From a virus, in IMG/VR virus record IMGVR_UViG_3300042465_007929, positions 1 to 64,000 of that record: a stretch of DNA of 64,000 nucleotides. One strand, 5' to 3'. The notes beneath the pieces were generated by a model that saw only the letters and a program-made list of their open reading frames with translations, did not search any database and had not been told where the DNA came from. Within the stretch, counting starts at the first letter, position 1. Each line of letters starts with the position of its first letter. This document shows positions 1 to 64,000 of this stretch, in pieces. The translations under genes were made by a program, and so were the position numbers.

Positions 1-151
1 CAATAACTTCAGCTAAAGTTGTGCAGACGATTTTCACATCTGCCCAATCATCTTCGCCCTTTTTGCCGCTGACTTTTACTGCGTAACCATTGTCATAACG
101 GTAAATATTAAGTTCTTCGTTTACTTTTTTTAGTTTATTTGCTATTTTCAT
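1..151 (-). CDS. Hypothetical protein, runs off the left window edge
   Basis: ATG at 151, open frame MKIANKLKKVNEELNIYRYDNGY... to position 1. Confidence 0.6.
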   Translation of the reverse strand, partial: MKIANKLKKVNEELNIYRYDNGYAVKVSGKKGEDDWADVKIVCTTLAEVI

Positions 152-155
152 ATTT

Positions 156-392
156 TTAATTAAATAGATTTTTTATTGGATTGTGAAAATTATATTCAGC
201 GCGAGTTCTAAGTATTTCTTTGAAGAGTTCAGAATCTTCTACTTCGTCAAGGGTATCCATATTGACAACTAGAGTATCTTTAATTCTTTGTTTGTTATCA
301 AGATAATCATGGATGCCATATGTTTTACCATCCATGCTGGTTAATTCATATTCAACAGCATCTTCATTGTAAGTCGTTAGTTCAATATTCAT
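156..392 (-). CDS. Hypothetical protein
   Basis: 78-aa ORF downstream of the promoter at 425-452. Confidence 0.6.
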   Translation of the reverse strand: MNIELTTYNEDAVEYELTSMDGKTYGIHDYLDNKQRIKDTLVVNMDTLDEVEDSELFKEILRTRAEYNFHNPIKNLFN

Positions 393-450
393 TTTTATGT
401 TCTACGATTTCTAGTTCGGCAAGTATTCTAGCACGACATCCATCAAAGTC
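382..450 (-). pseudogene. Orphaned 3' end of the metallophosphoesterase gene
   Basis: Translates to DFDGCRARILAELEIVEHKNEY*, matching EFNGCRARILGELEIIEHS* at 1199-1258. Confidence 0.85.
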
Positions 451-452
451 AA
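425..452 (-). promoter_or_regulatory. sigma70-like promoter
   Basis: TTGACT-N16-TAGAAT with a TGn extension. Confidence 0.6.
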
Positions 453-495
453 GAATTATTTTGGCACTTTTCATTTTTATTGTGTAAAATATAGG

Positions 496-1215
496 GTGAA
501 CTCATTAAATTCAAAAATTCAAAAAGATTATTCTCATTTAGACCATAAATACGGTTATGTTCCAAATTTTGATAAAACTCAAAGTTATGCATTAGGTTTA
601 TTATGGGCTGATGGATGGCTTACTAAACCAATTTGTAGATCTAGAAATCTTGCTATAGAAGTTTTAGAATCTGATTTTATTGATTTTGAAGAGTCATTAA
701 GTTCTTTAGGAAAAGTAACTGTTCGCAAAAGACATAGAAATGGAAGAAATCCTCAAGCTGGAGCTTTAATTACCAATAAAAATTTATGTGAATGGCTTTT
801 TGAAATAGGATTTAAAGATAAATCAATTATTTCTCCCAATAAATTAATGAGTTTTATTCCTGAAAAATGCAAAAAACATTTCATAAGAGGTTGGGTTGAT
901 GGCGATGGGTGTTTTTATGTTCATGAAAAAAATAATACATTTCAATTTATTATAGCAGGTTCTTACGAACAAGATTGGTCATCTTTTATAGAAATATTAA
1001 ACACATTAAAAATAAAATATACTTATAAACAAAAAACTCAAATCCAAAATGACAGAGCTAATAAATGTTCTATAATAAGAATTACAGGTTTAAAAAATTT
1101 AAAAGTTTTTATTGATTATATTTATGATGATGCAGATTTTTTTCTAAAAAGAAAATATCAAAAAGCATTAATAATTAAAAATAGAGAATTAAAATTTATT
1201 AAGAATGCTCAATAA
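496..1215 (+). mobile_element. Free-standing LAGLIDADG homing endonuclease
   Basis: Two motifs YALGLLWADG and FIRGWVDGDG; opposite orientation to its neighbours; GTGTAA 8 nt upstream of the start. Confidence 0.9.
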
Positions 1216-1888
1216 TTTCCAACTCACCTAAAATTCTAGCTCTGCACCCATTAAATTCAGCAGAATAGTGACTATGGAAATGGCCGAGATACGCTTTTTT
1301 TGGTCTTGCCAACTTATAAAGAGCAGTAAGATCATCTCTTTCTTTTATGCAATCACGCCAAAGATATTCGTCTCTATCGCACCAGCCAAGAATTCCTTGC
1401 TTGTCAACAGGGCCAATCCAAATTGGTGCGGAATGAGTGATGAGAACATCACATTCAACAATAAAATCAGGCTTCAAAACAAAAATCTCATCTTCCCAGT
1501 AAGAAATATTTGGTTTTCTTATCTTACGATCAATAGAAATTGCTCCGCCAACAAACAAAAACTTTTTATCGTTTATAAATTCAACGTGATAATCAGGAAT
1601 TAATCGTAGATTAGAAAAAGTTTGAATTTCTTTGTTAAAAAAAGATGGCGCATCATGATTGCCCCTAATAGAAAGGAATTGAATATCACGTTTAACAAAA
1701 AACTCATTAGCAATTTCAAGAGAACGGATTTCTTTTGAATGACTGTCCTTAAATCCAACCCCTAGATCTCCTACGCAAATGAGATAACAATCTTTAATCT
1801 CGTAATTTTTAATTCGAGTAAATAATTCTTCCCATTTGCCGTGGACATCCCCAAGAATATAGACTGGTTTATTCAAGAAATTCTGCAT
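1199..1888 (-). CDS. Calcineurin-like metallophosphoesterase
   Basis: GDVHG, GDLG, GNHD, THSAP and GHFH motifs. Confidence 0.9.
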   Translation of the reverse strand: MQNFLNKPVYILGDVHGKWEELFTRIKNYEIKDCYLICVGDLGVGFKDSHSKEIRSLEIANEFFVKRDIQFLSIRGNHDAPSFFNKEIQTFSNLRLIPDYHVEFINDKKFLFVGGAISIDRKIRKPNISYWEDEIFVLKPDFIVECDVLITHSAPIWIGPVDKQGILGWCDRDEYLWRDCIKERDDLTALYKLARPKKAYLGHFHSHYSAEFNGCRARILGELEIIEHS

Positions 1889-2270
1889 AATGTACTACGT
1901 TTTTTGAGCGACCTCTTTGTGTTTCTGCAAGTTTAGCGATAGTTAATGGATCATTGATGTATGCGCGAGTGCGATAGCTTCCCATGCTATCATATACCCA
2001 CAATTGATTTTTACCAATTGGATACATAAACGCAACAATAGCATGGCCTTTAGGTTTGCTGTCTACAGCATCGATATAACCATAGACTACTACTTTACTC
2101 CATTTGCATTTGCTGGCCTTCAGACCCTCTTTAAAGGCTATTGCGGTGGGTAAGCAATTATTAGCGCCTTGCCATTCCATCCATTTTTGTGGATTTTGTG
2201 GCATAGATGAACATGACGCATGTATAAGAGCAACCAATACTATTAGTAGTTTTTTCATTATCATGTCCAA
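1869..2270 (-). CDS. Putative lipoprotein with a papain/transglutaminase-like Cys-His-Asp set
   Basis: Signal peptide ending IHASC; NNCL...GHAIV...VYDS. Confidence 0.45.
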   Translation of the reverse strand: MDMIMKKLLIVLVALIHASCSSMPQNPQKWMEWQGANNCLPTAIAFKEGLKASKCKWSKVVVYGYIDAVDSKPKGHAIVAFMYPIGKNQLWVYDSMGSYRTRAYINDPLTIAKLAETQRGRSKNVVHYAEFLE

Positions 2271-2821
2271 AGATATTTGCGATGCTTGATAATAATATTC
2301 ATTGTAAGAGTATCCATATCTTCTATCTGTTTATTGATGCGTATATTTTCGGCGTATGCTTCCTGAAATGACATACCATAACGCTCTTCACAAGAGAGCA
2401 TACGCCTATGACCACTATCATCTTCACATGGCACAAACCATTCCGCATGAGGCTTTAAGGGTTTAGGATGCGATTCATCCTCTTGCTTTTCTAGCTCAGG
2501 ACGTTCATTCTTAATATAGTGATAAGCTGTCCAGAGTTGATTTCTAACCTCGGAACGCTCATTCTTATATTCTTCGGTAATATACCCCTTTTCAAGATCA
2601 CCTGCATAAAGTTCGTCACTCCAGATGGAATCTAGCCCTTTATCAACTTCTACAAAATGAACTAAAATTTCAAATAAGACAATATCAATCAATCCATAAG
2701 CATCACAATAATGATTGCCTATTTTTTTGAATAGCCATTTATTTTTAGGAAAGAAATAGTCGCGGATATTCCATTTTAATTCGCGCCAAAAATAAGGATA
2801 GGTAAGTAATTTTAGTTTCAT
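2261..2821 (-). CDS. Hypothetical phage protein
   Basis: 186-aa ORF in a tightly packed minus-strand cluster. Confidence 0.6.
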   Translation of the reverse strand: MKLKLLTYPYFWRELKWNIRDYFFPKNKWLFKKIGNHYCDAYGLIDIVLFEILVHFVEVDKGLDSIWSDELYAGDLEKGYITEEYKNERSEVRNQLWTAYHYIKNERPELEKQEDESHPKPLKPHAEWFVPCEDDSGHRRMLSCEERYGMSFQEAYAENIRINKQIEDMDTLTMNIIIKHRKYLWT

Positions 2822-3363
2822 ATTATTTTTAATAATTATATTAAATCTTTTTCTTTTTGATTATAGCGTCAATAGGTCGTAGAAAATTACAGTCATCACA
2901 CACGCATTCTTCATCAACTTTCTGCCCACCATAACCTTCTCGAATACTACGGAGCGCGGAATAAGCTGCGTCACGCTCGCGCTCCATCTTTCGGGCAAAT
3001 TCTAACATTTTAGAATAGTCACAAGCTGTACTGCTCCATAACTCCATAAGGCGATTATCTTCTTCGTCTGTCTCTGGTGTGTCACTCATTCTCCAAATAC
3101 GATTAAAAGGCTAATAATAACTAAAAGGGTAAAAAAGATTTCATGTGTCATAGTTTAATGAATATGGATAGCTTCACAGTCAAATGGATTATCATTACGA
3201 TCAGCAACTTCATGCTTACCATAATACCATTCAGTATGAACGTCAAGTTTAATTTTTACATTCACAGCGTATTTAACTTCATCTACACCATCTTCATAAC
3301 CACTAACGACTACCATGAGTTCTGGATCATATGATTGCAGCTTTTCTATTAATTCTTTAACTT

Positions 3364-4416
3364 TCATAAATTAGCTTTGCAGTGTTCTTCATGGTGGTAA
3401 TCCCAATACTCCCCGCAGTCATCGCACTGCATCAAAGAATTTACTTTTCCATGAAATGCTTTATTGATTACTGCTTTATTGATTACTGCTTCTAAATCTT
3501 CAATTTTCATCTTGAGTTTAAGGTTCTCTTCGATTAGCAACTCAGGTTGATACTCATCATCAGACAATAAGCCCAATGCTTTTTGTGCAATCAACCTGCA
3601 AGTTTCAGACTTTCGCGGTCGTTTAATAATCTCTTCAAGAGATTCTTTGTAAGATAAACAGTCAAGAATCCATAAGCCTACACTTTGATGTTTATCGCCT
3701 TCTTGATGCAGACATCTTAGATATTCTTGCCCATCTTGTGTGCTTTTAAATAGTCTACTTTTAACTTTTAATGCTTCAAGTTCTGCACGAAGAACCTGAG
3801 TTTCTCCACTGCCTAAGTTGTTCTTAAACAAAACATCTAGCATCTGAATAGCAGAAAGATGTTTGTTGGCTGCAAGTCCAGAGTAGTATTCGTAATGAGT
3901 CTTAATTGCCTTCTCAAGCGATTCCAAGTCTTCTCTATCTGCCCAAGCTTCAATCTTAGCCTTATCAGCTATACCAATTAATAGAGCGGTATTGTCAAGG
4001 ATGTAACCAGCACTAGGATGATCAAAGAAGTTGGGCATTGATTGAGAAATCAATTCATTGGCTTCATCTTGATTACTTTCTAGCAGAGCATTTTCTCTAA
4101 CATAATACTTAACACGTTCAGGAATGTTCTCATATGAATGAGAAGTGACATTGCCTACAGGAAGTTCAAAGAGAGTTTTATCGAGAATGTCTCTTTGTAT
4201 TTTGGAAACATCGGTCTCAGTCTCAAGTTCCTTTCGAAGCTTAAAGATTTCGTTTTGATACCAAAGGCAGTCTTGTTGGTATTGTTCGATAGTTTTTGTC
4301 ATAGTAGATTTTGTCATACTAGATTCATCATAAGCATCATACTTTTCAAAGCAGGTCATACATGTATCATATACTTCAGTAAAAAGTGTCTGGGTGCAAT
4401 GTTTACAGCGTTTCAT
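3364..4416 (-). CDS. Hypothetical coiled-coil protein with CxxC motifs
   Basis: Likely start MKRCKHC at 4416, because the longer ORF-track start overlaps 4403-4750. Confidence 0.55.
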   Translation of the reverse strand: MKRCKHCTQTLFTEVYDTCMTCFEKYDAYDESSMTKSTMTKTIEQYQQDCLWYQNEIFKLRKELETETDVSKIQRDILDKTLFELPVGNVTSHSYENIPERVKYYVRENALLESNQDEANELISQSMPNFFDHPSAGYILDNTALLIGIADKAKIEAWADREDLESLEKAIKTHYEYYSGLAANKHLSAIQMLDVLFKNNLGSGETQVLRAELEALKVKSRLFKSTQDGQEYLRCLHQEGDKHQSVGLWILDCLSYKESLEEIIKRPRKSETCRLIAQKALGLLSDDEYQPELLIEENLKLKMKIEDLEAVINKAVINKAFHGKVNSLMQCDDCGEYWDYHHEEHCKANL

Positions 4417-4750
4417 ATTCTTCTCCTTCACTTGGGGTACGATATATTTTATCAATTCTTTCAAGATTATCAAGGATTGTTTTTTGATCCATAGAGATAT
4501 TTCTGGCAATGTATATTTCACTACAGATTTGATTAAGCAAGAAGAGTCTTTCTTCTTGCGTATACTCATGAATCATTTTGGGCTTCAGCGGGAAGTCTGA
4601 TGTGAATTTTTTCTTTTTTAATTCTCTTTCTGGATCAGAATCTACTCGCATATTGCATTTATTGCAAGTGACTTTCCCATCCCAATCGTCGTAAATAGAA
4701 AGCTCCTGAAATTTACCACCACATTTGCATTTTTTATTCTTCATAGTCAT
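4403..4750 (-). CDS. Hypothetical Zn-ribbon protein
   Basis: CKCGG...CNKC. Confidence 0.5.
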   Translation of the reverse strand: MTMKNKKCKCGGKFQELSIYDDWDGKVTCNKCNMRVDSDPERELKKKKFTSDFPLKPKMIHEYTQEERLFLLNQICSEIYIARNISMDQKTILDNLERIDKIYRTPSEGEEYETL

Positions 4751-5004
4751 GGTATTATTTCTTCTTTGTCCAGATGCTTACAACCCTTTCGTTCTTGACT
4801 GTGATATACCAACGATCTTGATAGATTTCAGCACGATATTTTGTCCATTCAAGATTACTCTCAACCAAGTCAAGAGTTGATATACCGACAGGATTCCACG
4901 AGTCTCCAACTTTAAGATTTTCGATAAATTTAACCTTGTCTTGGAATTGTGCTTCATCACAACCGCAACACGCCAAGATTAAAATTAAAAGCAATCGTTT
5001 CATA

Positions 5005-5721
5005 TTATTCTCTCTGTTTACAAAGATATTCAGCAAACTGAATCATACCATAAATCTGCTCATCGCCCCCGTCAATATAAAAACGAAGACCTCCAAACTT
5101 AGATTTAACTTGAGCAATTTTAACTTCGGCTATTTCTTTTTTAAGATACTTATTCTTAATTCTCAGTCTATTATAGTAGAGGTTCTGAAGCCATTGTTGT
5201 ATTTTATATTTACGAGTGAGTTTGACGATTTCTGAAATATCAGATGGAATTACCCACCATTCTCCTTTATCTACAGGTCGATAGTTTTTATAAGGGTCGA
5301 GAGAGTTATATAGAAAATAATAGATTCTACTCCAAATAGGTTTAAAGATTTTATTACTCAAAAAGATTCTAGTTTTCTTCTTTGGATTTAGAATGCTAAC
5401 ATATCGATACTTCTGGTAATTTACGATAGAACCACAAAGACCGTCCACAATATCTTGCCACGGGCGCGGACAACCAATTCCACACTCGGCGTAAGCTGTA
5501 GTGCCGTCTTCGTTTTTATTAAAAAGAGACGGATATTTCTCCATAAGAGATTTTTCAAAATCATCTTCTTGCTTAATGATATTTGCTGGAGTAGAGAGTT
5601 CTTTATTGATTTCTATAGCATCATCAACTCTCTGTTTAAGTTGAAGGATTTGTTTTTCAAGATCAGCGATATGATCGCTAAACTTAATTCTCTTTGCGTT
5701 TGGATTTCCTTTGGGTGGCAT
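5005..5721 (-). CDS. Hypothetical phage protein with a QVKSKFGGLRFY motif
   Basis: The QxKxKFGxLRFY motif recurs in phage hypothetical proteins. Confidence 0.6.
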   Translation of the reverse strand: MPPKGNPNAKRIKFSDHIADLEKQILQLKQRVDDAIEINKELSTPANIIKQEDDFEKSLMEKYPSLFNKNEDGTTAYAECGIGCPRPWQDIVDGLCGSIVNYQKYRYVSILNPKKKTRIFLSNKIFKPIWSRIYYFLYNSLDPYKNYRPVDKGEWWVIPSDISEIVKLTRKYKIQQWLQNLYYNRLRIKNKYLKKEIAEVKIAQVKSKFGGLRFYIDGGDEQIYGMIQFAEYLCKQRE

Positions 5722-7148
5722 ATTATTTTATAGTTTATTATCTCTTTGCTCTTCAAGCCATGATTTTGGCTTACCATCCCAACTAAAAGACCAAAGATTA
5801 AAGAATGGCAGATCGCGTTCTTCGTCGTATGGCTCCAATTCTTCTAACCAAATAAATGATGATGATGAATTAAGTTGCGTTTTGCGGACAGTGTATTCTT
5901 GACCAACACATAAATACCTTGATTGATCTTGTACTACATTTTGAAACCAATGAATTGTTATAGGTTCTTTAAAGATGACCTTCTGACCATCCTTTGGGAA
6001 ACCCATTTCTTCTTTACCTTTTTGTGTATTATGTATGCTCACTCCTTCTTTTCTTTCTTTACGAATTTTATTAAGATATCCAGCAAGTTCTATACTATCT
6101 TCTTCAGTCATATTTTAATCTATAATTTATTTATAAATTCAATGTCCCGCTGCCAATTTCTTTTTCAGATGGAGGCAGTGTGGATGGCAGTGTTTCTTTT
6201 CCTGTATATTCTTTCATAATGTATGTTACCAAAATTTTAAATTTCTTCCAGCATTAGCAATAATAAAAAAACAAGTAATAATATGTACTAACCACCAAAA
6301 TGTTCTGATTATTGCGGCAATATCTGATTCTTTATTTTCTTCAGATATTTTTTGCCCCATTGTTTTTGCCCAAATTCTCCAGATCTTATTCATGGATTTT
6401 TAGAAGCGAGATAACCATCTCTCCATTTTAGAAAATCCAATAAAGATTCATCATTTTCAATAACTCTTTGAAGCCAAAGTTCTTGGAGTTCTTCATATGG
6501 ATCTCGATCAGAACGTTCTGCATAATAAAACCCTTTGCACCATAGATAGATATTTTTAATCATTTGTTTCTAATATTTTCTAAAACTTGTTTTGCTTTTA
6601 TTTCTAGAGCTTCACGACAATTATTGTATGTTCCATCAGAACGTTTGGGGGCGGCAACTAATTCTGCGAACTGAAGAAGATCGATAAATGCTAGAATAAT
6701 TTCTTTTTCATTTTTTGATTCGCTCATTTTTTAATAGATTATATCAAATCATCGTCTAACCATTCCATCTCAACTTCATAACCAAGATGCTCTAAAACCA
6801 TTTTTAATAAATGGTCTGGTGTGTCAAAAGCATTGCCGCCAATTTCTTTATCATCAACATAAATGTCTGATCCTGTTTCATAACAACAGTGATCTCCGCA
6901 TTCATATTCATATGGTTTGAAACCTATTTTAATTTTCTTCATAAGCACTTAAAAATCCCGGAGTTCCTTCGCCTAACCAAGCTCCTGCTTGATTATATTC
7001 ATGAAATTCAATAGCTTCTTCCTCAGTCATGCCTTCATCCATTAATTTTTCGATGATAAGTTCTTTATCATAAACATAAAAAGGTTCTTGACTACATCTT
7101 TCCACAATTCCTAGTATGCAGTCATCATAACCATCCATTTTAAGTAGA

Positions 7149-7637
7149 TTATTCATTTGTTTTTAACTCATTATATGTTTTAAAAAAAGTTTCAATATAG
7201 TTTCTAATATTCTCTTGCCCCCATTTGTTGGCACTATGAATATAATATTTAGGAAATTTTGTATTAGTATCTATGCATTTTTGGCAAAGTAATTTAACAC
7301 AATGAAAACCACTATCTGGCTTTAGGTTGCCGTATTCAATGATTCCTATTTCCTGAGTAACTTTATAATAATGCTCTATGTATTCTTCAGATAGATCATG
7401 ATCTAAACTAACTACATCTGGAATTCCTACATATTCAAGATATTGTTGAAATTCATAATGACTTCTCACTATTGACCATTTATTAGATTCAATTCCAGAT
7501 AATTCAATCAATGATTTTTTGTAATGATCATGACCAGTACCAGTATGGACCCAAGCGTGTTCTACATTTCTTTGGTCATCCAAAAAAAGACAACGTAATT
7601 TATTGCTCATTTTTAATTCGCGCAATGATTTCTTCAC
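7149..7637 (-). CDS. Cyclic-phosphate-processing receiver-like (REC) domain protein
   Basis: LFLDDQR...PDVVSLDHDL...IHSANKWG signature. Confidence 0.7.
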   Translation of the reverse strand: MKKSLRELKMSNKLRCLFLDDQRNVEHAWVHTGTGHDHYKKSLIELSGIESNKWSIVRSHYEFQQYLEYVGIPDVVSLDHDLSEEYIEHYYKVTQEIGIIEYGNLKPDSGFHCVKLLCQKCIDTNTKFPKYYIHSANKWGQENIRNYIETFFKTYNELKTNE

Positions 7638-7944
7638 TTCCTTGGATTACTTCAAAAAGAGCATCTGAAGTCTCCACAACAAGCCTTGGCACAGATTTAA
7701 TTCCGTACTTCTTGAATGGAGCTTGGTCATCTTCCATATTAATCAATTCAATTTTATTAATCAAACCTTCTTTTGTTAGTTTTGACTTTAAAAGTTGGCA
7801 AGGTCCACAGAAATTTGCGGTTAGTAGTAATAGTTTATTCATTTTTTTATCTTTTTTAAAAATATTATCCCAATTATCTCTTCCTTGTTTAGAAAGACTT
7901 TTTGATTTAATCAAATCACCCGTAATATCATTCTTCGCTGCCAT
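7600..7944 (-). CDS. Thioredoxin/glutaredoxin-like protein (may start at the internal MNKLLL)
   Basis: FCGPC active site and the SVP cis-Pro motif. Confidence 0.8.
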   Translation of the reverse strand: MAAKNDITGDLIKSKSLSKQGRDNWDNIFKKDKKMNKLLLLTANFCGPCQLLKSKLTKEGLINKIELINMEDDQAPFKKYGIKSVPRLVVETSDALFEVIQGSEEIIARIKNEQ

Positions 7945-8170
7945 TTTTATACGAAAGACATTAGTTGCTGTCTAAAATCATTAGATTCTGCAATTACAGA
8001 GTCAATAATCTCTCTTTTCATAACAACATATTTTTTTTCTTTATGGAGTGAGCAAAAGTATTCGAAATAATCTGTAACTTTTTTAAGAGATCCGTTGGTG
8101 TAAACAGTTACTGTTTTCCCATTAGGAAGGATTTGTTCTAAGTGGTATTCTATCATAATTTTAGAGAGTA

Positions 8171-8196
8171 AAATACCCGCCCTAAAGCGGGTATTT
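8171..8196. terminator. Intrinsic terminator-like hairpin
   Basis: aaatacccgc-cctaaa-gcgggtattt with A/T-rich flanks. Confidence 0.65.
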
Positions 8197-8288
8197 AATT
8201 TTTGTTTTTAATCTAAGATCTTTGATTCTGTGTCTTATATAGAGATAATTTACTCTAGAAATAGCAATTAATCAAGAACTTTTTAAGA

Positions 8289-8486
8289 TTATTTTCCAGT
8301 ATTTTTCGCCTTGCCAACATTAATGGCAAGAAGATCAATCACTTTATAAGCTTTAGCGAGTTTAGTCCCCTTTTTAGGAGTTGGAGTAACTGCTGCGATA
8401 GCTGAAGCTGCTGCAATAACAGCAGTGGCTGCATTAAACCAAGGTGAAGCTTGAGCCAATTGTATGAGGATAGATATATATTCCAT
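8289..8486 (-). CDS. Small membrane protein, holin-like
   Basis: Hydrophobic AxxAxAIAAVTPTP segment, basic tail, GTGTAA motif upstream. Confidence 0.5.
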   Translation of the reverse strand: MEYISILIQLAQASPWFNAATAVIAAASAIAAVTPTPKKGTKLAKAYKVIDLLAINVGKAKNTGK

Positions 8487-8726
8487 GTTATATATTACAC
8501 TAAATTTTCATCTTGTTCAAAAATCGAACTTTCGATCATTTTATAATACTCGTTTGCGAATCTCCCAGTATTATGAATAAAATCAAAAATCCAATTAATA
8601 TCGGCATCATCTTCTATGCCCAACTTTTCAATAAGATCATTAAAAATCTCCTGCTCTTGATCGGCAAGATCAAGAATTTCTACTTTAGCTATCTCGACTA
8701 AAGCCCTGTTTTCTTTTGTTATTTTT

Positions 8727-9383
8727 TTAGTCATTGGTATAAAATCTGTCATATTTTTCTCTGTATTCATCAATTTGTGAGACGATTAAAGGATCTTGCG
8801 ATATTTTATAGATGGAGTCAATAAGTTTTTGCTCTTGTGTTGGCAATTCTCTGCGAGTTTTGCGGCAATTGTCTTGAATTTCATTTCGCTGCTTTGCCCA
8901 TACAACTCTTTTTGCTTCAAGTTCTTCATCTGTAAGCTTAACTGGCTTGTCATCTCTTACTAAATCAATAGAAATCATTTGCCCATCTTTAAATAGGGCG
9001 CAGTATTCGAGCCAACCCATTTCATAGCGTTGCCACTCTTTATTTTCGCCACTATTGAATTCAAATTTATCTTCTTTATGATCATATCCTTCATAGAAAT
9101 TAATAGTTCCATGAAAATTAATCTGCTTCCAAGTTCTTGAGATTGTTTCCATATGGCCCATTCGAGCCATAAATGATTCTGAATCTGGAGTCTGAGATTC
9201 AACCCATTCTTTCTCGCACTCTTCATACCAAAGTCTACCATCTGCATCAATCTTATAAAGACTCATGTATTGATCTGGAGTATCTTTTGTTTGGAAAACA
9301 ATATCATCTTTCCATTGATCAAGAAGATCTTGAGGTAAAACTGGAAGTGGATATTCACATTTTAAATAGTCAAACATGCCCAA
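8727..9383 (-). CDS. Hypothetical phage protein (MGMFD...FQTKD type)
   Basis: 218-aa ORF with a recurrent phage N-terminal motif. Confidence 0.6.
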   Translation of the reverse strand: MGMFDYLKCEYPLPVLPQDLLDQWKDDIVFQTKDTPDQYMSLYKIDADGRLWYEECEKEWVESQTPDSESFMARMGHMETISRTWKQINFHGTINFYEGYDHKEDKFEFNSGENKEWQRYEMGWLEYCALFKDGQMISIDLVRDDKPVKLTDEELEAKRVVWAKQRNEIQDNCRKTRRELPTQEQKLIDSIYKISQDPLIVSQIDEYREKYDRFYTND

Positions 9384-9420
9384 AATTACTTTTTCTTTCT
9401 ATTGTTTAGTTTTTGTTGTT

Positions 9421-9443
9421 TAGGTCAAGTCTGACTTGACCTA
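9421..9443. repeat. Perfect 23-bp palindrome (operator-like)
   Basis: TAGGTCAAGTC-T-GACTTGACCTA. Confidence 0.8.
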
Positions 9444-9461
9444 TGATGTAAATTTCAAATA

Positions 9462-9617
9462 TTATTTTATTCTTGCCGCCAAAATTAATCCTAAATTAGC
9501 CATCGCATAGCTTGCCCAGACAATGAACCAAGGCCAATTACCTTTGAAAGCGTAACTTCCAGCTACATAAGCGTAGAGAAAGAAGACAATAAATACTATT
9601 TTTTCTTCTGAGTTCAT
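9462..9617 (-). CDS. Small membrane protein missing from the ORF track
   Basis: 51 aa, MNSEEKIVFIVFFLYAYVAG...; its start overlaps the stop of the 3D-domain gene. Confidence 0.55.
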   Translation of the reverse strand: MNSEEKIVFIVFFLYAYVAGSYAFKGNWPWFIVWASYAMANLGLILAARIK

Positions 9618-10012
9618 TTGGAAACTTCGATTTTCATAAACATAGGGTATTTTCTAATGTATGTCAATGCTTCTTTTTTGTTTTTGCAATAAATATCTAC
9701 GACTATATTCCCCTTGCCAAGTTTGCGAGAAGCTTTACGAGATTTAACTGCTGATCCTGTATCTTGAGCAATAAATGTTTTGCCCATTTTAGGAATGAAT
9801 ATTTTGCTATGATAGCGTATGATCTTAGGATCAACAGCAATAGTTTTATTGCTTTTAGGTCTAGCTCCAGTAGAAGTTTTATGTCCATCCCAATAGTAAG
9901 TTACTCTAGCATTATATGTTTGACCGTAAGCGATATTTGCGCTCGCAAACATTACTAGGATTAATTTTAGTAATTTCATAATAGTTAATATAGAACACTC
10001 GCTCCATGGCAA
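9614..10012 (-). CDS. 3D-domain (MltA-like) cell-wall protein
   Basis: VTYY...TSTG...IAVDP...AQDTGSAV...VDIY with a signal peptide. Confidence 0.85.
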   Translation of the reverse strand: MPWSECSILTIMKLLKLILVMFASANIAYGQTYNARVTYYWDGHKTSTGARPKSNKTIAVDPKIIRYHSKIFIPKMGKTFIAQDTGSAVKSRKASRKLGKGNIVVDIYCKNKKEALTYIRKYPMFMKIEVSK

Positions 10013-10014
10013 AT

Positions 10015-10042
10015 ATTATAGAATACTTTGGGAGATTGTCAA
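10015..10042 (-). promoter_or_regulatory. sigma70-like promoter
   Basis: TTGACA-N16-TATAAT. Confidence 0.75.
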
Positions 10043-10065
10043 GCTATTTCGTGTAATAAATTAAA

Positions 10066-10380
10066 ATGCCTCGTCATCTACAGTCTATAATTCATTCTGA
10101 AAAATCTCATTCTGGTTCGATTTGGAGTGGATATAATCAAGAAATTATTGATTTGTGGAATTCTAGCTCTGCACATGCAGATTTTAATGATCATTTAATT
10201 AGGGAATATAATAGAAAAATTGATTTATTCAACCAACCAACAGGTTTGTTTTTTGCTCCTTATGATGCTGGATATAGATTCATAGGATCTTCAATATCTG
10301 CATCCACTATTCCTTCAGATGCCATCTTATTCAACGGCGTAGCATTAACATATAACGGCGAATTTTTAGTATATAATTAA
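10066..10380 (+). CDS. Hypothetical protein heading the LRR operon
   Basis: GTGTAA 9 nt upstream of the ATG. Confidence 0.6.
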   Translation: MPRHLQSIIHSEKSHSGSIWSGYNQEIIDLWNSSSAHADFNDHLIREYNRKIDLFNQPTGLFFAPYDAGYRFIGSSISASTIPSDAILFNGVALTYNGEFLVYN

Positions 10381-10384
10381 TCTC

Positions 10385-11281
10385 ATGTCAATAGATCTTG
10401 GAAATACCCCAGTAGGAACACCGCCGAATCCAACACAGCAAGAACAAATTCGTCTGGCGTTGGACGCTATTACTGATGCTCCTAGTGATGGTGAAAAGTA
10501 TGTGATGCAGGATGGACAATGGGTCTATCTGACTCCTCCGCCAAACAGAGCATATGACATTGATAACATTGTTCTTTTTGAAGAAGCAAGTGACATTATT
10601 CCAAATAATTGGACGAATACTAATCCCGTAGCAGTCGCTAGTGTTGACTTTAAATCAACTCTGACCAGTATCGGAGATGAGGCGTTCTATAGCTGCTCTG
10701 CCCTGACGAGCGTGACGATCCCTAACAGCGTGACCAGCATCGGGGATGATGTGTTCAATAGCTGCTCTGGTTTGACGAGCTTAACCATCGGCAACGGCGT
10801 AACAACTATTGGTAGTGTAAATACAGCATATTCTGGTGCGTTCTATTTATGCACAAGCCTAACGAGCGTGACGATTCCTGACAGCGTCACAAGTCTCGGT
10901 AGTTATTCATTTTATGGCTGTTACGATTTAGTAAGCGTCGTGCTTGGAAATGGATTGACAACTATTAACAACGGTACGTTCCAGTACTGCTCCAGTCTGA
11001 CGAGCATCACGATCCCCAACAGCGTCACCAGCATAGGCAATTATGCGTTCCAAGCCTGCACTGTCTTGACGAGCGTGACGATCCCCAACAGCGTAACTAG
11101 CATCGGACTAAATGCGTTTGCATACAGCGGCCTAACAAGTATCTCTTGCTTGGCAACTACCGCACCAACAATCGGAACTGATGCTTTTTTAAATGTTCTG
11201 GCAACTGAGATTCACGTTCCATTTGGAGCCACTGGATACGGCACAACATATGGTGGCTTGACAGTAATTGCTAATCTTTAA
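10385..11281 (+). CDS. BspA-type LRR_5 protein, paralog 1
   Basis: Repeats LTSVTIPNSVTSIGxxAFxxC; N-terminus IDLGNTPxGTPP with a DAPSDG motif. Confidence 0.9.
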   Translation: MSIDLGNTPVGTPPNPTQQEQIRLALDAITDAPSDGEKYVMQDGQWVYLTPPPNRAYDIDNIVLFEEASDIIPNNWTNTNPVAVASVDFKSTLTSIGDEAFYSCSALTSVTIPNSVTSIGDDVFNSCSGLTSLTIGNGVTTIGSVNTAYSGAFYLCTSLTSVTIPDSVTSLGSYSFYGCYDLVSVVLGNGLTTINNGTFQYCSSLTSITIPNSVTSIGNYAFQACTVLTSVTIPNSVTSIGLNAFAYSGLTSISCLATTAPTIGTDAFLNVLATEIHVPFGATGYGTTYGGLTVIANL

Positions 11282-11310
11282 CACATACAACAATTTTTAA
11301 TTAATTTATT

Positions 11311-12252
11311 ATGGCAATCGATTTAGGAAATACTCCAATAGGAACACCACCCACAACAGGACAAAAGCAACAGATGCGTCAAGCTCTAGTTGCAGTTGGT
11401 AATGCTCCTATTGATGATGAAAAGTATGTTATGTTAGATGGAGAATGGGTCTTCTTGATTCCTAATCAGGCATATGATATTAATAATGTTGTTCTTGTAG
11501 AAGAAACTAGTAATATAATTCCCGACAGTTGGACCAGTGATTATGCTGCTGATGTTACTAGTATACGTTTAATTCCTACATTAACAAGCATCGGAAGTTA
11601 TGCGTTTCAGTCCTGCATTGGCCTGACAAGCGTGACCCTTCCAAACAGCCTTACCAGCATCGGGAGTAATGCGTTCAACTACTGCATCAGCCTGACGAGC
11701 ATAACGATCCCCAATAGCGTCACTAGCATCGGGAGTGATGCGTTTAGTTACTGCGGTCTAACAAGTATCACTGTACCCGCTAGCGTAACTAGCATTGGGA
11801 GTACAGCGTTTGGATACAACCCCAGCCTAACAAGCGCAATTATTAATAATGGCGTTCCATATATTTCCGACGAAATGTTCGGAGGTTGTGGTAACTTAAC
11901 GAGTGTCACTATACCCAACAGCGTCACCTACATCGGAGATTATTCGTTCGGAGGCTGTGGTAGCTTGACGAGTGTGACGATACCAGCCAGTGTAACTATT
12001 CTCAGGTCACAGGCGTTCAAAAGCTGCACTGGCCTGACGAGCGTGACGATCCCTAACAGCGTCACTAGCATCGGACTAGATGCGTTCCAAAACTGCGCCA
12101 GTCTAAGCAGTATCTCTTGCTTGGCAACTACCGCACCAACAATCGGAACTGATGCTTTCTTTGGCGTTTTGGCAACTGAGATTCATGTCCCAATTGGAGC
12201 CACTGGATATGGAACAACGTATGGAGGACTAACAGTCATCGCAGATCTTTGA
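11311..12252 (+). CDS. BspA-type LRR_5 protein, paralog 2
   Basis: Same repeats and the same N- and C-terminal caps. Confidence 0.9.
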   Translation: MAIDLGNTPIGTPPTTGQKQQMRQALVAVGNAPIDDEKYVMLDGEWVFLIPNQAYDINNVVLVEETSNIIPDSWTSDYAADVTSIRLIPTLTSIGSYAFQSCIGLTSVTLPNSLTSIGSNAFNYCISLTSITIPNSVTSIGSDAFSYCGLTSITVPASVTSIGSTAFGYNPSLTSAIINNGVPYISDEMFGGCGNLTSVTIPNSVTYIGDYSFGGCGSLTSVTIPASVTILRSQAFKSCTGLTSVTIPNSVTSIGLDAFQNCASLSSISCLATTAPTIGTDAFFGVLATEIHVPIGATGYGTTYGGLTVIADL

Positions 12253-12283
12253 CGCACATAACAATTTTTAACTTATACTTATC

Positions 12284-13624
12284 ATGGCAATCGATTTAGG
12301 AAATACACCAGTAGGAACACCACCTACATTAGGACAGCAGCAGCAAATACGCGACGCGACTGGCATGATTACTTTTCCGCAAAATGACGGTAAGAAATAT
12401 GTTCGTCTAAATGAAGAATGGGTTCTATTGGCTGTTTATGCGGAGAGTACAGTCTATGACTCAGGCGATGCGGTTGTTTTCACGGAAGCAAGCAATGCTA
12501 TTCCAGATGCTTGGACGTTTAGTGATCGTGAGGCAGTCGCTAGTGTTGACTTTAAATCAACTCTGACCAGCATCGGGAATAATGCGTTCAACTACTGCTC
12601 TGGCCTGACGAGCATTACAATTCCTAATAGCGTGACCAGTCTCGGAGAGGGAGCGTTCTGGGGCTGCTCTGGCTTGACGAGTGTGACGATCCCTAATAGC
12701 GTGACCAGCCTTGGGAGTAGAGCGTTCTATGACTGTGGTGGCCTGACGAGTGTGACGATTGGCAGCGGCGTTACAACGATTAGCAGTAGTGCGTTTGGTT
12801 ACTGCGGCCTAACGAGCCTAACTATCCCCAACAGTGTCACTAGCATCGCGTATGGGGCGTTCTACAGTTGCACTTCCCTGACGAGCGTGACGATCCCGAA
12901 CAGCGTCACTAGCATCGGCGATTATGCATTCTATCGATGCTCTAGCCTGACGAGCGTGACAATCCCCGACAGCGTCACCAGCATCGGGAGTTATGCGTTC
13001 TATGCTTGCTCTGCCCTAACCAGCGTAACAATTCCTAGCAGCGTTACAACGATTGGCAGTAATGCGTTTGGTTACTGCAATAGCCTGACAAACGTGACCA
13101 TCGGTAGCGGCGTTACCAACATCGGGAGTTATTCATTCTATAATTGTGTTAGTCTAACTGCAATCACGGTTAGTTCACTTAATCTTATATATTCAAGTGT
13201 AGATGGAGTTTTATTCGACAAGGATCAAATTACTCTACTTCAATATCCAGAAGGCAACCCCGAATTAACATATTCTATACCCAATAGTGTCATAATTTTA
13301 GAAGGCAATGCTTTCGCTAATTGCCATAACCTGACGAGCGTGATAATTCCCAATAGCGTCACCACCATCGAGACTGCCGCGTTCTTCAACGCCTCTAGCC
13401 TGACAAGCGTGACGATTGGTAGCGGCGTGACCAGCATCGGGGGTCAGGCGTTCTATGGATGCACTAGTCTAAACTATATCGCTTGTTTGGCAACTAACGC
13501 TCCAACAATCCCAATCGACGATGGTGTTTTCGGCAATATTCTGGCAACTGAGATTCATGTTCCAATTGGAGCTACTGGATATGGTACAATTTATGGTGGA
13601 TTAAATGTAGTTCAGGACATATAA
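12284..13624 (+). CDS. BspA-type LRR_5 protein, paralog 3
   Basis: Same architecture with more repeats and a YSSVDGVLF insert. Confidence 0.9.
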   Translation: MAIDLGNTPVGTPPTLGQQQQIRDATGMITFPQNDGKKYVRLNEEWVLLAVYAESTVYDSGDAVVFTEASNAIPDAWTFSDREAVASVDFKSTLTSIGNNAFNYCSGLTSITIPNSVTSLGEGAFWGCSGLTSVTIPNSVTSLGSRAFYDCGGLTSVTIGSGVTTISSSAFGYCGLTSLTIPNSVTSIAYGAFYSCTSLTSVTIPNSVTSIGDYAFYRCSSLTSVTIPDSVTSIGSYAFYACSALTSVTIPSSVTTIGSNAFGYCNSLTNVTIGSGVTNIGSYSFYNCVSLTAITVSSLNLIYSSVDGVLFDKDQITLLQYPEGNPELTYSIPNSVIILEGNAFANCHNLTSVIIPNSVTTIETAAFFNASSLTSVTIGSGVTSIGGQAFYGCTSLNYIACLATNAPTIPIDDGVFGNILATEIHVPIGATGYGTIYGGLNVVQDI

Positions 13625-13633
13625 TATAAATAT

Positions 13634-14431
13634 ATGAATAAAAAAATACATTTTGTTAGCGGTCTTCCTCGTGCGTGTTCTACATTAGTCTGCAATCTTC
13701 TGGCTCAAAATCCAGAAGTTCATGCCACAGCGACTAGTCCTCTTCATGAGATTGGATATATCGCTAGAAAGGTATTCCAGACTGAAGAAGCTAAAGCAAT
13801 CGGCGGCAAGACTTTAGAGAAGATGTATTTTGATTATGTTCGCGGAGGTTGTTCTCACGCATTTGATTCGCTCACTGATCGTCCAATCGTCGCAGATAAA
13901 TGTCGTTCTTATATCGGTCATCTAGATCAACTATTTCAGATTTGGCCAGACGCAAAAGTAATCGTACCAGTGCGAGATGTGAGAGGTATCATTTGCTCCA
14001 TGGAAAAGATTCGCCGCAAACATCCTTCTCCGTTTAATGGCTTCGAAGAAGCAAACCCAGCGAACTTTACGACTATCGAGAAGCGAGTTCAAGGTTGGTT
14101 ATCTTCAGCCCCAGTCGGTATCGCCATCGAAAGACTTCATGAGGCAGTTACTCGCTTCAAAGATCGTTTACATTTTGTGAATGCCGATAAACTTACAGCA
14201 TCGCCTGATAAGGAAATGGCTAAAGTTTGGAGCTACTTAGGTCTAAACTTTAATGATCATGATTTCGAAAACGTCGAGCAATATACTGAAGAATATGATG
14301 TAGGATGGCCATATGGCGACCACAATATCAGATCAACTATTCGCCCACTTGAATTAGACTACAACGAAATTCTAGGAAAACAACTATCAACAACACTCAA
14401 AGAGAAATTTAACTGGATCAACACACTATGA
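13634..14431 (+). CDS. Sulfotransferase family protein
   Basis: FVSGLPRACST 5'-PSB-like loop, DKCR, and VRDVRGIICS 3'-PB-like motif. Confidence 0.85.
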   Translation: MNKKIHFVSGLPRACSTLVCNLLAQNPEVHATATSPLHEIGYIARKVFQTEEAKAIGGKTLEKMYFDYVRGGCSHAFDSLTDRPIVADKCRSYIGHLDQLFQIWPDAKVIVPVRDVRGIICSMEKIRRKHPSPFNGFEEANPANFTTIEKRVQGWLSSAPVGIAIERLHEAVTRFKDRLHFVNADKLTASPDKEMAKVWSYLGLNFNDHDFENVEQYTEEYDVGWPYGDHNIRSTIRPLELDYNEILGKQLSTTLKEKFNWINTL

Positions 14432-14916
14432 AATTTGCAATATTAGGACCACAAGGAGCGGTATTAACCGTTAAAGACACAGCGCCAACATTATCAAGCG
14501 ACTCTCAACAGAGTTTTGTGAAGATATCATCAACATTAGCGACCACTATTCTAAAGGGTAAACAAGCTGAACCCAAAGTTCTTTATTTTTATGAAAATGG
14601 AAAATTCGTAACATTTCAAGAGCGTATGGAGTCAAGACGTTTGGCTGCTCAATTAAATTCATTAAATGCTATGCCTTTATCAAAAAAGATTGAACTTGGC
14701 GAATCACATGTTGAGAAACAAGGATTTGGTGCAGCTCGTCTAGTTACTTGTATGGATCTATTATTACAAGCAAAAGAAACTAATACTATTGCTCAAAAGC
14801 CTAAACTTGTTGCTGTTTATCAATGGTTACAAGAAGTTAAAGCTACAGCGCTTGCTGGATCAATTACTTTTACCTCATCTCCGTTTACGTTTGAGGAAGT
14901 ATTGTCCGAAGCATAA
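14428..14916 (+). CDS. Hypothetical protein
   Basis: Coupled to the sulfotransferase by an ATGA overlap. Confidence 0.6.
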   Translation: MKFAILGPQGAVLTVKDTAPTLSSDSQQSFVKISSTLATTILKGKQAEPKVLYFYENGKFVTFQERMESRRLAAQLNSLNAMPLSKKIELGESHVEKQGFGAARLVTCMDLLLQAKETNTIAQKPKLVAVYQWLQEVKATALAGSITFTSSPFTFEEVLSEA

Positions 14917-14926
14917 ATAAATAAAG

Positions 14927-15621
14927 TGGAGCGGAATGTCAGAGCAAGGTATAAGATTTGATGAAAATTATACATTTTTCAAGAAAAATCGGAAAATCAT
15001 TTCTTTTTTTATGATTTAAATCTTTAGATGAAATTCTCATTATATTCCAACCATTTTTTATTAAATTTGAATCTCTAATAGTATCTTTTGTTTTATCATG
15101 CCATTTTATACCATCATATTCTATATTTATTTTGTAATCTGGTAAAGCTATATCCAGATAAATATTATCGACTTTATATTCTTGTTGTAATTCTGGAAAT
15201 GTTTTCTTTAATTCTTCAAATAAGACATTTTGCCAATAAGATTTTTTGCCAGCACATTTTCTATTTGGATGCTTTTCAGGATTTAATTTAAAAAATTCTT
15301 TTTTTGATAAAGACATTTTTAATTTACTTTCATCGCTTCTTTTTGAACCAAGATTTTTTAAAGATAAAGATTTTTTTCTTTCAAGAGTCCAACCTTCTTT
15401 AAGTTTTTGCTTTCTATCTTCAGTACAAGGCAAAGTTTTTTTACCTTTCATTGGAGATATTCTGCCAGTTGCTTTTTGACTTCTTATCAAATTGATTTCT
15501 TCAGTCCAAATTCTTGAATTAGCGCAAGATCTGGAACAAAAAACACCACTACCAAATGTTCCATCATGATCTATATTACATTTTTTGCATTGCATATAAT
15601 TATTTACACAATCGAACTAAC
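14927..15621 (-). pseudogene. Relic tRNA 3' half (Gly-like) split by the endonuclease cassette
   Basis: 15610-15621 GUUAGUUCGAUU plus 14927-14942 CUGAC-AUUCCGC-U-CCA rebuild a T-arm and an acceptor strand. Confidence 0.75.
14939..15595 (-). mobile_element. Free-standing homing endonuclease (NUMOD3-like + DUF559/Vsr-like PD-(D/E)xK)
   Basis: FCSRSC, SDESKLKMS, EY...LDIALP..KINIEYDG..WH, GWNIMRI. Confidence 0.85.
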
Positions 15622-15637
15622 TTTATGAATTAAAAAA

Positions 15638-15711
15638 TGGTGCGTTATGTGGTAGTCGAAACCACGCTACTAGAGTGGAAGTCTAGTGTGCTACCGTAAC
15701 ACTTATAACGC
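15638..15711 (-). tRNA. tRNA-Gly(UCC), atypical (A8, U53-A61, A73)
   Basis: Cloverleaf GCGUUAU...CU-UCC-AC...AUAACGC-A-CCA. Confidence 0.85.
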
Positions 15712-15716
15712 AAAAT

Positions 15717-15785
15717 TGGTGGATGTTGGGGAATTGAACCCCGTCCGCAATAGTAAACTATTACGTCGAATCCCTATGGACACCC
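15717..15785 (-). ncRNA. Minimal tmRNA tRNA-like domain lacking the mRNA-like domain
   Basis: GGGUGUC-CAUAGGGAUUCGAC-[GUAAUAG UUUA CUAUUGC]-GGAC-GGGGUUCAAUUCCCC-AACAUCC-A-CCA; G3.U70 and A73. Confidence 0.8.
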
Positions 15786-15786
15786 A

Positions 15787-16254
15787 TTAATTTTCTTTAT
15801 TGAACATTACATAATTATGTACTGAAACAATGTAATCTTCTGCAACTGCAAGTTTTCCTTGCATCCATGTTTCTGTAAGATTATTTTGAACTTTTGAATC
15901 ATTTAAAGAATTTAAAATCGCATCACTATGCGATTTAATTGAAGCAAGTGATGAAATAGCCATGCCATAAAGATCTTTCTTAGTTTCAAGCAACTCATCT
16001 TCTGCACTTTCATCTTCCATCTCTGGCGCATTAAGATCAACTTCTTGAGCTTTACTAGTCACAAAATCAAGAAACTCATCATCTCCAGAGCCAACAACTA
16101 CATCAGCAGAAGCCTTGGCTTCATCATACTGAGTATAGCAAATTGCAATACGTTGTTGGTTCTCCTTGAACTTAGGATCTTTTGCAACTTCAGAAATACA
16201 ACGACTAACGAAGTCTTTCTTTTTCTCTTTTTTGCGCGGCTTTGGTAAAGGCAT
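15787..16254 (-). CDS. Hypothetical phage protein (MPLPKP...FVSRC...QRIAICY N-terminal domain)
   Basis: N-terminal motif seen in phage head-related proteins; GTGTAA 8 nt upstream. Confidence 0.6.
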   Translation of the reverse strand: MPLPKPRKKEKKKDFVSRCISEVAKDPKFKENQQRIAICYTQYDEAKASADVVVGSGDDEFLDFVTSKAQEVDLNAPEMEDESAEDELLETKKDLYGMAISSLASIKSHSDAILNSLNDSKVQNNLTETWMQGKLAVAEDYIVSVHNYVMFNKEN

Positions 16255-16262
16255 AATGTTAT

Positions 16263-16517
16263 TTACACTTTATTGTTTAAAAAATTCAAAATGGTCTGTA
16301 AAGCAATCTCTTGATGATTTGCAGTTCTGATAGCAACATCTTCAGACCATGAATGAGAACCATGATAAATCTTCTTTCTCATCAAAACATTAGTATTCAA
16401 ACAAACAAAATCTTCATCCTCCCAACGAAGGACACTTTTTAAGTATTGAATAGTAATTTTACGTTGATTTTCAAAATCAATTTCGATTTCTTTAGGAACT
16501 GAGACTGTGATTTTCAT
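16263..16517 (-). CDS. Hypothetical protein
   Basis: 84-aa ORF. Confidence 0.5.
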   Translation of the reverse strand: MKITVSVPKEIEIDFENQRKITIQYLKSVLRWEDEDFVCLNTNVLMRKKIYHGSHSWSEDVAIRTANHQEIALQTILNFLNNKV

Positions 16518-16528
16518 GATAAAAAAGA

Positions 16529-16551
16529 TGGCGGGTGATATAAGAATAGAA
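16529..16551 (-). pseudogene. Relic tRNA 3' end (Ser-like G73)
   Basis: UUCUAUU-CUUAU-AUCACCC-G-CCA at the boundary of the endonuclease cassette. Confidence 0.6.
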
Positions 16552-16579
16552 AAATACTATTTAAGTGTAATGATACTAT

Positions 16580-17284
16580 ATGAATGTATTATACACTGAG
16601 CTAGATTTTTCTCAAGCTAAATTAAGTGATAAATTAAAATTAAAGTGTTTAACGTGTAATGGTATTTTTTTAAAAAAGAAAAAATATATTATAGATATAA
16701 TAAATCGAGGAGGTCATTTTACTAAAGCTGGAACTGGAGATTTTTGCTCTCATAAATGCTCTTCTTTTTCAAAAGTAAAAGCAAAAGAATGTTCTTGTGT
16801 GAATTGTAATAAATCTTTTATTAAAAAACAAAGTCAAATTAAAAAAACTTCAAATCATTTCTGTTCTAGTTCTTGTGCCGCTTCTTATAATAATAAGAAT
16901 AAAACTCATGGAACTAGAAGATCTAAATTAGAAACTTGGTTAGAAGAAAAACTTACTAATCTTTATCCAAATTTAGAAATACATTTTAATCGTAAAGATA
17001 CAATTAATTCTGAATTAGACATTTATATACCATCTTTTAAATTGGCTGTAGAACTCAATGGAATTTTTCACTATGAACCAATACATGGGATAGAAAAATT
17101 AGAGAAAATACAAAATAATGATGAAAGAAAATTTCAAGCCTGTTTAGAACGAGGTATAGAATTTTGTATTATAGATACTTCTGGTCAAAAGTATTTTAAA
17201 GAATCAACATCTCAGAAATTTTTAAATATTATCTGTGATATAATAAAATCAAAAGAAATGAAGGCGGTGTCAGATTCGAACTGA
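16580..17284 (+). mobile_element. Free-standing homing endonuclease (Zn fingers + PD-(D/E)xK, DUF559-like)
   Basis: CxxC/FCSxxC repeats and ELDIYIPSFKLAVELNGIFHY; stop codon lies inside the antisense tRNA-Ser T-arm. Confidence 0.85.
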
Positions 17285-17348
17285 CGGAAGGCTCGTCACC
17301 TTCTCTACTTTTCAAGAGTAGCGCATTAAACCGCTCTGCCAACCGCCC
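17261..17348 (-). tRNA. tRNA-Ser(UGA)
   Basis: Cloverleaf with long variable arm and CU-UGA-AA loop; G1.U72, no encoded CCA. Confidence 0.9.
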
Positions 17349-17357
17349 ATTTATATA

Positions 17358-17483
17358 TTATCCTTGTCCGCGATACTTTTTTCTATAATTTTTTGATTGT
17401 TTTAGATGAGAAGTCTTGCTTTTAGCATGAATTCCCGGACGCTTCTTGGACTTTACTCCGTTTTTTTGGTTCTTCTTGTTCAT
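17358..17483 (-). CDS. 41-aa highly basic peptide ending YRGQG
   Basis: MNKKNQKNGVKSKKRPGIHAKSKTSHLKQSKNYRKKYRGQG*, below the ORF-track cutoff. Confidence 0.65.
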   Translation of the reverse strand: MNKKNQKNGVKSKKRPGIHAKSKTSHLKQSKNYRKKYRGQG

Positions 17484-17505
17484 TTATTTATGTTTAATTA
17501 GAAAT

Positions 17506-17580
17506 TGGTAGTCCGTCTGGGTTTCGATCCCAGTCTCTCTCACTTATAAGGCAAGTGCATTCCCATCCTGCTCACGGACA
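17506..17580 (-). tRNA. tRNA-Ile(UAU), atypical
   Basis: CU-UAU-AA loop, T-loop AUCGAAA, U1.U72, A73-CCA. Confidence 0.8.
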
Positions 17581-17598
17581 TTTATATGATATAAAAAA

Positions 17599-17671
17599 TA
17601 GGGACGGAGGGAGTTGAACCCTCTATCTAAGGTTTATGAGACCCCCGCATTAACCGTTCTGCTACATCCCT
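17599..17671 (-). tRNA. tRNA CAU (elongator Met or Ile2)
   Basis: AGGGAUG...CU-CAU-AA...CGUCCCU-A cloverleaf. Confidence 0.85.
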
Positions 17672-17676
17672 GAAAA

Positions 17677-17761
17677 TGGTACGAGTAGTCGGACTTGAAC
17701 CGACAAACCTTGCGGCGACAGATTTTAAGTCTGTAGTGTTTACCAATTTCACCATACTCGC
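17677..17761 (-). tRNA. tRNA-Leu(UAA)
   Basis: Cloverleaf with long variable arm, CU-UAA-AA, CCA. Confidence 0.92.
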
Positions 17762-17795
17762 TTTTTGTCTCACTAACTTACTCAGTGATGTTTTT

Positions 17796-17909
17796 ATCTT
17801 ACTGTTAGTTGGCGGGATTGTCAACTAGTTTTTTTATTTTCTTTTTTCCTCTTTGTCAGTGATTGTCTCGCTGATGTCCTTATTATACAGGAATTTGTTG
17901 CTTGGTCAA
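17796..17909 (-). promoter_or_regulatory. Tandem sigma70-like promoters for the Leu-Met-Ile-Ser tRNA block
   Basis: TTGACC-N16-TATAAT (17882-17909) and TTGACA-N17-TAAGAT (17796-17824). Confidence 0.7.
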
Positions 17910-17983
17910 GCAGTTTTTCATAAAAAATCAAAATAAATGTATTTGGTGTAATATTATGCAGAAAACAATAAAAACCCATAAAA

Positions 17984-19306
17984 ATGTCTTCCCCTGAATA
18001 TACTTTTAATCATCTTGGCCAATTATCTCATACTGCGGCAACAATGCCTTGCATATATGATCGTACAAATGATGTGTATAGACCTATAGAAAAAAGTGAT
18101 TTAAGTTTCACTAATTCAGAAGCGCCAACTAATTTTGATGCTTTTGGAAGAATGAGGGTTTGTGAACCATTAACTCTTTTTGAAAGTCAACACAGATATA
18201 GTGATAACGGAAAATGGAATAATCTAATTAGTGGCACTGCTGCAAGTAATTATTTAATAAATGAAAGCTCTGTTCAATTAACCGCTTCAAATGGTGGTTC
18301 AATCACAAGAGAAAGTAATTTAGTTTTCAATTATCAAGCTGGTAAAAGCTTATTGATAATGAGTAGCTTTGCATTTAGCGCATCAACTGTTGGTGTTGAA
18401 CAACGTATAGGATATTTTAATGCATCAAATGGAATTTATCTTTTACAAGATGGACACACAGATGGTGCTGCATTTGTTTTAAGAAGTTATGCTTCTGGCT
18501 CCGTAGTTGAAAGAACGATTCGCCAAAAAGATTGGAATTTTGATAAATTTGATGGAAATGGTGGTTCTGGCCGTGTATTGGATTTGACTAAAGCTAATAT
18601 ATTTTGGATGGACATAGAATGGTTGGGCGTAGGTGCAGTTCGTTGCGGTTTCGTTGTCGATGGAAAATTAATATTGGGTCATATATTTTATAATGATAAT
18701 CGCAATAATACTGTTTATATGACAACCGCAATTTTACCATTAAGGTATTCTTTGTCTAATTCAACAGCTACTAGTCCATTTATCAAACAAATATGTAATA
18801 CAGTAATTAGTGAAGGCGGACATAATCCTGAGTCAATTACATATAATCAAGAATCATCACCAATAACTATTCAACGTACTACATCGTCAGCCGCTGGAGA
18901 TAAAGGAAAATCATATAATGCTATTTCAATACGTTTGACATCTGGAAAATTAGATGGGATAATTATACCTAATGGAATTTCTTTATTAAGTGATAGCGCA
19001 AAATTATATCAATGGTCATTAATTAAAAATGCAACATTTGTTACATCACCAACTTGGCTGGATCATTCTGCATGTATAACTACTCAATATACAGTTACTG
19101 ATTCACAAGTCACTGGAGGTGTGATTGTCAAAGCTGGATATATTACAAATGCTTCCGATTCTTTAGTTTTGAGTGATTTTGGAAGTACTCATTTGCAATT
19201 AGGAAGAACGCTAAGTGGGGTATCTGATACATATACTTTTGCTATAGCATCAGATGCTACTAGCGCAAAATTTAATGCAATTTTAAGTTGGTATCAAATA
19301 ATTTAA
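17984..19306 (+). CDS. Putative virion structural protein (DAFGR motif family)
   Basis: DAFGRMRV...YQAGK...EWLGVGAVRCGF; beta-rich; GTGTAA at 17946. Confidence 0.6.
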   Translation: MSSPEYTFNHLGQLSHTAATMPCIYDRTNDVYRPIEKSDLSFTNSEAPTNFDAFGRMRVCEPLTLFESQHRYSDNGKWNNLISGTAASNYLINESSVQLTASNGGSITRESNLVFNYQAGKSLLIMSSFAFSASTVGVEQRIGYFNASNGIYLLQDGHTDGAAFVLRSYASGSVVERTIRQKDWNFDKFDGNGGSGRVLDLTKANIFWMDIEWLGVGAVRCGFVVDGKLILGHIFYNDNRNNTVYMTTAILPLRYSLSNSTATSPFIKQICNTVISEGGHNPESITYNQESSPITIQRTTSSAAGDKGKSYNAISIRLTSGKLDGIIIPNGISLLSDSAKLYQWSLIKNATFVTSPTWLDHSACITTQYTVTDSQVTGGVIVKAGYITNASDSLVLSDFGSTHLQLGRTLSGVSDTYTFAIASDATSAKFNAILSWYQII

Positions 19307-19382
19307 ATTTTTAGTGTAATAACATATGATTCCGTGCGGTGCGGTTTTCAATCTTATCTTTTTGTATTTATTAGTCATAAAG

Positions 19383-19415
19383 AAAAAGCCTACCTTGAAA
19401 AAGGTAGGCTTTTTT
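19383..19415. terminator. Bidirectional intrinsic terminator
   Basis: aaaaagcctacctt-gaaa-aaggtaggcttttt between convergent units. Confidence 0.85.
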
Positions 19416-19422
19416 AATAAGA

Positions 19423-19497
19423 TGGAGCATCTTGTCCGATTCGAACGGACGACCTGCTCATTACAAATGAGCTGCACTACCACTGTGCTAAAGATGC
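19423..19497 (-). tRNA. tRNA-Thr(UGU)
   Basis: Canonical cloverleaf, UU-UGU-AA, CCA. Confidence 0.92.
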
Positions 19498-19505
19498 ATA
19501 AAAAT

Positions 19506-19580
19506 TGGCTCCAAAGGTAGGGATCGAACCTACGACCTAGAAATTAACAGTTTCTCGCACTTCCGCTGTGCTACTTTGGA
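19506..19580 (-). tRNA. tRNA-Asn(GUU)
   Basis: Canonical cloverleaf, CU-GUU-AA, G73-CCA. Confidence 0.92.
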
Positions 19581-19587
19581 TTTTTAT

Positions 19588-19821
19588 TTATAAAATTTCT
19601 GGATTATTGGAATTTCTTTTATTTCTTTGGATAGCTTTTCCAAGCTTTATAATCTCATTAATCACTTCTGGTGAAAAAGAATCTAAGCTGTTCTTTTGTC
19701 TTCTTTGAATGGCTTTTTCAGCTCTGCATTGCTTGCATCTATAATTTCCATTTCGTCCTAAAACAAAATCTTGCTCTCCGTGTTTTTCGCAAATCTGTTT
19801 AATAATTTTTGGTTGTTCCAT
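19588..19821 (-). pseudogene. Probable internally deleted HNH-type endonuclease remnant
   Basis: CEKHG...YRCKQCR Zn motif with no nuclease core; GTGTAT 8 nt upstream. Confidence 0.4.
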
Positions 19822-19880
19822 ACTATTATATACACACCAACTAAATTAATTAATTTTATTAAAAACAAAAAAAAAGCTAA

Positions 19881-20011
19881 TCTATCGCTGAAGAAGTCCT
19901 CCATATCCACAGAGGTTAATGATCCTTCTTCACTTTTCTACAAATACTAACTCGCTGGAAATTTCCTGTCTGTTTTTTCTGAATACTTCGGGCGATCAAA
20001 CGCACGATAGA
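19881..20011 (-). ncRNA. Stem-closed structured RNA module A
   Basis: Terminal UCUAUCG/CGAUAGA; internal UGAAGAAG/CUUCUUCA and CCUC/GAGG. Confidence 0.55.
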
Positions 20012-20014
20012 AAT

Positions 20015-20128
20015 TGGATTTGCGGCTCAGGTCGCTATCACTCACAATGATTGACATTAAAGTCAGCTATATAAGATTGCTCCTTGTGAAAACGTCTTGG
20101 TTCACGATGACCCCTCAATGACCGCAAA
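20015..20128 (-). ncRNA. Stem-closed RNA module B with an acceptor-like stem and CCA
   Basis: UUUGCGG/CCGCAAA-U-CCA; internal GGUC/GACC, UCACAA/UUGUGA, UGAC/GUCA. Confidence 0.6.
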
Positions 20129-20132
20129 AGTA

Positions 20133-20288
20133 TTTATCTGTCAGACCTTTTACTAAAATATGCCCCTCGCGCATATATGACATCTTCGCTGGTTCACGGA
20201 TGGGCCACTTTGTAGCGATTCACATCGCCTCAGACGGATTCCCAGCATAGGTCTTCATAGCCGTATGTAGATATTCTCGACAGATAAA
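20133..20288 (-). ncRNA. Stem-closed structured RNA module C
   Basis: 10-bp terminal stem UUUAUCUGUC/GACAGAUAAA; internal GCUGG/CCAGC, GCGAU/AUCGC, AUAUGC/GCAUAU. Confidence 0.6.
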
Positions 20289-20293
20289 AAATG

Positions 20294-20402
20294 TAGAAGA
20301 AACTGGATTCGAACCAATATTGTATCATATTGCCTAAGCAATCAAGGAATCAAACCTTGTCGAACAACTGCCGTTGTTGCATTTCCATTATGCTATTCTT
20401 CT
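20294..20402 (-). ncRNA. Anticodon-less tRNA mimic with two T-arm-like hairpins
   Basis: AGAAGAA/UUCUUCU acceptor, GCAU-AAUGGAA-AUGC D-arm, ACAAC-GGCA-GUUGU, extra CAAGG-UUUGAUU-CCUUG, T-arm AUUGG-UUCGAAU-CCAGU. Confidence 0.75.
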
Positions 20403-20406
20403 GAAA

Positions 20407-21098
20407 GTTGTGCAGTACTCTCCTGCTGTCACACCCATAATCCATAGTTGCGACCTATAAGATCTAGCTGATGTTTCTAAAATTTAGAATGACTGAGATG
20501 TCTAATCTAGGACTCTCAAATAGCGGTCTTCATTAAAGATATGCCCTCAGCCATTCAGTTGTCCATAGGGTGTGCATCCCATCGCCTCAAGCAGGACTGG
20601 CTCTACCTAGTACTATAACCATTACCATAGGTGGTTTCTTTACGGTATATTCCTATTCGCCAAGGAAGTAAAGAACGGTTAGACGAAAGTAGACCAATTG
20701 CCCGCCTAAGCAGGCAATTGGAATGTTGTCCATGGCATCATTCGATGCTTACGTTCACGCAGGACTGGCACTAGCTAATGGTTAGCCCACATTAGTCAGG
20801 GTCCATAGAGTATTCACTCTTCGATTCAAGCAGGACTGGCATTATCTATGGATATCCTCATAGCAGGAGAAGGAAGCCCATAACCTTCGTAAGGCTTTTT
20901 GGTATCTACAATGTATGGTTATTGACCCACACGGAATTTCAAGCCTGTAAGCATAACTTAATATGCTCCTAACTCACCGATTTCCATTGTAAAAATAATC
21001 TCTACCGTTAAACCGACTTTCACTGGTCACGAATTCTTCGCAAATTAAATTTGCTTCACTGGTAGAGTCGCCAACGCATCGTAATCGAATACATTAGC
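20407..21098 (-). ncRNA. Large (~690 nt) multi-domain structured RNA with a triplicated motif
   Basis: No ORF of 60 aa or more in any frame, raised GC, many independent stems, GCCAGUCCUGC...AUGGAC three times. Confidence 0.7.
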
Positions 21099-21103
21099 AA
21101 AAT

Positions 21104-21178
21104 TGGCGAGCAGGCGGGAATCTAACCCGCGATCTTTAGCCTATGGGTCTAACGCTTTATACACTAAGCTACTGCTCC
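21104..21178 (-). tRNA. Degenerate tRNA-like element (CAU), pseudo-tRNA or mimic
   Basis: 6-bp acceptor + G-CCA, D-loop without GG, loop CCCAUAG, T-loop UUAGAUU. Confidence 0.6.
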
Positions 21179-21188
21179 TAAAAATTGA

Positions 21189-21260
21189 TTGCGGGTAGTA
21201 GATTCGAACTACTGTGAAATGCTTATGAGACACCTATCTGAACCACTCGATTAACCCGCG
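21189..21260 (-). tRNA. tRNA-fMet-like (CAU)
   Basis: CGCGGGU/ACCCGCA with a C1.A72 mismatch and CU-CAU-AA; lacks the three G-C pairs in the anticodon stem. Confidence 0.8.
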
Positions 21261-21268
21261 ATTAAATA

Positions 21269-21375
21269 CTTTTTAATAGTAAGTCTTTGTCGTTTTCAAA
21301 TCCCTACCTGAATACACAGTTTAAGATTTTCCTACTTACAGAACGGAGCGTGAAGCTCCTTTTCCTATTAAAAAG
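21269..21375 (-). ncRNA. Stem-closed structured RNA module D
   Basis: 11-bp terminal stem CUUUUUAAUAG/CUAUUAAAAAG; GGAGC-UUCAC-GCUCC hairpin. Confidence 0.55.
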
Positions 21376-21406
21376 CAAAACTAATAATAAAAATAATAAT
21401 ATGAAA

Positions 21407-21468
21407 GAGCAAATTTTCCTCCAACCGATGATTTGAGGCAATCTTTTGAACCTGACTTAGCCCTGCTC
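21407..21468 (-). ncRNA. Stem-closed RNA module E at the operon 5' end
   Basis: GAGCAGG/UUUGCUC stem with CCUC/GAGG inside. Confidence 0.4.
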
Positions 21469-21482
21469 AATTGATATAATTA

Positions 21483-21511
21483 GTTATAGACGATTTTGGG
21501 GTTTTTGTCAA
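21483..21511 (-). promoter_or_regulatory. sigma70-like promoter of the tRNA/ncRNA operon
   Basis: TTGACA-N17-TATAAC. Confidence 0.75.
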
Positions 21512-21518
21512 CAGTTTT

Positions 21519-22082
21519 TTACAAAAACTTTTCCCACTCTTTTCTGATACTTGGAACATGAAGGAAAACGCTAGGAATACTAGGCGCTTTCACGATTTCA
21601 TTTTTTACATTATAGTAAGGAGTATGACTAGCCTTTTTTTGATTACATTGAAGACAGGCAAGAGTCCTATTATCATGTTCATCTGTGCCGCCTTTACTTT
21701 TTGGCTTGATATGATCAATAGTAAGATCTGCAACACTAAACTTCTCTAAGCAATATTGGCAAGTAGAATTATAAATTTTAGCTAATTCAACTAGAGAAAA
21801 CCTTTTCTTCTTTGGTCTTTTGAAAAATCTGCTAGTAACAACAATTACTGTTGGAATTGGCCATGATTTCTTTGCACTGCGAAGAACTGGTTGATCTCCA
21901 TAGAATTCAGCATTAGTATTCCACTTATCTACAGAATCAAATAAATTATAATTCTTATCTAGCGCCGAAATATTACCACTTAATAGATGCGCGAAAGCTG
22001 CTTTTGCTGTGATAGCAGTAACAGGTTGCCACGCATTATTAAGAAGAAGAGTTGTTTTAGTGTTGCAGTCTACGATATTCAT
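21519..22082 (-). CDS. HNH endonuclease (McrA-like)
   Basis: CQYC...TIDHIKPKSKGG...N...C..CN..K. Confidence 0.9.
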   Translation of the reverse strand: MNIVDCNTKTTLLLNNAWQPVTAITAKAAFAHLLSGNISALDKNYNLFDSVDKWNTNAEFYGDQPVLRSAKKSWPIPTVIVVTSRFFKRPKKKRFSLVELAKIYNSTCQYCLEKFSVADLTIDHIKPKSKGGTDEHDNRTLACLQCNQKKASHTPYYNVKNEIVKAPSIPSVFLHVPSIRKEWEKFL

Positions 22083-22705
22083 TGTCTAGCGTTTTCCCAA
22101 GCTTTGAGCGTATGCTCAAATGGATTACCCTCGATATTTGATACCAAGTCAAGCATTTCTGCGGCAATTTCTCTGATTTCTTTTTGAGCGTGTTCTGAAT
22201 TCCTAAGCTTCAAGAAATTAGCAAAACTCCTCATATTAAAAGAAACATCAGCTTGAATTTGCGAATTATACATTTTAAAAAACCTCGCTGATTCTTTTGC
22301 TCTCTTGCGACCAAGAGTTGGCTCAAGCTCTTTCAAACAACTATGGTAAAGATAATTAGTTACTCTGGAATGTTCTTCTAATTTATTCTTCCATTCTTCT
22401 GGCCAATCATCAGGAATAAAAGACTTATCTTCTTTTAATTCTTTGTATCGAGCCGATTCTGCATTCATAGAAGAAATCCTATGTTTGAGAAGATGAATAT
22501 GAGAAGCGATTTCGGTATCGACCAAGAAATGAACCATACCTTTTTCAAATGGTGTTTCATGGCCATCGCGCCAAAGCATATTAATTAACTTAGGAATACG
22601 AGACTTCTTATCTTCATCAAGATCGCGTGATGTTGATGTCCAAGCAGAGCAAGCGATAATTTCATCGCTACCATAAAATCCAAGCAATTGTATTTTGTTA
22701 TTCAT
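22079..22705 (-). CDS. thyX: Flavin-dependent thymidylate synthase
   Basis: GHETPFE, KHRISSMNAESARY (ThyX motif variant), LRNSEHAQKEIR. Confidence 0.92.
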   Translation of the reverse strand: MNNKIQLLGFYGSDEIIACSAWTSTSRDLDEDKKSRIPKLINMLWRDGHETPFEKGMVHFLVDTEIASHIHLLKHRISSMNAESARYKELKEDKSFIPDDWPEEWKNKLEEHSRVTNYLYHSCLKELEPTLGRKRAKESARFFKMYNSQIQADVSFNMRSFANFLKLRNSEHAQKEIREIAAEMLDLVSNIEGNPFEHTLKAWENARQ

Positions 22706-22716
22706 TATTATTTAAT

Positions 22717-23568
22717 TTATAAATCTTCTTTTCTATTTAAGAAATATTTTTTCATATGATATTTTACAGGATATCTTACAAATTTATTCCATTGAAATAT
22801 TCCTTGATGATCCTTTTCAACATCATTGCACAAATCCATACCTCTTGTCAAGGTACTTCTTGACATATGTTGTCTATTTTCTCTAGAACCATGATATTCA
22901 TGGCAAATAACTCCAGACAAATGTCCAATTTTAGATCCTGTTAGTCTTGCACTCCATTGTTTAAATAATTCCAAATTAGATCCTACATTAAAATCTCTTT
23001 GGCTAGATGGAAATCCTAAAAATGCTTTAGCCATGCTTAAATCTCCACCACCAGCTATACATCTATCGTATAAACCATCTATATTTTTCCATAAATATCT
23101 TTTCATTGCCCAAGCATGACCTGAGCATCCTGATTTAATATTTTTTACTATAGAATCAGATTCATCAATTGATTTTCCATATACATCTAATCTATATACT
23201 TTTTCATATAGATGAAGAATATCATATTTTTGTAATTTTTGTATAGTATCATCAATCCAATTTCTATTAAAGAAAATAATATCAGCATCAATCCACGCAA
23301 TATTTTCATAATAACGAGGCACTAATTTTTCAGCCAAATTTAATAAGGCTTCTTTTTGCCACATTATATTAGATTCTGGATCTATTTCTATCTGCTTCCA
23401 ATTCGGAAGATTTTTTGTTTCTGATTTTTGATAAGGGAGTATTAATTCTATTCCATAGACAGGAATCCTATGATCTTCCATTCTTCCCAAAAAAGAATGT
23501 AAATTTTTTATAGGAAGTTGAAAATTATTAAAATTATAATGACAAGTAATACACGCTAAATTGCTCAT
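22717..23568 (-). CDS. Glycosyltransferase-like protein (GT-A fold)
   Basis: WQKEALLN, WIDAD (DxD), GGGD, HEYHG. Confidence 0.65.
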   Translation of the reverse strand: MSNLACITCHYNFNNFQLPIKNLHSFLGRMEDHRIPVYGIELILPYQKSETKNLPNWKQIEIDPESNIMWQKEALLNLAEKLVPRYYENIAWIDADIIFFNRNWIDDTIQKLQKYDILHLYEKVYRLDVYGKSIDESDSIVKNIKSGCSGHAWAMKRYLWKNIDGLYDRCIAGGGDLSMAKAFLGFPSSQRDFNVGSNLELFKQWSARLTGSKIGHLSGVICHEYHGSRENRQHMSRSTLTRGMDLCNDVEKDHQGIFQWNKFVRYPVKYHMKKYFLNRKEDL

Positions 23569-23572
23569 TTAT

Positions 23573-23953
23573 TTACTCCTTCACAAACAAACCGTTAATC
23601 ATTTTACCTTTGCGATCTTTAATTACATCGTATGCACTTGCAAGACATTCAATAAAATCGACATCCATTTTGTGGCAAAGCATCAAAAGAGTTACGCCCA
23701 TATCTCCAATTCCATCAATGATAGCTTCAATTGCGTCCTGCTTGGCCTTGTCGGTCTTTGCATCAGCGAATTGAACGAGAGCTTGCATTGTTTCATCAAG
23801 CTCTTCCTGAGTCTTGTGAAGCTGTTTAATTGGGGTAGAAAATTCAAAGATATTTCTATCTTCTCCCCATTGAACGATTTTTTGTTTTAGTTCTGGGTAT
23901 TGCATATTATCCAAGGTTAATTTCGCTAGGAGCAACTTCTGCAAGTTCATCAC
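23573..23953 (-). CDS. MazG-like NTP pyrophosphatase
   Basis: KTQEELDE...DGIGD...AYDVIKDRKGKMING. Confidence 0.85.
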   Translation of the reverse strand: MMNLQKLLLAKLTLDNMQYPELKQKIVQWGEDRNIFEFSTPIKQLHKTQEELDETMQALVQFADAKTDKAKQDAIEAIIDGIGDMGVTLLMLCHKMDVDFIECLASAYDVIKDRKGKMINGLFVKE

Positions 23954-24200
23954 ACAACATTTTGATTTCTCGCGGGTCCATTTCTTTAGAAATGGAACGA
24001 AGCTTACTTACTTCTGATGCGAAGTAAAGAAATTTTTCATCTTGTTTTAGGCTTTCTTTTTTTTGATTATCATAGATAGTGACATCGAAGATTTCAAAAC
24101 GAGTAGGATCGATACAGCGTTCGATTGGATCATAATTGCTGTTTCCAACAACATAATCGAAAATATCGTTTGCTGAGATCTTAATTTTATACGGATTCAT
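23907..24200 (-). CDS. Hypothetical protein
   Basis: 97-aa ORF downstream of a TTGACG-N17-TATTAT promoter. Confidence 0.55.
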   Translation of the reverse strand: MNPYKIKISANDIFDYVVGNSNYDPIERCIDPTRFEIFDVTIYDNQKKESLKQDEKFLYFASEVSKLRSISKEMDPREIKMLCDELAEVAPSEINLG

Positions 24201-24294
24201 TATTTGTTTTTATTTTATTTATATTAAACGTCACATTCAACGCTAGAATATAATAACAAATATTTTTGAATCCGTCAAGGCTTTTTTAAAAAAA

Positions 24295-25071
24295 TTAAGA
24301 ACAAGAAGAAATCAAACTTGCTTCATCATCTCTTCTGGTGAGAAGACCATCAAGCCCTTTACCAATCCAGAGTCTTTTCATCTTTTTAATTTCATTAGCG
24401 ATAGCTTCGTAATCTTTTGAAGGAATTAAATTGCGAATATTTAACATTTCTACTCTGCTAGCGCCAGAAACTGATCCTCCTCTGTTGAAGACAAGACTAA
24501 CTAATGCCCCAAAAGCATCTGGATGAAGGTTCTCTGAATTTGGAAATGCTCTTTTAGTTTCATTTATGAATCTTGGCAAAGTATTATTTTTAAAAACAAC
24601 TTCTGCTGACTCCCAAGGAATTTGAATATCTTTCACACTTGGAATAGCAGCTTTTGCACTTGAGCTTTTCTTACCAAGATGAAGGGCTAAACGAGCATAA
24701 GATGCTGCGTCAAGAACACTTTTCCAATCTGTCGCAAATTGTAAGGCAGTATTATAACCCATGTCATAACCAATGCCAATTGTAACTCCACTTTCTCCTC
24801 CGGGATACGAAGGATGTTTTAAACACTTATTATAATATCCAGCACCGCCGCCAACTTCGTATTCAAGAATAAGTTTATAAGCTTTATCTGATAATTGATT
24901 TTGAGAATTTCCTAATGACGGAAGAATAACTTCTGTATTTGAATTACTGATTTCTGGAATAATTTTAGCGATAATCGCCTTCCATGTATTTGGTCCATCA
25001 ATACCATCTGCATCTAAATTCAAAGCTTTTTGAACCTTGCTTACTAAGTTTTTTTTATTTGAAAATTCCAT
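24295..25071 (-). CDS. Endolysin: peptidoglycan-binding domain + lysozyme-like muramidase
   Basis: QKAL...DGIDGPNT; EYEVG, SGVTIGIGYD, ALVSLVFNRG, GLLTRRDDE. Confidence 0.88.
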   Translation of the reverse strand: MEFSNKKNLVSKVQKALNLDADGIDGPNTWKAIIAKIIPEISNSNTEVILPSLGNSQNQLSDKAYKLILEYEVGGGAGYYNKCLKHPSYPGGESGVTIGIGYDMGYNTALQFATDWKSVLDAASYARLALHLGKKSSSAKAAIPSVKDIQIPWESAEVVFKNNTLPRFINETKRAFPNSENLHPDAFGALVSLVFNRGGSVSGASRVEMLNIRNLIPSKDYEAIANEIKKMKRLWIGKGLDGLLTRRDDEASLISSCS

Positions 25072-25097
25072 ATTTTATGATAGTTATTTTACTTTTA

Positions 25098-25289
25098 TTA
25101 CACTAAATCTTCAATAGGTATTTCAAAGAAGAAACGCGCTTGTTCTTCTGAATCGAACCAATACCAACCATCGATTGGATATCCATACGAGTCTTTATCT
25201 TGGGCTAATAATACATATCCATTACCTTCTATAGTATTTGGACCATAGAGTAATTGTTCATTTTGTTTTTTATAAAATCCTGCTGTCAT
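25098..25289 (-). CDS. Small fibre-associated protein
   Basis: GFYK...YPIDGWYWFDS, directly after the long LRR gene. Confidence 0.5.
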   Translation of the reverse strand: MTAGFYKKQNEQLLYGPNTIEGNGYVLLAQDKDSYGYPIDGWYWFDSEEQARFFFEIPIEDLV

Positions 25290-25293
25290 AAAT

Positions 25294-27942
25294 TTATATT
25301 GTTACTGTCCAGCCTTTGAGTATAGCTGTGCCTGTTTTTAATTGTCTAAATGATAAGGTAGTCGCTCCTCCCGCTGACATTGGTCGAGAAACAACTATAT
25401 TTGTATTAGGAGTAATTGATACAATTTCAGTTCGGTGTCTCACTGTACCATAGCCAGTTCCGGTCAATGTCAATGCAACGCCACCTACGGAAGCTGCTAC
25501 TTGGAAAGTGCCAGAAGCTGCATTAACCACATAATATATCCTGTTTATTACAATACCTGTCGTAGTGACTATTGTAGCGAAGGATACTTCATCACCGTCG
25601 CTCAAGCCATGACTGGCAATAGTAACAACGCTTCCAGTAGTAAATGTAACTGCTCTTGCTGTAGTTAGAGGAGAATTTGTACCGAGAACCTGCATACCAA
25701 CCGCTAAACCTGTTGTACTTGCCATCGTTATTGTAGTACTATTTGCTGTTGTTGTAGCTGCTAAACTAATGTTGGTCAGCGCTCCCCAGTTGTTACTAAT
25801 TGTTAAGGTCTGACTTGCTGCGCCTATCGTACCCAAATTGGTAAAGATGGATTCTAACTCTTCTTTGGATAATTTACATCCAGAATAAGAAATCGTAAAT
25901 CTAGTTCCGCTCAATGCTCCACGAGTAAGTGAAGTACAACCCTGAAATGTATTAGTAAAATTGGCAGTTATAACTGATGATGAAACGAGTGGTGGAGCCG
26001 TAACCAAAGAAGTACAATTAAGAAACAAATTATTCATAGTTGCAACTAAAGATGTGTTAAGCTGTGGTACAGAGACAAGCTGACTACAAACCTGAAATGC
26101 ACTACTTATATCGGTAAGTAAAGAAGTATTGAATGATGGTATGGCAGTAAGTGAATAGCAAGTACTGAACATATTAGCCATAGTTGTAACTTTTGATGTA
26201 TCGAATAATGGTACGGTTTGAAGCGAATAACAATTCGTAAACATACCAGACATGTTCGTAACTTTAGCAGTATCAAATAGTGGCACACTAACTAGATTGT
26301 AACAACCGCTAAACATAGCGGCCATTAACGTAACATTTGATGTATTAAAAAAGGGTACAGAGACAAGATCGTTACAATTCTGAAACAAAGAAGTCATATT
26401 CGTAACGCTAGACGTATTAAATAGCGGAACACTGATAAGTGAATAGCAGAAGAAAAACATCTGCTGCATATTCGTAACTGCTGTTGTATTAAACAACGGC
26501 ACAGAGATGAGTGAAACACAACCATTAAACATAGCACCCATATTTAAAACTGATACTGTATTAAACAGCGGTACTGTAGTTAGTGAGGTGCATCCCTGAA
26601 ACATATAACTTATATCTGTTACTAACGATGTATTGAACAATGGTACAGATGCAAGTGTATTACAAGCATTAAACATCTGATTCATATTCGTAACCTTTGA
26701 GGTATCAAATAGCGGCACAGCAATAAGTGAACGACAGGTGTTAAAAAAGCTGTTCATTGCTGTAACTTTTGATGTATCGAACAACGGTACTATAGTTAGT
26801 GAGGTGCATGACTGAAACATACTACTCATAGTCGTAACCAATCCAGTATTAAACAGCGGTACAGAGATAAGCGAAGAACAACCAAAAAACATATTGTTCA
26901 TAGTCGTAACTTTCGACGTATCAAACAATGGTACACTACTTAATGAAACGCAACCATAAAACATAGTGGCGGTATTTGTCAGTGCTGGAGTATTGAATGC
27001 TGGAATAGCGACAAGTGAAGTACAGTTTTGAAATGCAGTATCCATGCTCGTAACTTTTGACGTATCAAATGGAGGTATACTGGTAAGTGCATGGCAACCA
27101 TTAAACGCATTAGCAATCGTTGTAACTGATGATGTGTTAAAAAATGGCACAGAGACAAGCGAATGGCAATTATTGAACATAGAACCCATGTTCGTAACTG
27201 ATGCTGTGTTAAATAGCGGCACTGAAATAAGTGACCGACAATTTAAAAACATACTGCTTGTATTGGTAATCGTAGCCGTAGTATAAAAATTTGATATCTG
27301 TTTTAGCGCAGCTAAATGCATAAATGCATTAGCAAAACTAGTAATTAGCCCCATATTGATTCCTGAAAAATGAATGAGACCTCTACAGTAAACTGATGGG
27401 GCATTAGTGCCGCCTAAAATTAAACTCGTTAAATTTGGACAAGAAAGTATTATTTCTAATATTGGCGATGAAGCAGGAAACGTCGAACCAGTAATCGCAT
27501 AGGGTTGGTTGAAGTTGACACTTGTTAAGTTCTGCCCAGCTTGTGGAGTAATCGTAACGATAGCCATCTTATAGCCATCGCCCGTAACTGTGGCATTTAA
27601 ATCGGAATCGGTATAATCGTATTCGTGTTGTGCTTTAACACCAGTAGCGACGTTTTCAGTATTACCGTCACCCCAATCAACCGTATATGCTCCCGCTATT
27701 GTAAAAGCCAAAAAATTAGATCCTTGCGGAAACACGGGCATCAACAGGGCTATCTTTTGCTCCGATGATGTTATGGTTGGCATAGTTAGCCAATCAGCAG
27801 GACGAGTCCATGCATTAGTACTAGTAGGGTTATCGGGGCGAGGCGGTTGTTTTATAACTGATCGATCAAATCTATTCTTTTTAAAAAAAGAAGATTTGCG
27901 AGAAGCCAATGGTGAAACTTTTTGTCCGTATCGAATACTCAT
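25294..27942 (-). CDS. DUF285/BspA-like LRR protein, probable fibre or receptor-binding protein
   Basis: About 20 tandem 22-aa repeats VPLFNTSxVTxMxxMFxxCxSL; VDWGDG (PKD-like) N-terminal part; Thr-rich beta C-terminus. Confidence 0.85.
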   Translation of the reverse strand: MSIRYGQKVSPLASRKSSFFKKNRFDRSVIKQPPRPDNPTSTNAWTRPADWLTMPTITSSEQKIALLMPVFPQGSNFLAFTIAGAYTVDWGDGNTENVATGVKAQHEYDYTDSDLNATVTGDGYKMAIVTITPQAGQNLTSVNFNQPYAITGSTFPASSPILEIILSCPNLTSLILGGTNAPSVYCRGLIHFSGINMGLITSFANAFMHLAALKQISNFYTTATITNTSSMFLNCRSLISVPLFNTASVTNMGSMFNNCHSLVSVPFFNTSSVTTIANAFNGCHALTSIPPFDTSKVTSMDTAFQNCTSLVAIPAFNTPALTNTATMFYGCVSLSSVPLFDTSKVTTMNNMFFGCSSLISVPLFNTGLVTTMSSMFQSCTSLTIVPLFDTSKVTAMNSFFNTCRSLIAVPLFDTSKVTNMNQMFNACNTLASVPLFNTSLVTDISYMFQGCTSLTTVPLFNTVSVLNMGAMFNGCVSLISVPLFNTTAVTNMQQMFFFCYSLISVPLFNTSSVTNMTSLFQNCNDLVSVPFFNTSNVTLMAAMFSGCYNLVSVPLFDTAKVTNMSGMFTNCYSLQTVPLFDTSKVTTMANMFSTCYSLTAIPSFNTSLLTDISSAFQVCSQLVSVPQLNTSLVATMNNLFLNCTSLVTAPPLVSSSVITANFTNTFQGCTSLTRGALSGTRFTISYSGCKLSKEELESIFTNLGTIGAASQTLTISNNWGALTNISLAATTTANSTTITMASTTGLAVGMQVLGTNSPLTTARAVTFTTGSVVTIASHGLSDGDEVSFATIVTTTGIVINRIYYVVNAASGTFQVAASVGGVALTLTGTGYGTVRHRTEIVSITPNTNIVVSRPMSAGGATTLSFRQLKTGTAILKGWTVTI

Positions 27943-27943
27943 A

Positions 27944-28345
27944 TCAACTAATTCTATTCACATAGCCAAACACATTAATCCCACTTGCGCTAGTAGCGTT
28001 GCCGTAAATTGATAACCCAGTAGCTCCATCTCCTTGTGCGATAAGACCCGGACATAATAATATATTTCCACCATATGCTTCAATTACTCCTTCAAATAAA
28101 ATATCATTCACAAAACCTGTTCCTCCATATAATACATTTAATAATATATCTGAAGTTGTTGCATTTGTTGCATATAACCATACTTCATCAAATGAAGTGG
28201 AACTAGTTTGAGTTGTATGTATAAGCGTAGTACTTGTGCCTGTGGCAGTTATATTAATGGCTTTTCCATTAGTGCTTGCTGATAATAATTGTTTTGAATA
28301 AGTTGCCATAATTTTAATTATATTATATAAAAACAGAAATACCAA
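27944..28345 (-). CDS. Putative structural protein
   Basis: DEVWLYATN...GYVNRI beta-sandwich pattern in the fibre cluster. Confidence 0.5.
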   Translation of the reverse strand: MVFLFLYNIIKIMATYSKQLLSASTNGKAINITATGTSTTLIHTTQTSSTSFDEVWLYATNATTSDILLNVLYGGTGFVNDILFEGVIEAYGGNILLCPGLIAQGDGATGLSIYGNATSASGINVFGYVNRIS

Positions 28346-29498
28346 TTATTAAATTAGCATCATCTTGAATTGCATAATTTCCTGTTTGATTACTTAGGGA
28401 AGTTATTTGTACTTGAAGCGATCCACTTATGCCTGTAACATATGACTCAGTAACTCCTCCAGACGCTTCTCCACTAAGTAATATTCCAGTTCCATTAACT
28501 GTCGGTCGAGATATAAATGTTTTTACACCGCTTATAATTTGATCTCCAGTTATATAAACTGTTTGATTTTGAAGGTCAATAATTTGTGTTTGAAGTAATC
28601 CGCTTACTCCAGTTACATATTGAGTTGTTGCATATGTAGAAAGATCAACACCAGTAATGAATCCTGATGGATTTGATGTTGCATAAAATACTCCCGTCTC
28701 AGAATGAAGTGTATAATTGCCAGTTTGATCATTCAAGCTGGTGATTTGAGGTTGTAAATGTCCACTTAATCCTGTGATTTGCTCAACAGAACCAATTGTT
28801 GAGAGAGAAGATAAGTCGTTTGCTCTTGTCGAGATCCCAAATTTAAATTTATCAGAATGATCAAATCCAATAATCGCACCCGAATCATTGATTCCAGTTA
28901 ATCCAGAGCCTGTAACAAAGAAAATACCACCATCAACTGCCCCGCCAGTCAAATTCAATATTAAATATGGTGATTGAACATTTGAATTTGTAACATTTAC
29001 AAGTGTTTCACTGCCAGTAACATAAAGATGATTAATATAAACATCATTACTGAAATTTTTTGTTCCATATATTGTTTGAGTACTGCTCAGGTCAACATAC
29101 CTATTATCTGCCGCACCAGTTGTTAAAAATTCTCCAGTATTAGATTTTAAAACATAATCTCCTGTTTGATTATATAAATTAGTAATTTCGTCTTGAAGAA
29201 AACCACTTACTCCAGTTATATATTCTATTGTTCCATACGAAGAAAGATCAATTCCTGTAATAAATCCTGATGGGTTCGATGACGAATAAAATGCTCCTGT
29301 TTCAGAATGTAATGTATAATCTCCTGTTTGACCACTAAGAATATCAATTTGAGATTGTAAAAAACCACTAACTCCAGTTGCTTCAGATTGGGAAACAATT
29401 TCGCCACTTAAAAGAACGCCTGTTCCATTAACAAATGGTCTATTAGTTAAATTAAGATTTTCCGCATATAAATCGCGTACTCTGAAATTATTGGCCAT
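28323..29498 (-). CDS. Tail-fibre-like repeat protein
   Basis: Repeats SNPSGFITG, SGxLQxQI, QxISGxKTF, VNGTGVLLSG. Confidence 0.65.
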   Translation of the reverse strand: MANNFRVRDLYAENLNLTNRPFVNGTGVLLSGEIVSQSEATGVSGFLQSQIDILSGQTGDYTLHSETGAFYSSSNPSGFITGIDLSSYGTIEYITGVSGFLQDEITNLYNQTGDYVLKSNTGEFLTTGAADNRYVDLSSTQTIYGTKNFSNDVYINHLYVTGSETLVNVTNSNVQSPYLILNLTGGAVDGGIFFVTGSGLTGINDSGAIIGFDHSDKFKFGISTRANDLSSLSTIGSVEQITGLSGHLQPQITSLNDQTGNYTLHSETGVFYATSNPSGFITGVDLSTYATTQYVTGVSGLLQTQIIDLQNQTVYITGDQIISGVKTFISRPTVNGTGILLSGEASGGVTESYVTGISGSLQVQITSLSNQTGNYAIQDDANLIIGISVFI

Positions 29499-29762
29499 AT
29501 TATTGTTTACACTGTTTCTCCAATAGCCATTTCAAAAAATGAATATTCTTCTTTCTGATCGGACTAATGCTCTTCGTTTAATTCGTATGACCAAGGTAAG
29601 TTCAATTCTTGAGCTTTTGATTCGCACTCTTCTTTTGTGCCACAAAATATATTTTCTTGGGTTGTTGTTATTCCAATTACTTCATGCAATAAGATTAAAC
29701 ATTTCTCATTATAGATTAATTGAAATGGACCTTTTTCTGTAATTGTATTAGTAATTGACATT

Positions 29763-30617
29763 TTAAGTTATAGTAAGAGTGCTATTAGACGAATTGTAAG
29801 ATCCAATAAGTCCGCCACCGTTTATTAAAGTCACAGAAATGTAGGGATCGACTGTAGATCCGGGAAAATATCTGAAAGTCATTCCAGACGTTGGTGGCGT
29901 ATTAAACGAAACTGAGAGTGATGAGTTTGTAAATGTTGCTGATGCTGTTACAGCTCCATTTGTTTTTGCGACTCTTAGCTGCCCAGCAGTGATGTGTGTT
30001 GATCCTAAGTAACTATTAGTGCCTTGTAAAACAAGAATACCATTAGAAGTTTTGTTAAGGCTTCCATTTCCAGAAATATTGTTTGGTATTGTTAGAATAT
30101 CTGTTTGGCTGGTCACGCGAAATTGCAGTGCGCCAGATGTAGTAAATGGGTTAGATAAAGTTATAATTTCGTCAGTGCGAATAATGGTTCCTGCACCACC
30201 CGCAGTCGAAGTAAACAATCCTGTTCCAAGAGCATTATTGGCATTACAAATTATTGTTATAGCAATATTTGCTTGGGAAGTTCCACCAGAATAAGTATTC
30301 ACTCCACGAAGGGTTAATGGCGTTGCAGTTCCGCTTTTTATTATGGAGCCTGATCCACTAATTATTCCGTTTAATGTAGAAGCGGAGGCTATGTTTATTG
30401 TGCCTTGATTTATTCTTGTTGGTCCTGTATAATTACAAATTGCAGTATAAGTTAATGTTCCAGCTCCATTTTTTACAACTCCTATCGCTCCAGTTATTGC
30501 AGATGTAATATTCATGGATACATAAACCATAAATTGATGAAAAGATACTGTTGAACTAGCGATAGCTCGTACTACGCTTGCTCCAACTCTTGCTGAACTA
30601 GAATCTGTTAAAGTCAT
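29763..30617 (-). CDS. Protein with autotransporter-associated beta-strand (PATR) repeats
   Basis: KNGAGTLTYT..NYTGPTRINQGT, LRGVNTYSGGT, LQGTNSYLGSTHITAGQL. Confidence 0.75.
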   Translation of the reverse strand: MTLTDSSSARVGASVVRAIASSTVSFHQFMVYVSMNITSAITGAIGVVKNGAGTLTYTAICNYTGPTRINQGTINIASASTLNGIISGSGSIIKSGTATPLTLRGVNTYSGGTSQANIAITIICNANNALGTGLFTSTAGGAGTIIRTDEIITLSNPFTTSGALQFRVTSQTDILTIPNNISGNGSLNKTSNGILVLQGTNSYLGSTHITAGQLRVAKTNGAVTASATFTNSSLSVSFNTPPTSGMTFRYFPGSTVDPYISVTLINGGGLIGSYNSSNSTLTIT

Positions 30618-31309
30618 CCGACAATTATGTATAGTGTATTAGTCAAAGGAGTGTCGATAGCATTGTACCCAGCTTGTGTTATTTGAACAATATTTGATAA
30701 AGCAGTAGCTCCTGTGAGACCGCTAATATCACTCTGTACTTGTGAACTTACCGCTGATTGAATGGTTGTATCGACGTAACCCTTTGACGATGCATGCGTA
30801 GCAACTGTTGGAATTAATGGCACACTCGGCGACTGATTGAATGTTTTTATTCCAGATATTGATTGATCTCCAAGCGTATAAACCAAATTATCAACGCCAG
30901 TAATGAACCCCGACGGGTTCGACGCTGAGTAGAACGCACCCGTTTGACTGTTCGTAACGTAGCTGGATAAGTTTACGCCAGTGATGAACCCTGACGGGTT
31001 CGACGCTGCGTAGAACGCGCCCGTTTCAGATCTCAATGTATAAGACCCAGTAGAACTTATAATATTATTCAAACCAACATACTGCCCCGAATTTAAATGA
31101 TAATATTGATTATTTTGACCACCTTGCAATCCTAAAAGATCATTATGACCTAATGACGTTAGGTTTAATAAATTACCGCTGTTTTCAACTAATACTTGAA
31201 CATTTGCAGATCCTGATACTTGAATATTCGGAGACGTTGATACTTGGATATTCGGAAATGCTACTATTTGAACATTTGGAGTTGTTGATACTTGAACATT
31301 GATACTCAT
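30614..31309 (-). CDS. Tail-fibre-like protein
   Basis: HNDLLGLQGG..YYHL, two SNPSGFITG repeats, ITQAGYNA..NTLYII C-terminus. Confidence 0.6.
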   Translation of the reverse strand: MSINVQVSTTPNVQIVAFPNIQVSTSPNIQVSGSANVQVLVENSGNLLNLTSLGHNDLLGLQGGQNNQYYHLNSGQYVGLNNIISSTGSYTLRSETGAFYAASNPSGFITGVNLSSYVTNSQTGAFYSASNPSGFITGVDNLVYTLGDQSISGIKTFNQSPSVPLIPTVATHASSKGYVDTTIQSAVSSQVQSDISGLTGATALSNIVQITQAGYNAIDTPLTNTLYIIVG

Positions 31310-31656
31310 CTTGTTTTATTATCAATAATATTAACTGACCCATATATTAATTTATTAGTACATTCGTTGATATTATAATCGCCTGAATGATCAGCAAAAA
31401 TATCATATGAACTTGCCGCCACATCAAGAGCTAATGTCTGTTCTGAAGTTAAGGAGATGATTGCTGTGCCATTTCCAGTATTGAGTATCTGAGTATTAAA
31501 AACTGCTTGTAGCTGATTGTCGAAATCTCTTCTTATTTCGCCAGTCAAAGTAACTCCTGAAAGATTATAGGGAGAACCGTCTGTATTGGTGAATGTTAGT
31601 CCTAAGCTAAAACAAGCTCGTTTCTCAATTGATATATCATAAAGCGCAGCACTCAT
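31306..31656 (-). CDS. Fibre/baseplate attachment-like protein
   Basis: YNLSG...EIRR...ISLTSEQT...YD; GTGTAA 9 nt upstream of ATG 31656. Confidence 0.55.
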   Translation of the reverse strand: MSAALYDISIEKRACFSLGLTFTNTDGSPYNLSGVTLTGEIRRDFDNQLQAVFNTQILNTGNGTAIISLTSEQTLALDVAASSYDIFADHSGDYNINECTNKLIYGSVNIIDNKTR

Positions 31657-31687
31657 CAAATGCTTTTACACTTACAGCTTGAATTAT

Positions 31688-32023
31688 TTATTTTTTAATA
31701 AATTTTTCAGGATTTTTCTCGAATTTCCTAGCTAAATTAACGATTCCGTTGATTATTTCTGGAGAAACAACACCCACAACTCCATAAATAATTGCTTTAT
31801 ATAATGATTTAATATCTGCCCCACTAAGCACTGCTCCCGAATCTATGATTATCCATGCTACCCCAGATAATATCGCTGCTGCCGAAATCTTTTTAAACTG
31901 TTCCAATAATGTTAACTTAACTGGACTTGAAATTAATCTTGTAGCCATAGTAAGCGCTCCAATCAATGGAATAATCCATCCTCCATTTATAAATTCCTTC
32001 ATTAAGGATTTTTCCGGTTCCAT
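31688..32023 (-). CDS. Three-TM membrane protein, holin-like
   Basis: Three hydrophobic segments, basic C-terminus, GTGTAA upstream. Confidence 0.55.
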   Translation of the reverse strand: MEPEKSLMKEFINGGWIIPLIGALTMATRLISSPVKLTLLEQFKKISAAAILSGVAWIIIDSGAVLSGADIKSLYKAIIYGVVGVVSPEIINGIVNLARKFEKNPEKFIKK

Positions 32024-33088
32024 GATAATCTTGTTTACACATCTAACAGAAAAAATCTTATATAAATATAATATTATTTCATATTTAATATAAAATTTTA
32101 ATTACTTTTTTAATTCAAATTTAAATACGGTTTCTGGAGAGACTGGATCTTCTGATATATCGACCTTATCAACTCTCCCATTGACTCTATTAGCGCAATC
32201 ACAAGCCCATTTAAAACCCTGCTCATTGATTGAGCTGTACGATTGTGTATAATTATTTTTATAATCATATACGCGATAAATGATATTTTTATTAGTCATA
32301 GCCTTTTTATTATAAAATATATTTTTTATTAATCAATAATTATTTATTAGGATAAAACTCTAAAGCAATATTCCCAACAAAATCCGTATCATCACTAATC
32401 ATTCCAAAAACTAATAAGAAATTTTCATGGAAATAAGTTTCTTTAATATCCAAAAAGTATTTTTTATCATTCAAATATAAATCATGAATTTTTCCCTTTG
32501 TTTCTAAAAGACAATTTTCAAAAAGTATGTTTTGTAGATGTTTTGTCGTCGAATTAGTCCCTACTATCTTAATTGAGCCTTTCATATTTCCAAATGATTT
32601 GTGTGTCTTCTATATTATCTAAATCTTCAACTATTTCACATTTTTTATCATATTTTTTTATCCAGTTTAAATATTTTTCTTTTTTATATTTTCTTCTAAT
32701 TTCCGATTTTATAGTTTTTTTATTAAATTTATTTAATGCTTTTTTCATTAATTCATAAAAAGCAATCATACGAGAATTAAAAGAAAATTTAGAATTGCCG
32801 AAAACAAATACTAAATTTAAACCATCGAACTCTTCTTCAAAAAATATTGACCCAATCCATTCATCATCACAAAAAGCTTCTAAATGATAACAATCATTGA
32901 CTATAAATTTACAAAAATCATCAATTTTTGTTTTTCTTAATGAAAAGGATGACAAAGAACAAAAATCATAAGGTTTTGAATTTATACAAAATAAATAAAA
33001 CTTTTCATAAAATAAATCATAATCGTCAATTGTTTCTTTAATTTTAATCATTACTGTTTATTATAATCATAAAGGTGTAAATTTAAAT

Positions 33089-36052
33089 ATGGGTGAAGGT
33101 ATAGATAAAATGTCAAGAAGTTTGTTGGATTTGCAGCCAACTGCTGTCTTGGAATTTTATAGATTATACCCTGATACTTTAGAAAAACCAAATACTTTTA
33201 TCCCTATTCATAATGGATCAGCTTCAGAAAAAGATGTTGTATGGCAAGATGTTTTATATATGCCACTCCCTATCGAAGCAGAAGGTTTTGAAATAAATGG
33301 TGGGGGAAGATTATCTAGACCTAAAATTAGATTTGCTAATAAAGATTATTTAATAACTAATTTACTTCAAAATAATAAAGATTTTAAAAATGCTAAAGTA
33401 GTTAGGAAAAGGACATTTTTAAAGTTCATTGATGATATAAATTTTGATGGAGGAAATCCATTTGGAGATGAAGACTTTACCGCCGAAATTAGCAGCGAAG
33501 ATTTTTTAATTAGTCAAAAAACAGCAGAAAATAAATTATTTGTTGAATTTGAATTAACATCTCCTTTAGATTTAGAAAATTTTGAACTTAATCATCGTAA
33601 AATACTAGCTAAGTATTGTTATTGGCAATATAGAGGTCATGGCTGCAACTACATGGGGATGCCAGTAGAAAGAGAAAATGGCTTGGGTTTTGTTAAATCA
33701 GATGGTTTGGCTGTTGCTCCTTATAATTTAGATGCTCAAAATGGATTTAATTCAAACGCTAATTTAGAATGGACGGCAAATAAATCGTATACTATAGGAC
33801 AAATTGCTTATTTAGAAAATCCTAAAATAATCATTAACCCACTGCCAGATTCAAACGAACAACCAATGTTTATGAAAAATTGGTATGTGTGTGTTTTGGG
33901 GTCTACAAATCAACATCCAGAATCAAATTTAACATACTGGCAAAAAGATGGATGCAAGAAAACCATTGATGCTTGTAAAAAAAGATTTAACACACAGAAA
34001 TATGATCAATATATCATTGATAGCGCTTCAAGGAGCGAAGATTATATTGGTTTTCAAGGTAATGGGGCAGGAACATCTTTAGGTAAAATATATACAACAG
34101 ATAAAAATATTTTAAATAAATTAAATGGTAATTTTACAATTAATGGTTGGTTTAACATCAAAGTAAATAAAGATTTCGCCTGTATTTTAAGCACAACTCA
34201 AAAACCTACTACAGAAACTACTTATGCATTGGCTCAAATGCCAATAATAGATTTAAATGCGGATACTCATAAATCAGAAATAAGAGGTTTTCAATGGGGT
34301 GATGGTTTTGAGTCTTTTAATTTATCTACATCTTATGATGGAACTAATCAAAGAAATAATTTAGCATTACTCTATAAAGTAGATGGAGTTGGTTATTATG
34401 ATAGAAAAATGGTAATACTTACTAATACTTATCAAAATAATTCTTTAAATTTCATAAGCATTAATGCACAAAAAAATCTATCTGCCCCTCATAATTATTT
34501 AAGATATTCTGAAGATTTTAGATCGGGTGTCATGGGGACACAATGGGACAATATATTATGTTCAATTTCTACCGATGCTACTGGTCAAAAATTAGTTCCT
34601 TATGCAAATTCATCAAATTCATATTGCGGATTTAATATTTCAGAAAGTAGATTTTATAATGATTTTAATTTTTCAAAAACTTGGGCTGAATATGGACAAG
34701 GTTTAACATTTTCAATTCATGTTAAAAAACCAGCCACAAATAGCTATAGATATTTTTTTATTAAACATAGGGAATTTAGAAGATTAGATACTGTTCAATT
34801 TCAAATTATCCAAGGATCTTATACTTGGGATCAAGCAAATGCAGATGCCATAGCTAAAGGAGGAAGATTGGCCATTTTGGATACCCAAGTAAAAGTGAAC
34901 AGTGTTCCAGCTCATACATTTCCAGTATGGCTTGGAGCTACAGATAAATTTATAGAAGGGGATTGGAGATGGATTGATGGTTCTAAATTAAGTGATGGAT
35001 ATACTGCGCCAAACTGGGGAAATGGAGAACCGAGTAATGGTGGTGGTAATGAACATTATTTACAAAGATTATCAGCAGATAATGGATATATTTGGAATGA
35101 CATACCACTAAATTACAATTTAACTAATGATCCAAATTATAGCCCTAAAGGTTATGTGTTGGAAAAAGGATCAACAACTTTTGATGAATATGTGATATTT
35201 GATTTAGATACAAAAAGCATTGTACCCGGACAGAATTTTTGGGTTAATGGTCCAGAAATTCAAGATGTTGGTAATGGGTGGTTAAGATTAAAAGCGACAA
35301 TAGGTAATGGAAATGAAGTTGGAAGACATCTTGCAGGTCTTAATTTTGGTCCATTACCAAATTCCTCTCCAACTATATTACCATCAAAAACAACAGGTAT
35401 TTCATTTGATATAACTAGCAATTATGGAAATGGAACTAGCGGAATTTATATTTCTGGCGCACAACTTGAGAATGGACAATACGCGACAACATATAACCTT
35501 ACAACATCTAGTGCTTATAAACATAGAGATTTTAATCTAGATGGGGAAGATAAGATTGATGTTTATTTAAATAATGTTAATGTCCATTCTTGGACTTCTC
35601 AAAACCAAAATGAGTTATTAAGTTTTAAACCAGAAGAAATTGGATTCGGAATGTCATCTCATATAAGTAATAAAAACCTTTATTCAATTAGTGGATTTGT
35701 TGCTTCTTGGGCTTTGTGGGATAAAGTTATGTCTGAGTCAGATTTAAATACTTTATATAAAAAAGCTGTTAATACTTATGCTCCAATGAATTATGTGGAT
35801 TTAGATGGTTCATTTATTGGCCCTAACAGTAATTTAATTGCTTGGTGGGATATGCAATTAGATCCACTAAACTCAAATAAAATTTTAAACACACATAATA
35901 CAGGTTTATTTAATTTAACTAGGAGTGGCGTTACTATTGCTGGAGCCACAGGTTATAAAGAAGATGTATTTATAACTGCTGCAAAAAAAGCAGATGTAAG
36001 TAATTTACATTTTGGAGGATTTCCCGGAACAGATGGATTTGCGTATGGATAA
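33089..36052 (+). CDS. Minor tail protein L (lambda gpL-like) with a large lectin insertion
   Basis: PIEAEGFE..G...RPK, RKRTFLKFID, FELTSPLD, CYWQYRG.GC, C.K...CKKRF, terminal FGGFPG. Confidence 0.85.
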   Translation: MGEGIDKMSRSLLDLQPTAVLEFYRLYPDTLEKPNTFIPIHNGSASEKDVVWQDVLYMPLPIEAEGFEINGGGRLSRPKIRFANKDYLITNLLQNNKDFKNAKVVRKRTFLKFIDDINFDGGNPFGDEDFTAEISSEDFLISQKTAENKLFVEFELTSPLDLENFELNHRKILAKYCYWQYRGHGCNYMGMPVERENGLGFVKSDGLAVAPYNLDAQNGFNSNANLEWTANKSYTIGQIAYLENPKIIINPLPDSNEQPMFMKNWYVCVLGSTNQHPESNLTYWQKDGCKKTIDACKKRFNTQKYDQYIIDSASRSEDYIGFQGNGAGTSLGKIYTTDKNILNKLNGNFTINGWFNIKVNKDFACILSTTQKPTTETTYALAQMPIIDLNADTHKSEIRGFQWGDGFESFNLSTSYDGTNQRNNLALLYKVDGVGYYDRKMVILTNTYQNNSLNFISINAQKNLSAPHNYLRYSEDFRSGVMGTQWDNILCSISTDATGQKLVPYANSSNSYCGFNISESRFYNDFNFSKTWAEYGQGLTFSIHVKKPATNSYRYFFIKHREFRRLDTVQFQIIQGSYTWDQANADAIAKGGRLAILDTQVKVNSVPAHTFPVWLGATDKFIEGDWRWIDGSKLSDGYTAPNWGNGEPSNGGGNEHYLQRLSADNGYIWNDIPLNYNLTNDPNYSPKGYVLEKGSTTFDEYVIFDLDTKSIVPGQNFWVNGPEIQDVGNGWLRLKATIGNGNEVGRHLAGLNFGPLPNSSPTILPSKTTGISFDITSNYGNGTSGIYISGAQLENGQYATTYNLTTSSAYKHRDFNLDGEDKIDVYLNNVNVHSWTSQNQNELLSFKPEEIGFGMSSHISNKNLYSISGFVASWALWDKVMSESDLNTLYKKAVNTYAPMNYVDLDGSFIGPNSNLIAWWDMQLDPLNSNKILNTHNTGLFNLTRSGVTIAGATGYKEDVFITAAKKADVSNLHFGGFPGTDGFAYG

Positions 36053-36452
36053 TATTTATAAATATAGAAGAGTAATAGATTGTTTAAATAAAATAAAACA
36101 ATTTTCAAAAATTTCACCACATATGGAAATTTGTGGATTTTTAGGATTTGATATTAATGAGGGAAAATTTGTGGCAAAATTAGAAAATAATTGTTCCACT
36201 GATCCAGTGAATTTTTTCGCAATAGATGCTTTAAAATATCTTTTATTTAAAGAAGAATATTCAATGGTTTGTGTTTTTCATAGTCATATCATTGGAGATG
36301 AGAATCCTTCTGAATTCGATATAAAAATGTCTGAAAATTGTTGCATACCATTTCTTGTGTATTCATTAAATACAGACAAGTTTAAAATTCATGAGCCAAT
36401 AAGTTCGGAATATAATAAAGAAATGTTAGATAAAATTAAAGATAAATTATGA
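36045..36452 (+). CDS. Tail assembly protein K-like JAB/MPN domain (no NlpC/P60)
   Basis: EICG...FHSH....PSEFD, located between gpL and gpI. Confidence 0.85.
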   Translation: MDNIYKYRRVIDCLNKIKQFSKISPHMEICGFLGFDINEGKFVAKLENNCSTDPVNFFAIDALKYLLFKEEYSMVCVFHSHIIGDENPSEFDIKMSENCCIPFLVYSLNTDKFKIHEPISSEYNKEMLDKIKDKL

Positions 36453-37117
36453 CAAATATAATTTTACATGGAATATTAGCAAAAGAATTTGGCGAAAATT
36501 TTCAAATGAAAATTTATAAAGCAAAGAACGTTTTAAAAGCTATCGATGCTAATAGAATTAATTTTATCAATAGAATAAATGAATTATCTCAAGAAGGATT
36601 TAATTATACAGTTATTGTTGATGGTAAAAAAATTAATCAATTAGAGGAGTTAGACGCTCAAAAAGAACCTCAAAAAATTGATTTAGTTCCTTTGATTATT
36701 GGTGCTGGAGGAGTTGCTTTGGTATCTGTTATTACAGGAATAGCCACTAGCGCTATTACCGCTGGCACTGGAGCATTTTTTGCCGCATCAGTAATAAATG
36801 CGGTATTGCTTACTGTCGTTTCTGTGGGTCTTCAAATGTTATTAGCGCCCAAACCAGACGCTCCAGCAGCTATATCATCCACGACGAAAGCAATGCAGCA
36901 ATCATTTTCATTTTCAAATAAAAATAATGTAGCCTCACAAGGTTCTCCTGTTCCATTTGGTTATGGAAGATTAAAAATAGGAAGCCAAGTAATTCAAACA
37001 ACCTTAAAATCATTCCAGCAAAAATCAGATTCAGTAGAATCAATGAAAAGCAATGCGCTACAATCATTAAATAATATTGCTAGCAATTCTGGAGGCATTT
37101 CGAAAAGAAATATTTAA
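36449..37117 (+). CDS. Tail assembly protein I-like
   Basis: ILHGILAKEFG, VPLIIGAG, QGSPVPFGYGRLKIGS. Confidence 0.85.
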   Translation: MTNIILHGILAKEFGENFQMKIYKAKNVLKAIDANRINFINRINELSQEGFNYTVIVDGKKINQLEELDAQKEPQKIDLVPLIIGAGGVALVSVITGIATSAITAGTGAFFAASVINAVLLTVVSVGLQMLLAPKPDAPAAISSTTKAMQQSFSFSNKNNVASQGSPVPFGYGRLKIGSQVIQTTLKSFQQKSDSVESMKSNALQSLNNIASNSGGISKRNI

Positions 37118-37118
37118 T

Positions 37119-40100
37119 ATGAATCATTTATTTAAAAAATTATCTTTCGGCGGAGCTGGAGGAGGAAAAAAACCACAGGCAAAACCTGCAACATTAAAAC
37201 CTCCTATTGTTGGATCTTTTCAATTAGCCGCTTCTTATGATTATCTTGAAAGTGTTGAATTATTAAGTGATGGACCGATTGAAGGTTTGGTTAATCAGAA
37301 TGGATTAACATTAAGTGATAGAAGTTTATTACAAGGTGTGTACCTTAATGACACTCCAGTTATTGTAACAAACAACGATACTGTTTCCCCAAGAGAATCT
37401 TTCAGTCGAAATCCAACAAATATTGATTCTGGAAAAACGTTAAATGAAGCTTCAACTGCTGATCTAATTAGTACTTTTTTCTCTTCATTAAAAGCGCAAA
37501 GAAATGAAGCCCCACACCCTTCTCTTGGTGTGAATGTTAATACAGAAAGAGTTATTTCTTGCATCACTAATAATGCGTTTTCATCTAAATATGAAAATTG
37601 GATTTTAGACGGAACTATATTAAATACTTTAATAAATCAAGTAACAACCATTACGAATAAACCTAAAACTATAGCTCAATTATTAAGTAGTTGGCTCAAC
37701 GCTCCAGTTGTAAATAAAATTTTAATAGGAGGTAGATTATATAGTAAAGATTTAGATCCAGCTTCTTTAGGTGAATCTTTTGTAGTTAATTTAAATGATC
37801 CTTCATCTTTATACCTTGAAACATCTCCTTTAACGTATTCTTATAATGATAAAAATAAATCTCAATATACCGAAAATAGTTATAATAAATATGTAAAAGA
37901 TAATGCCCATTTAAGTAAAATTCTTGATATCTATCTTTTAAAAAGATATATAGGATTAAAAAAGATAATTGATATAGCATTAAGAAAATCTTTAACAGAT
38001 ATTAATCAAAAAGATTATTCGAAAGAATACGCTAAAACACTACTTGATGATAGATTAGGTATTAATTGGTCAAATTCTTCTAATTTAATTGATTTATTAA
38101 TGAATAAATTAAATATTGATAAGAATAATGATATGATTTTTATTATACCGTCTCCCCCTAAAGACGTATCGAGAGGAAGTCTTCCCTTAGTTAAGGAATA
38201 TATTGATCCAATTACCGGAATTAAAACTAAACAATTGAGAAAATGCCATGTAAAGATGTTTGATTCGTCAAATCAAGCATTTACAAATAGTGTCGATGGC
38301 ATATTTTTTCATGATTTTTTAGTTCCAACAATTAATGCGAATGGAAATTGGGAAGATTACGAATTAACAGGATTTGTCATATTGCAAATTAAAGGAAAAA
38401 ATGTAGAATCAGTTTCCGAAGTAAAAAAAGGAGAAAAACCAAAACAATTTAGAGGAGCTAATAATTGGGGTGTACCCGGAAAAAAAACTATTCGATATTT
38501 TAATCAAGCATTTTGTATCCCAGAGAAAGCTGCTACAAGATTGTCTCAAGCCTCACAGTTTAAATTAATTCCAGAAGATTACGCATTATCTAGTGCTAAT
38601 TTAGTATCTAACGGAAAAGATAAATTTAATTATACTGACATTTTTGTTGAATATAAAGAAGGAAAAGAGCATCAAGTTCCTTTAGAGTATTTTAGTAATA
38701 TTTGTATAGATCATATGTATGGTTCTCAATTAATAGGACCATTTAGAGTAAATGGTAACATACAAAGAATTAAAGAAGAAAAAAGCGTTTTTGATTTCAC
38801 TCAATATAAATCAAATTTAAATTTAGACATAAGCGCTGAAGGAAGTGAAGACGATAGAGAAGTAGGAAATTTTTCTGATTGGAATTATGCTAATACAAAT
38901 TTCAATGAATCTTTAATCCCTATAACACATATCATTTTAAATCCAAATGTTAGTCAATGTTATATAACATTACAAATTTCTCAATTATCAGATACTATTA
39001 GTAGAGATCTTAATACTAACTCTTATGGTCAAGCTGGCGCAGGAACTAATTATCCGACAACAGTTACTATAGAAGTTGAAGTTGGTCATATTGATGATAA
39101 TGGAACTCAAGTCCCTTTAAGCGTAAATAAAAGATTTGAAATTGTTTCTTTGATTCAGAGTCCTACTTATATAGATATTGGCAATCCAGATAATCAAAAA
39201 AATCAAAAGGACTACTTATTTATAATAAATAAAACACATAATGCAGAAGGAGTTTGGACACCATTTGATCTTCCATTAATAGAAATTAAAACAGCGCTCG
39301 ATAAAGAATTATCTTCTCCTATTTCTACTAATTTATCAGGATCATCAAAAAGATATATAAAAGTTTCAAAAATATCAACAGAAACAAACTCTACTTTAGT
39401 TAGAAAAGATGTTTCTTTAGCTAAAATTACTGAAATAATTAAAGGTAATTTAACATATCCATTTTCAGCTTTAGTTGCGACAAAAATAGACTCAAGAGCT
39501 TTTGGATCTGTGCCAACTAAAATTTATGATTGTAAATTAAAAAAAATAAAAGTTCCAAATAATTATTTTCCTTGTAGTCTAGATACAGGAAAAGATAAAA
39601 GATATTATAAAAATCAAACAGAATTTAATTCTGGAGATCGCCATGTATATCAAGGAGATTGGAATGGAGAATTTCATAATGAATTAGTTTGGACTGATAA
39701 TCCAGCATGGATTATATATGATATATTAACAAGCACTAGATATGGATTGGGTCAATATTTAGATATTGAACAAATTGATATTTGGGAATTATATAAAATC
39801 GGAAGATTTTGTGATGCAGTTGATGATTTTGGATATTTTCAAGGCGTTCCTGATGGATTTGGAGGTTTTGAACCAAGATTTTCTTGCAATGTTTTATTCA
39901 CTGAGGGAGAAAAAGTTTTTGATGTGATTAATATTATTTCTGCTTTATTTAGGGGGCAAACATATTATTATAATTCAGAAATTCATTTTGTAGATGATAG
40001 ACCCAAAACTCCTATCGCTTTATTTACTAATTCAAATATAAAAGATGGATTTTTTAATTACGCAAATTACAGAAGAGATGAACAATTTAATACTATCGAA

Positions 40101-41684
40101 GTAACTTATATTGATAGATTTGAAAACTTTCAAACTAAAATTGAATTCGCAGAAGATGAAGAAGATATAAGAAAAAGAGGTATATTTAAAAAAACAATTA
40201 ATGCTATAGGAGTATCATCTCCAGCTATGGCAAAAAGAATTGCTCAACATTTATTATTTCAAACTATCAAAGAAAATCAATCAGTAACATTTTCTGCTGG
40301 ATTAGAATCTTTATTATGTAGGCCCGGTGATTTAATTATAGTTGAAGATGAATTAAAAAGTTTAAAATCTAATTTTGGACGTATTTTAGATATAGATTCT
40401 AATAATGGATATATAAGAACTAATGATGTATTAAATACTACAGATTATGAAAGTTATATTACTGTTTATACGCCAACTGGACATCAAACTAGAGATGATT
40501 TAAGGGCTATAGTGAATACCAAAAGAAGTAGATTAGATTCATTTGTTTTAACCCAAGGAGGTTGGACTTCTCCGACTTATGATTATTTAACTGGTAATTA
40601 TAGATTTTCTGGTTATACTGCTGGTTTTGATAAACTCAAAACACAATTCCCATCCGTTCTTGAAGAGCAGTATGCTCTATATACAGGAAGAAATAGTAAT
40701 TTTTGTTATTTTTCAACTCAATATACTGGATGGGTTTTAGGGGTGGGAAATCCATACGCTTTAGACTCAAATGGTCGTTTCATATTTGATTCTGAAGATT
40801 TTAATTTTGATGATGTGAATAGAGGTTATGGGTATTTTTATAATACAGCAGTAGCAGATAGGAGAGGAAGTAAATTTGCTACAGCTTTAAATGGGCAACT
40901 TACTGGACCTAATTCTAAATTTAGAAATATAAATGGAACTGAATTGTATTTAACTGGAGGTTTACTTCCGTCGGATATTGAATTGACTAGTCCATCTCAT
41001 ATTAGTAAATTTAAAATTACTGGTTTTGAATCTATGGAATATGGATCATTATTATTAATTGATAAACTTGATAAAAATTTCGCTTTATTACCTCTCGTCC
41101 CAGAAGGATCTGTTTATCGTTTTCAACGAAAAAATGCTGATGATCAAATTTATAAAGTATTAAATATTCAAGAACAAAATCCAAACGAATATTTAGTAAC
41201 TGCTTCGTTATTTAATACTGGTAAATATAATTTTATAGAAAATTATCAATCAATTCAAAATCAAAATTCAACATATAGCCACACAGCTAGCCAAGTCATT
41301 AATAATCAAACATTTGAGACATTAAAATCTCCTATAATAACTAAATTGATCACTGGATATGATGATGCAAAAAATTTATATATAACTGGAAATTGGACTG
41401 GTTATTTCCCAAGCGATAGCAATAAATGTCTAGGCTATAACGTAAGACTAAAACAAGCCAATGGTTATTCAATAGAACAATTTTTCCCAATTGAAACATC
41501 TGGAGCTTCATTTTATGCCCCATCAGTTGGAAATTATGTTTTATCTGTACAAGCTAAAGGTGTAAAAACTAATAGCACTAAATACTTTGATTCAGAATTT
41601 AATTCTTCTGGAATATTTATACTATATAACGATGCAGTTTTAAAAGATAGAGCGTACATCACATCTTTAAGTATCTTATCATGA
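37119..41684 (+). CDS. Tail tip / host specificity protein J-like
   Basis: GAGGGK, LLSDGPIEGL, YLNDTP, WTDNPAWIIYD, RYGLG, EPRFSCN, RPGD. Confidence 0.9.
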   Translation: MNHLFKKLSFGGAGGGKKPQAKPATLKPPIVGSFQLAASYDYLESVELLSDGPIEGLVNQNGLTLSDRSLLQGVYLNDTPVIVTNNDTVSPRESFSRNPTNIDSGKTLNEASTADLISTFFSSLKAQRNEAPHPSLGVNVNTERVISCITNNAFSSKYENWILDGTILNTLINQVTTITNKPKTIAQLLSSWLNAPVVNKILIGGRLYSKDLDPASLGESFVVNLNDPSSLYLETSPLTYSYNDKNKSQYTENSYNKYVKDNAHLSKILDIYLLKRYIGLKKIIDIALRKSLTDINQKDYSKEYAKTLLDDRLGINWSNSSNLIDLLMNKLNIDKNNDMIFIIPSPPKDVSRGSLPLVKEYIDPITGIKTKQLRKCHVKMFDSSNQAFTNSVDGIFFHDFLVPTINANGNWEDYELTGFVILQIKGKNVESVSEVKKGEKPKQFRGANNWGVPGKKTIRYFNQAFCIPEKAATRLSQASQFKLIPEDYALSSANLVSNGKDKFNYTDIFVEYKEGKEHQVPLEYFSNICIDHMYGSQLIGPFRVNGNIQRIKEEKSVFDFTQYKSNLNLDISAEGSEDDREVGNFSDWNYANTNFNESLIPITHIILNPNVSQCYITLQISQLSDTISRDLNTNSYGQAGAGTNYPTTVTIEVEVGHIDDNGTQVPLSVNKRFEIVSLIQSPTYIDIGNPDNQKNQKDYLFIINKTHNAEGVWTPFDLPLIEIKTALDKELSSPISTNLSGSSKRYIKVSKISTETNSTLVRKDVSLAKITEIIKGNLTYPFSALVATKIDSRAFGSVPTKIYDCKLKKIKVPNNYFPCSLDTGKDKRYYKNQTEFNSGDRHVYQGDWNGEFHNELVWTDNPAWIIYDILTSTRYGLGQYLDIEQIDIWELYKIGRFCDAVDDFGYFQGVPDGFGGFEPRFSCNVLFTEGEKVFDVINIISALFRGQTYYYNSEIHFVDDRPKTPIALFTNSNIKDGFFNYANYRRDEQFNTIEVTYIDRFENFQTKIEFAEDEEDIRKRGIFKKTINAIGVSSPAMAKRIAQHLLFQTIKENQSVTFSAGLESLLCRPGDLIIVEDELKSLKSNFGRILDIDSNNGYIRTNDVLNTTDYESYITVYTPTGHQTRDDLRAIVNTKRSRLDSFVLTQGGWTSPTYDYLTGNYRFSGYTAGFDKLKTQFPSVLEEQYALYTGRNSNFCYFSTQYTGWVLGVGNPYALDSNGRFIFDSEDFNFDDVNRGYGYFYNTAVADRRGSKFATALNGQLTGPNSKFRNINGTELYLTGGLLPSDIELTSPSHISKFKITGFESMEYGSLLLIDKLDKNFALLPLVPEGSVYRFQRKNADDQIYKVLNIQEQNPNEYLVTASLFNTGKYNFIENYQSIQNQNSTYSHTASQVINNQTFETLKSPIITKLITGYDDAKNLYITGNWTGYFPSDSNKCLGYNVRLKQANGYSIEQFFPIETSGASFYAPSVGNYVLSVQAKGVKTNSTKYFDSEFNSSGIFILYNDAVLKDRAYITSLSILS

Positions 41685-43396
41685 GCTATTACAATTACGA
41701 TAATTATTATAATAATACTATTGATGTCATCAATAACTGGGATTATGTGCATGACTATATAGATTATAGTCCATATTCTTTACAACCTGTTTATAGATTT
41801 CCTCCTTCATTTATTGTTGATGAAGAAGATTTGAATTTAGTAGCTAGTGGTATAGCTATTCACAATAATAAAGATGTAACATTCGATTTAAATTTATTTG
41901 ATCAAAATCAAAAACCATTAACATCTTTTAATGATGTTTCAGAAAATCCATTTGTTCAAGGCGTAAATGTATCTATTTTGGATAAATTTGGCAATACTGT
42001 TTCTTATCATTATATTAAAAATTCATTTCAAAAAACTTTTACTTTAACTGAACAAGATAATATAAAAGTTTTTGGATTCTATGAGCCTGATTTTGGTATT
42101 CAATTAGAAGTTCTTGATTTAAATTTAAATAGACATGTATCTCGTTTTCAAGTCTATTCAAATCAATTAGAAATTGAAAGTATATATGTAACAGATAGTA
42201 ATGGATATTGGCTTAATGAAGATCCAATAGGTTTTCAATCGTATATACCATATAAATATAACTATGAAGGTTTTGATGTTCAAGCAGTAACAAATAATGC
42301 ATATTATATTAATAAATATAATGCTTTATTAGATGCGTATGATATAAATGTAAATGCACAAATAACATTTGCCAAATCAGAAAATGAAAATATTTTTGTT
42401 GATTGGGGCGATGGAAATTCTGAATTAATTTTACAAAGATTTGGTGATTCTGTATTTAATGGAAATGTAATCCATGCTTTTACTGATACAGAAGATGAAT
42501 ATTTAATACCATATTATGAAAATATAGATGGTTATTTGTATGAATTTTCTTTATATCATAATTATTTAAATACAGGAAGATATAATGTAAGTTTTTATTA
42601 TAGTGGAAATGGATCTACAGGTCTTGAATCTATTAAATCTATAGATTTTTCAATGCCTTATGAATTGAAAGAAAATGGACTACCACAATTTGGTGATAGC
42701 ATTACTGGCGGAATAAATTTTGATATAAATTTTTTAAATGATCCTAATTATGTTAATTTTGATTATTTTGATATTTATGCAAGTACATCTAGTAATGTTT
42801 TATTAAATGAAGAAAATTTTATTAAAAAAATAGATATTCCAAATTCTTATAAAAGTTACGAGTTTAGTTTAGATCCTTCTAATTTTCAATCAAATTTAGA
42901 TTATTGGTTTGTTATTTTACCTTATAGTAAAATAAAAGCTGGATATCCTTGGAAAATTGGTCCATACCGTAAATATGAAGCGCCTGTTCCTGAAAGTATT
43001 ACATCTGCAAATAAATTAAATATTTCAAATGGTGCTGCTATTGTTCAAACACAAATAATAACTGGAATTATTACTGGATTCGAACCAATGATAATTGATC
43101 AGTCTATTAAAAATGGATCATATTTTGCACATGAATATCTTACAAGATTTGATGATCAATTAAACCATCATGCATCTTCTAAATTATTAGTTGTAGACAA
43201 TAGCTCAGGACAAGACATAATGAGAACTGGATTATCATTTACTGAATATAGTATTAGTGATAATTATTTTATATCCTTTGGAGTTCATGATGATGCTGAA
43301 AATATTTATTTAACAGCTCGTCATGATTATTCTAATTTTGAAAGCTCTCCAACTGATCCAAGTTCTTTCTATAAAATTCAAAAGGTATCTATTTGA
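41681..43396 (+). CDS. Tail-associated protein with PKD/Fn3-like segments
   Basis: VDWGDG motif, coupled to gpJ. Confidence 0.5.
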   Translation: MSYYNYDNYYNNTIDVINNWDYVHDYIDYSPYSLQPVYRFPPSFIVDEEDLNLVASGIAIHNNKDVTFDLNLFDQNQKPLTSFNDVSENPFVQGVNVSILDKFGNTVSYHYIKNSFQKTFTLTEQDNIKVFGFYEPDFGIQLEVLDLNLNRHVSRFQVYSNQLEIESIYVTDSNGYWLNEDPIGFQSYIPYKYNYEGFDVQAVTNNAYYINKYNALLDAYDINVNAQITFAKSENENIFVDWGDGNSELILQRFGDSVFNGNVIHAFTDTEDEYLIPYYENIDGYLYEFSLYHNYLNTGRYNVSFYYSGNGSTGLESIKSIDFSMPYELKENGLPQFGDSITGGINFDINFLNDPNYVNFDYFDIYASTSSNVLLNEENFIKKIDIPNSYKSYEFSLDPSNFQSNLDYWFVILPYSKIKAGYPWKIGPYRKYEAPVPESITSANKLNISNGAAIVQTQIITGIITGFEPMIIDQSIKNGSYFAHEYLTRFDDQLNHHASSKLLVVDNSSGQDIMRTGLSFTEYSISDNYFISFGVHDDAENIYLTARHDYSNFESSPTDPSSFYKIQKVSI

Positions 43397-43581
43397 TAGA
43401 TATTAAAATCTGGATTATTATCTTTTTTAAAATCATTTTTATAAACAGATAAATTTACTTTTTGAGTAGATCCATCTTTTAATTTTATTTCAATAACTCC
43501 AGAAAGATATTGTCGGTCAGCTTTTGTTTTTTTAATCCAAAAGCCGCCGATCTTTTTATTGCTCCAATTATTTTTCTCCAT
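43378..43581 (-). CDS. DUF736-like small protein
   Basis: IGGFW....YLSG.I...K...PDFNI. Confidence 0.55.
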   Translation of the reverse strand: MEKNNWSNKKIGGFWIKKTKADRQYLSGVIEIKLKDGSTQKVNLSVYKNDFKKDNNPDFNIYQIDTF

Positions 43582-43731
43582 TAAGAGTCTCTTTGGTCAT
43601 CTCAATAAAGATGGCTCGACTATCCTGTGGAACAAGATTATATTGTTTCTTTAGTCTTCTATAAACTCTGCGAGTAATTGGATTGCTAATATCTCCAACT
43701 ATTTTTCTCAATTTTTTTGCGGTTGTATTTC

Positions 43732-44187
43732 TCATAATTCTGCTATAAATGTTTCTGTATCTTTTATAAATCCCATTTTCTCATAGAATTTCATTACCCC
43801 ATGAGAATGTGGATGTTTCATCACTCTATTCATCATAATATATTTAAAACCTTTTTGTCGAGCAAATTTTGTAGCTTCTTGAAATAATTTATATCCAACT
43901 TTTGGATTTTTTGAAAGCCAAATATATTCGGAGAAAATTTGCTCATTAAATTTTGCATTTTTGTCATTTAAAAAAATAATAACAGCATCATACGATTGAC
44001 CATTATGGTTTGCCCATACAAAAATATCCCAAGCCAATAAATATTTATTAGCAAATGAAGTTTTGATTGTTTCTTTATTATGCTTTAAAAAGAAATGCCC
44101 TTGATTTTCATTTTCAAATTCATGTAATGAAAAAATATCATCAGCTAATTGTTTAAAATCTTCAGGATTTAAAATTCTTTTAATCAT
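43732..44187 (-). CDS. GNAT-fold acetyltransferase-like protein
   Basis: GYKLF.EA..FA...G...FYEKMGF. Confidence 0.65.
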   Translation of the reverse strand: MIKRILNPEDFKQLADDIFSLHEFENENQGHFFLKHNKETIKTSFANKYLLAWDIFVWANHNGQSYDAVIIFLNDKNAKFNEQIFSEYIWLSKNPKVGYKLFQEATKFARQKGFKYIMMNRVMKHPHSHGVMKFYEKMGFIKDTETFIAEL

Positions 44188-45047
44188 TTTTTATTAATCA
44201 AAGGAAGTAGGATTCTAGCTTCTTTAGCTGGGATATCTTCAAAATTCTTCCAATCTTTAATTCCTTCATAGCGATACTTCTCTGTAGTCCATAATTCTCT
44301 GAGGATCGCTCTGAAGCCTTCGAAATCTGTGATGCCAGACTTCTCGCGGAGAGTCTTCTCAAGGATGCCTGTTGGTGTTACAGGGACAATAGAGCTTTCA
44401 TATCCAGAAGATTCAATTGATGGGCTGAATGAATTCTTTGATTTATCAATTTCATCTGCTCCAACGATATGAATATTAAGAAAATTGCGAACACAACGAA
44501 CAAATGCTCGATTACAAGCAATGGTTTCGAGAAACTTCGCGCAGAAATCATCCGTATTAGCAAGTGTTGCATTGGCAACATCTTCATATGAAACAAAATG
44601 CTTAGAACCTGTCTCATAATTATGAATCCAATCAATTCGGCACTTGGCTACTACATAATTTTCATTAACATGATTGACTTCATAGGAAACAGAAGAAAAC
44701 CCACGAAGTTTCGCAATTTCTTTAATGCCACCAAGCATAATAAGAAGTTGGTTGTCTTTAAGACCATCAACAGAGGATGGCATCTCTTTCTTGCGGATAT
44801 CAAACCATCCTTTATTTGGGTAAAGGAATTCATCCTTAATCATCTTGCGCCAATTAACTGAGCCATCATCATTAAAATGATAATTAGTATTCTCAATCAA
44901 TCCCCATTCATTCCTCTTATAGAGTTGATGAAAAGATGGAGGCGGTGAAGAGTTGGTTTCTTCTGATTGTTCTGTAATTTGCGGATCTTCTGTTTTTTTA
45001 ATCTTGCTCATAAAAATAAAAATGTTCTTGGTCTTTCCAATATTCAT
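44184..45047 (-). CDS. Putative Rad52/Sak-like single-strand annealing protein
   Basis: GIKEIAKLRG...ETIACNRAFVRCVRNFLNI...DE. Confidence 0.45.
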   Translation of the reverse strand: MNIGKTKNIFIFMSKIKKTEDPQITEQSEETNSSPPPSFHQLYKRNEWGLIENTNYHFNDDGSVNWRKMIKDEFLYPNKGWFDIRKKEMPSSVDGLKDNQLLIMLGGIKEIAKLRGFSSVSYEVNHVNENYVVAKCRIDWIHNYETGSKHFVSYEDVANATLANTDDFCAKFLETIACNRAFVRCVRNFLNIHIVGADEIDKSKNSFSPSIESSGYESSIVPVTPTGILEKTLREKSGITDFEGFRAILRELWTTEKYRYEGIKDWKNFEDIPAKEARILLPLINKK

Positions 45048-46152
45048 TAGTATCTAATATTTTCATTTTATTGTCAACCATATTTTTATTTAAATCTAAA
45101 TGAGCTTTGCTCGCGTATTGTTTTCCATCTTTAAAAATTCTTTTATTAGAAAAGAAAAGTGTTTTTGTCGAAATGTTTTTAGGTTTTTCTGAATTAAATT
45201 CGTATAAATTAACATTTTGATCAAAATATTTATTTTTTACAAAGCCTAAATCATTCTCTTCTTTTATTAAAATTTGAAAAGCAATTCCCCATATTTTTAG
45301 TATTTCAAAATATTTTTCAGGAATAGTATCAGAATTTTTATTAAGAAATATTGATATTTTTTTAACATTATTTCTAATTTTTTCCAATGTAGATAATTGT
45401 ATTAATTGCTCAGTAACAATAGAAACTTTATATTTATTGCAATATTGCAAGAAGCTTATTTCATCAAATCCATAATCAATTCTTAAATAAATAATATCAT
45501 CATTTTGAACTTGAATATCATGGAAACTGGTTGGGACCACCTCGTAAATTTTATTTAAAAATAAATTACCAATTTCGATTGTTTTGAAATTAATTTTATT
45601 CTTAATATTAAGAAGATCTAAAAAAGCTTGAGCTATTTGTTCAGGTTTAATTAAATTAATTTCTGATTTTGGATCGTATAAATTTAAACATGGTTTTCCC
45701 GACCATGGTGCTGGTATATCTATTTTTTGTTTTTTATCTGACCAATATCCATTGGATATAGATGGGTAGATATTACCAAATAAATTAATAATAGGTATTT
45801 TTTTGCTACTTGCATAGTGCGAATACACACTATCAGAACCAATATATGCAATTGATTTTGATATGATATATGCGTATTGTTTGAATGATAAATTAGAAAT
45901 ACCTTTGTTTATTCCTGTAATTGTATTATTTTTAACATCAATTTGAATAACTTGAATATTTTGAGAATTTAAAATTGGACGCAAAAGATCTAATACTATA
46001 TTATAGTATTTATAATGTTTTGATTGGATATTTTCTTCAGAATAAATAACAATATATTTATTTTCTTTTATTGGGAAATAATGTTCAGAAATAATTGGTT
46101 CCGAAATTAAAACTCCTAAATTTTTAGCATACTCTTCTAAGATATGTGACAT
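44998..46152 (-). CDS. GT9 (heptosyltransferase-like) domain protein
   Basis: AYIISKS..YIGSDS...HYASS..IP.I.LFG. Confidence 0.65.
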   Translation of the reverse strand: MSHILEEYAKNLGVLISEPIISEHYFPIKENKYIVIYSEENIQSKHYKYYNIVLDLLRPILNSQNIQVIQIDVKNNTITGINKGISNLSFKQYAYIISKSIAYIGSDSVYSHYASSKKIPIINLFGNIYPSISNGYWSDKKQKIDIPAPWSGKPCLNLYDPKSEINLIKPEQIAQAFLDLLNIKNKINFKTIEIGNLFLNKIYEVVPTSFHDIQVQNDDIIYLRIDYGFDEISFLQYCNKYKVSIVTEQLIQLSTLEKIRNNVKKISIFLNKNSDTIPEKYFEILKIWGIAFQILIKEENDLGFVKNKYFDQNVNLYEFNSEKPKNISTKTLFFSNKRIFKDGKQYASKAHLDLNKNMVDNKMKILDTNEYWKDQEHFYFYEQD

Positions 46153-46153
46153 A

Positions 46154-48085
46154 TTATTCTAATAATGAAAATTGATTTTTATTTTTGCCATTGTGAACGT
46201 AACAAATACTTTTCTGTGTTGTGGTATGAGGATAAAAAGCCATTTCAAAAAAACCTTTATGATCTCCGCATCCTTCTAAGAAAATTGTATTTTCTAATAT
46301 TTCTGAATATTGAAAACATTTATATATATAAGGGTTGTCTTCTATATATGGAAAATACTCTTCTTTGGTGAAAATATAAATATTATGATCAGAATATTGT
46401 TTTTTTAAATTCTTCATTAAAGAATTAATCAATAAAACATCTGTCTCTGATTGGGGGATGATTACGGCAATTTTTTTATTATCATCTCCATGAAATAAAG
46501 ATTCAAATTCTATTTTTTTATTTTGTTGATTAGTTTGTTTTGCGACACTCACGAAATGATTCAGCAATCCATTCGCATCTATTTCTTTATTCAATAATTT
46601 GGAATCCCAGTATTTAAAGCCATTAGAATTTTTATCAATATCTTCTTTTAAAATATTTTTATATAGATCAATAATAAATTCATCTTTCGATAGATTATCT
46701 TTTGGTTTGTAATTTTCATCCAATAAAACATCATCATCATTAAAAGAAAAATCAATATCTGGCATATTATCAATAATGTCTTCGATTTTTTTACCAATAA
46801 TTTCAATGGAAAAATTATCGATAGCCCACTGCCTTGACATTTTTTCAATTTTTTGCTTTTGGATTTTATCCATTTTAAAAATATTTTCAATTTCTAAAGC
46901 GATACTATTTGCATCGGTAGATGCCTTAATAAACTGGGTTCCCGGCTCTCTATATTCATGCCACTTCAAAGAAACACCTCCACTGTCAATAGTACAATTA
47001 TCTTCTCCACATGAATAATTAGTAACAAGAGTAATTAATTCTGTTAATTTAGCCTCTTGAATTGGAATTTCCTGACCACCACTTGTGAATGGGTGGCAAT
47101 AAACATCCATCAAATTATAAACTTCATTTAATTGTTTCTCAGAAACTCCATGACTAATATTTGTTGTATTTAATGATTTCTCTGAACCGCACGATCTACA
47201 GTTTTGTTCTTGACCTGTAAATTGTCTTATTTCGTAAGAGTTACATTTGTTACAAAAATAAGTAGTTAAAATATCATTTGGATTAATTTCCTTTTCTTTC
47301 AAAAGATCGGGTATATTCCAACCTTCACTCCAATGAGTATGTAATAATAATTTAGCTTTAGAATTTGGATTAGAAATTTTAAATTTTTTGAATCCTTCTA
47401 AAATATTAGGCACAGATTTTCTTAATTGATTTCTAAAAACAAAACCAATAATAAAAGAATCTTGATCAATATTAAATTTTTGGCGAAGATTACTTCTTTC
47501 TTCATCTTTTAATCTGAAAAAGTTTTGGGTATCTACTGAACCTCTAAGGGTTTTTACATGATCATAACCCATTTTATTAAATGCTTTTTCGGCAAAAGAT
47601 GCCCATACATAATAATTTTTTATTTTAGGAGCAGATTCAATTGCTTGTGGTAATATCGGGAGACTATCTAATGTCGTCCATATCATACAATTAATTTTAT
47701 TCCACCAAGCTTTTTTATGAAAATCATTAAAAGCCCATATATCTTCAATGCCTATATAAACATCTGGTTTTACTTTTTTTATTATTTCATCAATTACTTC
47801 CCCACCATACCCAGCAGATCTTTGTTGGTCTGGAGCCATTGATTGAAGTTTTGACATAGGAGGTAAAGTGCCATAACACTCCCAAGGTACAGATTTTATT
47901 TGAGGATCATTTAATTGATGACCATTTGCTGCTTCTACAATATTATATTTACCTGTAGAATAAAGATATCTTAAAATATTTTTTTTATTTTTACCAAAAC
48001 CAGTGAAAGCTTTGCAAAAATTAGAATGAATTAAAATTGTTTTTTTATTTTGCATTTGCTTGTTGTCTAAAATAATAGATTTCAT
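46154..48085 (-). CDS. GT4-like glycosyltransferase
   Basis: TGFGK, RNQLRKS, LNEVYNLMDVYCHP..SGGQEIPIQEA. Confidence 0.8.
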   Translation of the reverse strand: MKSIILDNKQMQNKKTILIHSNFCKAFTGFGKNKKNILRYLYSTGKYNIVEAANGHQLNDPQIKSVPWECYGTLPPMSKLQSMAPDQQRSAGYGGEVIDEIIKKVKPDVYIGIEDIWAFNDFHKKAWWNKINCMIWTTLDSLPILPQAIESAPKIKNYYVWASFAEKAFNKMGYDHVKTLRGSVDTQNFFRLKDEERSNLRQKFNIDQDSFIIGFVFRNQLRKSVPNILEGFKKFKISNPNSKAKLLLHTHWSEGWNIPDLLKEKEINPNDILTTYFCNKCNSYEIRQFTGQEQNCRSCGSEKSLNTTNISHGVSEKQLNEVYNLMDVYCHPFTSGGQEIPIQEAKLTELITLVTNYSCGEDNCTIDSGGVSLKWHEYREPGTQFIKASTDANSIALEIENIFKMDKIQKQKIEKMSRQWAIDNFSIEIIGKKIEDIIDNMPDIDFSFNDDDVLLDENYKPKDNLSKDEFIIDLYKNILKEDIDKNSNGFKYWDSKLLNKEIDANGLLNHFVSVAKQTNQQNKKIEFESLFHGDDNKKIAVIIPQSETDVLLINSLMKNLKKQYSDHNIYIFTKEEYFPYIEDNPYIYKCFQYSEILENTIFLEGCGDHKGFFEMAFYPHTTTQKSICYVHNGKNKNQFSLLE

Positions 48086-48509
48086 TTAAAGCGAATTTGA
48101 AAAATTGGCAAAGAGCATAAGCTTCTGACATCTCTACTCCCATGCCAAATTTATTTGCAGAGTTTCTAATTATAGAAAATGAAAAAGCTTTTTGTCCATT
48201 CTTTTTTGTATAAGGCTTGAATGAAATAGCAGTTTTATTTTCTTCGTAAGTATGAAAGGCTGAGAATTCAGCATATTGTTCGATAGCATAAATAAATCCT
48301 CCCAATTCGTTTTCATTTAATTTTAATGAAATTGATTTTTCAGGATTTTTAGAGTTTTCCGAAAAAGAACCGTTTTTTGTTTTATCATTCCAAGAAAATT
48401 GTTGAATTGCTGTAATATAAACATTAGGCTCTTTGGCTTTACTTCCGAGTCCAATTTGAAATCCAAATGCTGATCCAGTATTACTTGAGTTTGGTTTGTA
48501 TAAATGCAT
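48045..48509 (-). CDS. Hypothetical protein (possible ssDNA-binding fold)
   Basis: 154-aa ORF in the replication region. Confidence 0.45.
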   Translation of the reverse strand: MHLYKPNSSNTGSAFGFQIGLGSKAKEPNVYITAIQQFSWNDKTKNGSFSENSKNPEKSISLKLNENELGGFIYAIEQYAEFSAFHTYEENKTAISFKPYTKKNGQKAFSFSIIRNSANKFGMGVEMSEAYALCQFFKFALNEIYYFRQQANAK

Positions 48510-48544
48510 ATTATGAAAGATTATAAATTTATAAACAATTTATT

Positions 48545-49621
48545 CTATAAAGTTTCGTCTTTTAATATAGGTTCAATTATTGTTTTAGTTAAAAAATCAC
48601 GATTTTTTTGAAAAGCTGAAATATCATAAAATCTTTCGTAACATAAAATAAATTTTTGACATAAATTAAAAATTTCTTTTTTTCTAAAGGATTCATAAAC
48701 ATATGTATCTTCCAGATATTGCACAATGAATTCCAAGATTTTTTTTCTTATTGTAGTTTGATAACAAACTTTATAAATTAAAGATGATTCTGCGTCTATT
48801 TTAATATTTAAATATTTACAAAATTTTTCAAATAAAAATTTTTCTGTTTCTCTATCTGCACCAATCTCTATAATCAATTCACAAAAATCAATAAAGCAAT
48901 GACCTTGAAAACTATTTTCGAAATTAATAAATTTAAAAGTATTGTCTCTGTAAATAATATTTTTTAAATTTAAATTACCGTGGCATATATGATTATATTT
49001 TATATTTTTAATGGAAACGACCCTAAGTAAGTCTGTTTTTATTTCTAATAAACATTTTAAAATATTATTTAAATCTGTATGGCTTTTTATATCACTCAAA
49101 ACTTCTTTATCGAATCTTTTTTCTATATCAATATATAAATAAAAATCATCCATAACGTCTTTGTGGGTTTTAATTAAAGACATTGATTTTTGCATTATTG
49201 AATATGAATAACAAAAATTATCAAAATTTTCTACCAAAATACCCTTACCAATTTCATTTATTGATTCTGCATCTTCATACGATGTGATGATATATCTAAT
49301 ATTATCTCCAATTTTTATCTTTCCATCATGAAGATATTTTGGCCTAATAAGTGGATTTATGTAATTTAAATATTTACTTTCGTATTCTATTTTTTTACAG
49401 TCTTCATCTAGTGATAATTTTAAAGTATATAATTGATTATTAGATGTGATTTTATAAGTATCGAATTCATTATCAATAGAAATTAATTCTGATTTTATAA
49501 CATTTATTGGATTCTTTAAAGATGAAAAAATTTTTTCTATAATTTTAATTTCATCATCACTGCATTCACTAATACCATTAGATAGATATGCATTTTGTTC
49601 AAAAATACTAGATAAGTTCAC
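48545..49621 (-). CDS. APH/choline-kinase-fold protein, probable pseudokinase
   Basis: LKLS, CHGNLNLKNI, FINFE. Confidence 0.7.
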   Translation of the reverse strand: MNLSSIFEQNAYLSNGISECSDDEIKIIEKIFSSLKNPINVIKSELISIDNEFDTYKITSNNQLYTLKLSLDEDCKKIEYESKYLNYINPLIRPKYLHDGKIKIGDNIRYIITSYEDAESINEIGKGILVENFDNFCYSYSIMQKSMSLIKTHKDVMDDFYLYIDIEKRFDKEVLSDIKSHTDLNNILKCLLEIKTDLLRVVSIKNIKYNHICHGNLNLKNIIYRDNTFKFINFENSFQGHCFIDFCELIIEIGADRETEKFLFEKFCKYLNIKIDAESSLIYKVCYQTTIRKKILEFIVQYLEDTYVYESFRKKEIFNLCQKFILCYERFYDISAFQKNRDFLTKTIIEPILKDETL

Positions 49622-49637
49622 TATTTATTATTACAAA

Positions 49638-49663
49638 TAAGCCCCATTTTTCAATGGGGCTTA
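49638..49663. terminator. Terminator-like hairpin
   Basis: taagccccatt-tttc-aatggggctta. Confidence 0.65.
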
Positions 49664-49693
49664 CTTATACGGTTGATGTTTATTAAATAATTA

Positions 49694-49927
49694 TTAGATG
49701 ATCTGACCAATTGTCTGTCCAGAGATCTTAATACCCATTAGACTGGTCTTAGCTAGGCGACGATGAGCCTTCTTGTTGCGGTCATAAATAACCATGTACG
49801 ATGGACTCTCGCTAGAGAGTTGAGCATTAATGGATTCTCCTTGCTTGGTATAAATACCGAAGAAACGACCCTTGCTCTCACGAATTGCATTTAGCACCTT
49901 ACTGTTTGTTGTATTTGTATTACTCAT
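49694..49927 (-). CDS. Hypothetical protein
   Basis: 77-aa ORF downstream of TTGACA-N17-TAATAT. Confidence 0.55.
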   Translation of the reverse strand: MSNTNTTNSKVLNAIRESKGRFFGIYTKQGESINAQLSSESPSYMVIYDRNKKAHRRLAKTSLMGIKISGQTIGQII

Positions 49928-49938
49928 ATAGATAGATA

Positions 49939-52371
49939 TTAGCTGATCTTCAGTTTATTGTCAATGATTTTTACTGAAATTTTTTGATTTTTTGAATTTT
50001 TAATTATAAATTTAGAAATTGGAACTTGAAACTCAGAACGGACAAGATCCTTAATATTGCGAGCATGAAGTTTGTCGATTTTAATTTTATTTAAAATGGA
50101 TTCTTTTGTTGATGGGTGAAAATTAATTTTGATATTCTTTTCTTTTAATTTTTCTTGAATATTTTTAATTTCAATAGAAACAATAGATTCAAGCTCTTTG
50201 CTGGATAGTTCATTAAATACTAAAATATTATTAATTCTAGCAACAAATTCTGGCTTTAAATATTTTTTTACAGCGTCTTGATAAATAGTCTCTGGTTCTT
50301 CTGTATCATTAATAAAGCCCATTGATTTTTTTTCTTTTTTATCATGACCAATATTACTAGTAAGAATCACGATAGAATTTGTAAATGAAATTTTATTATT
50401 AAGATTATCATTAACATAGCCTTCATCAAGAAGATGAAGCAGCAAATTTAGAATTTCTGGATCGCATTTTTCAACTTCATCAAAAAGAACCACACAATTA
50501 GGATTGCTTCTTACGAACTCAGTAAGAAGTCCTCCTTGCTCGAAACCAACATAACCAGCATTAGCCCCAATCAATTTACTTATGCCTGTTTTCTCTTGAT
50601 ACTCGCTCATGTTGATTTGAATAAAAGCTTTCTCATTACCATAAAAATGTTTTGCAATTTTCTTTGCAGTATATGTTTTACCAACACTCGTAGGTCCGAC
50701 AAAAAACAAACTACATAATGGTTTATTTGGATCATTAAGTCCTACTTTAGCACATGATAAAATATCGGTAATTTGCTCAATATTCTTAGATTGGCCAAAA
50801 ACTTCTTTTTCAATATTCTCTTGGAATGTGGAGAAATCATTGATATTGATCGAGATAGAATTCTTAGAAAGTCCACTTTTTTCAGAAATGACTTCAATCA
50901 CATCAGACAATTTAATTGTGAATTTTTTCTTAAATAAGTCTTCATTAAATATTTTGATTTTTTCAACATAAGAAATTAAAGCATTTTCACATGTGAATTC
51001 ATCTTCTTCATCATTGAATGGTTCATCACGCAATAATTTCTTCATAAGATAATTTTGTAAATCTTGAACTTCATCAGGAAGTTTAATGTTTTTAATTTTT
51101 ACCCTAGCACCAACCAAATCAACAATATCAAATGCTTTATCTGGAAAATTTTTATGAGGAATATAACTATCACAAAGATCAATAATAGCATCAATCACTT
51201 TTGATGGATACTGAACATGATGAAATAATTCATAATCCTCAATACAATTAGAGATGATTTCTTTAGTTTGTTTTTTAGATGGAGCTTCTATAGAGATAGC
51301 GTCAAATCTTCTTTTCATTGCGCCATCCTTTTCGAAATATTTTTTATATTCATTGCTTGTTGTTGCCCCAATACATTTAAAGTTCCCCCTAGCTAGGGCT
51401 GGCTTTAACATATTTGAAGCATCTAACGAACCCTCTGAGCTTCCTGCTCCTACGATGTTATGAATTTCATCAAAAAATAAAATAATATTCTTATGTTCTG
51501 ATGCAGCTTCAATAAGTTCTTTAAATCTTTCTTCAAATTCTCCTCTATATCTAGTACCAGAAATCATTGATGCAAGATCAACACTGTATATTTCTGCATT
51601 TAAAAGATTAGCTGGTACGTTATTATTAATAACTCTTTGCGCTAAACCTTCAATAATTGCTGTTTTTCCTACCCCACCTTCTCCAATAAGAATAGCATTA
51701 CTTTTGACTTTCTTAGAAAGAATTTCAATGAGTTCGTTGATTTCTTTATCCCTGCCAGAAATATTATTAAACACTCCAGAAAGAGCCTTAACATTTAAAA
51801 AAGTACAGTATTTTTCAAATGGTTTTGCTTTTTTCTTTGGTTCTTGATTTTTTAATTTTGATACTTCTTTTGGTTCTATATTTTTTTCTTGTGGTAATTT
51901 TTCCACTTCACAAAAAGATTCAATATGAGATTTAATGATTTTTTTAAATTCATTAGTATCAATATTCTCTTTTGACAGGAAAGCGCAAAACTCATCTGAG
52001 TTTTCTAAAATAGAATAAAAAATATGTTCTATCCCAATATAATCATGTTCATAAACTTCAGAAAGTTTTTGAGCATAAGAAATTACTGTTTCTGTTTCTT
52101 TATGCCAAGAACTTTTAAAAATTTCATCATAAAATTCATCTGGATTGTTTTTAGCATATTTTATAATTAAAGATTTGAAATCTATGTCTTCAATAATTAT
52201 TTCATTGATCTCTAACATCATAGTTAGATCTTCAGATAAATTTAATAAACACCCATAAAATAAATGTGAATTGTTGATGCGGCCATGCGAATATTCTACT
52301 GCAAATTCCTTGGCTGATTTATAAGCTTTTTTAGCTCTTGGTGTTAAATTGAAATTATTTATTCCCATCAT
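49939..52371 (-). CDS. clpC: ClpA/ClpC-family AAA+ unfoldase
   Basis: Clp-N repeats, [35 protein letters not shown] ClpP-docking loop. Confidence 0.88.
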
Positions 52372-52382
52372 ATTTTTTACAC

Positions 52383-54944
52383 TTATTTAAGTTGTGAAAG
52401 TTTCATATAGATTTTGTCTTCAAGAGTTGTGATTTTATCAATAAAAATAATATCGTCCCCCTTAGTCCCTGTGATAATGACAATATTATCTTTGACTGGT
52501 AATTTTTTACCAGAGTTTACATACTCAGTCAATCTTTCTTTATTAGCGCTATCCATAAATAATCCACAAACAGAACCTACATCGTCCTGAAGATCCATTC
52601 TAGCGTATTTGTTTCCATTGGAACTTGTTCTCTTCATGATGTCGGTAATCACGCCCACGAACTGGATATTGCCTCTAGGCTCAACACCTTTGATCTGTTG
52701 AGAAGAAAGTAAATCAGTATGGTTATACCCACTAAAAATTTGTCTGATATTATAAGAGTAACTATAACCTAAAAGCTCTGATTCAAAAAACCAATTAGCA
52801 AACTTAATGTGGCTCCTATTCATTTCATAGATGCTTTTATAAGGCTCATATTTTTTCTTGAATGTCTCAAATCTCTTGGCAGTAAATAGTGGTTTATTAT
52901 CATCAGCAGGAAGAGAATCTTTTTGATATTCATGAATACAGCGAAGAATGTCATAATCGTATTTAGCGCCAAGCTCCACAATATTTCTCTTTTCTCTATC
53001 ACTAAGAATATTAAACGTTTGAGCCTCTAACACGAGTTTACATCGATCTTTAGTCACGAATGAGTCAAGCAGTCCAGCTTGAATAAGAGCTGAGAAGCAA
53101 CCAATATTTAAACTAGATTGTTTTGCCGCCATGAACGCTTCATACTTATTAGAAAACGAACCTTCTCTGAACTCCAGTAGAGCTTCTAGCGACTTATCCG
53201 ATACTCCTTTAATGCAATTTAATCCATAACGGATGTTCTTGCATTCTATCTTGAAATCAATATCTGATTTATTGAGATCAGGAGGAAGTAGTTTGATATC
53301 AAAAAACGATAGTTCTTGTGATATTTTACGAATCTCGTCAAGAGAATCTGGTTCAAATCTTGCAAATTTTAAAAGAGCAAGAAAGAATTCCTGCGGATAG
53401 TTGAATTTGAGATAAACTGTGATTGCGGCGAGATTAGCATAAGAAATACTGTGGCTCTTGTTGAATGAATAGTTAGCAGAATCTTCAGCAACTTTCCAGA
53501 GAACTTCTGCAATTTCAGAATCAAGATTATGTTCTTCGATTTTTTTAGAAATCTTCTCTTTCCACTCTCCCATTTGATCCACTTTCTTCTTGCCAACGAT
53601 GCGTCGAAGTTGTTCTGATTCATCAAGAGAGAATCCGACTTTTACCGCCATCTTCATCAACTGCTCCTGATAAAGTGGAATGCCGCCTGTATAACTAAGG
53701 ACATCATCAAAGAATGGATGAACAGATTGAAAGTCTCCAGTCCTTACATAATCAGCATACCTATCCTTAAAGTCTAATGCTCCGGGTCGAGCGATAGCTA
53801 CAACAGCAGAAAGCTCCTCTAGGCTCCGTGGAGCGATTAGCTTACATACTTTGAAGTTGGTATCTGCTTCAATCTGGAAGAGTCCCTGTGGCTGCTCTAG
53901 GCAAGCTAAAGCTGCGTAGATAGATGGGTGTTGAACGTCAATATCATCTACATTGATTCCGATGTTTTTACAAACAGAATGCACTACAGATAATGTACGA
54001 AGACCAAGAATATCAAATTTCACGCTAAGGCTTGCGACATCATTCATATCATAACCAGAAACCAAAGAATCGTCATTGGTTTTTTGCAATGGCATAATAT
54101 CTTCAACATCATAAAAACTAATACAAATGCCAGAAGGATGAACGCCTGTATTCTTATTTAGACCCTCAAGTTTTTTAGCAATATTATATGACTTAGGATA
54201 TTCATCAGCATACTTCTTGAACGTTTCACTCTCTTCGTATGCCACATCAAGCTTTGCGACCTTGCCAAACTTCTTTGGAATTGAATCACTAATTTCATTA
54301 ACTTGAGTTTCTGAAAGTTCATCTACGATCTTGCCGCATTCTTTAATACAGAGTTTACCACTTAGGGTATTCAACGTAAGAATCTTGCAGGTTCGACCTT
54401 TGTACTTGCGATTGATATAATCAATAACTTCTGCGCGACGATCATATGAAATATCATTGTCTACGTCAGCAAGAAGTCCGCCATCAAGATAGATTTCTCC
54501 GTTATGTTCAATCTTTCTAGCGCGACTTTTAGAGACAAATCTCTCGAAGAAAAGGTCATATTGAATAGGATCAATATTAGTTACTCCAATAACATAAAGA
54601 ACTAGAGATCCTGCGGCAGATCCACGACCCGCACCAGTAGGAATTCCATTTTCCTTACAGTAATTAAGTATATCCCAATTCAGAAGAATATAATCAATGA
54701 ACCCAAGATCATCGAGAACAGAAAGCTCTTCTTTTAAACGATCATAATATTTTTGAACATTATCTTTCTTATCGATTCCTCTGCCTAGAAGACCTTTATA
54801 GCAGAGTCTACGAAGAAAGTTAAAATTAGATTGATCCTCGGAACATCCGACATAATCATAATATTTCTTTTCAATTTTAATTTGAGGCAGTTTGACTCCA
54901 ACTGGAAATGGAGTATCATATTTTTTATAGTCAGAAAAATTCAT
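52383..54944 (-). CDS. dnaE: DNA polymerase III alpha subunit, catalytic part lacking the PHP domain
   Basis: GRGSAAGSLV, LFFERF, DVDND, KFDILGL, YSFNKSH, C-terminal OB fold. Confidence 0.93.
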   Translation of the reverse strand: MNFSDYKKYDTPFPVGVKLPQIKIEKKYYDYVGCSEDQSNFNFLRRLCYKGLLGRGIDKKDNVQKYYDRLKEELSVLDDLGFIDYILLNWDILNYCKENGIPTGAGRGSAAGSLVLYVIGVTNIDPIQYDLFFERFVSKSRARKIEHNGEIYLDGGLLADVDNDISYDRRAEVIDYINRKYKGRTCKILTLNTLSGKLCIKECGKIVDELSETQVNEISDSIPKKFGKVAKLDVAYEESETFKKYADEYPKSYNIAKKLEGLNKNTGVHPSGICISFYDVEDIMPLQKTNDDSLVSGYDMNDVASLSVKFDILGLRTLSVVHSVCKNIGINVDDIDVQHPSIYAALACLEQPQGLFQIEADTNFKVCKLIAPRSLEELSAVVAIARPGALDFKDRYADYVRTGDFQSVHPFFDDVLSYTGGIPLYQEQLMKMAVKVGFSLDESEQLRRIVGKKKVDQMGEWKEKISKKIEEHNLDSEIAEVLWKVAEDSANYSFNKSHSISYANLAAITVYLKFNYPQEFFLALLKFARFEPDSLDEIRKISQELSFFDIKLLPPDLNKSDIDFKIECKNIRYGLNCIKGVSDKSLEALLEFREGSFSNKYEAFMAAKQSSLNIGCFSALIQAGLLDSFVTKDRCKLVLEAQTFNILSDREKRNIVELGAKYDYDILRCIHEYQKDSLPADDNKPLFTAKRFETFKKKYEPYKSIYEMNRSHIKFANWFFESELLGYSYSYNIRQIFSGYNHTDLLSSQQIKGVEPRGNIQFVGVITDIMKRTSSNGNKYARMDLQDDVGSVCGLFMDSANKERLTEYVNSGKKLPVKDNIVIITGTKGDDIIFIDKITTLEDKIYMKLSQLK

Positions 54945-55573
54945 AATTCGATTTCAAAGAGTTGTTTTTTAAAGATTTTATAAGTCATTTCTACGTCGTA
55001 GAGCGCATCATGAAGTTTGCGTTCATCAAATGCAATTTCATATTTTTTCAAGAGAGCTAACTGCGAAGCTTTAACTGTTCTATCTCGATGATTAAGCAGT
55101 TTATATTGCCAGCTAATTAAATTATCTTTTTGCACTGGAATTTGTTTAGCGATAGCCATAGCAAGGCAACGAGTGTCAATAATACGATCAATAAAAGAAT
55201 AGTCGGGCTTTAAACCTATTAGCTTACGCCAAATATTAATCATATAAACATCAAAGCCAAGAACATTTTGTCCAATAAGCTTATATTGTGGATCGTAAAG
55301 ATATTTAGAAAATTTATTAAATGCTTCTGTAGCATCTATAGCTTTTCTTTCATAATATTCTTGAGAAAATCCAGTGACTTTCGCTGCGCCTTCAGAAACT
55401 TTAAGATCATCCCACTTGATATAAATATCAAACTTTTCAAGAATCTTATCTCCTTGGGCGACAATCCAAGCCATTTGCCAAGGCTTAGAATGAACTAAGT
55501 TTAAACCTTCAGTCTCACTATCAAAAATAATATATTTTTGCTGTTTATCGAATCTAAGTAGATCAGTTTGCAT
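54941..55573 (-). CDS. dnaQ: DEDDh 3'-5' exonuclease (epsilon-like)
   Basis: FDSETEGL, N..GFD, IDTR, HDALYD. Confidence 0.85.
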   Translation of the reverse strand: MQTDLLRFDKQQKYIIFDSETEGLNLVHSKPWQMAWIVAQGDKILEKFDIYIKWDDLKVSEGAAKVTGFSQEYYERKAIDATEAFNKFSKYLYDPQYKLIGQNVLGFDVYMINIWRKLIGLKPDYSFIDRIIDTRCLAMAIAKQIPVQKDNLISWQYKLLNHRDRTVKASQLALLKKYEIAFDERKLHDALYDVEMTYKIFKKQLFEIEL

Positions 55574-56324
55574 TTTGTTCTAGGTAACTTTCAAAGCTGA
55601 ATTCATCGCTTCCAAAGTGATTGAGATTGGGGCTTGATAAAGATGCCGCTTTTCCAAAGCTACGATTGCAAAGAATCTTATAGGTTTGAAGTGCTGCATA
55701 GTCTTTTTTGTCTTTATAATAAATAGACTTAACACGCTTTCTTTTGTAATCATATCCACTAGAAGCAAAGTGGTCAATATGATTTTCGATAATAGCATCA
55801 AAAGGAAGGCTATTGTTTTCCAAAAAGAATGAAGGCTTAATACTTGAGAAATCAGGAACGCAGTTCGCTAGATACATCTGATTATTAAAAATAAATGAAT
55901 CATAAAACGGAATCACCAAATCAACATCATCTTTTTCCCAAATTGAATTTAAATATTTAAAGTCAATTCTATTATTGCAGTTCATTGCAGAATGAGATGA
56001 AATCTTATTCAATAACTTGCATCCATTATCATTCTTAGAAAAGATAATAATCTTATGATTTGATGTTGCTGATTCATCAGAAACATCATTGCAGCATGTT
56101 AATCTTAGACCAAAGATTAATTGAATATCATTTTCTTTGCAAACGTTGTGAGCTTTAATAAAGCCTGTCATACGATCCTCTACCAATACAAGGGTTTTAA
56201 TATTGTGATCGTTGCAAATAGTGATGATGCTATCTGGACCTTCGGACTCTTCCGAAGTGTCTAAAGTCAAAATAGACTTCCCGATAGAATAAGTGCTTTT
56301 CCATATTGGAATAATAGGGGTCAT
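55563..56324 (-). CDS. Stand-alone PHP domain of DnaE
   Basis: STYSIGKS, IFGLRL, KNDNGCKLLNKISS, RIDF. Confidence 0.75.
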   Translation of the reverse strand: MTPIIPIWKSTYSIGKSILTLDTSEESEGPDSIITICNDHNIKTLVLVEDRMTGFIKAHNVCKENDIQLIFGLRLTCCNDVSDESATSNHKIIIFSKNDNGCKLLNKISSHSAMNCNNRIDFKYLNSIWEKDDVDLVIPFYDSFIFNNQMYLANCVPDFSSIKPSFFLENNSLPFDAIIENHIDHFASSGYDYKRKRVKSIYYKDKKDYAALQTYKILCNRSFGKAASLSSPNLNHFGSDEFSFESYLEQNAN

Positions 56325-56371
56325 ACGTTCAGTATAACCCCTATCGAAATTTGGACAAGTAAAATTTTAAC

Positions 56372-57388
56372 TTATTTTTGAAATTTAGGACAACCTCCGT
56401 AGTATTTCATTTCAAAATTTCCACCTTCTGGAACTAGTTTCTCAGAAAATTCTTCTTCTCTAATAGAAGTTACAAATTCTTTGTTTTTATTAAAAATATG
56501 ATAATAAAAGAATGGGAATTTTGATGAACAATGCCACATTAATGATCCATCTTTTTTAAGATGCCCCTCATAATCAGCCCTGCCACAAACTAGTTTACCA
56601 GCGAATCCCTCATCCTTTGCAGGATAACCTTTATCATAAGCAAAATTAGATTTGCCAGTTTTTTCAGTAAACTTATTAAGCGTTTCTTGTATTCCTGTTA
56701 AGAAATATTCAAAACCTTCAAGTTCGTCATCTGAAAGTTGATCCATTTTTAAATGACCCTTACCTCTGCAATCAAACTTAATAAATAAGAACTCTGAGTT
56801 TCTTTTAATATACTCTGGATACAAATATTTGACTGCAAGACTGTACATTAAATCCTGCATATTATCTGAGGCTTCTTTACCTTCAAAAACTCCTTTGGAA
56901 GTTTTAAAATCTCTAATAAGAATTCGACTTTGTTTTTTAAATAGGAATAGTTTATCGATAAAACCTAAGATTCTATAATTTTTGCCATCCTCATTAATAT
57001 TTAAATCAAATTTTTCTTCGCTAAGAGCTTGAGACAATTCTTTATCCTCTTCACCGAAGAAATCAAAGTTTAACCCCTCAACTGTCATTGAATTAATAAG
57101 ATCAACATTTTCTTGGTCAGCAATGTTGTATTTTTTTACATAAGCCATCACCATTCTTTCTATAGGCTTTGACGCAAAGATATCTTGAGCTTTTACAATC
57201 GAATCATAATGATGCTTATGTTTTGGATTGCCAAGATTTTCAAAAATAGCATGGCATATACTGCCCCTTAAATTACCATGATTATTTTTATTGGGTAATT
57301 TAAGTTTATAATTTGTCCAGTAAAGCCAACTACATGTTTGCAGTGTTTTGATTCTGGATGCTGATAGTGGGGTATTAGGCTCGGTCAT
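56372..57388 (-). CDS. RecB-family PD-(D/E)xK nuclease
   Basis: LSASRI...C, GSICH..FE, GFIDKL, DFKTSK, Q..MY. Confidence 0.85.
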   Translation of the reverse strand: MTEPNTPLSASRIKTLQTCSWLYWTNYKLKLPNKNNHGNLRGSICHAIFENLGNPKHKHHYDSIVKAQDIFASKPIERMVMAYVKKYNIADQENVDLINSMTVEGLNFDFFGEEDKELSQALSEEKFDLNINEDGKNYRILGFIDKLFLFKKQSRILIRDFKTSKGVFEGKEASDNMQDLMYSLAVKYLYPEYIKRNSEFLFIKFDCRGKGHLKMDQLSDDELEGFEYFLTGIQETLNKFTEKTGKSNFAYDKGYPAKDEGFAGKLVCGRADYEGHLKKDGSLMWHCSSKFPFFYYHIFNKNKEFVTSIREEEFSEKLVPEGGNFEMKYYGGCPKFQK

Positions 57389-58451
57389 TACAAAGTTTTG
57401 AAAATTTAGTTACATCTTTAGCATTGAAAAGCATGGGATTTTTTTCAACAAAACTTAGAATAGCTTTTATTTGCTTATCTTTGTCAATCTCCTGTGAGAG
57501 CCAGTCTTTAAGATTATATCCGCTTTCATGAGCAATTCCAAAGTCATTATGAGGCTTTGGCGGCAGCTTGATAACTAATTGATTAAGGTCGAAAAACTTA
57601 CTAAGATTCATGAAAATCTTAATGGATGAAATAAGTCCATGATTCTTTTCTGATTCTGAATCGTTATTATTGGAAATAATAATTCGATCAATCTCTTTGC
57701 CACTAAGGTATGAAATGATTTTTGGATTAATACCAAGACCGAAAGTAACTAGAGAATTCTTAATGCCTTGATCGAATAATGCCATACTATCACCAATGCT
57801 CTCTACAAGAATAACTTCTTTAGCTTGATCAATATATTCATCTACTATTGTAGGGGCTGGAACATATGCTGGATAAACCCAATTCTTTCTCTTGCCAAGA
57901 TGCTTCCATTTAGCGAAATCATTTTCATTGTCTACTTTTCGCCCAGAGAATCCAATAATTTGTTTATTCTCATCATAGATTGGAAAAACCATCCTGCGAT
58001 ACATTTGTCCCACACCAGCAAGACCAACTTTAAAAAACTTTTGAGTAGTTTCTGAAATTGATTTATTTTTATAAAAATTGTAATTAGGAAACAATCTTTC
58101 TAGCGCGGATTCTGGATAAATTTTTTCCATTTCAATTAATTCTTTGTTTTCTGTATAGGTATAAGTTTCGCCTTTTTGAATACTGCTGAGTATGGTCTTT
58201 AATTTACACTTATCATCTTTTAATGTAAGTTGAATCAAAGCCTCTAAGGGTTTAGATCCCTTATTCTCAATATAATCATTCCATACTCCAGTATTCTTGT
58301 AAATCTGAACTGCTGTTTTGTTATCGCCATTTCTATAAATAGCACTAGTTCTCCAATGATTGCCACAATCAATAAGTTTGTACCCTATCGATTCTAACAC
58401 TTCTTTAATGCTATTAGAATCTATCGAAGTTGGGGAGGTCGTCATTGTCAT
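57375..58451 (-). CDS. DnaG-like primase (TOPRIM)
   Basis: RMVFPIY...IIGFSGR, ILVESIGD. Confidence 0.8.
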   Translation of the reverse strand: MTMTTSPTSIDSNSIKEVLESIGYKLIDCGNHWRTSAIYRNGDNKTAVQIYKNTGVWNDYIENKGSKPLEALIQLTLKDDKCKLKTILSSIQKGETYTYTENKELIEMEKIYPESALERLFPNYNFYKNKSISETTQKFFKVGLAGVGQMYRRMVFPIYDENKQIIGFSGRKVDNENDFAKWKHLGKRKNWVYPAYVPAPTIVDEYIDQAKEVILVESIGDSMALFDQGIKNSLVTFGLGINPKIISYLSGKEIDRIIISNNNDSESEKNHGLISSIKIFMNLSKFFDLNQLVIKLPPKPHNDFGIAHESGYNLKDWLSQEIDKDKQIKAILSFVEKNPMLFNAKDVTKFSKLCNDRA

Positions 58452-59931
58452 CTGAATCTTCTAGTTCTTGATCTCCTTCTAGAGCTTTAGCAATATCTCT
58501 CAAATCACCACATTCTGCAATATTAAAATTAGCAAATTCTAAATTAACAAAATTCTTGCGAAGTGCATCTCCAATACGAACTGGCTCAACAGCGCCAGCA
58601 ATATCTTTTCCCAAATGTCGAGCTTTAACATTAATAAGCTTATGAGTACCAAATCGAACTCCTTCTGTTTGGATCTCATCAGCGGTTTTATTTCTAAGAA
58701 TAAACATATGAGAACAGAACTGAGTAATACGGTCAGAAAGAGATACAACGCTTTCATCATCAATAACATTAGCCGCCATTCGATTATTAGTAATACCACT
58801 TCGGTTAGATTGAACAGAAGTAATCATTGGGATAACTGGATTACCATCCTCAAGAATCTCTTTCTGAATGCATTTCTTAAACTTATCAACCATCTCACCA
58901 ACAGTTTGCCATTCGCTTTTTCCAGCTCCAGATTCTGAAGTAGTCTTAATATAATCGAATGAGAAAATCATTTGATTGCCACGGCCAACTTTGGAATAAT
59001 AGAAGCGCTTGAGGGTATCAATCATTGAGTCTACATCCATACCACCAACATTATAATAATAGAATTGAAGATCTTTAATTTTAGACCAAACACTGCGAAC
59101 CTTATCTACAACTTCTTGCCCAGCCCTACGCCAGTTACCACTTTCAATCAGATGCATTGGTACTCCTGATAGAGCAGCGCATTGACGCATTACAAGCTCT
59201 TCCTTGCTCATCTCTCCATTGTCAAAGTGAAGAACTGGAACATTGTATTTAGCGCTAACCTTAGTGGCGTAGTGCATACAAAACTGAGTCTTACCCACTC
59301 CAGAACGAGCTACAATAACTGTAATATTTCCCGGACGAAGAAGCGATCCATAAATCTCATTAACCTTTGGGTGTGGACCCATCATTCCAAATTCAGTAAT
59401 AGGATTATTACCCCGTTCTTCAATGATGTCTTCCATATCAGCATAGATATTCTCAGGGACATCCTTTCCGATCTCATAGAGATTAATCTTGGAATTATAA
59501 ATACCATCTGCACACTCAACAATTTGCTGATATGAAGATTCTGGCGACATAGACTTCATTGCCTTTGCCATTTCCTGAGATGAATTAAAAATCTCTCTAC
59601 GGATAGAGAATTTCTTCAACTCTTTAGCTGTCTTAACTAAATTACCTGCTGGAACTTTTCTTAAAGCCAAAGACTTGATATAGTCAGATGGGTTTAGATT
59701 ATCTTCAAAGGATAAACCAATAGAATTGATTCTTTGAGCAATAATAATCTCATCAATCTCATCACCAGCATCAATAGCTTGTTTAATAATTGTAAAAATA
59801 GCACTATGAAGATTACTCTGCTCAGAGTAAAAATCAGATGCATCAATAAAATTAGAAATCTGTGAAAAATGCTGTGACTCTTTAATAAGCCCAGCGAGGA
59901 GTTGTTTTTCTATTTCGAAGTTATAAATCAT
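58414..59931 (-). CDS. dnaB: Replicative DNA helicase
   Basis: ARSGVGKT, EMSKEEL..R, FDYIK, VQSNR. Confidence 0.88.
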   Translation of the reverse strand: MIYNFEIEKQLLAGLIKESQHFSQISNFIDASDFYSEQSNLHSAIFTIIKQAIDAGDEIDEIIIAQRINSIGLSFEDNLNPSDYIKSLALRKVPAGNLVKTAKELKKFSIRREIFNSSQEMAKAMKSMSPESSYQQIVECADGIYNSKINLYEIGKDVPENIYADMEDIIEERGNNPITEFGMMGPHPKVNEIYGSLLRPGNITVIVARSGVGKTQFCMHYATKVSAKYNVPVLHFDNGEMSKEELVMRQCAALSGVPMHLIESGNWRRAGQEVVDKVRSVWSKIKDLQFYYYNVGGMDVDSMIDTLKRFYYSKVGRGNQMIFSFDYIKTTSESGAGKSEWQTVGEMVDKFKKCIQKEILEDGNPVIPMITSVQSNRSGITNNRMAANVIDDESVVSLSDRITQFCSHMFILRNKTADEIQTEGVRFGTHKLINVKARHLGKDIAGAVEPVRIGDALRKNFVNLEFANFNIAECGDLRDIAKALEGDQELEDSDDNDDLPNFDRF

Positions 59932-59971
59932 CTCGTAGTTATTCTATCGTTCTATCTAAGGTATGCAAGCT

Positions 59972-60244
59972 TTATTCGTCAATCATTTCACTATCGCTAT
60001 CTGTCCTAATTAAATAATCAGACATTGCTTTTTTTAGACCAAGTTCAGTGATAACTGAATCGAATCTTGAATAAATCATTGGGCATCCCTTTTCAGTGAC
60101 ACACGCGATAATTAATCCTTTATATTTATCTGAATCACCACTCAATTCATAAAGTTTATTAACTAAGCTATCTGGGATGCTAAATTCTGGTTGTTCGTCT
60201 GGTTCAAATTCTTCCATATTATAAATAAATTCCTTGGCTTTCAA
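59972..60244 (-). CDS. Hypothetical protein
   Basis: 90-aa ORF. Confidence 0.5.
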   Translation of the reverse strand: MKAKEFIYNMEEFEPDEQPEFSIPDSLVNKLYELSGDSDKYKGLIIACVTEKGCPMIYSRFDSVITELGLKKAMSDYLIRTDSDSEMIDE

Positions 60245-60626
60245 AAAACTCTAAACAAACATGATCGTTTGGATAGATCTCTAGTAATTTTAAATTGTTG
60301 GTTTGACAAAATTCATATTTTTTATCATCCCTTTTTAATTGTTGTAAATATTTAAGGCGATTCCCATGAAAAAATTTTATAAATTTAGTATGTTGTGCGC
60401 CCTGCACTTCTATCATGATCTTTTTATTAGCATTATAAAAGTCGAAACTTAATCGTGTTCCAACTAATCTAAATTCTTCAAAAACAATGTCATGTTGCCA
60501 ATATGGTTGAAGAAATTGTTTTACCTCAAATTGAAATTTGCTCCTGCTTTTTAAATTCCAATCTATTAGATATTTTTTAGCATTTTTAAGATTTAATTCT
60601 CGACCATTAATGCCTATAAATCTCAT
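60219..60626 (-). CDS. DUF559-like PD-(D/E)xK endonuclease
   Basis: RSKFQ, FEE, FDFY, IEVQGAQH, RDDKK. Confidence 0.75.
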   Translation of the reverse strand: MRFIGINGRELNLKNAKKYLIDWNLKSRSKFQFEVKQFLQPYWQHDIVFEEFRLVGTRLSFDFYNANKKIMIEVQGAQHTKFIKFFHGNRLKYLQQLKRDDKKYEFCQTNNLKLLEIYPNDHVCLEFFESQGIYL

Positions 60627-61771
60627 GCGTTTAGATTATTAATTGATGCTTTAAAGTAATTAACTAAAAATTCACAGAGCTTATTATCATCTTCAATAAT
60701 TTTGAAGAGATTATTATCTCCTTGGATAGTTTCTGGAAACTCAAAGCCATTCTCTACAAGAAGTTCTTTAAACTCCTCAACAGGTTTGATCCACGCACCC
60801 CTTTTTTCGATAAACTCCCAAGCATAAAGAAGATCAACAATTTCTTTTTGCACCCAAATTGAAGTACCATTTTTACGACCATATCGAATGGGGTAAGTAA
60901 TAGTCATATTGGTTTTTTCATTAGGTGACTTTTTAATAGTTGCTTTAGCAAAATGTCCAATAATTGGATTCTTTTTAATATCAATAGTTTTATTAGCTGA
61001 ATCCTGAAGAATAAGATCGCCCTTATAACGAGGTTCAAACTCTACAATATAATTTGCAAAGTGAAGAAGAGCATTTCCTCCAGTAGCACTAGTCTGACGA
61101 ATTGGGGCTTTCGAATATGGATCTAGTTTAATATCAGCACGAACTTGACTGATAAAAATTGCCATGTGACCACGCTTAGTCAAAGCAATAGAAAGTCGCT
61201 TCATAAAATTGGCAGCAATAACCGCGCCACCAGCAACCTTGTTGCTATCTTCAAATGATTTATCAAGATCACCTTTTGTGATGAGTCCATCAACAGAATC
61301 AAGCAGGAAGCAATATTTTGTTTTCTCGTCATTCTTAGCAACAAGCTCTCTCATTACATCTACAACAGTTTCATAGATATTGCTTTCAAAAACAAAACAA
61401 GTGCCAGCCACCCATTCTTCTGCCGAAAAGACAAATCTAACTCCAGATCGTTCTCTCATTTCTGGGGATAGCCTTCCTTCTGCTTTAATATAAAAGCCTT
61501 TGGCATTTGGAAGATTATTGCAAAAGTTCTTCATAACCTCCAATGACTCAGAAGTCTTTCCGCCTTCATTCATACCAACAAAACGATGCAGTCCGGGTCC
61601 AAATCCACCTCCCAGTTGCAGATCAAATTGAAGAGATCCGCTAGAGACTTTGTAGTCAATTTCATCTTCAAAATTATAATGATCTTCTTTATTAGTTTTC
61701 AAAAAAGAACCAAGAACACTTTGCGAACTTGGAATTTCTTTGCTGACTTTTTCTTCTTTAATTTTACTCAT
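60623..61771 (-). CDS. recA: RecA/UvsX-family recombinase
   Basis: SSGSLQFD..LGGG, GMNEGGKT, LDSV, IFISQVR, GGNALLHFA. Confidence 0.88.
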   Translation of the reverse strand: MSKIKEEKVSKEIPSSQSVLGSFLKTNKEDHYNFEDEIDYKVSSGSLQFDLQLGGGFGPGLHRFVGMNEGGKTSESLEVMKNFCNNLPNAKGFYIKAEGRLSPEMRERSGVRFVFSAEEWVAGTCFVFESNIYETVVDVMRELVAKNDEKTKYCFLLDSVDGLITKGDLDKSFEDSNKVAGGAVIAANFMKRLSIALTKRGHMAIFISQVRADIKLDPYSKAPIRQTSATGGNALLHFANYIVEFEPRYKGDLILQDSANKTIDIKKNPIIGHFAKATIKKSPNEKTNMTITYPIRYGRKNGTSIWVQKEIVDLLYAWEFIEKRGAWIKPVEEFKELLVENGFEFPETIQGDNNLFKIIEDDNKLCEFLVNYFKASINNLNA

Positions 61772-62120
61772 TTAAAAATTGTTTTGTTGTTTTTTTTCTT
61801 TGTTTTACCTCTATGTCTTCACCTATCTTGTCTCCAATAGAATAACTCTCATACTTGCTAGAGTCAACCCTAAAGTTAAATGCTGTAAATTTTAAATCCA
61901 TCTTCATCTTTAATTTATCACATACAATATAAGCGAGAGATTCAAATTTCTGGTCGAAAGAAACAATATTCATAAATTCTTCAGAATATCTTTCACAAAG
62001 ATCATTTAAAATCTTCATTTCTCGCATATAAAAAAGACGCTTATCCTTCGTGGGAACAAGCGTCAGTCTAGAAAGAATATCTTTCTTGTTGATTTTTTTC
62101 TTTGCTTTCTTTTTAGCCAC
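61764..62120 (-). CDS. Hypothetical protein
   Basis: 118-aa ORF coupled to gmd and recA. Confidence 0.55.
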   Translation of the reverse strand: MAKKKAKKKINKKDILSRLTLVPTKDKRLFYMREMKILNDLCERYSEEFMNIVSFDQKFESLAYIVCDKLKMKMDLKFTAFNFRVDSSKYESYSIGDKIGEDIEVKQRKKTTKQFLNE

Positions 62121-63159
62121 GCCCTATTTTAAGCTCTTCAATGTCATTGTCAATCATTTTTTTCACAAGACCTTTAAAGTCTGTTTTGGGTTCCCAATCA
62201 ATAAACGCTCTAGCGTTAGTTGAATCTCCCCATAAAAGCTCTACTTCTGCTGGTCTGTAAAATTTTGGATTAATTTTTACTACGGTTTTACTATTGACGA
62301 TAAACTCTTCATCTTCTGGGTGTCCGGTAGTATTTCTCCATGATCCATTCAAACCTGCATACCAAAAAGCTAACTCTACAAATTCTCTAATAGAATGAGT
62401 TTCATTGGATGATAGAACATATTCTTTTGGGGAATCTTGATTCAACATCAACCAAACTCCATTAATAAAATCTTCAGCATCGCTCCAATCTCTTTTCGCA
62501 TCTAAGTTGCCAAGCTCAAGAGAATTATAGTCTTGTCCATTATCAATTGCATTTTTAATACGAGCAACTGATTTTGTGATTTTACGAGTAACAAACTCTT
62601 CTCCCCTACGAGTGCCTTCGTGATTAAACAGCCAACCTTGGATTGCAAAAAGATTATAAGACTCCCTGTAAACCTTGACAAGGTGTCTTGCTGACGCTTT
62701 GGATGCTCCATAAGGGCTTCTTGGGCGAAGAGGATGAGCTTCATCCTGCGGTACATAAGCGACATCTCCAAACTCTTCAGAAGATCCTGCGTTATAATAA
62801 CGGCAATTCGGAGCAAACTTTCTGATAGCTTCTAATTGGTATAGAACTGCCATACAATTTGTATTCATATGATTAACTGGCATAGTCCAACTATTACCGA
62901 CAAATGAATTAGCAGCAAAATTAATAAAATAATCTGGTTGTTCGATACGAATAACTTCCTCTACGTTTTGTGAATCTGTAATGTCTAAATCAATTAATTT
63001 AAATCTTGGATTATTTTTAAGATGGTCTATATTTTTATGATTAACAACGCTTAATCTTCTAACTCCAGCAATAACTGTATGCTCGGTATTTTCAAGAAGA
63101 AAATCAGCCATAAAACTTCCGTCTTGCCCTGTAACTCCTGTAATAATTATTTTTTTCAT
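62113..63159 (-). CDS. gmd: GDP-mannose 4,6-dehydratase
   Basis: ITGVTGQDGS, SSEEFG, PRSPYGASK, FNHE, FVTRKI, RPAEV. Confidence 0.95.
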   Translation of the reverse strand: MKKIIITGVTGQDGSFMADFLLENTEHTVIAGVRRLSVVNHKNIDHLKNNPRFKLIDLDITDSQNVEEVIRIEQPDYFINFAANSFVGNSWTMPVNHMNTNCMAVLYQLEAIRKFAPNCRYYNAGSSEEFGDVAYVPQDEAHPLRPRSPYGASKASARHLVKVYRESYNLFAIQGWLFNHEGTRRGEEFVTRKITKSVARIKNAIDNGQDYNSLELGNLDAKRDWSDAEDFINGVWLMLNQDSPKEYVLSSNETHSIREFVELAFWYAGLNGSWRNTTGHPEDEEFIVNSKTVVKINPKFYRPAEVELLWGDSTNARAFIDWEPKTDFKGLVKKMIDNDIEELKIGRG

Positions 63160-63259
63160 TATTTATTATACAGTATAATCATTTTATCTATTTGATTTTC
63201 TATATATTTTCTTAAATTTATAATCATCGCCATCCTCCTTGAAGGATAGATGTATTCGA

Positions 63260-64000
63260 TTAATAAGTATTTATAATTTCTGTGTTATGATAAATATTTC
63301 CGTGTTGATATATTATATCTTTGAAAAATAAAAACTTGTCCTTATTTTCTAGTGAATTTAAAGCTATATATCTTATTATATGATCTCCCCAACGATATTT
63401 ATAAATACCTGCTGTTTCATCTAAATATTTATAAAATAATTGATATTCACTCGAATTAAACCATTCTAAATTAAAAATTTCAAAATTAGTATAAAAAACT
63501 CTTCTATAATGAAATTCTTTTTCATTATTAAAAATTTTATCCTTATTAATTTTTTTGAAATATTTTTCTGAAATTTCCCATAAGTCTTTTATTACTGCTG
63601 GATGATCATGTTGTATATTAATGTATCCATAAATAGAATTATTTTTATTCATATCTAAAAATACATCTGATTTTATTTTATCTAAAATAAATGAATCAGT
63701 ATCTAATCTCCAAATATACTTATAGTCTTTAAGTATATCTTGTTTAAAAATTTCTCCAGTAAAAAAACGACACATATGTCTATATCCCATAGAAAATCCT
63801 ATATGATTTGAATCTTGTGGGTGAGGAAAGTATTCTGGTATTTCCGCTAAAATATCAGCATTATAATTTGGAATTTCAAAAGATATTTCTTGAAATATTA
63901 AATTAATTTTAAAAGTTTTAATTAAATTAGCTATTTCATATTTACAAAAGTCTTTTTCATGAAAACATATTACATCACATGGATAATCATCTAGATAAAA
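63260..64000 (-). CDS. GT15 (Kre2/Mnt1-like) alpha-mannosyltransferase, 5' end beyond the window
   Basis: GYRHMCRFF, YIWRLD, YGY, YTNFEI, RWGD; frame stays open to 64000. Confidence 0.85.
   Translation of the reverse strand, partial: FYLDDYPCDVICFHEKDFCKYEIANLIKTFKINLIFQEISFEIPNYNADILAEIPEYFPHPQDSNHIGFSMGYRHMCRFFTGEIFKQDILKDYKYIWRLDTDSFILDKIKSDVFLDMNKNNSIYGYINIQHDHPAVIKDLWEISEKYFKKINKDKIFNNEKEFHYRRVFYTNFEIFNLEWFNSSEYQLFYKYLDETAGIYKYRWGDHIIRYIALNSLENKDKFLFFKDIIYQHGNIYHNTEIINTY

Follow-up and report, generated by a model that had tools for sequence, protein, structure and literature searches.

A phage tmRNA consisting of the tRNA-like domain (TLD) only is a type already published, as the tmRNA of Mycobacterium phage DS6A is listed as 'TLD only' (PMC4131195). 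According to the portions of PMC4131195 and PMC11915505 that relay Mao et al. (2009), tmRNA is strongly inhibited by a DS6A-like molecule whether or not that molecule can be charged, perhaps through titration of SmpB; this inhibition was seen on expression in E. coli, not in infection. We read the DS6A element directly: it is 83 nt long, lies at about 28478-28560 of NC_023744, is unannotated in GenBank and is listed in the tmRNA Website as tmID 11587. Reduced forms reported from organelles include CDS-less plastid tmRNAs of about 65 bp in Mallomonadaceae and a tag-less mitochondrial tmRNA, and tags of two amino acids (Ala-Ala) also exist (PMC11915505). Binding to SmpB and, in vitro, poly-Ala synthesis without a template are described for engineered TLD fragments in PMC3929946, citing Shimizu and Ueda (2006), and D/T-loop contacts are required for SmpB binding (PMC3968760). 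Our literature searches returned no paper describing a widespread family of TLD-only tmRNAs in phages.

Identification of a tag-less tmRNA gene in an uncultured phage

The window analysed here is a stretch of 64,000 nucleotides (positions 1 to 64,000) of the virus record IMGVR_UViG_3300042465_007929, which has 139,990 bases and 33% GC, is rated complete and comes from an uncultured phage. The first 50 bases of the record repeat at 139274, and the DNA polymerase III alpha of this phage matches cultured phages at 26-31% identity. The window carries a short tmRNA-like element, called the mini-tmRNA below, with the following parts and neighbours:

15717 to 15785, minus strand: tag-less, TLD-only tmRNA gene of 69 nt, in standard non-permuted order, with encoded CCA
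15779 to 15785, minus strand: 5' acceptor strand, G1 to C7, with G3 at 15783
15766 to 15778, minus strand: stemless D-loop, 13 unpaired nt with the tmRNA signature end (GG..UUCGA); predicted contact with SmpB and within the elbow
15746 to 15765, minus strand: helix-2 stump of the tmRNA, an 8-bp hairpin whose UUUA loop lies at 15754-15757
15743 to 15746, minus strand: GGAC connector preceding the T-arm
15728 to 15742, minus strand: T-arm of 4 bp with a 7-nt loop
15717 to 15727, minus strand: 3' acceptor strand and CCA, with U70 at 15723, the mismatched A66 at 15727 and the discriminator A73 at 15720
15787 to 16254, minus strand: upstream 155-aa ORF with no assigned function, marking the conserved mini-or-full tmRNA slot
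15638 to 15711, minus strand: tRNA-Gly(UCC), beginning 5 nt past the CCA of the mini-tmRNA
16263 to 16268, minus strand: GTGTAA motif, a candidate phage promoter, 8 nt before the ATG of the 155-aa ORF

The best Rfam match at this position was tmRNA (RF00023), with 42.1 bits and an E-value of 3e-15; the alignment spans model positions 1-374 with both ends aligned and about 306 positions skipped. Since this score lies just under the gathering score of 47, the gene is missed by a standard scan and by ARAGORN, and no RF00005 (tRNA) call was made at the site. Both searches had been suggested in a preliminary description of the window; the tmRNA model thus gave a sub-gathering match and ARAGORN gave no call. 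The match is not due to chance: a structural parser found it once in the real genome and not at all in 60 Markov-resampled genomes. Taken with the conservation and covariation described below, the Rfam result supports an assignment to the tmRNA TLD, with features of the AlaRS and SmpB sites that appear intact. The preliminary description had also proposed a TLD-only tmRNA, and that identity holds up; the novelty it implied does not, as such RNAs were already known from DS6A, Mallomonadaceae plastids and mitochondria.

The stemless D-loop terminates in GAUUCGAC, the T-loop is UUCAAUU on a 4-bp T-stem, and the acceptor stem forms six of its seven pairs, with C7.A66 mismatched and G3.U70, A73 and CCA all present. 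The acceptor and T arms therefore comprise 11 positions together, compared with the usual 12. A hairpin substitutes for the mRNA-like domain of about 300 nt and its pseudoknots, so that a 4-nt loop alone parts the two halves. All TLD elements listed in the preliminary description are present, including G3.U70, A73, the C7.A66 mismatch and the 4-bp T-stem; the strand, which it did not state, is minus. Its statement that there is no tag ORF or pseudoknot and that the order is not permuted is borne out by the Rfam alignment and the 4-nt loop. The hairpin, given there as 7 bp, is real but reaches 8 bp when a pair between the C of GAC and the G that opens GGAC is counted, and the Rfam consensus adds two more non-standard pairs. 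Folding energy is modest on the minus strand (z -2.1); the plus-strand fold of 15717-15785 gave no meaningful structure (z -0.9). A U(-1)-A73 pair that would restore a 12-bp arm was considered and rejected because position -1 varies (T, C or A) among relatives with the 4-bp stem.

Several other assignments were tried. A tRNA-Ala is excluded by the missing D-stem, by a 4-nt loop in place of a 7-nt anticodon loop, and by the lack of an ARAGORN or RF00005 call; ARAGORN found no tRNA-Ala anywhere in the genome. A canonical tmRNA does not fit an RF00023 score below gathering with about 306 model positions missing, the mRNA-like domain included. A permuted or two-piece tmRNA was rejected on the standard order and on the failure to find a separate coding piece in the genome, where blastn and tblastn with the full-length tmRNAs and tags of sister phages gave chance matches only. 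No second tmRNA match was found anywhere in the 139,990 bases.

Genome setting

The mini-tmRNA and tRNA-Gly(UCC) are probably co-transcribed; they lie where a series of about ten tRNA genes ends. The stop codon of the 155-aa ORF ends 1 nt ahead of G1. Genome-wide, 10 of 41 GTGTAA copies sit 8-9 nt before an ORF of at least 60 aa, compared with 0-2 at eight control spacings; this enrichment makes a shared transcript of the ORF, the mini-tmRNA and tRNA-Gly from GTGTAA plausible. A scan for sigma-70 promoters stayed at chance level (10 found, 10.2 expected).

The tRNA operon also contains homing/HNH-type endonuclease genes at 14939-15595 (minus), 16580-17284 (plus) and 21519-22082 (minus). ORFs resembling them flank the full-length tmRNA in two sister phages (L437 and L370) and may drive exchange at the locus. 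In a long ORF-free stretch of the operon, at 20561-20840 (minus), three motif copies start with GCCAGTCCTGC and end with ATGGAC, with variable middles. An aberrant tRNA-like gene lies at 20293-20402 (minus); ARAGORN calls it tRNA-Ser, and its Rfam tRNA match covers 109 nt with 40.9 bits. Outside the operon, a ClpA/ClpB-like AAA+ ATPase of 810 aa is encoded at 49939-52371 (minus), with 27-36% identity to the cellular matches returned; it could bear on proteolysis control alongside the mini-tmRNA.

A family of mini-tmRNAs in viral sequences

The preliminary description had suggested looking for the same compact form in phage genomes, and pattern scans of IMG/VR and JGI metagenomes found it widely: at least 213 parsed copies, at least 137 of them distinct, DS6A and the window's element included. 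The patterns enrich minis with a 4-bp T-stem, so that the count of this subclass is inflated and its share is no estimate of frequency. Two size classes were present among the matches listed, one of 62-72 nt with a single hairpin (44 sequences) and one of 74-88 nt (93 sequences), the latter mostly with an internal loop like that of DS6A. A model built from the 4-bp-T-stem subclade matches DS6A at 31.6 bits. Against cultured phages, blastn of the mini-tmRNA returned T-arm or tRNA-level matches only. A scan for 11-bp 3' arms recovered minis and unrelated elements, with no full-length tmRNA among them.

Among the matches listed, 136 of the 137 distinct minis have G3.U70 and not one has A3-U70, under patterns that mostly fixed U70 and not G3. 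GG in the D-loop accompanied 102 of 104 TTC-type T-loops and was absent from 26 of 33 GGC-type ones (matches listed; Fisher p 2e-19, which ignores kinship), and this tracking of D-loop and T-loop points to an elbow that has been preserved. In 13 sequences with a 4-bp T-stem, 92.8% of cells were paired and 28 double changes were present; neither value was reached in 500 shuffles, and all slid controls were lower. Pair 7 was unpaired in 8 of 10 scored cells of the same set. Such covariation indicates purifying selection on the fold.

An independent metagenome (L332) contains a near-identical copy with one change, from A-U to G.U in a stem. This copy bears on the idea that the element is either an attachment-site remnant, with ssrA ends copied in attP, or a tmRNA whose middle was lost through faulty assembly. 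Integration at ssrA is common, and prophages contain fragments of it (PMC9004378), but both the 5' and 3' halves are present here, not the 3' part alone, and they are joined by a designed-looking hairpin; no tyrosine integrase (PF00589) was found in the genome, and an artefact would have to recur in L332 and in many diverged copies. We regard this explanation as largely refuted and extremely improbable.

Some further elements were noted in these scans. In the long minis (77-88 nt; for example L012:2385-2466, L013:806-887 and L165:3059-3139), helix 2 has an A-rich internal loop that recurs and a small hairpin at its apex; these are absent from the short class and may bind a further partner. Two tRNA-like elements in phage tRNA clusters, L487:4087-4159 and L485:6474-6501 (both minus), end in GGAC, a 4-bp T-stem and ACCA; they have an anticodon-like arm, a mismatched acceptor and a weak tmRNA-model match (16 bits). 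About 14 related viral contigs (L475-L482, L486 and L488-L492) contain a recurring GC-rich element with a tRNA-like 3' end (T-arm and CCAC); the three copies tested matched no Rfam family.

The tmRNA slot in sister phages

To retrieve the loci of relatives, the upstream ORF or a structural gene close by served as the query, without use of the RNA, and the sequence after the ORF was inspected. A mini-tmRNA occupied the slot in eight distinct relatives (L015, L016, L017, L020, L500, L503, L506 and L508), and a full-length tmRNA did so in six (L370/371, L437/497, L493/494, L495/496, L498 and L499), a count inflated by the choice of queries. Neither form was present at four loci (L433, L507, the distant L509, and L502). 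The slot is thus polymorphic for mini, full or absent, and the two forms never stood together there among the loci examined. The full-length tmRNAs measure about 354-402 nt and have tags ending in ALAA-like residues; blastn with a sister full-length tmRNA gave no match in cultured phages.

L502 is the closest relative examined, with an upstream ORF 92% identical, and its mini is broken: at L502:1970-2032 (plus), the first six mini bases are fused to a degenerate tRNA-like remnant with a T-arm and a Gly-like 3' end. The remnant matched nothing in Rfam; the mini-tmRNA and tRNA-Gly appear to have collapsed into one broken piece. The mini gene is dispensable, as this relative, the closest by its upstream ORF, has lost it.

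Full-length tmRNA is near-universal in bacteria. For this reason we infer the direction from full to mini; most simply, an internal deletion in a full tmRNA carried by a phage removed the mRNA-like domain and left the mini. In a tree of the upstream ORF (66 columns), the mini carrier L500 groups with full-length carriers on a branch with support 97/93; holding all minis together was not rejected (p-AU 0.067), and the tree of a neighbour need not be that of the RNA.

Minis found by synteny keep TTCGAC, G3.U70 and A73 in all cases and show double changes in the hairpin, and compensatory changes were seen in nine sequences found by synteny alone. L506 gives independent confirmation, having the same 4-bp T-stem with A-U in place of G-C. 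In L016 and L503 the hairpin stem is that of the window's element, but the T-loop, on a 5-bp T-stem, is of the GGCAG type, like the T-loop of the full-length tmRNA of L495, and thus parts have been exchanged or have co-evolved. The preliminary description had held that a full-length ssrA at this locus in relatives, with the short form as a one-off deletion, would speak against its reading. Relatives do carry full-length ssrA here; the short form, however, is no one-off, being kept with compensatory changes in many diverged phages.

A mere relic of a full phage tmRNA, with no role beyond that of a tRNA-like signal in processing of the operon, would account for the full-length forms at the slot, for the lack of the gene in L433 and L507 and its broken copy in L502, and for the mismatched pair 7 and short T-stem. 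It accounts poorly for compensatory changes in the acceptor stem and the new hairpin, for the same truncation boundaries in 44 short and 93 long distinct minis (matches listed) from unrelated viruses, and for G3.U70, which an RNA kept just for processing could do without; many relatives, moreover, have the same mismatch at pair 7 and the 4-bp stem. Decay is therefore an improbable explanation.

Across the clade the T-stem ranges in length from 4 to 6 bp, which suggests a loose ribosomal constraint. This would suit a decoy against host defences that sense or cut tRNA or tmRNA, an RNA mimicking the charged head of tmRNA with no role in ribosome rescue. The position in a tRNA operon fits such a decoy, as do the tRNA genes found within 1.5 kb of 44 of 137 minis among the matches listed, and a role against defences that target tRNAs has been proposed for phage tRNAs (PMC10264068). 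However, no partner defence system was identified, and the conserved features are exactly the determinants for SmpB and AlaRS; we give the decoy little credence.

Several sister tmRNAs had features of their own. L495:2730-3083 (plus) is a full-length phage tmRNA with a GGCAG-type T-loop and apparently a 6-bp T-stem (13-bp arm); ARAGORN did not call it, Rfam scored it at 73 bits, and a group I intron match lies at 1016-1208 among the tRNA genes of the same locus. The full-length tmRNAs at L498:2700-3101 and L499:1597-1998 resemble each other at the 5' end and in their 27-aa basic tag and differ in T-stem sequence, which suggests that the T-arm was exchanged. At L498:925-1028 lies a further tRNA-like element with a weak tmRNA-model match (31.9 bits).

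Possible function of the mini-tmRNA

tmRNA is processed by RNase P, carries AlaRS identity elements and is bound at its TLD by SmpB and EF-Tu. The reading we prefer, with a probability of about 0.5, is that the mini-tmRNA is a functional phage gene whose product would be alanylated, bound by SmpB and act as a competitor that lowers SsrA tagging. During infection, it would be co-transcribed with the upstream ORF and tRNA-Gly and excised by host RNase P and 3' nucleases. Host AlaRS would charge it with alanine via G3.U70 and A73, and SmpB and EF-Tu of the host would bind it, the phage having no smpB of its own. It may then compete with host tmRNA, so that in an infected cell fewer proteins are SsrA-tagged and degraded by way of the tag; because it has no tag frame, the net effect would be reduced tagging, as in the dominant-negative effect reported for the DS6A-like molecule.

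The Rfam tmRNA match, the same architecture in DS6A, the conserved fold, the near-invariant G3.U70 and the tracking of D-loop and T-loop types all favour this competitor, together with a genome in which no smpB, full tmRNA or detached tag piece was found. Several points stand against it. The reported inhibition was independent of charging, yet G3.U70 is almost invariant, so that alanine transfer on the ribosome fits better than pure sequestration. That inhibition was observed in E. coli expressing the molecule and not in infection, and the gene is dispensable, as its loss in L502 shows.

The main rival, which we hold only tentatively and consider rather unlikely, is template-free rescue or Ala-tailing. 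A complex of Ala-TLD, SmpB and EF-Tu would enter an empty A site, take the nascent chain and displace the broken mRNA; drop-off and Pth, or ArfA/ArfB, would free the chain, possibly once several rounds had built up a short tail of Ala. On this view the mini would replace a full phage tmRNA at little cost and act like the mitochondrial tag-less tmRNA. The near-invariant G3.U70 and A73 and the alternation of mini and full forms at one slot, never together there, agree with rescue, as does the phage's own ClpA/ClpB-like ATPase. So do the template-free poly-Ala synthesis by engineered TLD with SmpB in vitro (PMC3929946), the persistence of tag-less mitochondrial and plastid tmRNAs, and the existence of Ala-Ala tags (PMC11915505). 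However, the sole in vivo test of a similar molecule in the portions of the literature cited above gave inhibition, not rescue; with no stop codon, the peptidyl-RNA needs another release factor; and the acceptor/T arm, one pair short in this subclade, may misplace the CCA end on the ribosome.

A full tmRNA with a tag frame is retained in the slot by sister phages, which suggests overlapping rather than opposite roles and is a further point against the competitor. Competition and template-free rescue can overlap, because a molecule that takes a stalled chain also pre-empts tagging. The two functions named in the preliminary description, SmpB sequestration and tag-less rescue, are the right two candidates; SmpB titration has the published precedent.

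A broader proposal, which we regard as doubtful, is that phages have repeatedly cut their own full tmRNA to an alanylated head of about 65-70 nt that works with host SmpB in template-free rescue or C-terminal Ala-tailing. If true, the minis would be a natural mRNA-less branch of trans-translation and not mere inhibitors, with the 11-bp-arm subclade as a structurally distinct version; if inhibitory, they would be natural trans-translation inhibitors. In the literature, tag-less phage tmRNA figures as an isolated curiosity known from DS6A, whereas a large conserved family of at least 137 distinct sequences is found here, which standard annotation misses, ARAGORN being blind to it and the Rfam cut-off unreached. 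With full, mini and absent states at one locus, the clade is a natural experiment on tmRNA supporting rescue versus blocking tagging, and the family bears on the role of tag-less mitochondrial and plastid tmRNAs.

Comparison with known systems

DS6A and the window's mini-tmRNA are both phage-encoded, single-piece and non-permuted, with G3.U70 and A73, a stemless D-loop ending in UCGAC, a T-arm and no tag frame. In DS6A (83 nt) the helix-2 stump is longer, comprising an internal loop together with a small hairpin, and the arm has the canonical 7+5 bp, whereas the window's element has 69 nt, a single 8-bp hairpin, a 4-bp T-stem and a pair-7 mismatch. The window's element also differs in lying in the tRNA operon of a 140-kb phage of 33% GC and in having sisters with a full tmRNA in its slot.

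The plastid (Mallomonadaceae) and mitochondrial (RF02544; jakobids, oomycetes) tmRNAs are likewise TLDs without a tag frame and of similar size. In each case, however, the organelle has no other tmRNA and its SmpB is encoded in the nucleus, and permutation is usual among the mitochondrial forms; the window's mini belongs to a virus and has to share the cell with an intact host tmRNA. With full-length RF00023 tmRNA it has TLD sequence and structure in common, but it has no pseudoknots, resume codon, tag ORF or stop codon, and complete trans-translation is impossible. The engineered T. thermophilus TLD (5' 25 nt and 3' 34 nt joined by UUCG; PDB 2CZJ) has nearly the same design, its two strands also closed by a tetraloop; the window's form is natural, under selection, and has a T-stem one pair shorter. 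What differs from these known systems is the short single-hairpin class, the 11-bp acceptor/T arm and the alternation of full and mini forms at one locus.

Follow-up and report, generated by a model that had tools for sequence, protein, structure and literature searches.

The window analysed here comprises the first 64 kb (64,000 nucleotides) of the complete 139,990-base genome of an uncultured phage. This genome has a terminal repeat and encodes a DnaE-type polymerase (family C), DnaB, RecA and ThyX as well as nine tRNAs according to ARAGORN. The interval from 19822 to 21518 (1697 nt) is the largest ORF-free interval in the 140-kb genome and has a GC content of 40%, compared with 33% for the genome. 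As noted in a preliminary description of this DNA, no ORF of 60 amino acids or more is present within 19881-21511, and the TTGACA-N17-TATAAC promoter that was placed at the head of the RNA array is indeed found (21511-21483). It is one of eight strong matches genome-wide and is kept in two relatives. The label "early" that had been given to the operon was based on promoter shape only; RNAC and RNAD of phage T4 have been classed as late (PMC9697503). The unit had further been described as running through tRNAs to a terminator. The terminator hairpin at 19383-19414 is in place, but RNA genes do not extend up to it without interruption, as a 77-codon ORF intervenes. The encoded 77-aa protein (19588-19821) has no Pfam match. 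In the closest relative, locus L113, the ORF is absent while the preceding TATATAAT element is kept; many relatives have this element ahead of tRNA-Asn. Since L113 keeps the element without the ORF, tRNA-Asn and tRNA-Thr, which come last in the unit, are probably served by a second promoter. The genes neighbouring the array encode an HNH endonuclease and ThyX. Relatives of the HNH gene occur near comparable arrays in nine loci and constitute the sole recurrent neighbour gene. A mini-tmRNA is encoded near the array, and full tmRNAs are present in relatives.

Table 1. Features of the array and its surroundings, in transcript order. Positions are those of the window; L numbers denote related loci.
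Feature	Position	Strand	Description	Basis
HNH endonuclease gene	21519..22082	-	directly upstream of array; genomic context	Pfam PF01844
Promoter	21483..21511	-	sigma-70-type, TTGACA-N17-TATAAC, heads array	sequence; also in L113, L049
Module E	21407..21470	-	first unit behind promoter; two hairpins, alternative end-closing pairing too	3 homologues, compensated stems
Module D	21269..21375	-	closed RNA of ~107 nt, two pseudoknots	covariation, 8 sequences
tRNA(CAU), fMet-like	21187..21261	-		ARAGORN and Rfam; relatives 83-99% identical
tRNA(CAU), atypical	21104..21178	-		Rfam 48.9 bits; L032, L066, L119 93-96% identical
Module F	20999..21098	-	hairpin and closed domain with two CCAGUGAA loops	solitary between tRNAs in L079/L076, L146
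Module G	20907..20991	-	three-way junction and variable hairpin	15 distinct sequences; compensated variant in L113
Module H	20869..20898	-	compact H-type pseudoknot, ~30 nt	compensated stem 2
Module I, copy 1	20801..20866	-	variable hairpin, then 4-bp stem; CAGYCCU loop pairs with 3' GGRC (pseudoknot)	
Module I, copy 2	20728..20797	-		
Module J relic	20692..20721	-	outer stem only, CUUAGG cap in place of the conserved core of relatives	
Module K	20561..20686	-	long 5' hairpin domain terminating in module I copy 3	homologues in L066, L077, L113
Module L	20486..20557	-	10-11-bp closing stem, two hairpins with loop-loop pairing	
Module M	20409..20478	-	variable stem, then GUGACAGC-GAGA hairpin	L113 85%, compensated stem
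tRNA mimic	20292..20402	-	without anticodon	fold; 6 distinct sequences
Module C	20134..20287	-	multi-stem RNA of ~154 nt, at least 2 pseudoknots, many invariant unpaired bases	15 sequences
Module B	20020..20127	-	invariant core at both ends, variable insert between	23 distinct sequences, compensated stems
Module A	19881..20011	-	closed RNA, long-range UGAUC/GRUCA pairing	7 distinct sequences, compensated pairs
ORF, 77 aa (inserted)	19588..19834	-	ORF 19588-19821 behind TATATAAT element	between A and tRNA-Asn
tRNA-Asn(GUU)	19506..19580	-		tRNA searches
tRNA-Thr(UGU)	19423..19497	-		tRNA searches
Terminator	19383..19414	.	14-bp bidirectional hairpin, perfect	also in L113, L083

The closing stems that had been claimed for D, C, B, A and the tRNA mimic are present, and E folds and is conserved; H, I and K terminate in a pseudoknot instead. 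Altogether, five modules carry pseudoknots. The mimic consists of an acceptor stem, a D-arm, a tetraloop hairpin and two T-arms and ends with ACA. Of the two tRNA(CAU) genes, the fMet-like one has a C1:A72 mismatch, is devoid of the three G-C anticodon-stem pairs and does not encode CCA. The atypical one features C33, an altered T-loop and an irregular first acceptor pair; it is conserved in relatives and therefore not a case of random decay. A, B and J are represented in the window by shortened versions of longer forms found in relatives: one internal hairpin is deleted in A, and B, which ranges from 55 to 165 nt overall and has minimal forms in L148 and L159, occurs as a short variant. Eight full-length J sequences are carried by relatives, in which they mostly reside right behind B and not behind I2.

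About 40 related loci were collected from viral and metagenome contigs, several of them duplicates, by pattern scans for C, A, D, G, B, I, M and a threefold repeat that the first reading of the sequence had overlooked. This repeat, GCCAGTCCTGC..ATGGAC, lies inside the presumed large RNA, has three matches as against none in 100 shuffles and corresponds to module I, a conserved, triplicated pseudoknot. Covariation in homologous loci had been proposed as a check on the folds, and pairing in C, D, I, H, L, B, A, G and E is kept via compensatory changes. The following counts derive from related homologues (66-90% identity), with some loci being duplicates, and are not counts of independent events: in C (15 sequences, 45 pairs), pairing amounts to 98.8% and 12 of the 45 pairs show double changes compared with 4.6 +/- 1.3 in shuffles (0/500); in D (8 sequences), 96.9% of cells are paired and five pairs have double changes (0/500 shuffles); and in I (21 sequences), 98.2% are paired with 15 double-change cells (0/500), and both helices covary. 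Slid structures score far lower than the real ones for C, I and D. A three-pair pseudoknot in C changes on both sides, while the second pseudoknot is invariant save for one position. When the stem of module I was left out of the search pattern, it was nevertheless complete in 14 of 14 new matches near a same-strand tRNA as opposed to 2 of 78 elsewhere (92 new matches in total, with many of the 14 near-tRNA ones being close relatives). Compensated pairs are likewise seen in H, L, B and A and, by pairwise comparison, in G, E and M. Stem 2 of H, for example, changes from GAAGG/CCUUC to GGAGG/CCUCC and GGAUG/CAUCC, and AUC/GAU is replaced by GCC/GGC in L, for which there are only four distinct sequences. 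F, L, M, K and E are represented by few sequences each, and conservation of F is too high for a covariation test.

The stretch from 20407 to 21098 had been regarded as one large RNA of 692 nt. It has no closing stem and is made up of nine or ten modules, namely F, G, H, I1, I2, the J relic, K ending in I3, L and M, which are found separate or reordered in relatives. A single ornate RNA of about 690 nt is ruled out by this shuffled order. In L079, F is located upstream of G at a distance of five tRNAs; in L146, it is solitary between tRNA-Tyr and tRNA-Glu. G is solitary between tRNA-Met and tRNA-Tyr in L122, L132, L134 and L142. The same applies to B, which stands alone between two tRNAs in L146 (tRNA-Ala/tRNA-Ile), L144, L157 and L158. 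Two copies of H are present in L059 and L114, and what comes after L differs between phages and can be M, C, B or the mimic. The preliminary division into separate units thus holds, but six units plus a giant RNA are to be replaced by about 14 small ones. The array consists, as we conclude with high confidence, of about 14 independent, structurally conserved non-tRNA RNA modules and two tRNA(CAU) genes, and its cassettes are gained, lost, duplicated and reordered among phage tRNA arrays.

This exchange is not restricted to close relatives. The polymerase of the window phage belongs to family C (DnaE), but a family B polymerase is encoded in two records that carry module B, one of which carries G and H as well. 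In two complete phages of 106 and 113 kb without a match to DnaE or DnaB of the window phage, module I is located 4-5 nt upstream of a tRNA. Minimal B cores were found in two further phage types and distant copies of M in three (L266, L267 and L281). Because B, G, H, I and M occur in phages of differing type, the modules are evidently traded across lineages, and their patchy, multi-copy and cross-lineage spread gives the locus the look of an arms-race accessory locus.

Several motifs had been listed as recurring between units. All of them are present in their places; conserved sharing is mostly not borne out. CGTGAACCA, ATGAAGACC and TGAGGCGATG have no further occurrence in the genome. B homologues do not retain CGUGAACCA, UGAGGCGAUG forms one arm of a helix in C and covaries freely, and the CUUAG loops represent caps that vary. 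The sole listed motif conserved in both families concerned is UGAAGACC in C and L. In each of them it follows a three-pair hairpin, the loop of which engages in a three-base pairing that covaries. It is conceivable from these sequences that C and L share a sub-motif; motif sharing across units is otherwise mostly coincidence.

When the array is compared with Rfam 15, only tRNA is reported at gathering score, namely for three tRNA-shaped units, which were placed at 21187-21261, 21106-21178 and 20294-20402. The non-tRNA units yield one reverse-strand match with an E value of 8.2 and one 22-nt match with an E value of 2.1, and longer module variants in L074 have no Rfam match. Among cultured phages, blastn gives no module homologue save for an M-like hairpin motif of 27 nt that is present in about 20 records. 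Bacterial genomes contain no match to C, and the one match to B is the same phage contig inside a MAG. Five diagnostic module words are found in no paper; overlap with the 10,006 unvalidated viral candidates of PMC10690425 is possible. The locus had been put forward as a candidate new system. Judging from these searches, the module families appear to be uncatalogued, but the type of system is known from phages T4 and T5. As in the T4/T5 class, the array units are non-coding, non-tRNA RNAs inside a phage tRNA operon with a self-contained conserved fold, mostly with a closing stem and a short tail. What we describe is a real, unusually dense set of uncatalogued structured RNAs of a kind already known.

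Phage T5 (NC_005859) has eight annotated stable RNAs (RNAI, RNAIII, RNAIV, RNA1, RNA2, RNA2H, RNA3 and RNAX). The likeness lies in non-tRNA RNAs of 70-170 nt residing among tRNA and HNH genes, mostly with a terminal stem and a short 3' tail. T5 RNA2 furthermore resembles the mimic in its acceptor stem, D-arm, two T-arms, ACA end and lack of an anticodon loop. Only D- and T-loop bases align between the two, and a profile of the mimic scores RNA2 no better than ordinary tRNAs. Eleven module-alignment profiles and a covariance model of I applied to the T5 region found nothing beyond generic tRNA likeness. The window array differs from T5 in its about 14 modules arranged back to back, several of them pseudoknotted, and is richer than the stable-RNA sets of the T4 and T5 tRNA clusters. 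RNAC and RNAD of T4 (species 1 and 2) are small stable RNAs in the tRNA cluster with unknown role (PMC3014915) and have been detected by Northern (PMC9697503). They are the only two such RNAs in T4 and do not align significantly to any module. No module was found in the tRNA cluster of phage Felix O1. YrlA and Y RNAs, which go with Ro60, include a tRNA-like RNA without anticodon and are also present in phages. YrlA gives no match on any module, and the mimic differs by keeping the normal tRNA order and adding a second T-arm. A gene for Ro60 (TROVE) is absent from the complete phage genome and present in one of 24 related records, about 30 kb from a module. H and I, as H-type pseudoknots of about 30-45 nt in more than one copy, resemble the type III antitoxin ToxI and phage pseudo-ToxI decoys; there is no Rfam match to a ToxI-type antitoxin, no head-to-tail repeat array, and no cognate toxin gene was seen.

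The units share a punctuation with tRNAs. A U-run is located at most 10 nt upstream of all copies of C (16/16), B (21/21), G (18/18), A (8/8), the mimic (7/7) and F (5/5), the background being 18% of random 10-mers. For tRNAs, the corresponding figures are 218 of 306 upstream and 253 of 306 downstream. Most units end with a tail of 3-5 nt followed by another U-run, like tRNAs, and CCA is found in the 3' tail of 9 of 21 B copies. G-H-I and I1-I2 are devoid of U-linkers and may, to judge by this, stay joined. Cutting by tRNA-processing nucleases had been suggested before. The units do seem built for one-by-one release, but RNase P/Z alone accounts for this less well than cutting of RNase E type at the U-runs, because most units are without a tRNA elbow. 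The sites cleaved by RNase E are single-stranded and have U at +2, and processing of tRNA operons by this enzyme begins immediately behind CCA (PMC5222698, PMC2190699). In the scheme that we consider probable, host RNA polymerase would start at the 21511 promoter and produce a single transcript, the U-runs between units would be cut by an RNase E-type endonuclease that acts on single strands and prefers U, RNase P would trim the tRNA-shaped ones and 3' exonucleases would halt a few bases from a closing stem or terminal pseudoknot. The products would be stable RNAs of 30-160 nt, comparable to RNAC and RNAD of T4 and to the stable RNAs of T5. In a freshwater metatranscriptome, contigs of relatives match I, G, H, C and A; they show neither strand nor ends, lend weak support to transcription and are no proof of it. 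Four sequencing runs hold a small share, all as contigs. Three of the four cover mostly the RNA island and little of the flanking genes, a pattern that does not count as expression, since conservation of the modules is higher than that of the genes.

Taken as a whole, the locus would best be explained as an accessory RNA-gene operon, the cassette RNAs of which are processed and act as decoys or ligands, an explanation that we advance tentatively and hold to be a little short of evenly balanced. The released RNAs would act by their folded shape and not by base-pairing. Candidate targets are host proteins with a role in tRNA handling, in dealing with stalled ribosomes or in sensing infection, such as anticodon nucleases, RNA-gated toxins and quality-control factors. 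The tRNA-shaped part of this arsenal would be made up of the mimic with its two T-arms and the mini-tmRNA encoded nearby. We favor protein-binding decoys or ligands because of the invariant unpaired bases in compact folds and because of an operon comprising tRNAs, the mimic, the mini-tmRNA and, in relatives, full tmRNAs; the searches revealed no antisense target, ribozyme core, Ro60 partner or complementarity between modules. It is quite possible, if somewhat doubtful, that the released RNAs are such shape-based decoys or ligands of tRNA-, ribosome- or infection-sensing host proteins. With similar reserve, we rank this role ahead of catalytic or aptamer, spacer, assembly and antisense roles. 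No partner protein was found; a TROVE gene is absent from the complete genome, and the one neighbour that recurs is the HNH nuclease.

It seems unlikely that one or more of the pseudoknotted modules (C, D, the B core and I) are ribozymes that cut the operon or aptamers that sponge signalling nucleotides. C has helices that cross one another and, within its 154 nt, long unpaired tracts without variation, features by which ribozyme candidates were selected in a study in which none of ten such complex candidates cleaved when tested (PMC10085705). Theta ribozymes are small pseudoknotted RNAs that adjoin phage tRNA genes and are located at tRNA 3' ends in gut phages (PMC10879173), and B and G are often found directly behind tRNA CCA in relatives. 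The window modules differ in that U-runs separate them from the tRNA end and terminal stems close them at both ends, unlike cis-cleaving ribozymes. They have no Rfam match to a ribozyme or riboswitch at E values up to 10, no hammerhead, pistol, hairpin or glmS core motif, and zero matches to an HDV/theta descriptor of our own, used without a positive control, for the nested double pseudoknot with a catalytic C in J4/2. Just slightly less likely still, C, D or the B core would represent a new trans-acting class of catalytic or ligand-binding RNA, for example a sponge for an immune or stress nucleotide, with phage tRNA operons serving as a general expression chassis for such RNAs, which would be traded between unrelated lineages. 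A housekeeping role, in which the modules would be targetless stable spacers, exonuclease road-blocks or processing guides tuning tRNA yield, is in our eyes as unlikely as operon-cutting ribozymes or aptamers. It would agree with H and I being compact 3' pseudoknots on several different 5' domains and with the position of I close to a tRNA in two unrelated phages. A spacer requires stability, however, and not the invariant loop bases or multi-pseudoknot cores of C, D and B, and many tRNAs of the same arrays have no adjacent module.

The modules might also stay in a long transcript or re-associate to form an RNA-only assembly resembling the GOLLD and ROOL nanocages. These structured phage RNAs adjoin phage tRNA islands and can contain tRNAs, and GOLLD is also known from lake samples (PMC12286853). 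Folding of the 692-nt block is better than that of shuffles (z -3.2), a 9-bp long-range pairing of the I1 flank with M could form, and most of the module order is retained in L066/L106. Yet L066 has I1 and lacks M, no inter-module complement exceeds 9 nt, order and content are broken in most relatives, and tRNAs and ORFs are situated between modules. A GOLLD or ROOL RNA is one molecule of several hundred nt and has a conserved core, whereas the 690-nt block of the window is made up of modules, and neither family has a match in the window or in 20 related loci. All this renders an assembly improbable. We consider it no less improbable that host or phage mRNAs are regulated by antisense action of some modules, as with P1 C4 or P4 CI. 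The 3' hairpin of M resembles C4/CI-type RNAs, and an M-related motif is widespread in phages, but C4 (RF01695) has no match in the genome at E values up to 10, the conserved loops are mostly engaged in pseudoknots, and the longest complement to the phage's own 140-kb genome amounts to 15 nt, with none that is long to the host-type RNAs tested. For 16S, 23S and RNase P RNA and one phage tmRNA, no antisense target above chance was detected in a comparison that was limited to these RNAs and used E. coli rRNAs as stand-ins. Very improbable, finally, are neutral or selfish passengers spread by tRNA-gene recombination and neighbouring HNH nucleases, even though HNH genes recur beside arrays and this genome carries A, B and J in shortened form. 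RNA structure is under purifying selection, as shown by the compensatory changes and invariant loops, and conservation of the RNAs exceeds that of the adjacent protein: between the window and L049 and L114, HNH is 76% and module C 88-89% identical.

The function of the stable non-tRNA RNAs in T4 and T5 tRNA clusters is a decades-old question, to which the array adds about a dozen families with alignment-supported folds and exact boundaries, several of them pseudoknotted, that are exchanged as cassettes by phages whose replication genes differ. Each module is short enough for transcription, probing, self-cleavage assays and use as bait; a limit on such work is that both the phage and its host are uncultured. 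Should the modules indeed be decoys, tRNA operons would be an overlooked store of RNA anti-defence factors; should one of them be catalytic or metabolite-binding, it would represent a new RNA class.

Resemblances of single modules to individual RNAs were rejected. Alignment tests against E. coli RNAs gave two of 64 comparisons at p of about 0.01, with scattered alignments. G as a mimic of the L1 stalk is dismissed, as E. coli 23S rRNA is not significantly aligned and the UUGA bases of G are paired, and F as a mimic of the RNase P T-loop shows no significant alignment to E. coli rnpB. A likeness of C to T4 RNAC is not significant upon alignment. B as a permuted glmS and I as a twister or fluoride-type RNA rest on short-word likeness only, with no support from Rfam or core motifs (unpermuted forms were scanned for glmS). 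For C as a permuted group I core with P4-like UGCUGG/CCAGC, conservation of the J4/5 adenosines is lacking, as is an Rfam match. True group I introns are present in the same related loci.

The arrays of related phages hold at least six more conserved non-tRNA modules, absent from the genome studied here, which bear U-run punctuation identical in kind to that of its array. The 27-nt motif of the GUGACAGC-GAGA hairpin, the element found in module M, is present without annotation in about 20 records of cultured phages. In locus L281, two such hairpins enclose an abiF-like hairpin (E 0.15).

The mini-tmRNA in the window retains a tRNA-like domain and carries one short hairpin in place of the message part. 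Comparison with its homologue in L066 revealed compensated changes in this hairpin, and the homologue lies within an array, between the atypical tRNA(CAU) on one side and module F, a hairpin plus closed domain, on the other. Full tmRNA genes occur in other related phages, and two of their predicted tags end in ELALAA. These ends resemble Verrucomicrobia tags and may give a clue to the phage host.

Members of the HNH nuclease family lie beside tRNA arrays in nine loci, with identities as low as 26% (L072, from an unrelated phage). Two of the group I introns (L110 and L004) are Rfam matches; that of L080, read by eye, apparently splits a tRNA-Asn anticodon loop.

Features in the window and in related loci (L numbers) from viral and metagenome contigs
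Feature	Position	Strand	Remark
Two GUGACAGC-GAGA hairpin RNAs	L281 960-1150	(-)	directly after tRNA-fMet
Further conserved non-tRNA modules	L074 575-960, 1150-1340, 1450-2090, 2830-2930; L080 5340-5655; L113 2480-2680		
Mini-tmRNA	window 15713-15785	(-)	homologue: L066 about 5535-5606 (+)
Full tmRNA genes	L080 3515-3895; L097 5891-6275; L099 7315-7619; L145 5175-5561; L148 7060-7493		related phages
HNH nuclease gene	window 21519-22082	(-)	family recurrent next to these tRNA arrays
tRNA gene, apparent anticodon UAU	window 17509-17580	(-)	Rfam match; not called by ARAGORN
Group I introns	L080 about 6735-6940; L110 853-1046; L004 6637-6838		tRNA clusters of related phages

A second region of the complete phage genome (114239-125331) contains seven gaps without ORF, each of 400-840 nt and most of them GC-rich.

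What the first reader, a model, noticed from the sequence alone, without database searches (positions are those of the whole stretch)
20294..20402. tRNA mimic with a GNRA tetraloop in place of the anticodon loop and a second T-arm
Seen: a perfect 7-bp acceptor, U8-A9, a D-arm with GG and a canonical UUCGAAU T-arm. The anticodon stem ACAAC/GUUGU is capped by GGCA, and the variable region holds CAAGG-UUUGAUU-CCUUG (T-arm-like) plus AUUGC-UUAG-GCAAU. All stems are intact, which argues against random decay. Inference: it cannot decode, but keeps the elbow and acceptor surfaces; it could be an uncleavable decoy for anticodon nucleases or a ligand for tRNA-sensing proteins.
Basis: partly seen in the sequence, partly recalled or inferred. 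Interest (0 to 1): 0.82.

Follow-up and report, generated by a model that had tools for sequence, protein, structure and literature searches.

The report
Double-elbow phage tRNA mimic, no anticodon
An uncultured phage carries a real, conserved 109-base RNA gene that keeps the body of a tRNA but has no anticodon and appears to hold a second, back-to-front tRNA corner; it belongs to a phage RNA family that I found in no RNA library or paper searched, and its job is untested, my best guess being a decoy against bacterial defences that attack tRNA.

Summary
The element is real and lies on the minus strand (20402 to 20294) of a 140-kb phage, in a tRNA/ncRNA array. One error: GGCA is not a GNRA loop.

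Pattern scans gave 68 distinct members (this one included), 109-123 nt, from phage and metagenome contigs, plus one bacterial MAG contig. All share one acceptor stem enclosing a D arm, a capped hairpin instead of an anticodon arm, an internal T arm, a hairpin, a second D-loop-like segment and the terminal T arm. Stems covary strongly. None has a usable anticodon loop.

New evidence here: in this copy the internal T loop has C56U and the second D-like segment has G19A; the other 67 have G:C. This one matched swap supports a second, circularly permuted elbow. Encoded CCA mostly follows that of neighbouring tRNAs, suggesting tRNA-like maturation.

It is not YrlA, GOLLD, ROOL or T4 RNA C/D. The nearest precedent is T5 RNA2 (two T-loops, different layout). 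Function is untested; a decoy for T-loop- or acceptor-end-attacking defences is my best guess (about 40%). The scan noted what is probably this family before, on other DNA (e1-5666233, e1-5666229).

The parts
20294..20402 (-). Whole 109-nt double-T-arm tRNA-like RNA gene, ending at discriminator A73; CCA not encoded
   Evidence: family model R1 69.5 bits (training member), single copy in the genome
20396..20402 (-). Acceptor stem 5' strand
   Evidence: all 7 pairs show two-sided changes in the family
20379..20395 (-). U8-A9 and D arm (D1) with G18G19; predicted partner of the terminal T loop
   Evidence: pairing inferred from tRNA geometry
20363..20378 (-). 6-bp hairpin at the anticodon position capped by GGCA (GNYA, not GNRA); no anticodon loop
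   Evidence: GGCA 44/68, 4-nt loop 54/68
20343..20359 (-). Internal T arm (T1); this copy has U at T-loop position 56 (window 20352)
   Evidence: C56 in 67 of 68, also in a close relative in run X1
20329..20342 (-). Hairpin H directly after T1; sits where a closed, back-to-front acceptor stem would be
   Evidence: length and loop vary, pairing is kept
20319..20328 (-). Second D-loop-like segment (D2) and U48; this copy has A at position 19 (window 20325)
   Evidence: G19 in 67 of 68
20302..20318 (-). Terminal canonical T arm (T2)
20294..20301 (-). Acceptor stem 3' strand and discriminator A73
19881..21261 (-). Context: ORF-free array of two tRNA-type genes and several structured RNA cassettes; the element lies about 8 nt upstream of a conserved cassette at about 20125-20286

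Best explanation
A functional, non-decoding tRNA mimic with two elbows. The outer body (acceptor stem, first D loop, terminal T arm) folds like a tRNA corner. In the variable region sits a second, circularly permuted corner (internal T arm, hairpin H, D-like segment D2), in the same T, acceptor-like stem, D order as YrlA. Shown: conservation, secondary structure, no anticodon. Supported by one matched base swap: D2 docks on T1. Inferred: it is transcribed with the array, cut out by host tRNA-processing enzymes and given a CCA end. Speculative: during infection it is a stoichiometric decoy that presents a tRNA end and two T-loop corners to host defences that read the tRNA body (T-loop nucleases, CCA- or acceptor-end toxins) and so spares working tRNAs. 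My odds: real selected non-decoding RNA about 0.95; second elbow about 0.75; decoy role about 0.4.
For: 68 distinct members with one layout. On 49 aligned sequences, 96.4% of cells are paired, 17 of 22 pairs show two-sided change, 0 of 500 shuffles match, and slid controls give 39-53%. T1 and T2 pair locally (66-68 of 68 at pairs 50-53), not with each other (17-36 of 68 at the variable pairs). D2-19:T1-56 is G:C in 67 and A:U in this copy; among 36 near-invariant positions this copy departs only at these two and at position 47, which its clade shares. Its sisters L011 and L196 (100/100 support) keep G:C. An A19:U56 elbow also occurs in the annotated T5 tRNA-Ile. CCA is encoded in 14 members whose neighbouring tRNAs encode it, and mostly absent where neighbours lack it. 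50 of 68 have a tRNA within 2 kb. Defences that cut the T-loop (Cash, PMC13462974), cut the CCA end (BaCas12a3, PMC13594972) or modify the CCA/acceptor end (FaRel2, 10.1101/2024.07.05.602228; MenT, PMC10435456) are published.
Against: No functional data at all. The 19:56 swap is a single event found after the fact (my rough odds by chance 1-2%), on a branch longer than its sisters' (0.17 against 0.03-0.04). A looser relative group (L087, L146, L428; 47 bits) has U56 with a GG loop, so it does not show the swap. CCA concordance rests on about three clades, and this copy and L196 lack CCA in CCA-encoding arrays. Much of the invariance in D2 and T2 was imposed by my search patterns. Energy-only folding opens both T loops in just 14 of 68. 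The cassette is absent from three syntenic arrays (L005, L010, L285), so it is dispensable. Acceptor identity varies (16 Ala-like, 10 Val-like, others). A canonical T loop could be cut by a T-loop nuclease rather than block it.
Confidence: 0.4

Rival explanations
1. A chargeable but non-decoding carrier or ligand: it is aminoacylated by an anticodon-independent synthetase (AlaRS, LeuRS) and binds EF-Tu or the ribosome, or donates amino acids to non-ribosomal transferases, somewhat like the tRNA-like domain of tmRNA.
For: A73 in 65 of 68, G3.U70 in 16 of 68. Many members have Leu-type D arms, and the ordinary tRNAs that score best with the family model are tRNA-Leu (T4 48 bits, window 35 bits). 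CCA follows the neighbours. A TLD-only mini-tmRNA lies in the same cluster.
Against: Acceptor identity is not constant. Val-like stems would need an anticodon for ValRS (own knowledge). This copy has A3:U70 and no encoded CCA. It does not explain the second elbow.
Confidence: 0.22
2. A structural adaptor or scaffold: the two elbows and the GGCA-capped hairpins bridge a phage or host protein, or the neighbouring array RNAs, as the tRNA-like module of Y RNAs is thought to do.
For: Same T, stem, D order as YrlA (PMC4201824). GGCA is kept far beyond what a neutral cap needs (44/68 at the anticodon position; GGCA caps H in 34/68), and 31 of 35 GGCA-containing H hairpins carry GUA/GAA, which resembles a bulged-G motif. 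In this clade it always lies about 8 nt upstream of the same RNA cassette.
Against: No Ro60, RtcB or CCA enzyme in this complete genome. No neighbouring protein family is shared by more than 10 of 68 loci. The downstream cassette also occurs without it.
Confidence: 0.2
3. A processing punctuation mark: the tRNA-like fold only directs RNase P and 3'-end nucleases to cut the long array transcript and free the neighbouring RNAs.
For: It sits between cassettes separated by short A/U linkers and has a 7-bp acceptor stem, the RNase P determinant discussed in PMC4201824.
Against: 18 of 68 members have no ARAGORN tRNA within 2 kb (some on short contigs). One elbow would be enough. Neighbouring cassettes exist without it.
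Confidence: 0.08
4. A decoding tRNA-Ser: the internal arm is the anticodon arm (CGA in the family, UGA here, as ARAGORN calls it), H is a long variable arm, and C56U is a synonymous wobble change.
For: ARAGORN calls Ser(tga) at 20293-20389. Both CGA and UGA are serine anticodons.
Against: The would-be position 37 is U in 17 of 68, while anticodon loops need a purine there (own knowledge). The discriminator is A73, not G73. The stem carries the T-arm G52-C62 and G53-C61 signature and is only 4 bp. L167 would read Leu. An extra hairpin lies between the D arm and this arm. ARAGORN misses 67 of 68 members.
Confidence: 0.04
5. A decayed tRNA dimer or pseudogene, or an intron-containing tRNA whose insert is spliced out.
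For: Tandem T-arm fragments arise often by chance in phage tRNA arrays. The cassette is patchy.
Against: Strong covariation over deep divergence (mean column identity 62%). Removing the insert leaves no 7-nt anticodon loop. No group I or II intron hit. No joint inside the element in the contigs laid (weak).
Confidence: 0.03

Closest known systems
Phage T5 RNA2 (NC_005859 32959-33083, annotated 'tRNA-like stable RNA with unknown functions')
   Same: About 125 nt, in a phage tRNA array, tRNA acceptor, D and T arms, no anticodon, two T-loops and a second D-like motif. Similar sequence in 436 cultured phage records.
   Different: In T5 RNA2 the second T arm is nested at the tip of the anticodon stem; here it lies 3' of a closed capped hairpin, followed by H and D2. 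T5 RNA2 scores 36 bits with the family model, like an ordinary tRNA-Leu, against 60-104 for non-training members.
YrlA bacterial and phage Y RNAs (Rfam RF02553; PMC4201824)
   Same: Circularly permuted tRNA module in the order T arm, acceptor-like hairpin, D loop.
   Different: Here the module is nested inside a full outer tRNA body with its own acceptor end. There is no Ro60-binding stem, no Ro60 gene in the genome and no RF02553 hit on the element.
Canonical class II tRNA, especially tRNA-Leu (Rfam RF00005)
   Same: Acceptor, U8, D loop GG, T arm, A73, A15/U48; probably the evolutionary source.
   Different: No anticodon loop; a second T arm and D-like loop fill the variable region.
tmRNA tRNA-like domain (RF00023)
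   Same: No anticodon; Ala-like acceptor in 16 of 68 members; D2 is nearly stemless in this clade.
   Different: No tag ORF or pseudoknots; it has a real D stem and two T arms.
Phage T4 RNA C and RNA D; GOLLD (RF02032) and ROOL (RF03087)
   Same: Stable or structured RNAs of unknown function in phage tRNA clusters.
   Different: T4 RNA C has one T-loop and RNA D none. GOLLD and ROOL models find nothing in this genome.

Membership tests
Canonical decoding tRNA (RF00005) | 7-bp acceptor, D arm with G18G19, T arm | tested here: met
Canonical decoding tRNA (RF00005) | 7-nt anticodon loop with U33 and purine 37 | tested here: not met
   4-nt loop here and in 54/68; the two 7-nt loops lack U33; the T1-as-anticodon reading has U37 in 17/68
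Canonical decoding tRNA (RF00005) | Aminoacylation and ribosomal decoding | not testable with these tools
   needs biochemistry
YrlA Y RNA (RF02553) | Permuted T, acceptor-like stem, D module | tested here: met
   order T1, H, D2 in all 68; docking supported by one swap only
YrlA Y RNA (RF02553) | Ro60-binding terminal stem and score against RF02553 | tested here: not met
   no hit on the element at E up to 10
YrlA Y RNA (RF02553) | Encoded next to a Ro60/TROVE gene | tested here: not met
   none in G000, controls rang; none in four other, incomplete records
T5 RNA2 type | Two T-loops in an anticodon-less tRNA frame | tested here: met
T5 RNA2 type | Second T arm nested inside the anticodon stem; family-level similarity | tested here: not met
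   different layout; 36 bits with R1; no enclosing helix found
tmRNA (RF00023) | Tag ORF, pseudoknots, G3.U70 | tested here: not met
   109 nt, no ORF, A3:U70; no RF00023 hit here
GOLLD (RF02032) | Conserved 3' domain flanking an embedded tRNA | tested here: not met
   no match in the genome at E up to 10
ROOL (RF03087) | Match to the covariance model | tested here: inconclusive
   no match, but no control genome rang either; also no Rfam hit
GNRA tetraloop | Purine at loop position 3 | tested here: not met
   loop is G-G-C-A; whether it adopts a GNRA-like fold was not tested

The most novel reading that the evidence does not exclude
Large phages encode a dedicated family of bivalent, double-elbow tRNA mimics that work as RNA anti-defence sponges, titrating host enzymes that attack the tRNA T-loop or CCA end. 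This would be a counter-defence by decoy, distinct from the known use of cleavage-resistant replacement tRNAs.
Probability: 0.3. Interest if true: 0.88.

Novelty: new variant of a known kind. Interest (0 to 1): 0.64.

Why it matters
Phage tRNA clusters are read today mainly as sources of replacement tRNAs that resist host nucleases. A conserved family that cannot decode means the clusters also carry RNAs with another job. The stable tRNA-like RNAs annotated in T4 and T5 still have no known function; the two-elbow reading gives a concrete, testable structure, and T5 RNA2 offers a cultured model for the broader design. A natural RNA with two tRNA corners would also be a new tertiary architecture. 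Annotation tools miss it or miscall it as tRNA-Ser.

Tried and rejected
Plus-strand reading: folds worse and lacks tRNA signatures. GOLLD, ROOL, YrlA: no match. T4 RNA C/D as the same design: not double-T. Cultured phages: no homolog of the window array or of three family representatives. Alternative helix pairing the bases after T1 with those before T2: not consistently paired. Rod fold with T1 paired to T2, often the energy minimum: rejected by covariation. Expression: only contigs of relatives were available; one run labelled RNA-Seq, possibly DNA, covers array cassettes including parts of the element, which does not show transcription. Independent assemblies of this phage did not reach positions 19 and 56. 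The claim in e1-5666229 that the family usually sits beside RNA-repair genes was not reproduced: no shared neighbour in most loci and no RtcB in G000; the RNA ligase and DUF2828 searches had no ringing control. Literature searches for double-T-arm phage RNAs returned nothing relevant; the library lacks most subscription and older papers, including any original T5 reports. Host not determined.

Full report
Observation. The feature is on the minus strand, 20402 to 20294, of a 139,990-base virus record. It folds into an acceptor stem enclosing five hairpins; this is the minimum-energy structure (-27.8 kcal/mol, z -2.7). Rfam's tRNA model scores it 40.9 bits with a large insertion, and ARAGORN miscalls part of it as tRNA-Ser(tga). 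The cap GGCA is not GNRA, because its third base is C. No CCA is encoded.

Context. The gene lies in an ORF-free stretch of about 1.4 kb, behind two tRNA-type genes and among several structured RNA cassettes separated by short A/U linkers. Related phages carry these cassettes in different combinations. L005, L010 and L285 have the flanking cassettes but not this element; L011 (same contig as L272), L196, L273 and a relative in run X1 have it, just upstream of the same downstream cassette. The array is not GOLLD by model search, and the ROOL search was inconclusive. The genome has no Ro60, RtcB or CCA-adding enzyme.

Family. A scan for two T-loops 24-40 nt apart gave many chance hits but also a clear family. 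Scans on the conserved linker plus T arms gave 45 viral, 86 metagenome and 9 genome stretches (not all metagenome stretches were listed). Parsing yielded 68 distinct full-length members of 109-123 nt. Only one came from a cellular genome set, a Saprospirales MAG contig (L187). All have the order acceptor, D arm, capped hairpin, T1, hairpin H, D-like segment D2, U48, T2, acceptor. The capped hairpin has 3-9 bp; its loop is GGCA in 44 and 4 nt long in 54; the two 7-nt loops lack U33. On 49 aligned members 96.4% of cells pair, 17 of 22 pairs have two-sided changes, no shuffle matches, and slid controls fall to 39-53%. A covariance model gives 60-104 bits for full-length non-training members and the closest looser relatives, and at most 48 for ordinary tRNAs in the T4, T5 and window controls, the best being tRNA-Leu. 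Caveat: invariance in D2 and T2 is partly built into my patterns. Positions T1-56 and D2-19 were left free.

Second elbow. After T1 comes a hairpin and then a segment with the D-loop signature G18 G19 U A. This is the T, acceptor-like stem, D order described for YrlA (PMC4201824). In tRNA, G19 pairs with C56 (established knowledge). In 67 members D2-19 is G and T1-56 is C; in this copy they are A and U. Among 36 near-invariant positions this copy departs only at those two and at position 47, which its clade shares. Its sister sequences keep G:C. Because D1 is GG and T2 has C56 in this copy, only the crossed arrangement (D1 with T2, D2 with T1) gives Watson-Crick pairs at both corners. T5 tRNA-Ile shows that A19:U56 occurs in an annotated phage tRNA (lead from e1-407363). 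This is one event, found after the fact; I put chance at roughly 1-2%. Searches for independent repeats were negative or ambiguous, and one looser group has U56 without the partner change. The cross-paired rod that energy minimisation often prefers is rejected by covariation.

3' end. In 14 members whose neighbouring tRNAs encode CCA (92-100%), the member also encodes CCA; most members without CCA sit in arrays whose tRNAs lack it. This suggests the RNA is matured like a tRNA, though it reflects about three clades, and this copy and L196 are exceptions. The discriminator is A in 65 of 68. Acceptor identity varies: 16 Ala-like (G3.U70), 10 Val-like, others mixed; this copy is neither. Expression was not shown.

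Mechanism. What is conserved is the acceptor end and two T-loop corners; what is discarded is the anticodon. That argues against a decoy aimed at anticodon nucleases such as AriB, which cuts the anticodon stem, although AriB also contacts the D loop and other parts, and its authors raise inhibition by competing viral tRNAs (PMC12409363). It fits better with defences that read the body: Cash cuts T-loops and binds two loops in adjacent pockets (PMC13462974), BaCas12a3 cuts the CCA end (PMC13594972), FaRel2 and MenT modify the acceptor end. I commit to a decoy against such enzymes at about 0.4. This step is inference only. Rivals are a chargeable carrier (0.22), a scaffold using the conserved GGCA hairpins (0.2), a processing signal (0.08), a decoding tRNA-Ser (0.04) and decay or intron (0.03).

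Comparison with what is known. It works like a tRNA mimic of the YrlA or tmRNA kind but fails their membership tests. T4 RNA C and D are not double-T. T5 RNA2, annotated as a tRNA-like stable RNA of unknown function, has two T-loops and a second D-like motif, but nested in the anticodon stem, and it scores only 36 bits. It is the closest precedent and is widespread in cultured T5-like phages. No cultured phage carries this family, and no paper in the searchable library describes it. Earlier scan notes describe what is probably the same family and related designs on other DNA; these are unchecked AI notes and I count them as leads, not support.

Verdict. A real, selected, anticodon-less phage RNA of an apparently undescribed family, probably with two tRNA elbows. 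New variant of a known kind (phage tRNA-like RNAs). Interest 0.64; function untested.

Noticed in passing
window 15714-15785 (-); L005 about 5525-5605 (+): Mini-tmRNA: tRNA-like domain only (G3.U70, encoded CCA) with one hairpin in place of the mRNA domain; Rfam tmRNA 42 bits. A similar element is in L005, while L010 has a full tmRNA.
   Followed up: partly
window 20487-20990 (-): About 500 nt of structured cassettes with three copies of an 11-nt motif (20582, 20750, 20821), 82% identical in L005; single-motif units recur in L010, L011, L285. Contigs of relatives occur in lake metatranscriptome runs X4 and X5. No Rfam hit.
   Followed up: partly
window 20125-20286, 20015-20128 and 19881-20010 (-): Three further conserved RNA cassettes, shuffled and length-variable among L005, L010, L011, L196, L273, L285; no Rfam match.
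   Followed up: partly
window 20997-21100 (-): About 100-nt cassette almost identical in L005 (z -3.3), no Rfam match.
   Followed up: no
window 21103-21178 (-): tRNA missed by ARAGORN (Rfam 48.9 bits) with an odd anticodon loop (C at 33) and an atypical T loop.
   Followed up: no
window 20403-20482 (-): 80-nt cassette just upstream of the element; present separately in relatives in runs X1 and X2; weak fold (z -0.9).
   Followed up: partly
L137:8003-8133 (+), L139:5156-5286 (-), L118:561-691 (+): tRNA-like RNAs with three T-loop-like arms inside one acceptor stem.
   Followed up: no
L124:10201-10320 (-), L136:4556-4675 (+), L048:1673-1793 (+), L044:4786-4903 (+), L056, L411:107-210 (+), L087:164-277 (-): Looser double-T-arm subfamilies (47-66 bits) with different segments after T1.
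   Followed up: partly
L281:4960-5084 (-), phage T5 RNA2: The annotated T5 RNA2 has two T-loops and a second D-like motif nested in the anticodon stem, and also contains GGCA; similar sequence in 436 phage records.
   Followed up: partly
family members such as L153:8007-8125 (+): Hairpin H in GGCA-capped subfamilies carries GUA opposite GAA (31 of 35), resembling a bulged-G (loop E) motif.
   Followed up: partly
L370:8589-8673 (-): The anticodon arm of phage tRNA-Leu(UAA) looks like a T arm; a possible route by which T1 arose from a class II tRNA.
   Followed up: no

What the first reader, a model, noticed from the sequence alone, without database searches (positions are those of the whole stretch)
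20561..20840. Triplicated covarying ~41-nt motif inside a ~690-nt RNA
Seen on the minus strand: three units at 20801-20840, 20728-20769 and 20561-20601 share GCCA-GUCC-UGC(U/G)UGA-N-CG-N-[hairpin]-AU-GGAC. The closing stem and asymmetric loop are invariant, while the inner hairpin changes sequence but keeps pairing: AGAGU-GAAU-ACUCU, GCAUC-GAAU-GAUGC and, less cleanly, GGG...CCC. Spacers differ in length and are themselves structured. This within-locus covariation points to selection on RNA structure. Inference: a multivalent protein- or ligand-binding RNA, such as a sponge or type III antitoxin-like mimic, or a member of the large phage/tRNA-associated RNA classes (GOLLD, ROOL, MISL), which I cannot confirm by eye.
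Basis: partly seen in the sequence, partly recalled or inferred. Interest (0 to 1): 0.85.

Follow-up and report, generated by a model that had tools for sequence, protein, structure and literature searches.

The report
Triplicated double-knotted phage small RNA
The three repeats are real copies of an uncatalogued ~70-base RNA that folds into two consecutive knots and sits among the tRNA genes of uncultured phages; compensating mutations preserve its shape in 30 versions, it is a movable unit rather than part of one 690-base RNA, and its job is untested.

Summary
The repeats are real and correctly placed, but the structure was misread. Homologues (30 distinct copies in 23 phage contigs) show a ~70-nt double pseudoknot. 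A sequence-free 5' H-type knot (P1/P2) abuts a conserved 3' knot: the supposed asymmetric loop is one strand of a covarying hairpin (P3), GUCC in its 7-nt loop pairs with the 3' GGAC (also AUCC/GGAU and GCCC/GGGC), and a variable hairpin (P4) lies between them. The unit occurs in 1-3 copies per locus, next to different neighbours, once alone between two tRNAs; some related loci have none. The ~690-nt RNA is therefore a string of shuffled modules. There is no Rfam hit (GOLLD, ROOL, MISL, ribozymes, riboswitches included), no match in T4 or T5, none in the bacterial genomes searched, and no phage-encoded partner was found. Best reading: a small stable RNA processed from the tRNA operon whose invariant core binds a host factor (structure about 0.9, function about 0.4). 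A new self-cleaving ribozyme is not excluded (0.2). Expression could not be checked. The scan earlier reported a related phage island (e1-5728212) and several other double-knot tRNA-cluster RNAs.

The parts
20801..20868 (-). Unit 1 (double pseudoknot). P1 5' strand 20868-20865 pairs with 20858-20855; P2 about 20863-20859 with 20850-20846; P3 20844-20839 with 20831-20826; 7-nt loop 20838-20832; pseudoknot stem P5 20836-20833 with 20804-20801; P4 hairpin 20820-20807
   Evidence: CM score 77.3 bits
20728..20800 (-). Unit 2, fused directly to the 3' end of unit 1. P3 20773-20768 with 20760-20755; loop 20767-20761; P4 20748-20735; P5 3' strand 20731-20728
   Evidence: (45.2 bits); positional orthologues in L014 and L089
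20561..20636 (-). Unit 3, fused to the 3' end of module K; longer loop in the 5' knot, whose register is ambiguous. P3 20605-20600 with 20592-20587; loop 20599-20593; P4 20580-20568; P5 3' strand 20564-20561
   Evidence: (58.5 bits)
20869..20897 (-). Module J: separate compact H-type pseudoknot (AAGCC/GGCUU and GAAGG/CCUUC) abutting unit 1; also found without the unit
   Evidence: pairing read from the sequence
20907..20990 (-). Module B: separate conserved multibranch RNA, often but not always upstream of a unit
20997..21098 (-). Module A: separate structured RNA, absent next to most units
20632..20690 (-). Module K: long stem ending in A-CCA, directly 5' of unit 3
20487..20558 (-). Module D: separate stem-closed RNA 3' of unit 3
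21106..21178 (-). tRNA (CAU anticodon) upstream of the module string
20294..20402 (-). tRNA-like module F downstream; absent from L014 and L089
21483..21511 (-). Likely operon promoter, TTGACA-N17-TATAAC
   Evidence: read from the sequence; not listed by the consensus scan, which requires T at the last position; function inferred

Best explanation
Each repeat is a gene for a ~70-nt non-coding RNA of the phage tRNA operon. SHOWN by comparative sequence: it folds into two consecutive pseudoknots. The 5' knot (P1/P2) keeps only its pairing. The 3' knot (P3, 7-nt loop, P5, inserted P4) keeps nine invariant bases at the P3/P4/P5 junction. The unit moves and changes copy number independently of its neighbours. 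INFERRED: it is transcribed with the tRNAs from the promoter at 21511-21483 and cut out by host tRNA-processing nucleases at the A/U-rich linkers, alone or as fused strings (J-unit 1-unit 2, K-unit 3). INFERRED, weakest step: the 5' knot is a rigid scaffold, and the conserved 3' knot is a binding surface for a host protein, most likely an RNA-acting defence or translation-control factor that it occupies as a decoy, so extra copies raise the dose.
For: Pairing in 30 distinct copies: P3 inner pairs 30/30, 30/30, 26/30 and 29/30, with 15 different strand combinations; P5 30/30 with three versions; P1 of at least 3 bp in 29/30, with 21 different 5' strands. P1 score 8.96 against 5.66 +/- 0.37 when the upstream bases are shuffled, largest of 500 shuffles 7.04. 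Whole structure exceeds shuffles and slid registers. Many covarying versions were found without using the unit's sequence, through module B or the HNH gene. Every copy mapped lies in a tRNA or RNA-module island on the tRNA strand, and the 10 nt after it are 83% A/U. It stands alone between tRNA-Arg and tRNA-His in L164. The three paralogues are old: each matches its L014 counterpart (41/44, 46/46, 44/45) better than its siblings (29-35 of 45-46). No TnpB/Cas12f, TROVE or phrog_850 gene in the complete genome, which points away from those phage-encoded partners. Precedents: T4 rnaC/rnaD and T5 RNAI-IV are annotated as stable RNAs of tRNA clusters; phage TE expands a pseudo-ToxI repeat to suppress ToxN (PMC5086642).
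Against: No partner is identified and the host is unknown. The invariant bases could serve tertiary folding alone, or catalysis. Some of the invariance reflects how copies were selected (pattern and model). Compensatory changes in P5 trace to only about 2-3 independent events on a poorly resolved tree. The 5' knot is weak in L164, and L178 scores only 27.7 bits, no higher than the best chance locus (27.9 bits; different model round).
Confidence: 0.42

Rival explanations
1. A new class of small self-cleaving ribozyme that helps cut up the tRNA-operon transcript, in the role theta ribozymes play in gut phages.
For: Size 65-75 nt, two pseudoknots, strong covariation and a small invariant core: the profile used to pick ribozyme candidates (PMC10085705). 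It sits in phage tRNA islands, often fused to the 3' end of another RNA and once directly 3' of a tRNA. One invariant C may be unpaired, since the G opposite it has an alternative partner at the base of P4.
Against: No match to any Rfam ribozyme. CUGAnGA in 0 of 30 copies on the RNA strand, GAAA in 7; twister and pistol core words in none. Helix order is two consecutive knots, not the nested HDV/theta knot. Only 1 of 30 abuts a tRNA 3' end. The fused unit 1-unit 2 tandem has no obvious processing purpose. The ten non-hammerhead motifs picked by the same profile did not cleave.
Confidence: 0.2
2. A cis-acting 3' cap: a very stable knot appended to other island RNAs to stall 3'-to-5' exonucleases, with the conserved bases serving only the tertiary fold.
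For: Often fused without a linker to the 3' end of modules J, K, M, B or another unit, and followed by an A/U-rich tail. Last module before a terminator-like hairpin in L199. The C-A loop 1, short stem 2 and junction U resemble compact luteoviral pseudoknots (from my own knowledge, not tested).
Against: It also stands alone between two tRNAs (L164), and modules J and B occur without it (L131, L133, L139).
Confidence: 0.15
3. A free small-molecule aptamer (sponge) whose 3' knot has a riboswitch-like pocket.
For: The 3' knot has the same helix order as the HLout pseudoknot of preQ1-II (hairpin, inserted P4, 3' strand pairing into the loop; PMC11625349), with invariant C, U and A at the junction.
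Against: No Rfam riboswitch hit. No consistent downstream gene: the next ORF of at least 50 codons is 16-1195 nt away, 650-890 nt in the window. So it is not a regulatory leader, and a free sponge has little precedent.
Confidence: 0.1
4. One reading: three binding domains of one ~690-nt multivalent RNA of the GOLLD/ROOL kind.
For: The 706-nt stretch folds better than shuffles (z -3.6, 20 shuffles) and L014 keeps the whole string at 82% identity. Units 1 and 2 are fused.
Against: Module order and content differ in nearly every other carrier and most loci have one unit. No Rfam match. The long-range helices predicted in the window join modules that are not neighbours elsewhere.
Confidence: 0.07
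5. A selfish or neutral structured element that spreads by recombination inside the island, with no role for the phage.
For: Variable copy number and position; missing from several related loci; putative homing endonuclease genes in the island.
Against: Compensatory changes in all five helices and long retention of three diverged paralogues. No flanking target duplications were noticed in the contexts read (not searched systematically).
Confidence: 0.05

Closest known systems
Stable RNAs of unknown function in phage tRNA clusters: T4 rnaC/rnaD (species 1 and 2) and T5 RNAI, RNAIII, RNAIV, RNA1, RNA2, RNA2H
   Same: Small non-coding genes packed between tRNA genes on the same strand; T5's are annotated as of unknown function.
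   Different: No match of the model in the whole T4 or T5 genome; shorter (about 70 nt against 103-172 nt); present in up to three diverged copies.
Theta (minimal HDV-like) ribozymes of gut phages (PMC10879173)
   Same: Small, doubly pseudoknotted, associated with phage tRNA genes.
   Different: Theta/HDV knots are nested and cleave at a tRNA 3' end; here the knots are consecutive, only 1 of 30 copies abuts a tRNA 3' end, and no HDV-family model hits.
preQ1-II riboswitch aptamer (HLout pseudoknot; PMC11625349)
   Same: Helix order of the 3' knot: hairpin, inserted variable hairpin, 3' strand pairing into the loop.
   Different: No sequence or model match, no consistent downstream gene, and an extra H-type knot at the 5' end.
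Type III antitoxin RNAs (ToxI, antiQ, CptI) and phage TE pseudo-ToxI (PMC5086642)
   Same: Repeated pseudoknotted RNA monomers with A-rich tails; repeat number can vary.
   Different: Monomers are about twice the length of ToxI, doubly knotted, only 63-78% identical to each other, mostly single-copy, with no terminator-toxin gene arrangement.
GOLLD and ROOL large ornate RNAs (PMC12286853)
   Same: Phage RNAs of unknown function near tRNA islands, rich in pseudoknots.
   Different: Those are single RNAs of 650 to over 800 nt; this is a 70-nt module in a reshuffled string, with no Rfam hit.

Membership tests
GOLLD / ROOL / MISL | Match to the Rfam covariance model | tested here: not met
   No hit at the gathering score in the window or at E up to 10 in 19700-21500
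GOLLD / ROOL / MISL | One large RNA with conserved domain order | tested here: not met
   Modules are reshuffled among 28 loci
HDV-like / theta ribozyme | Nested double pseudoknot | tested here: not met
   Covariation gives two consecutive knots; no Rfam hit
HDV-like / theta ribozyme | 5' end within 5 nt of a tRNA 3' end | tested here: not met
   1 of 30 copies (L164), none in the window
Hammerhead ribozyme, including non-circular permutations | CUGAnGA and GAAA blocks, each beside its stems | tested here: not met
   CUGAnGA 0/30, GAAA 7/30 on the RNA strand; definition from PMC10085705
Twister / pistol / hatchet / twister-sister | Rfam model match or conserved core words | tested here: not met
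   No Rfam hit; twister and pistol core words absent
Any self-cleaving ribozyme | Site-specific self-cleavage | not testable with these tools
   Needs an in vitro assay
Type III antitoxin | Tandem array of short near-identical repeats | tested here: not met
   Cores share 29-35 of 45-46 positions; most loci have one copy
Type III antitoxin | Terminator followed by a ToxN/CptN/TenpN toxin gene | tested here: inconclusive
   No ORF of at least 50 codons within 650 nt downstream. PF13958 not found in the genome, but the control set did not ring either; CptN and TenpN were not searched
Type III antitoxin mimic | Neutralises a cognate toxin | not testable with these tools
   Needs a toxin-neutralisation assay
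preQ1-II or other riboswitch | Lies in the leader of a consistent gene class | tested here: not met
   Next ORF 16-1195 nt away or none; followed by tRNAs or other RNA modules
TnpB/Cas12f-linked RNA | Cognate TnpB-like gene in the genome | tested here: not met
   PF07282 not found in the complete 140-kb genome; control rang in 8 of 14 genomes
Y RNA / Ro60 partner | TROVE gene in the genome, or YrlA model match | tested here: not met
   PF05731 not found in G000 or four carrier fragments, control rang in 2; no YrlA hit on a unit
Phage tRNA-cluster stable RNA (T4/T5 type) | Non-coding gene between tRNA genes on the same strand | tested here: met
Phage tRNA-cluster stable RNA (T4/T5 type) | Accumulates as a stable processed RNA | not testable with these tools
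Phage tRNA-cluster stable RNA (T4/T5 type) | Homology to a named T4 or T5 RNA | tested here: not met
   No model match in either genome

The most novel reading that the evidence does not exclude
The unit is a structurally new class of small self-cleaving ribozyme (or a ligand-binding RNA enzyme) with two consecutive pseudoknots, used by uncultured phages to process their tRNA-island transcript.
Probability: 0.2. Interest if true: 0.85.

Novelty: new variant of a known kind. Interest (0 to 1): 0.55.

Why it matters
Phage tRNA clusters have long been known to carry stable RNAs of unexplained function (T4, T5). This one comes with a covariation-supported fold, a nine-base invariant core and natural compensatory variants, and at 70 nt it can be made and assayed in vitro without a cultured phage. 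A cleavage or binding result would give either a new ribozyme class or a first mechanism for such RNAs, possibly an RNA-based counter-defence. As it stands it is one more uncatalogued family of a kind this scan has met several times, and I could not check it against the 10,006 viral candidate RNAs of PMC10690425.

Tried and rejected
Rfam at the gathering score and at E up to 10: only tRNAs and chance hits. Nested energy folding of single units is no better than shuffles (z 0.41, -0.42, 0.50), and RNAalifold recovers only the GUCC/GGAC stem; neither can represent the knots. BLAST of 50,697 GenBank phage records with the island and with three unit variants: nothing meaningful. One GTDB pattern scan: no match. 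Model search of 121 genomes from the phylum of a Verrucomicrobiales MAG and of two MAGs: not found in those searched. Most pattern hits were chance or coding sequence; they score at most 28 bits. A hammerhead-like look in L135/L136 is not conserved and those bases pair in P3. Anticodon-loop or TGT-substrate mimicry (7-nt loop with GUC) rejected as strict mimicry: position 33 is invariant A, not U, and the triplet varies with its cis partner. The CCA-like bases 5' of many units are the P1 strand and change with their partner, so they are not a conserved tRNA end. Coding role: only short ORFs of 20-47 codons and variable unit lengths. Supplements of PMC10690425 are not held. Paper searches found no description of this motif. 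The host could not be fixed.

Full report
Context. The window is the first 64 kb of a 139,990-nt phage record rated complete. It encodes a DnaE-type polymerase, DnaB, a RecA-like protein, a Clp-type ATPase and lambda-like tail proteins, and has no close cultured relative (best matches about 31-35% for the ATPase and polymerase). RecA relatives at 73-75% identity lie on contigs binned into Bacteriovoracaceae and Verrucomicrobiales MAGs, which does not fix the host. The finding lies in a minus-strand tRNA island, between a CAU tRNA (21106-21178) and a tRNA-like element (20294-20402), with no ORF of 50 codons inside it.

The observation. The three units exist at the stated coordinates. They match a 15-nt core exactly, are the only copies in the genome, and are far beyond chance (about 7e-10 per extra copy). 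They are old paralogues: each is closer to its positional counterpart in another phage (L014) than to its siblings. Rfam has no family for them.

Homologues. Pattern scans with the unit gave L014/L041, L057, L068, L089, L094, L164, L167, L173 and L174. More diverged copies came without using the unit's sequence: from a pattern for neighbouring module B (L130-L136, L140, L142) and from contigs carrying the upstream HNH gene (L150, L178, L181, L191, L192, scored in 61 and 83). In all there are 30 distinct copies in 23 contigs. L134, L164 and L174 show no protein similarity to the window's phage in the DNA held, so the family may reach other phage groups. It was not found in several related HNH loci (L154, L179, L180, L193, L194; flanks only), in T4 or T5, in GenBank phages by BLAST or in the bacterial genomes searched.

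Structure. The four bases before the loop and the four after it pair in every family member, in 15 different combinations (for example GAGC/GCUU, GUGC/GCAU, GCUU/AAGU, GCCC/GGGU, GUAG/CUAC), extended by a conserved A-purine mismatch and a U-A pair. This hairpin (P3) has a 7-nt loop, CA-RYCC-U. The RYCC pairs with the 3' GGRY in 30 of 30 copies, as GUCC/GGAC (23), AUCC/GGAU (4) or GCCC/GGGC (3), which makes it a pseudoknot stem (P5). Upstream, a 5-bp hairpin (P2) abuts P3, and its loop pairs with the bases just 5' of it (P1, 3-6 bp, 29 of 30 copies, 21 different strands; shuffle control). On the model-fitted alignment 18 of 22 pairs show double-sided changes; the covariation score is 0.41 against 0.17 for shuffles and at most 0.13 for slid registers (an unfitted MAFFT alignment gave the same picture for P3, P4 and P5). 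Caveats: the sequences are related, the shuffle counts are not probabilities, the P5 changes amount to about 2-3 independent events, two P5 pairs never vary, and the first G of GGAC has an alternative partner at the base of P4. Nine bases are invariant in my set (C, A, C, C, U of the loop; A, U, G, G before and in P5), partly because of how copies were selected.

Not one 690-nt RNA. Mapping the window's modules onto 28 loci shows that order and content change from phage to phage. The unit follows module B, J, K, another small pseudoknot (M), another unit or a tRNA, and is followed by an A/U-rich tail (83% A/U). Copy number per locus is one to three; in L164 it stands alone between two tRNAs. 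In the window, J-unit 1-unit 2 and K-unit 3 are fused without linkers, so a processed product with two units in tandem is plausible.

How it most likely works. Transcription from the promoter-like TTGACA-N17-TATAAC at 21511-21483 and release by host tRNA-processing nucleases follow from position and from what is known of phage tRNA operons (my knowledge; not shown here). A scaffold knot with no sequence constraint next to a knot with an invariant junction suggests a recognition surface or active site. The complete genome lacks TnpB/Cas12f, TROVE and phrog_850 genes, and no gene consistently follows the unit. I therefore favour a trans-acting stable RNA that binds a host RNA-acting factor as a decoy, with copy number setting the dose, as in the pseudo-ToxI expansion of phage TE (PMC5086642); confidence 0.42 for the whole chain, about 0.9 for the fold. 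Rivals are a new self-cleaving ribozyme (0.2), a 3' exonuclease-blocking cap (0.15), a small-molecule sponge (0.1), a domain of one large RNA (0.07) and a selfish element (0.05). No expression data could be obtained.

Comparison with known systems. By position it works like the T4 and T5 tRNA-cluster stable RNAs but is not homologous to them by model search. It fails the tests for GOLLD/ROOL/MISL, HDV/theta, hammerhead (including the non-circular permutations of PMC10085705), twister, pistol, type III antitoxins and riboswitch leaders. The 3' knot shares only its helix order with preQ1-II (PMC11625349).

Novelty and verdict. An uncatalogued RNA family with a well-supported double-pseudoknot fold, within a known but unexplained kind. 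I found no description in the papers searched, but could not check the Fremin candidate set. The scan has already reported a related island (e1-5728212, which shares sequence words with locus L140) and other double-knot tRNA-cluster RNAs whose homology to this one I did not test. Interest 0.55.

Noticed in passing
window 15717-15785 (-); L014 5545-5613: A tmRNA tRNA-like domain with the whole message part replaced by a short hairpin. It is conserved in L014, where it has moved to sit directly 5' of module A.
   Followed up: partly
window 20869-20897 (-): Module J is a compact H-type pseudoknot, conserved in at least 9 loci, with or without a unit behind it.
   Followed up: partly
L131 about 770-800 (-); L140 about 2895-2925 (+); L155, L156, L167, L094: A further small conserved pseudoknot (module M, not in the window) is fused directly 5' of the unit in one subgroup, giving three knots in a row.
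   Followed up: partly
window 20907-20990 (-): Module B, a conserved multibranch RNA with a variable inner hairpin, found in 17 viral contigs, all chance-free tRNA-island loci as far as inspected; no Rfam hit.
   Followed up: partly
window 20294-20402 (-): tRNA-like element with a 4-nt loop in place of the anticodon loop and extra arms; present in L142, L147, L155, absent from L014 and L089.
   Followed up: partly
window 19878-20289 (-): Three more stem-closed modules (G, H, I), conserved and reshuffled in related phages.
   Followed up: partly
window 14939-15595 (-) and 16580-17284 (+): Two putative homing-endonuclease genes inside the tRNA island.
   Followed up: no
window 21519-22082 (-): An HNH gene, usually beside thyX, marks the 5' edge of the tRNA island across many related phages.
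   Followed up: partly
L164 4275-4346 and 2027-3451 (+): This carrier has a tRNA called as Pyl (amber-type anticodon) among 27 tRNAs, and a 474-aa DUF2828/DUF7788 protein (phrog_850, RNA-binding) in the island.
   Followed up: partly
L133 1740-2070; L134 4565-4884; L154 12643-12990; L179 15610-15943: Related phages carry full-length tmRNA genes, whereas the window's phage has only the mini version.
   Followed up: no
L131 about 3940-3990 (-); L138 about 690-740 (+): Sequence resembling a group I intron core next to tRNA-Leu(UAA) (seen).
   Followed up: no
window 10385-13624 (+) and 25294-27942 (-): BspA-type leucine-rich-repeat genes (GC-richer than the genome) and a DUF285 repeat protein.
   Followed up: no
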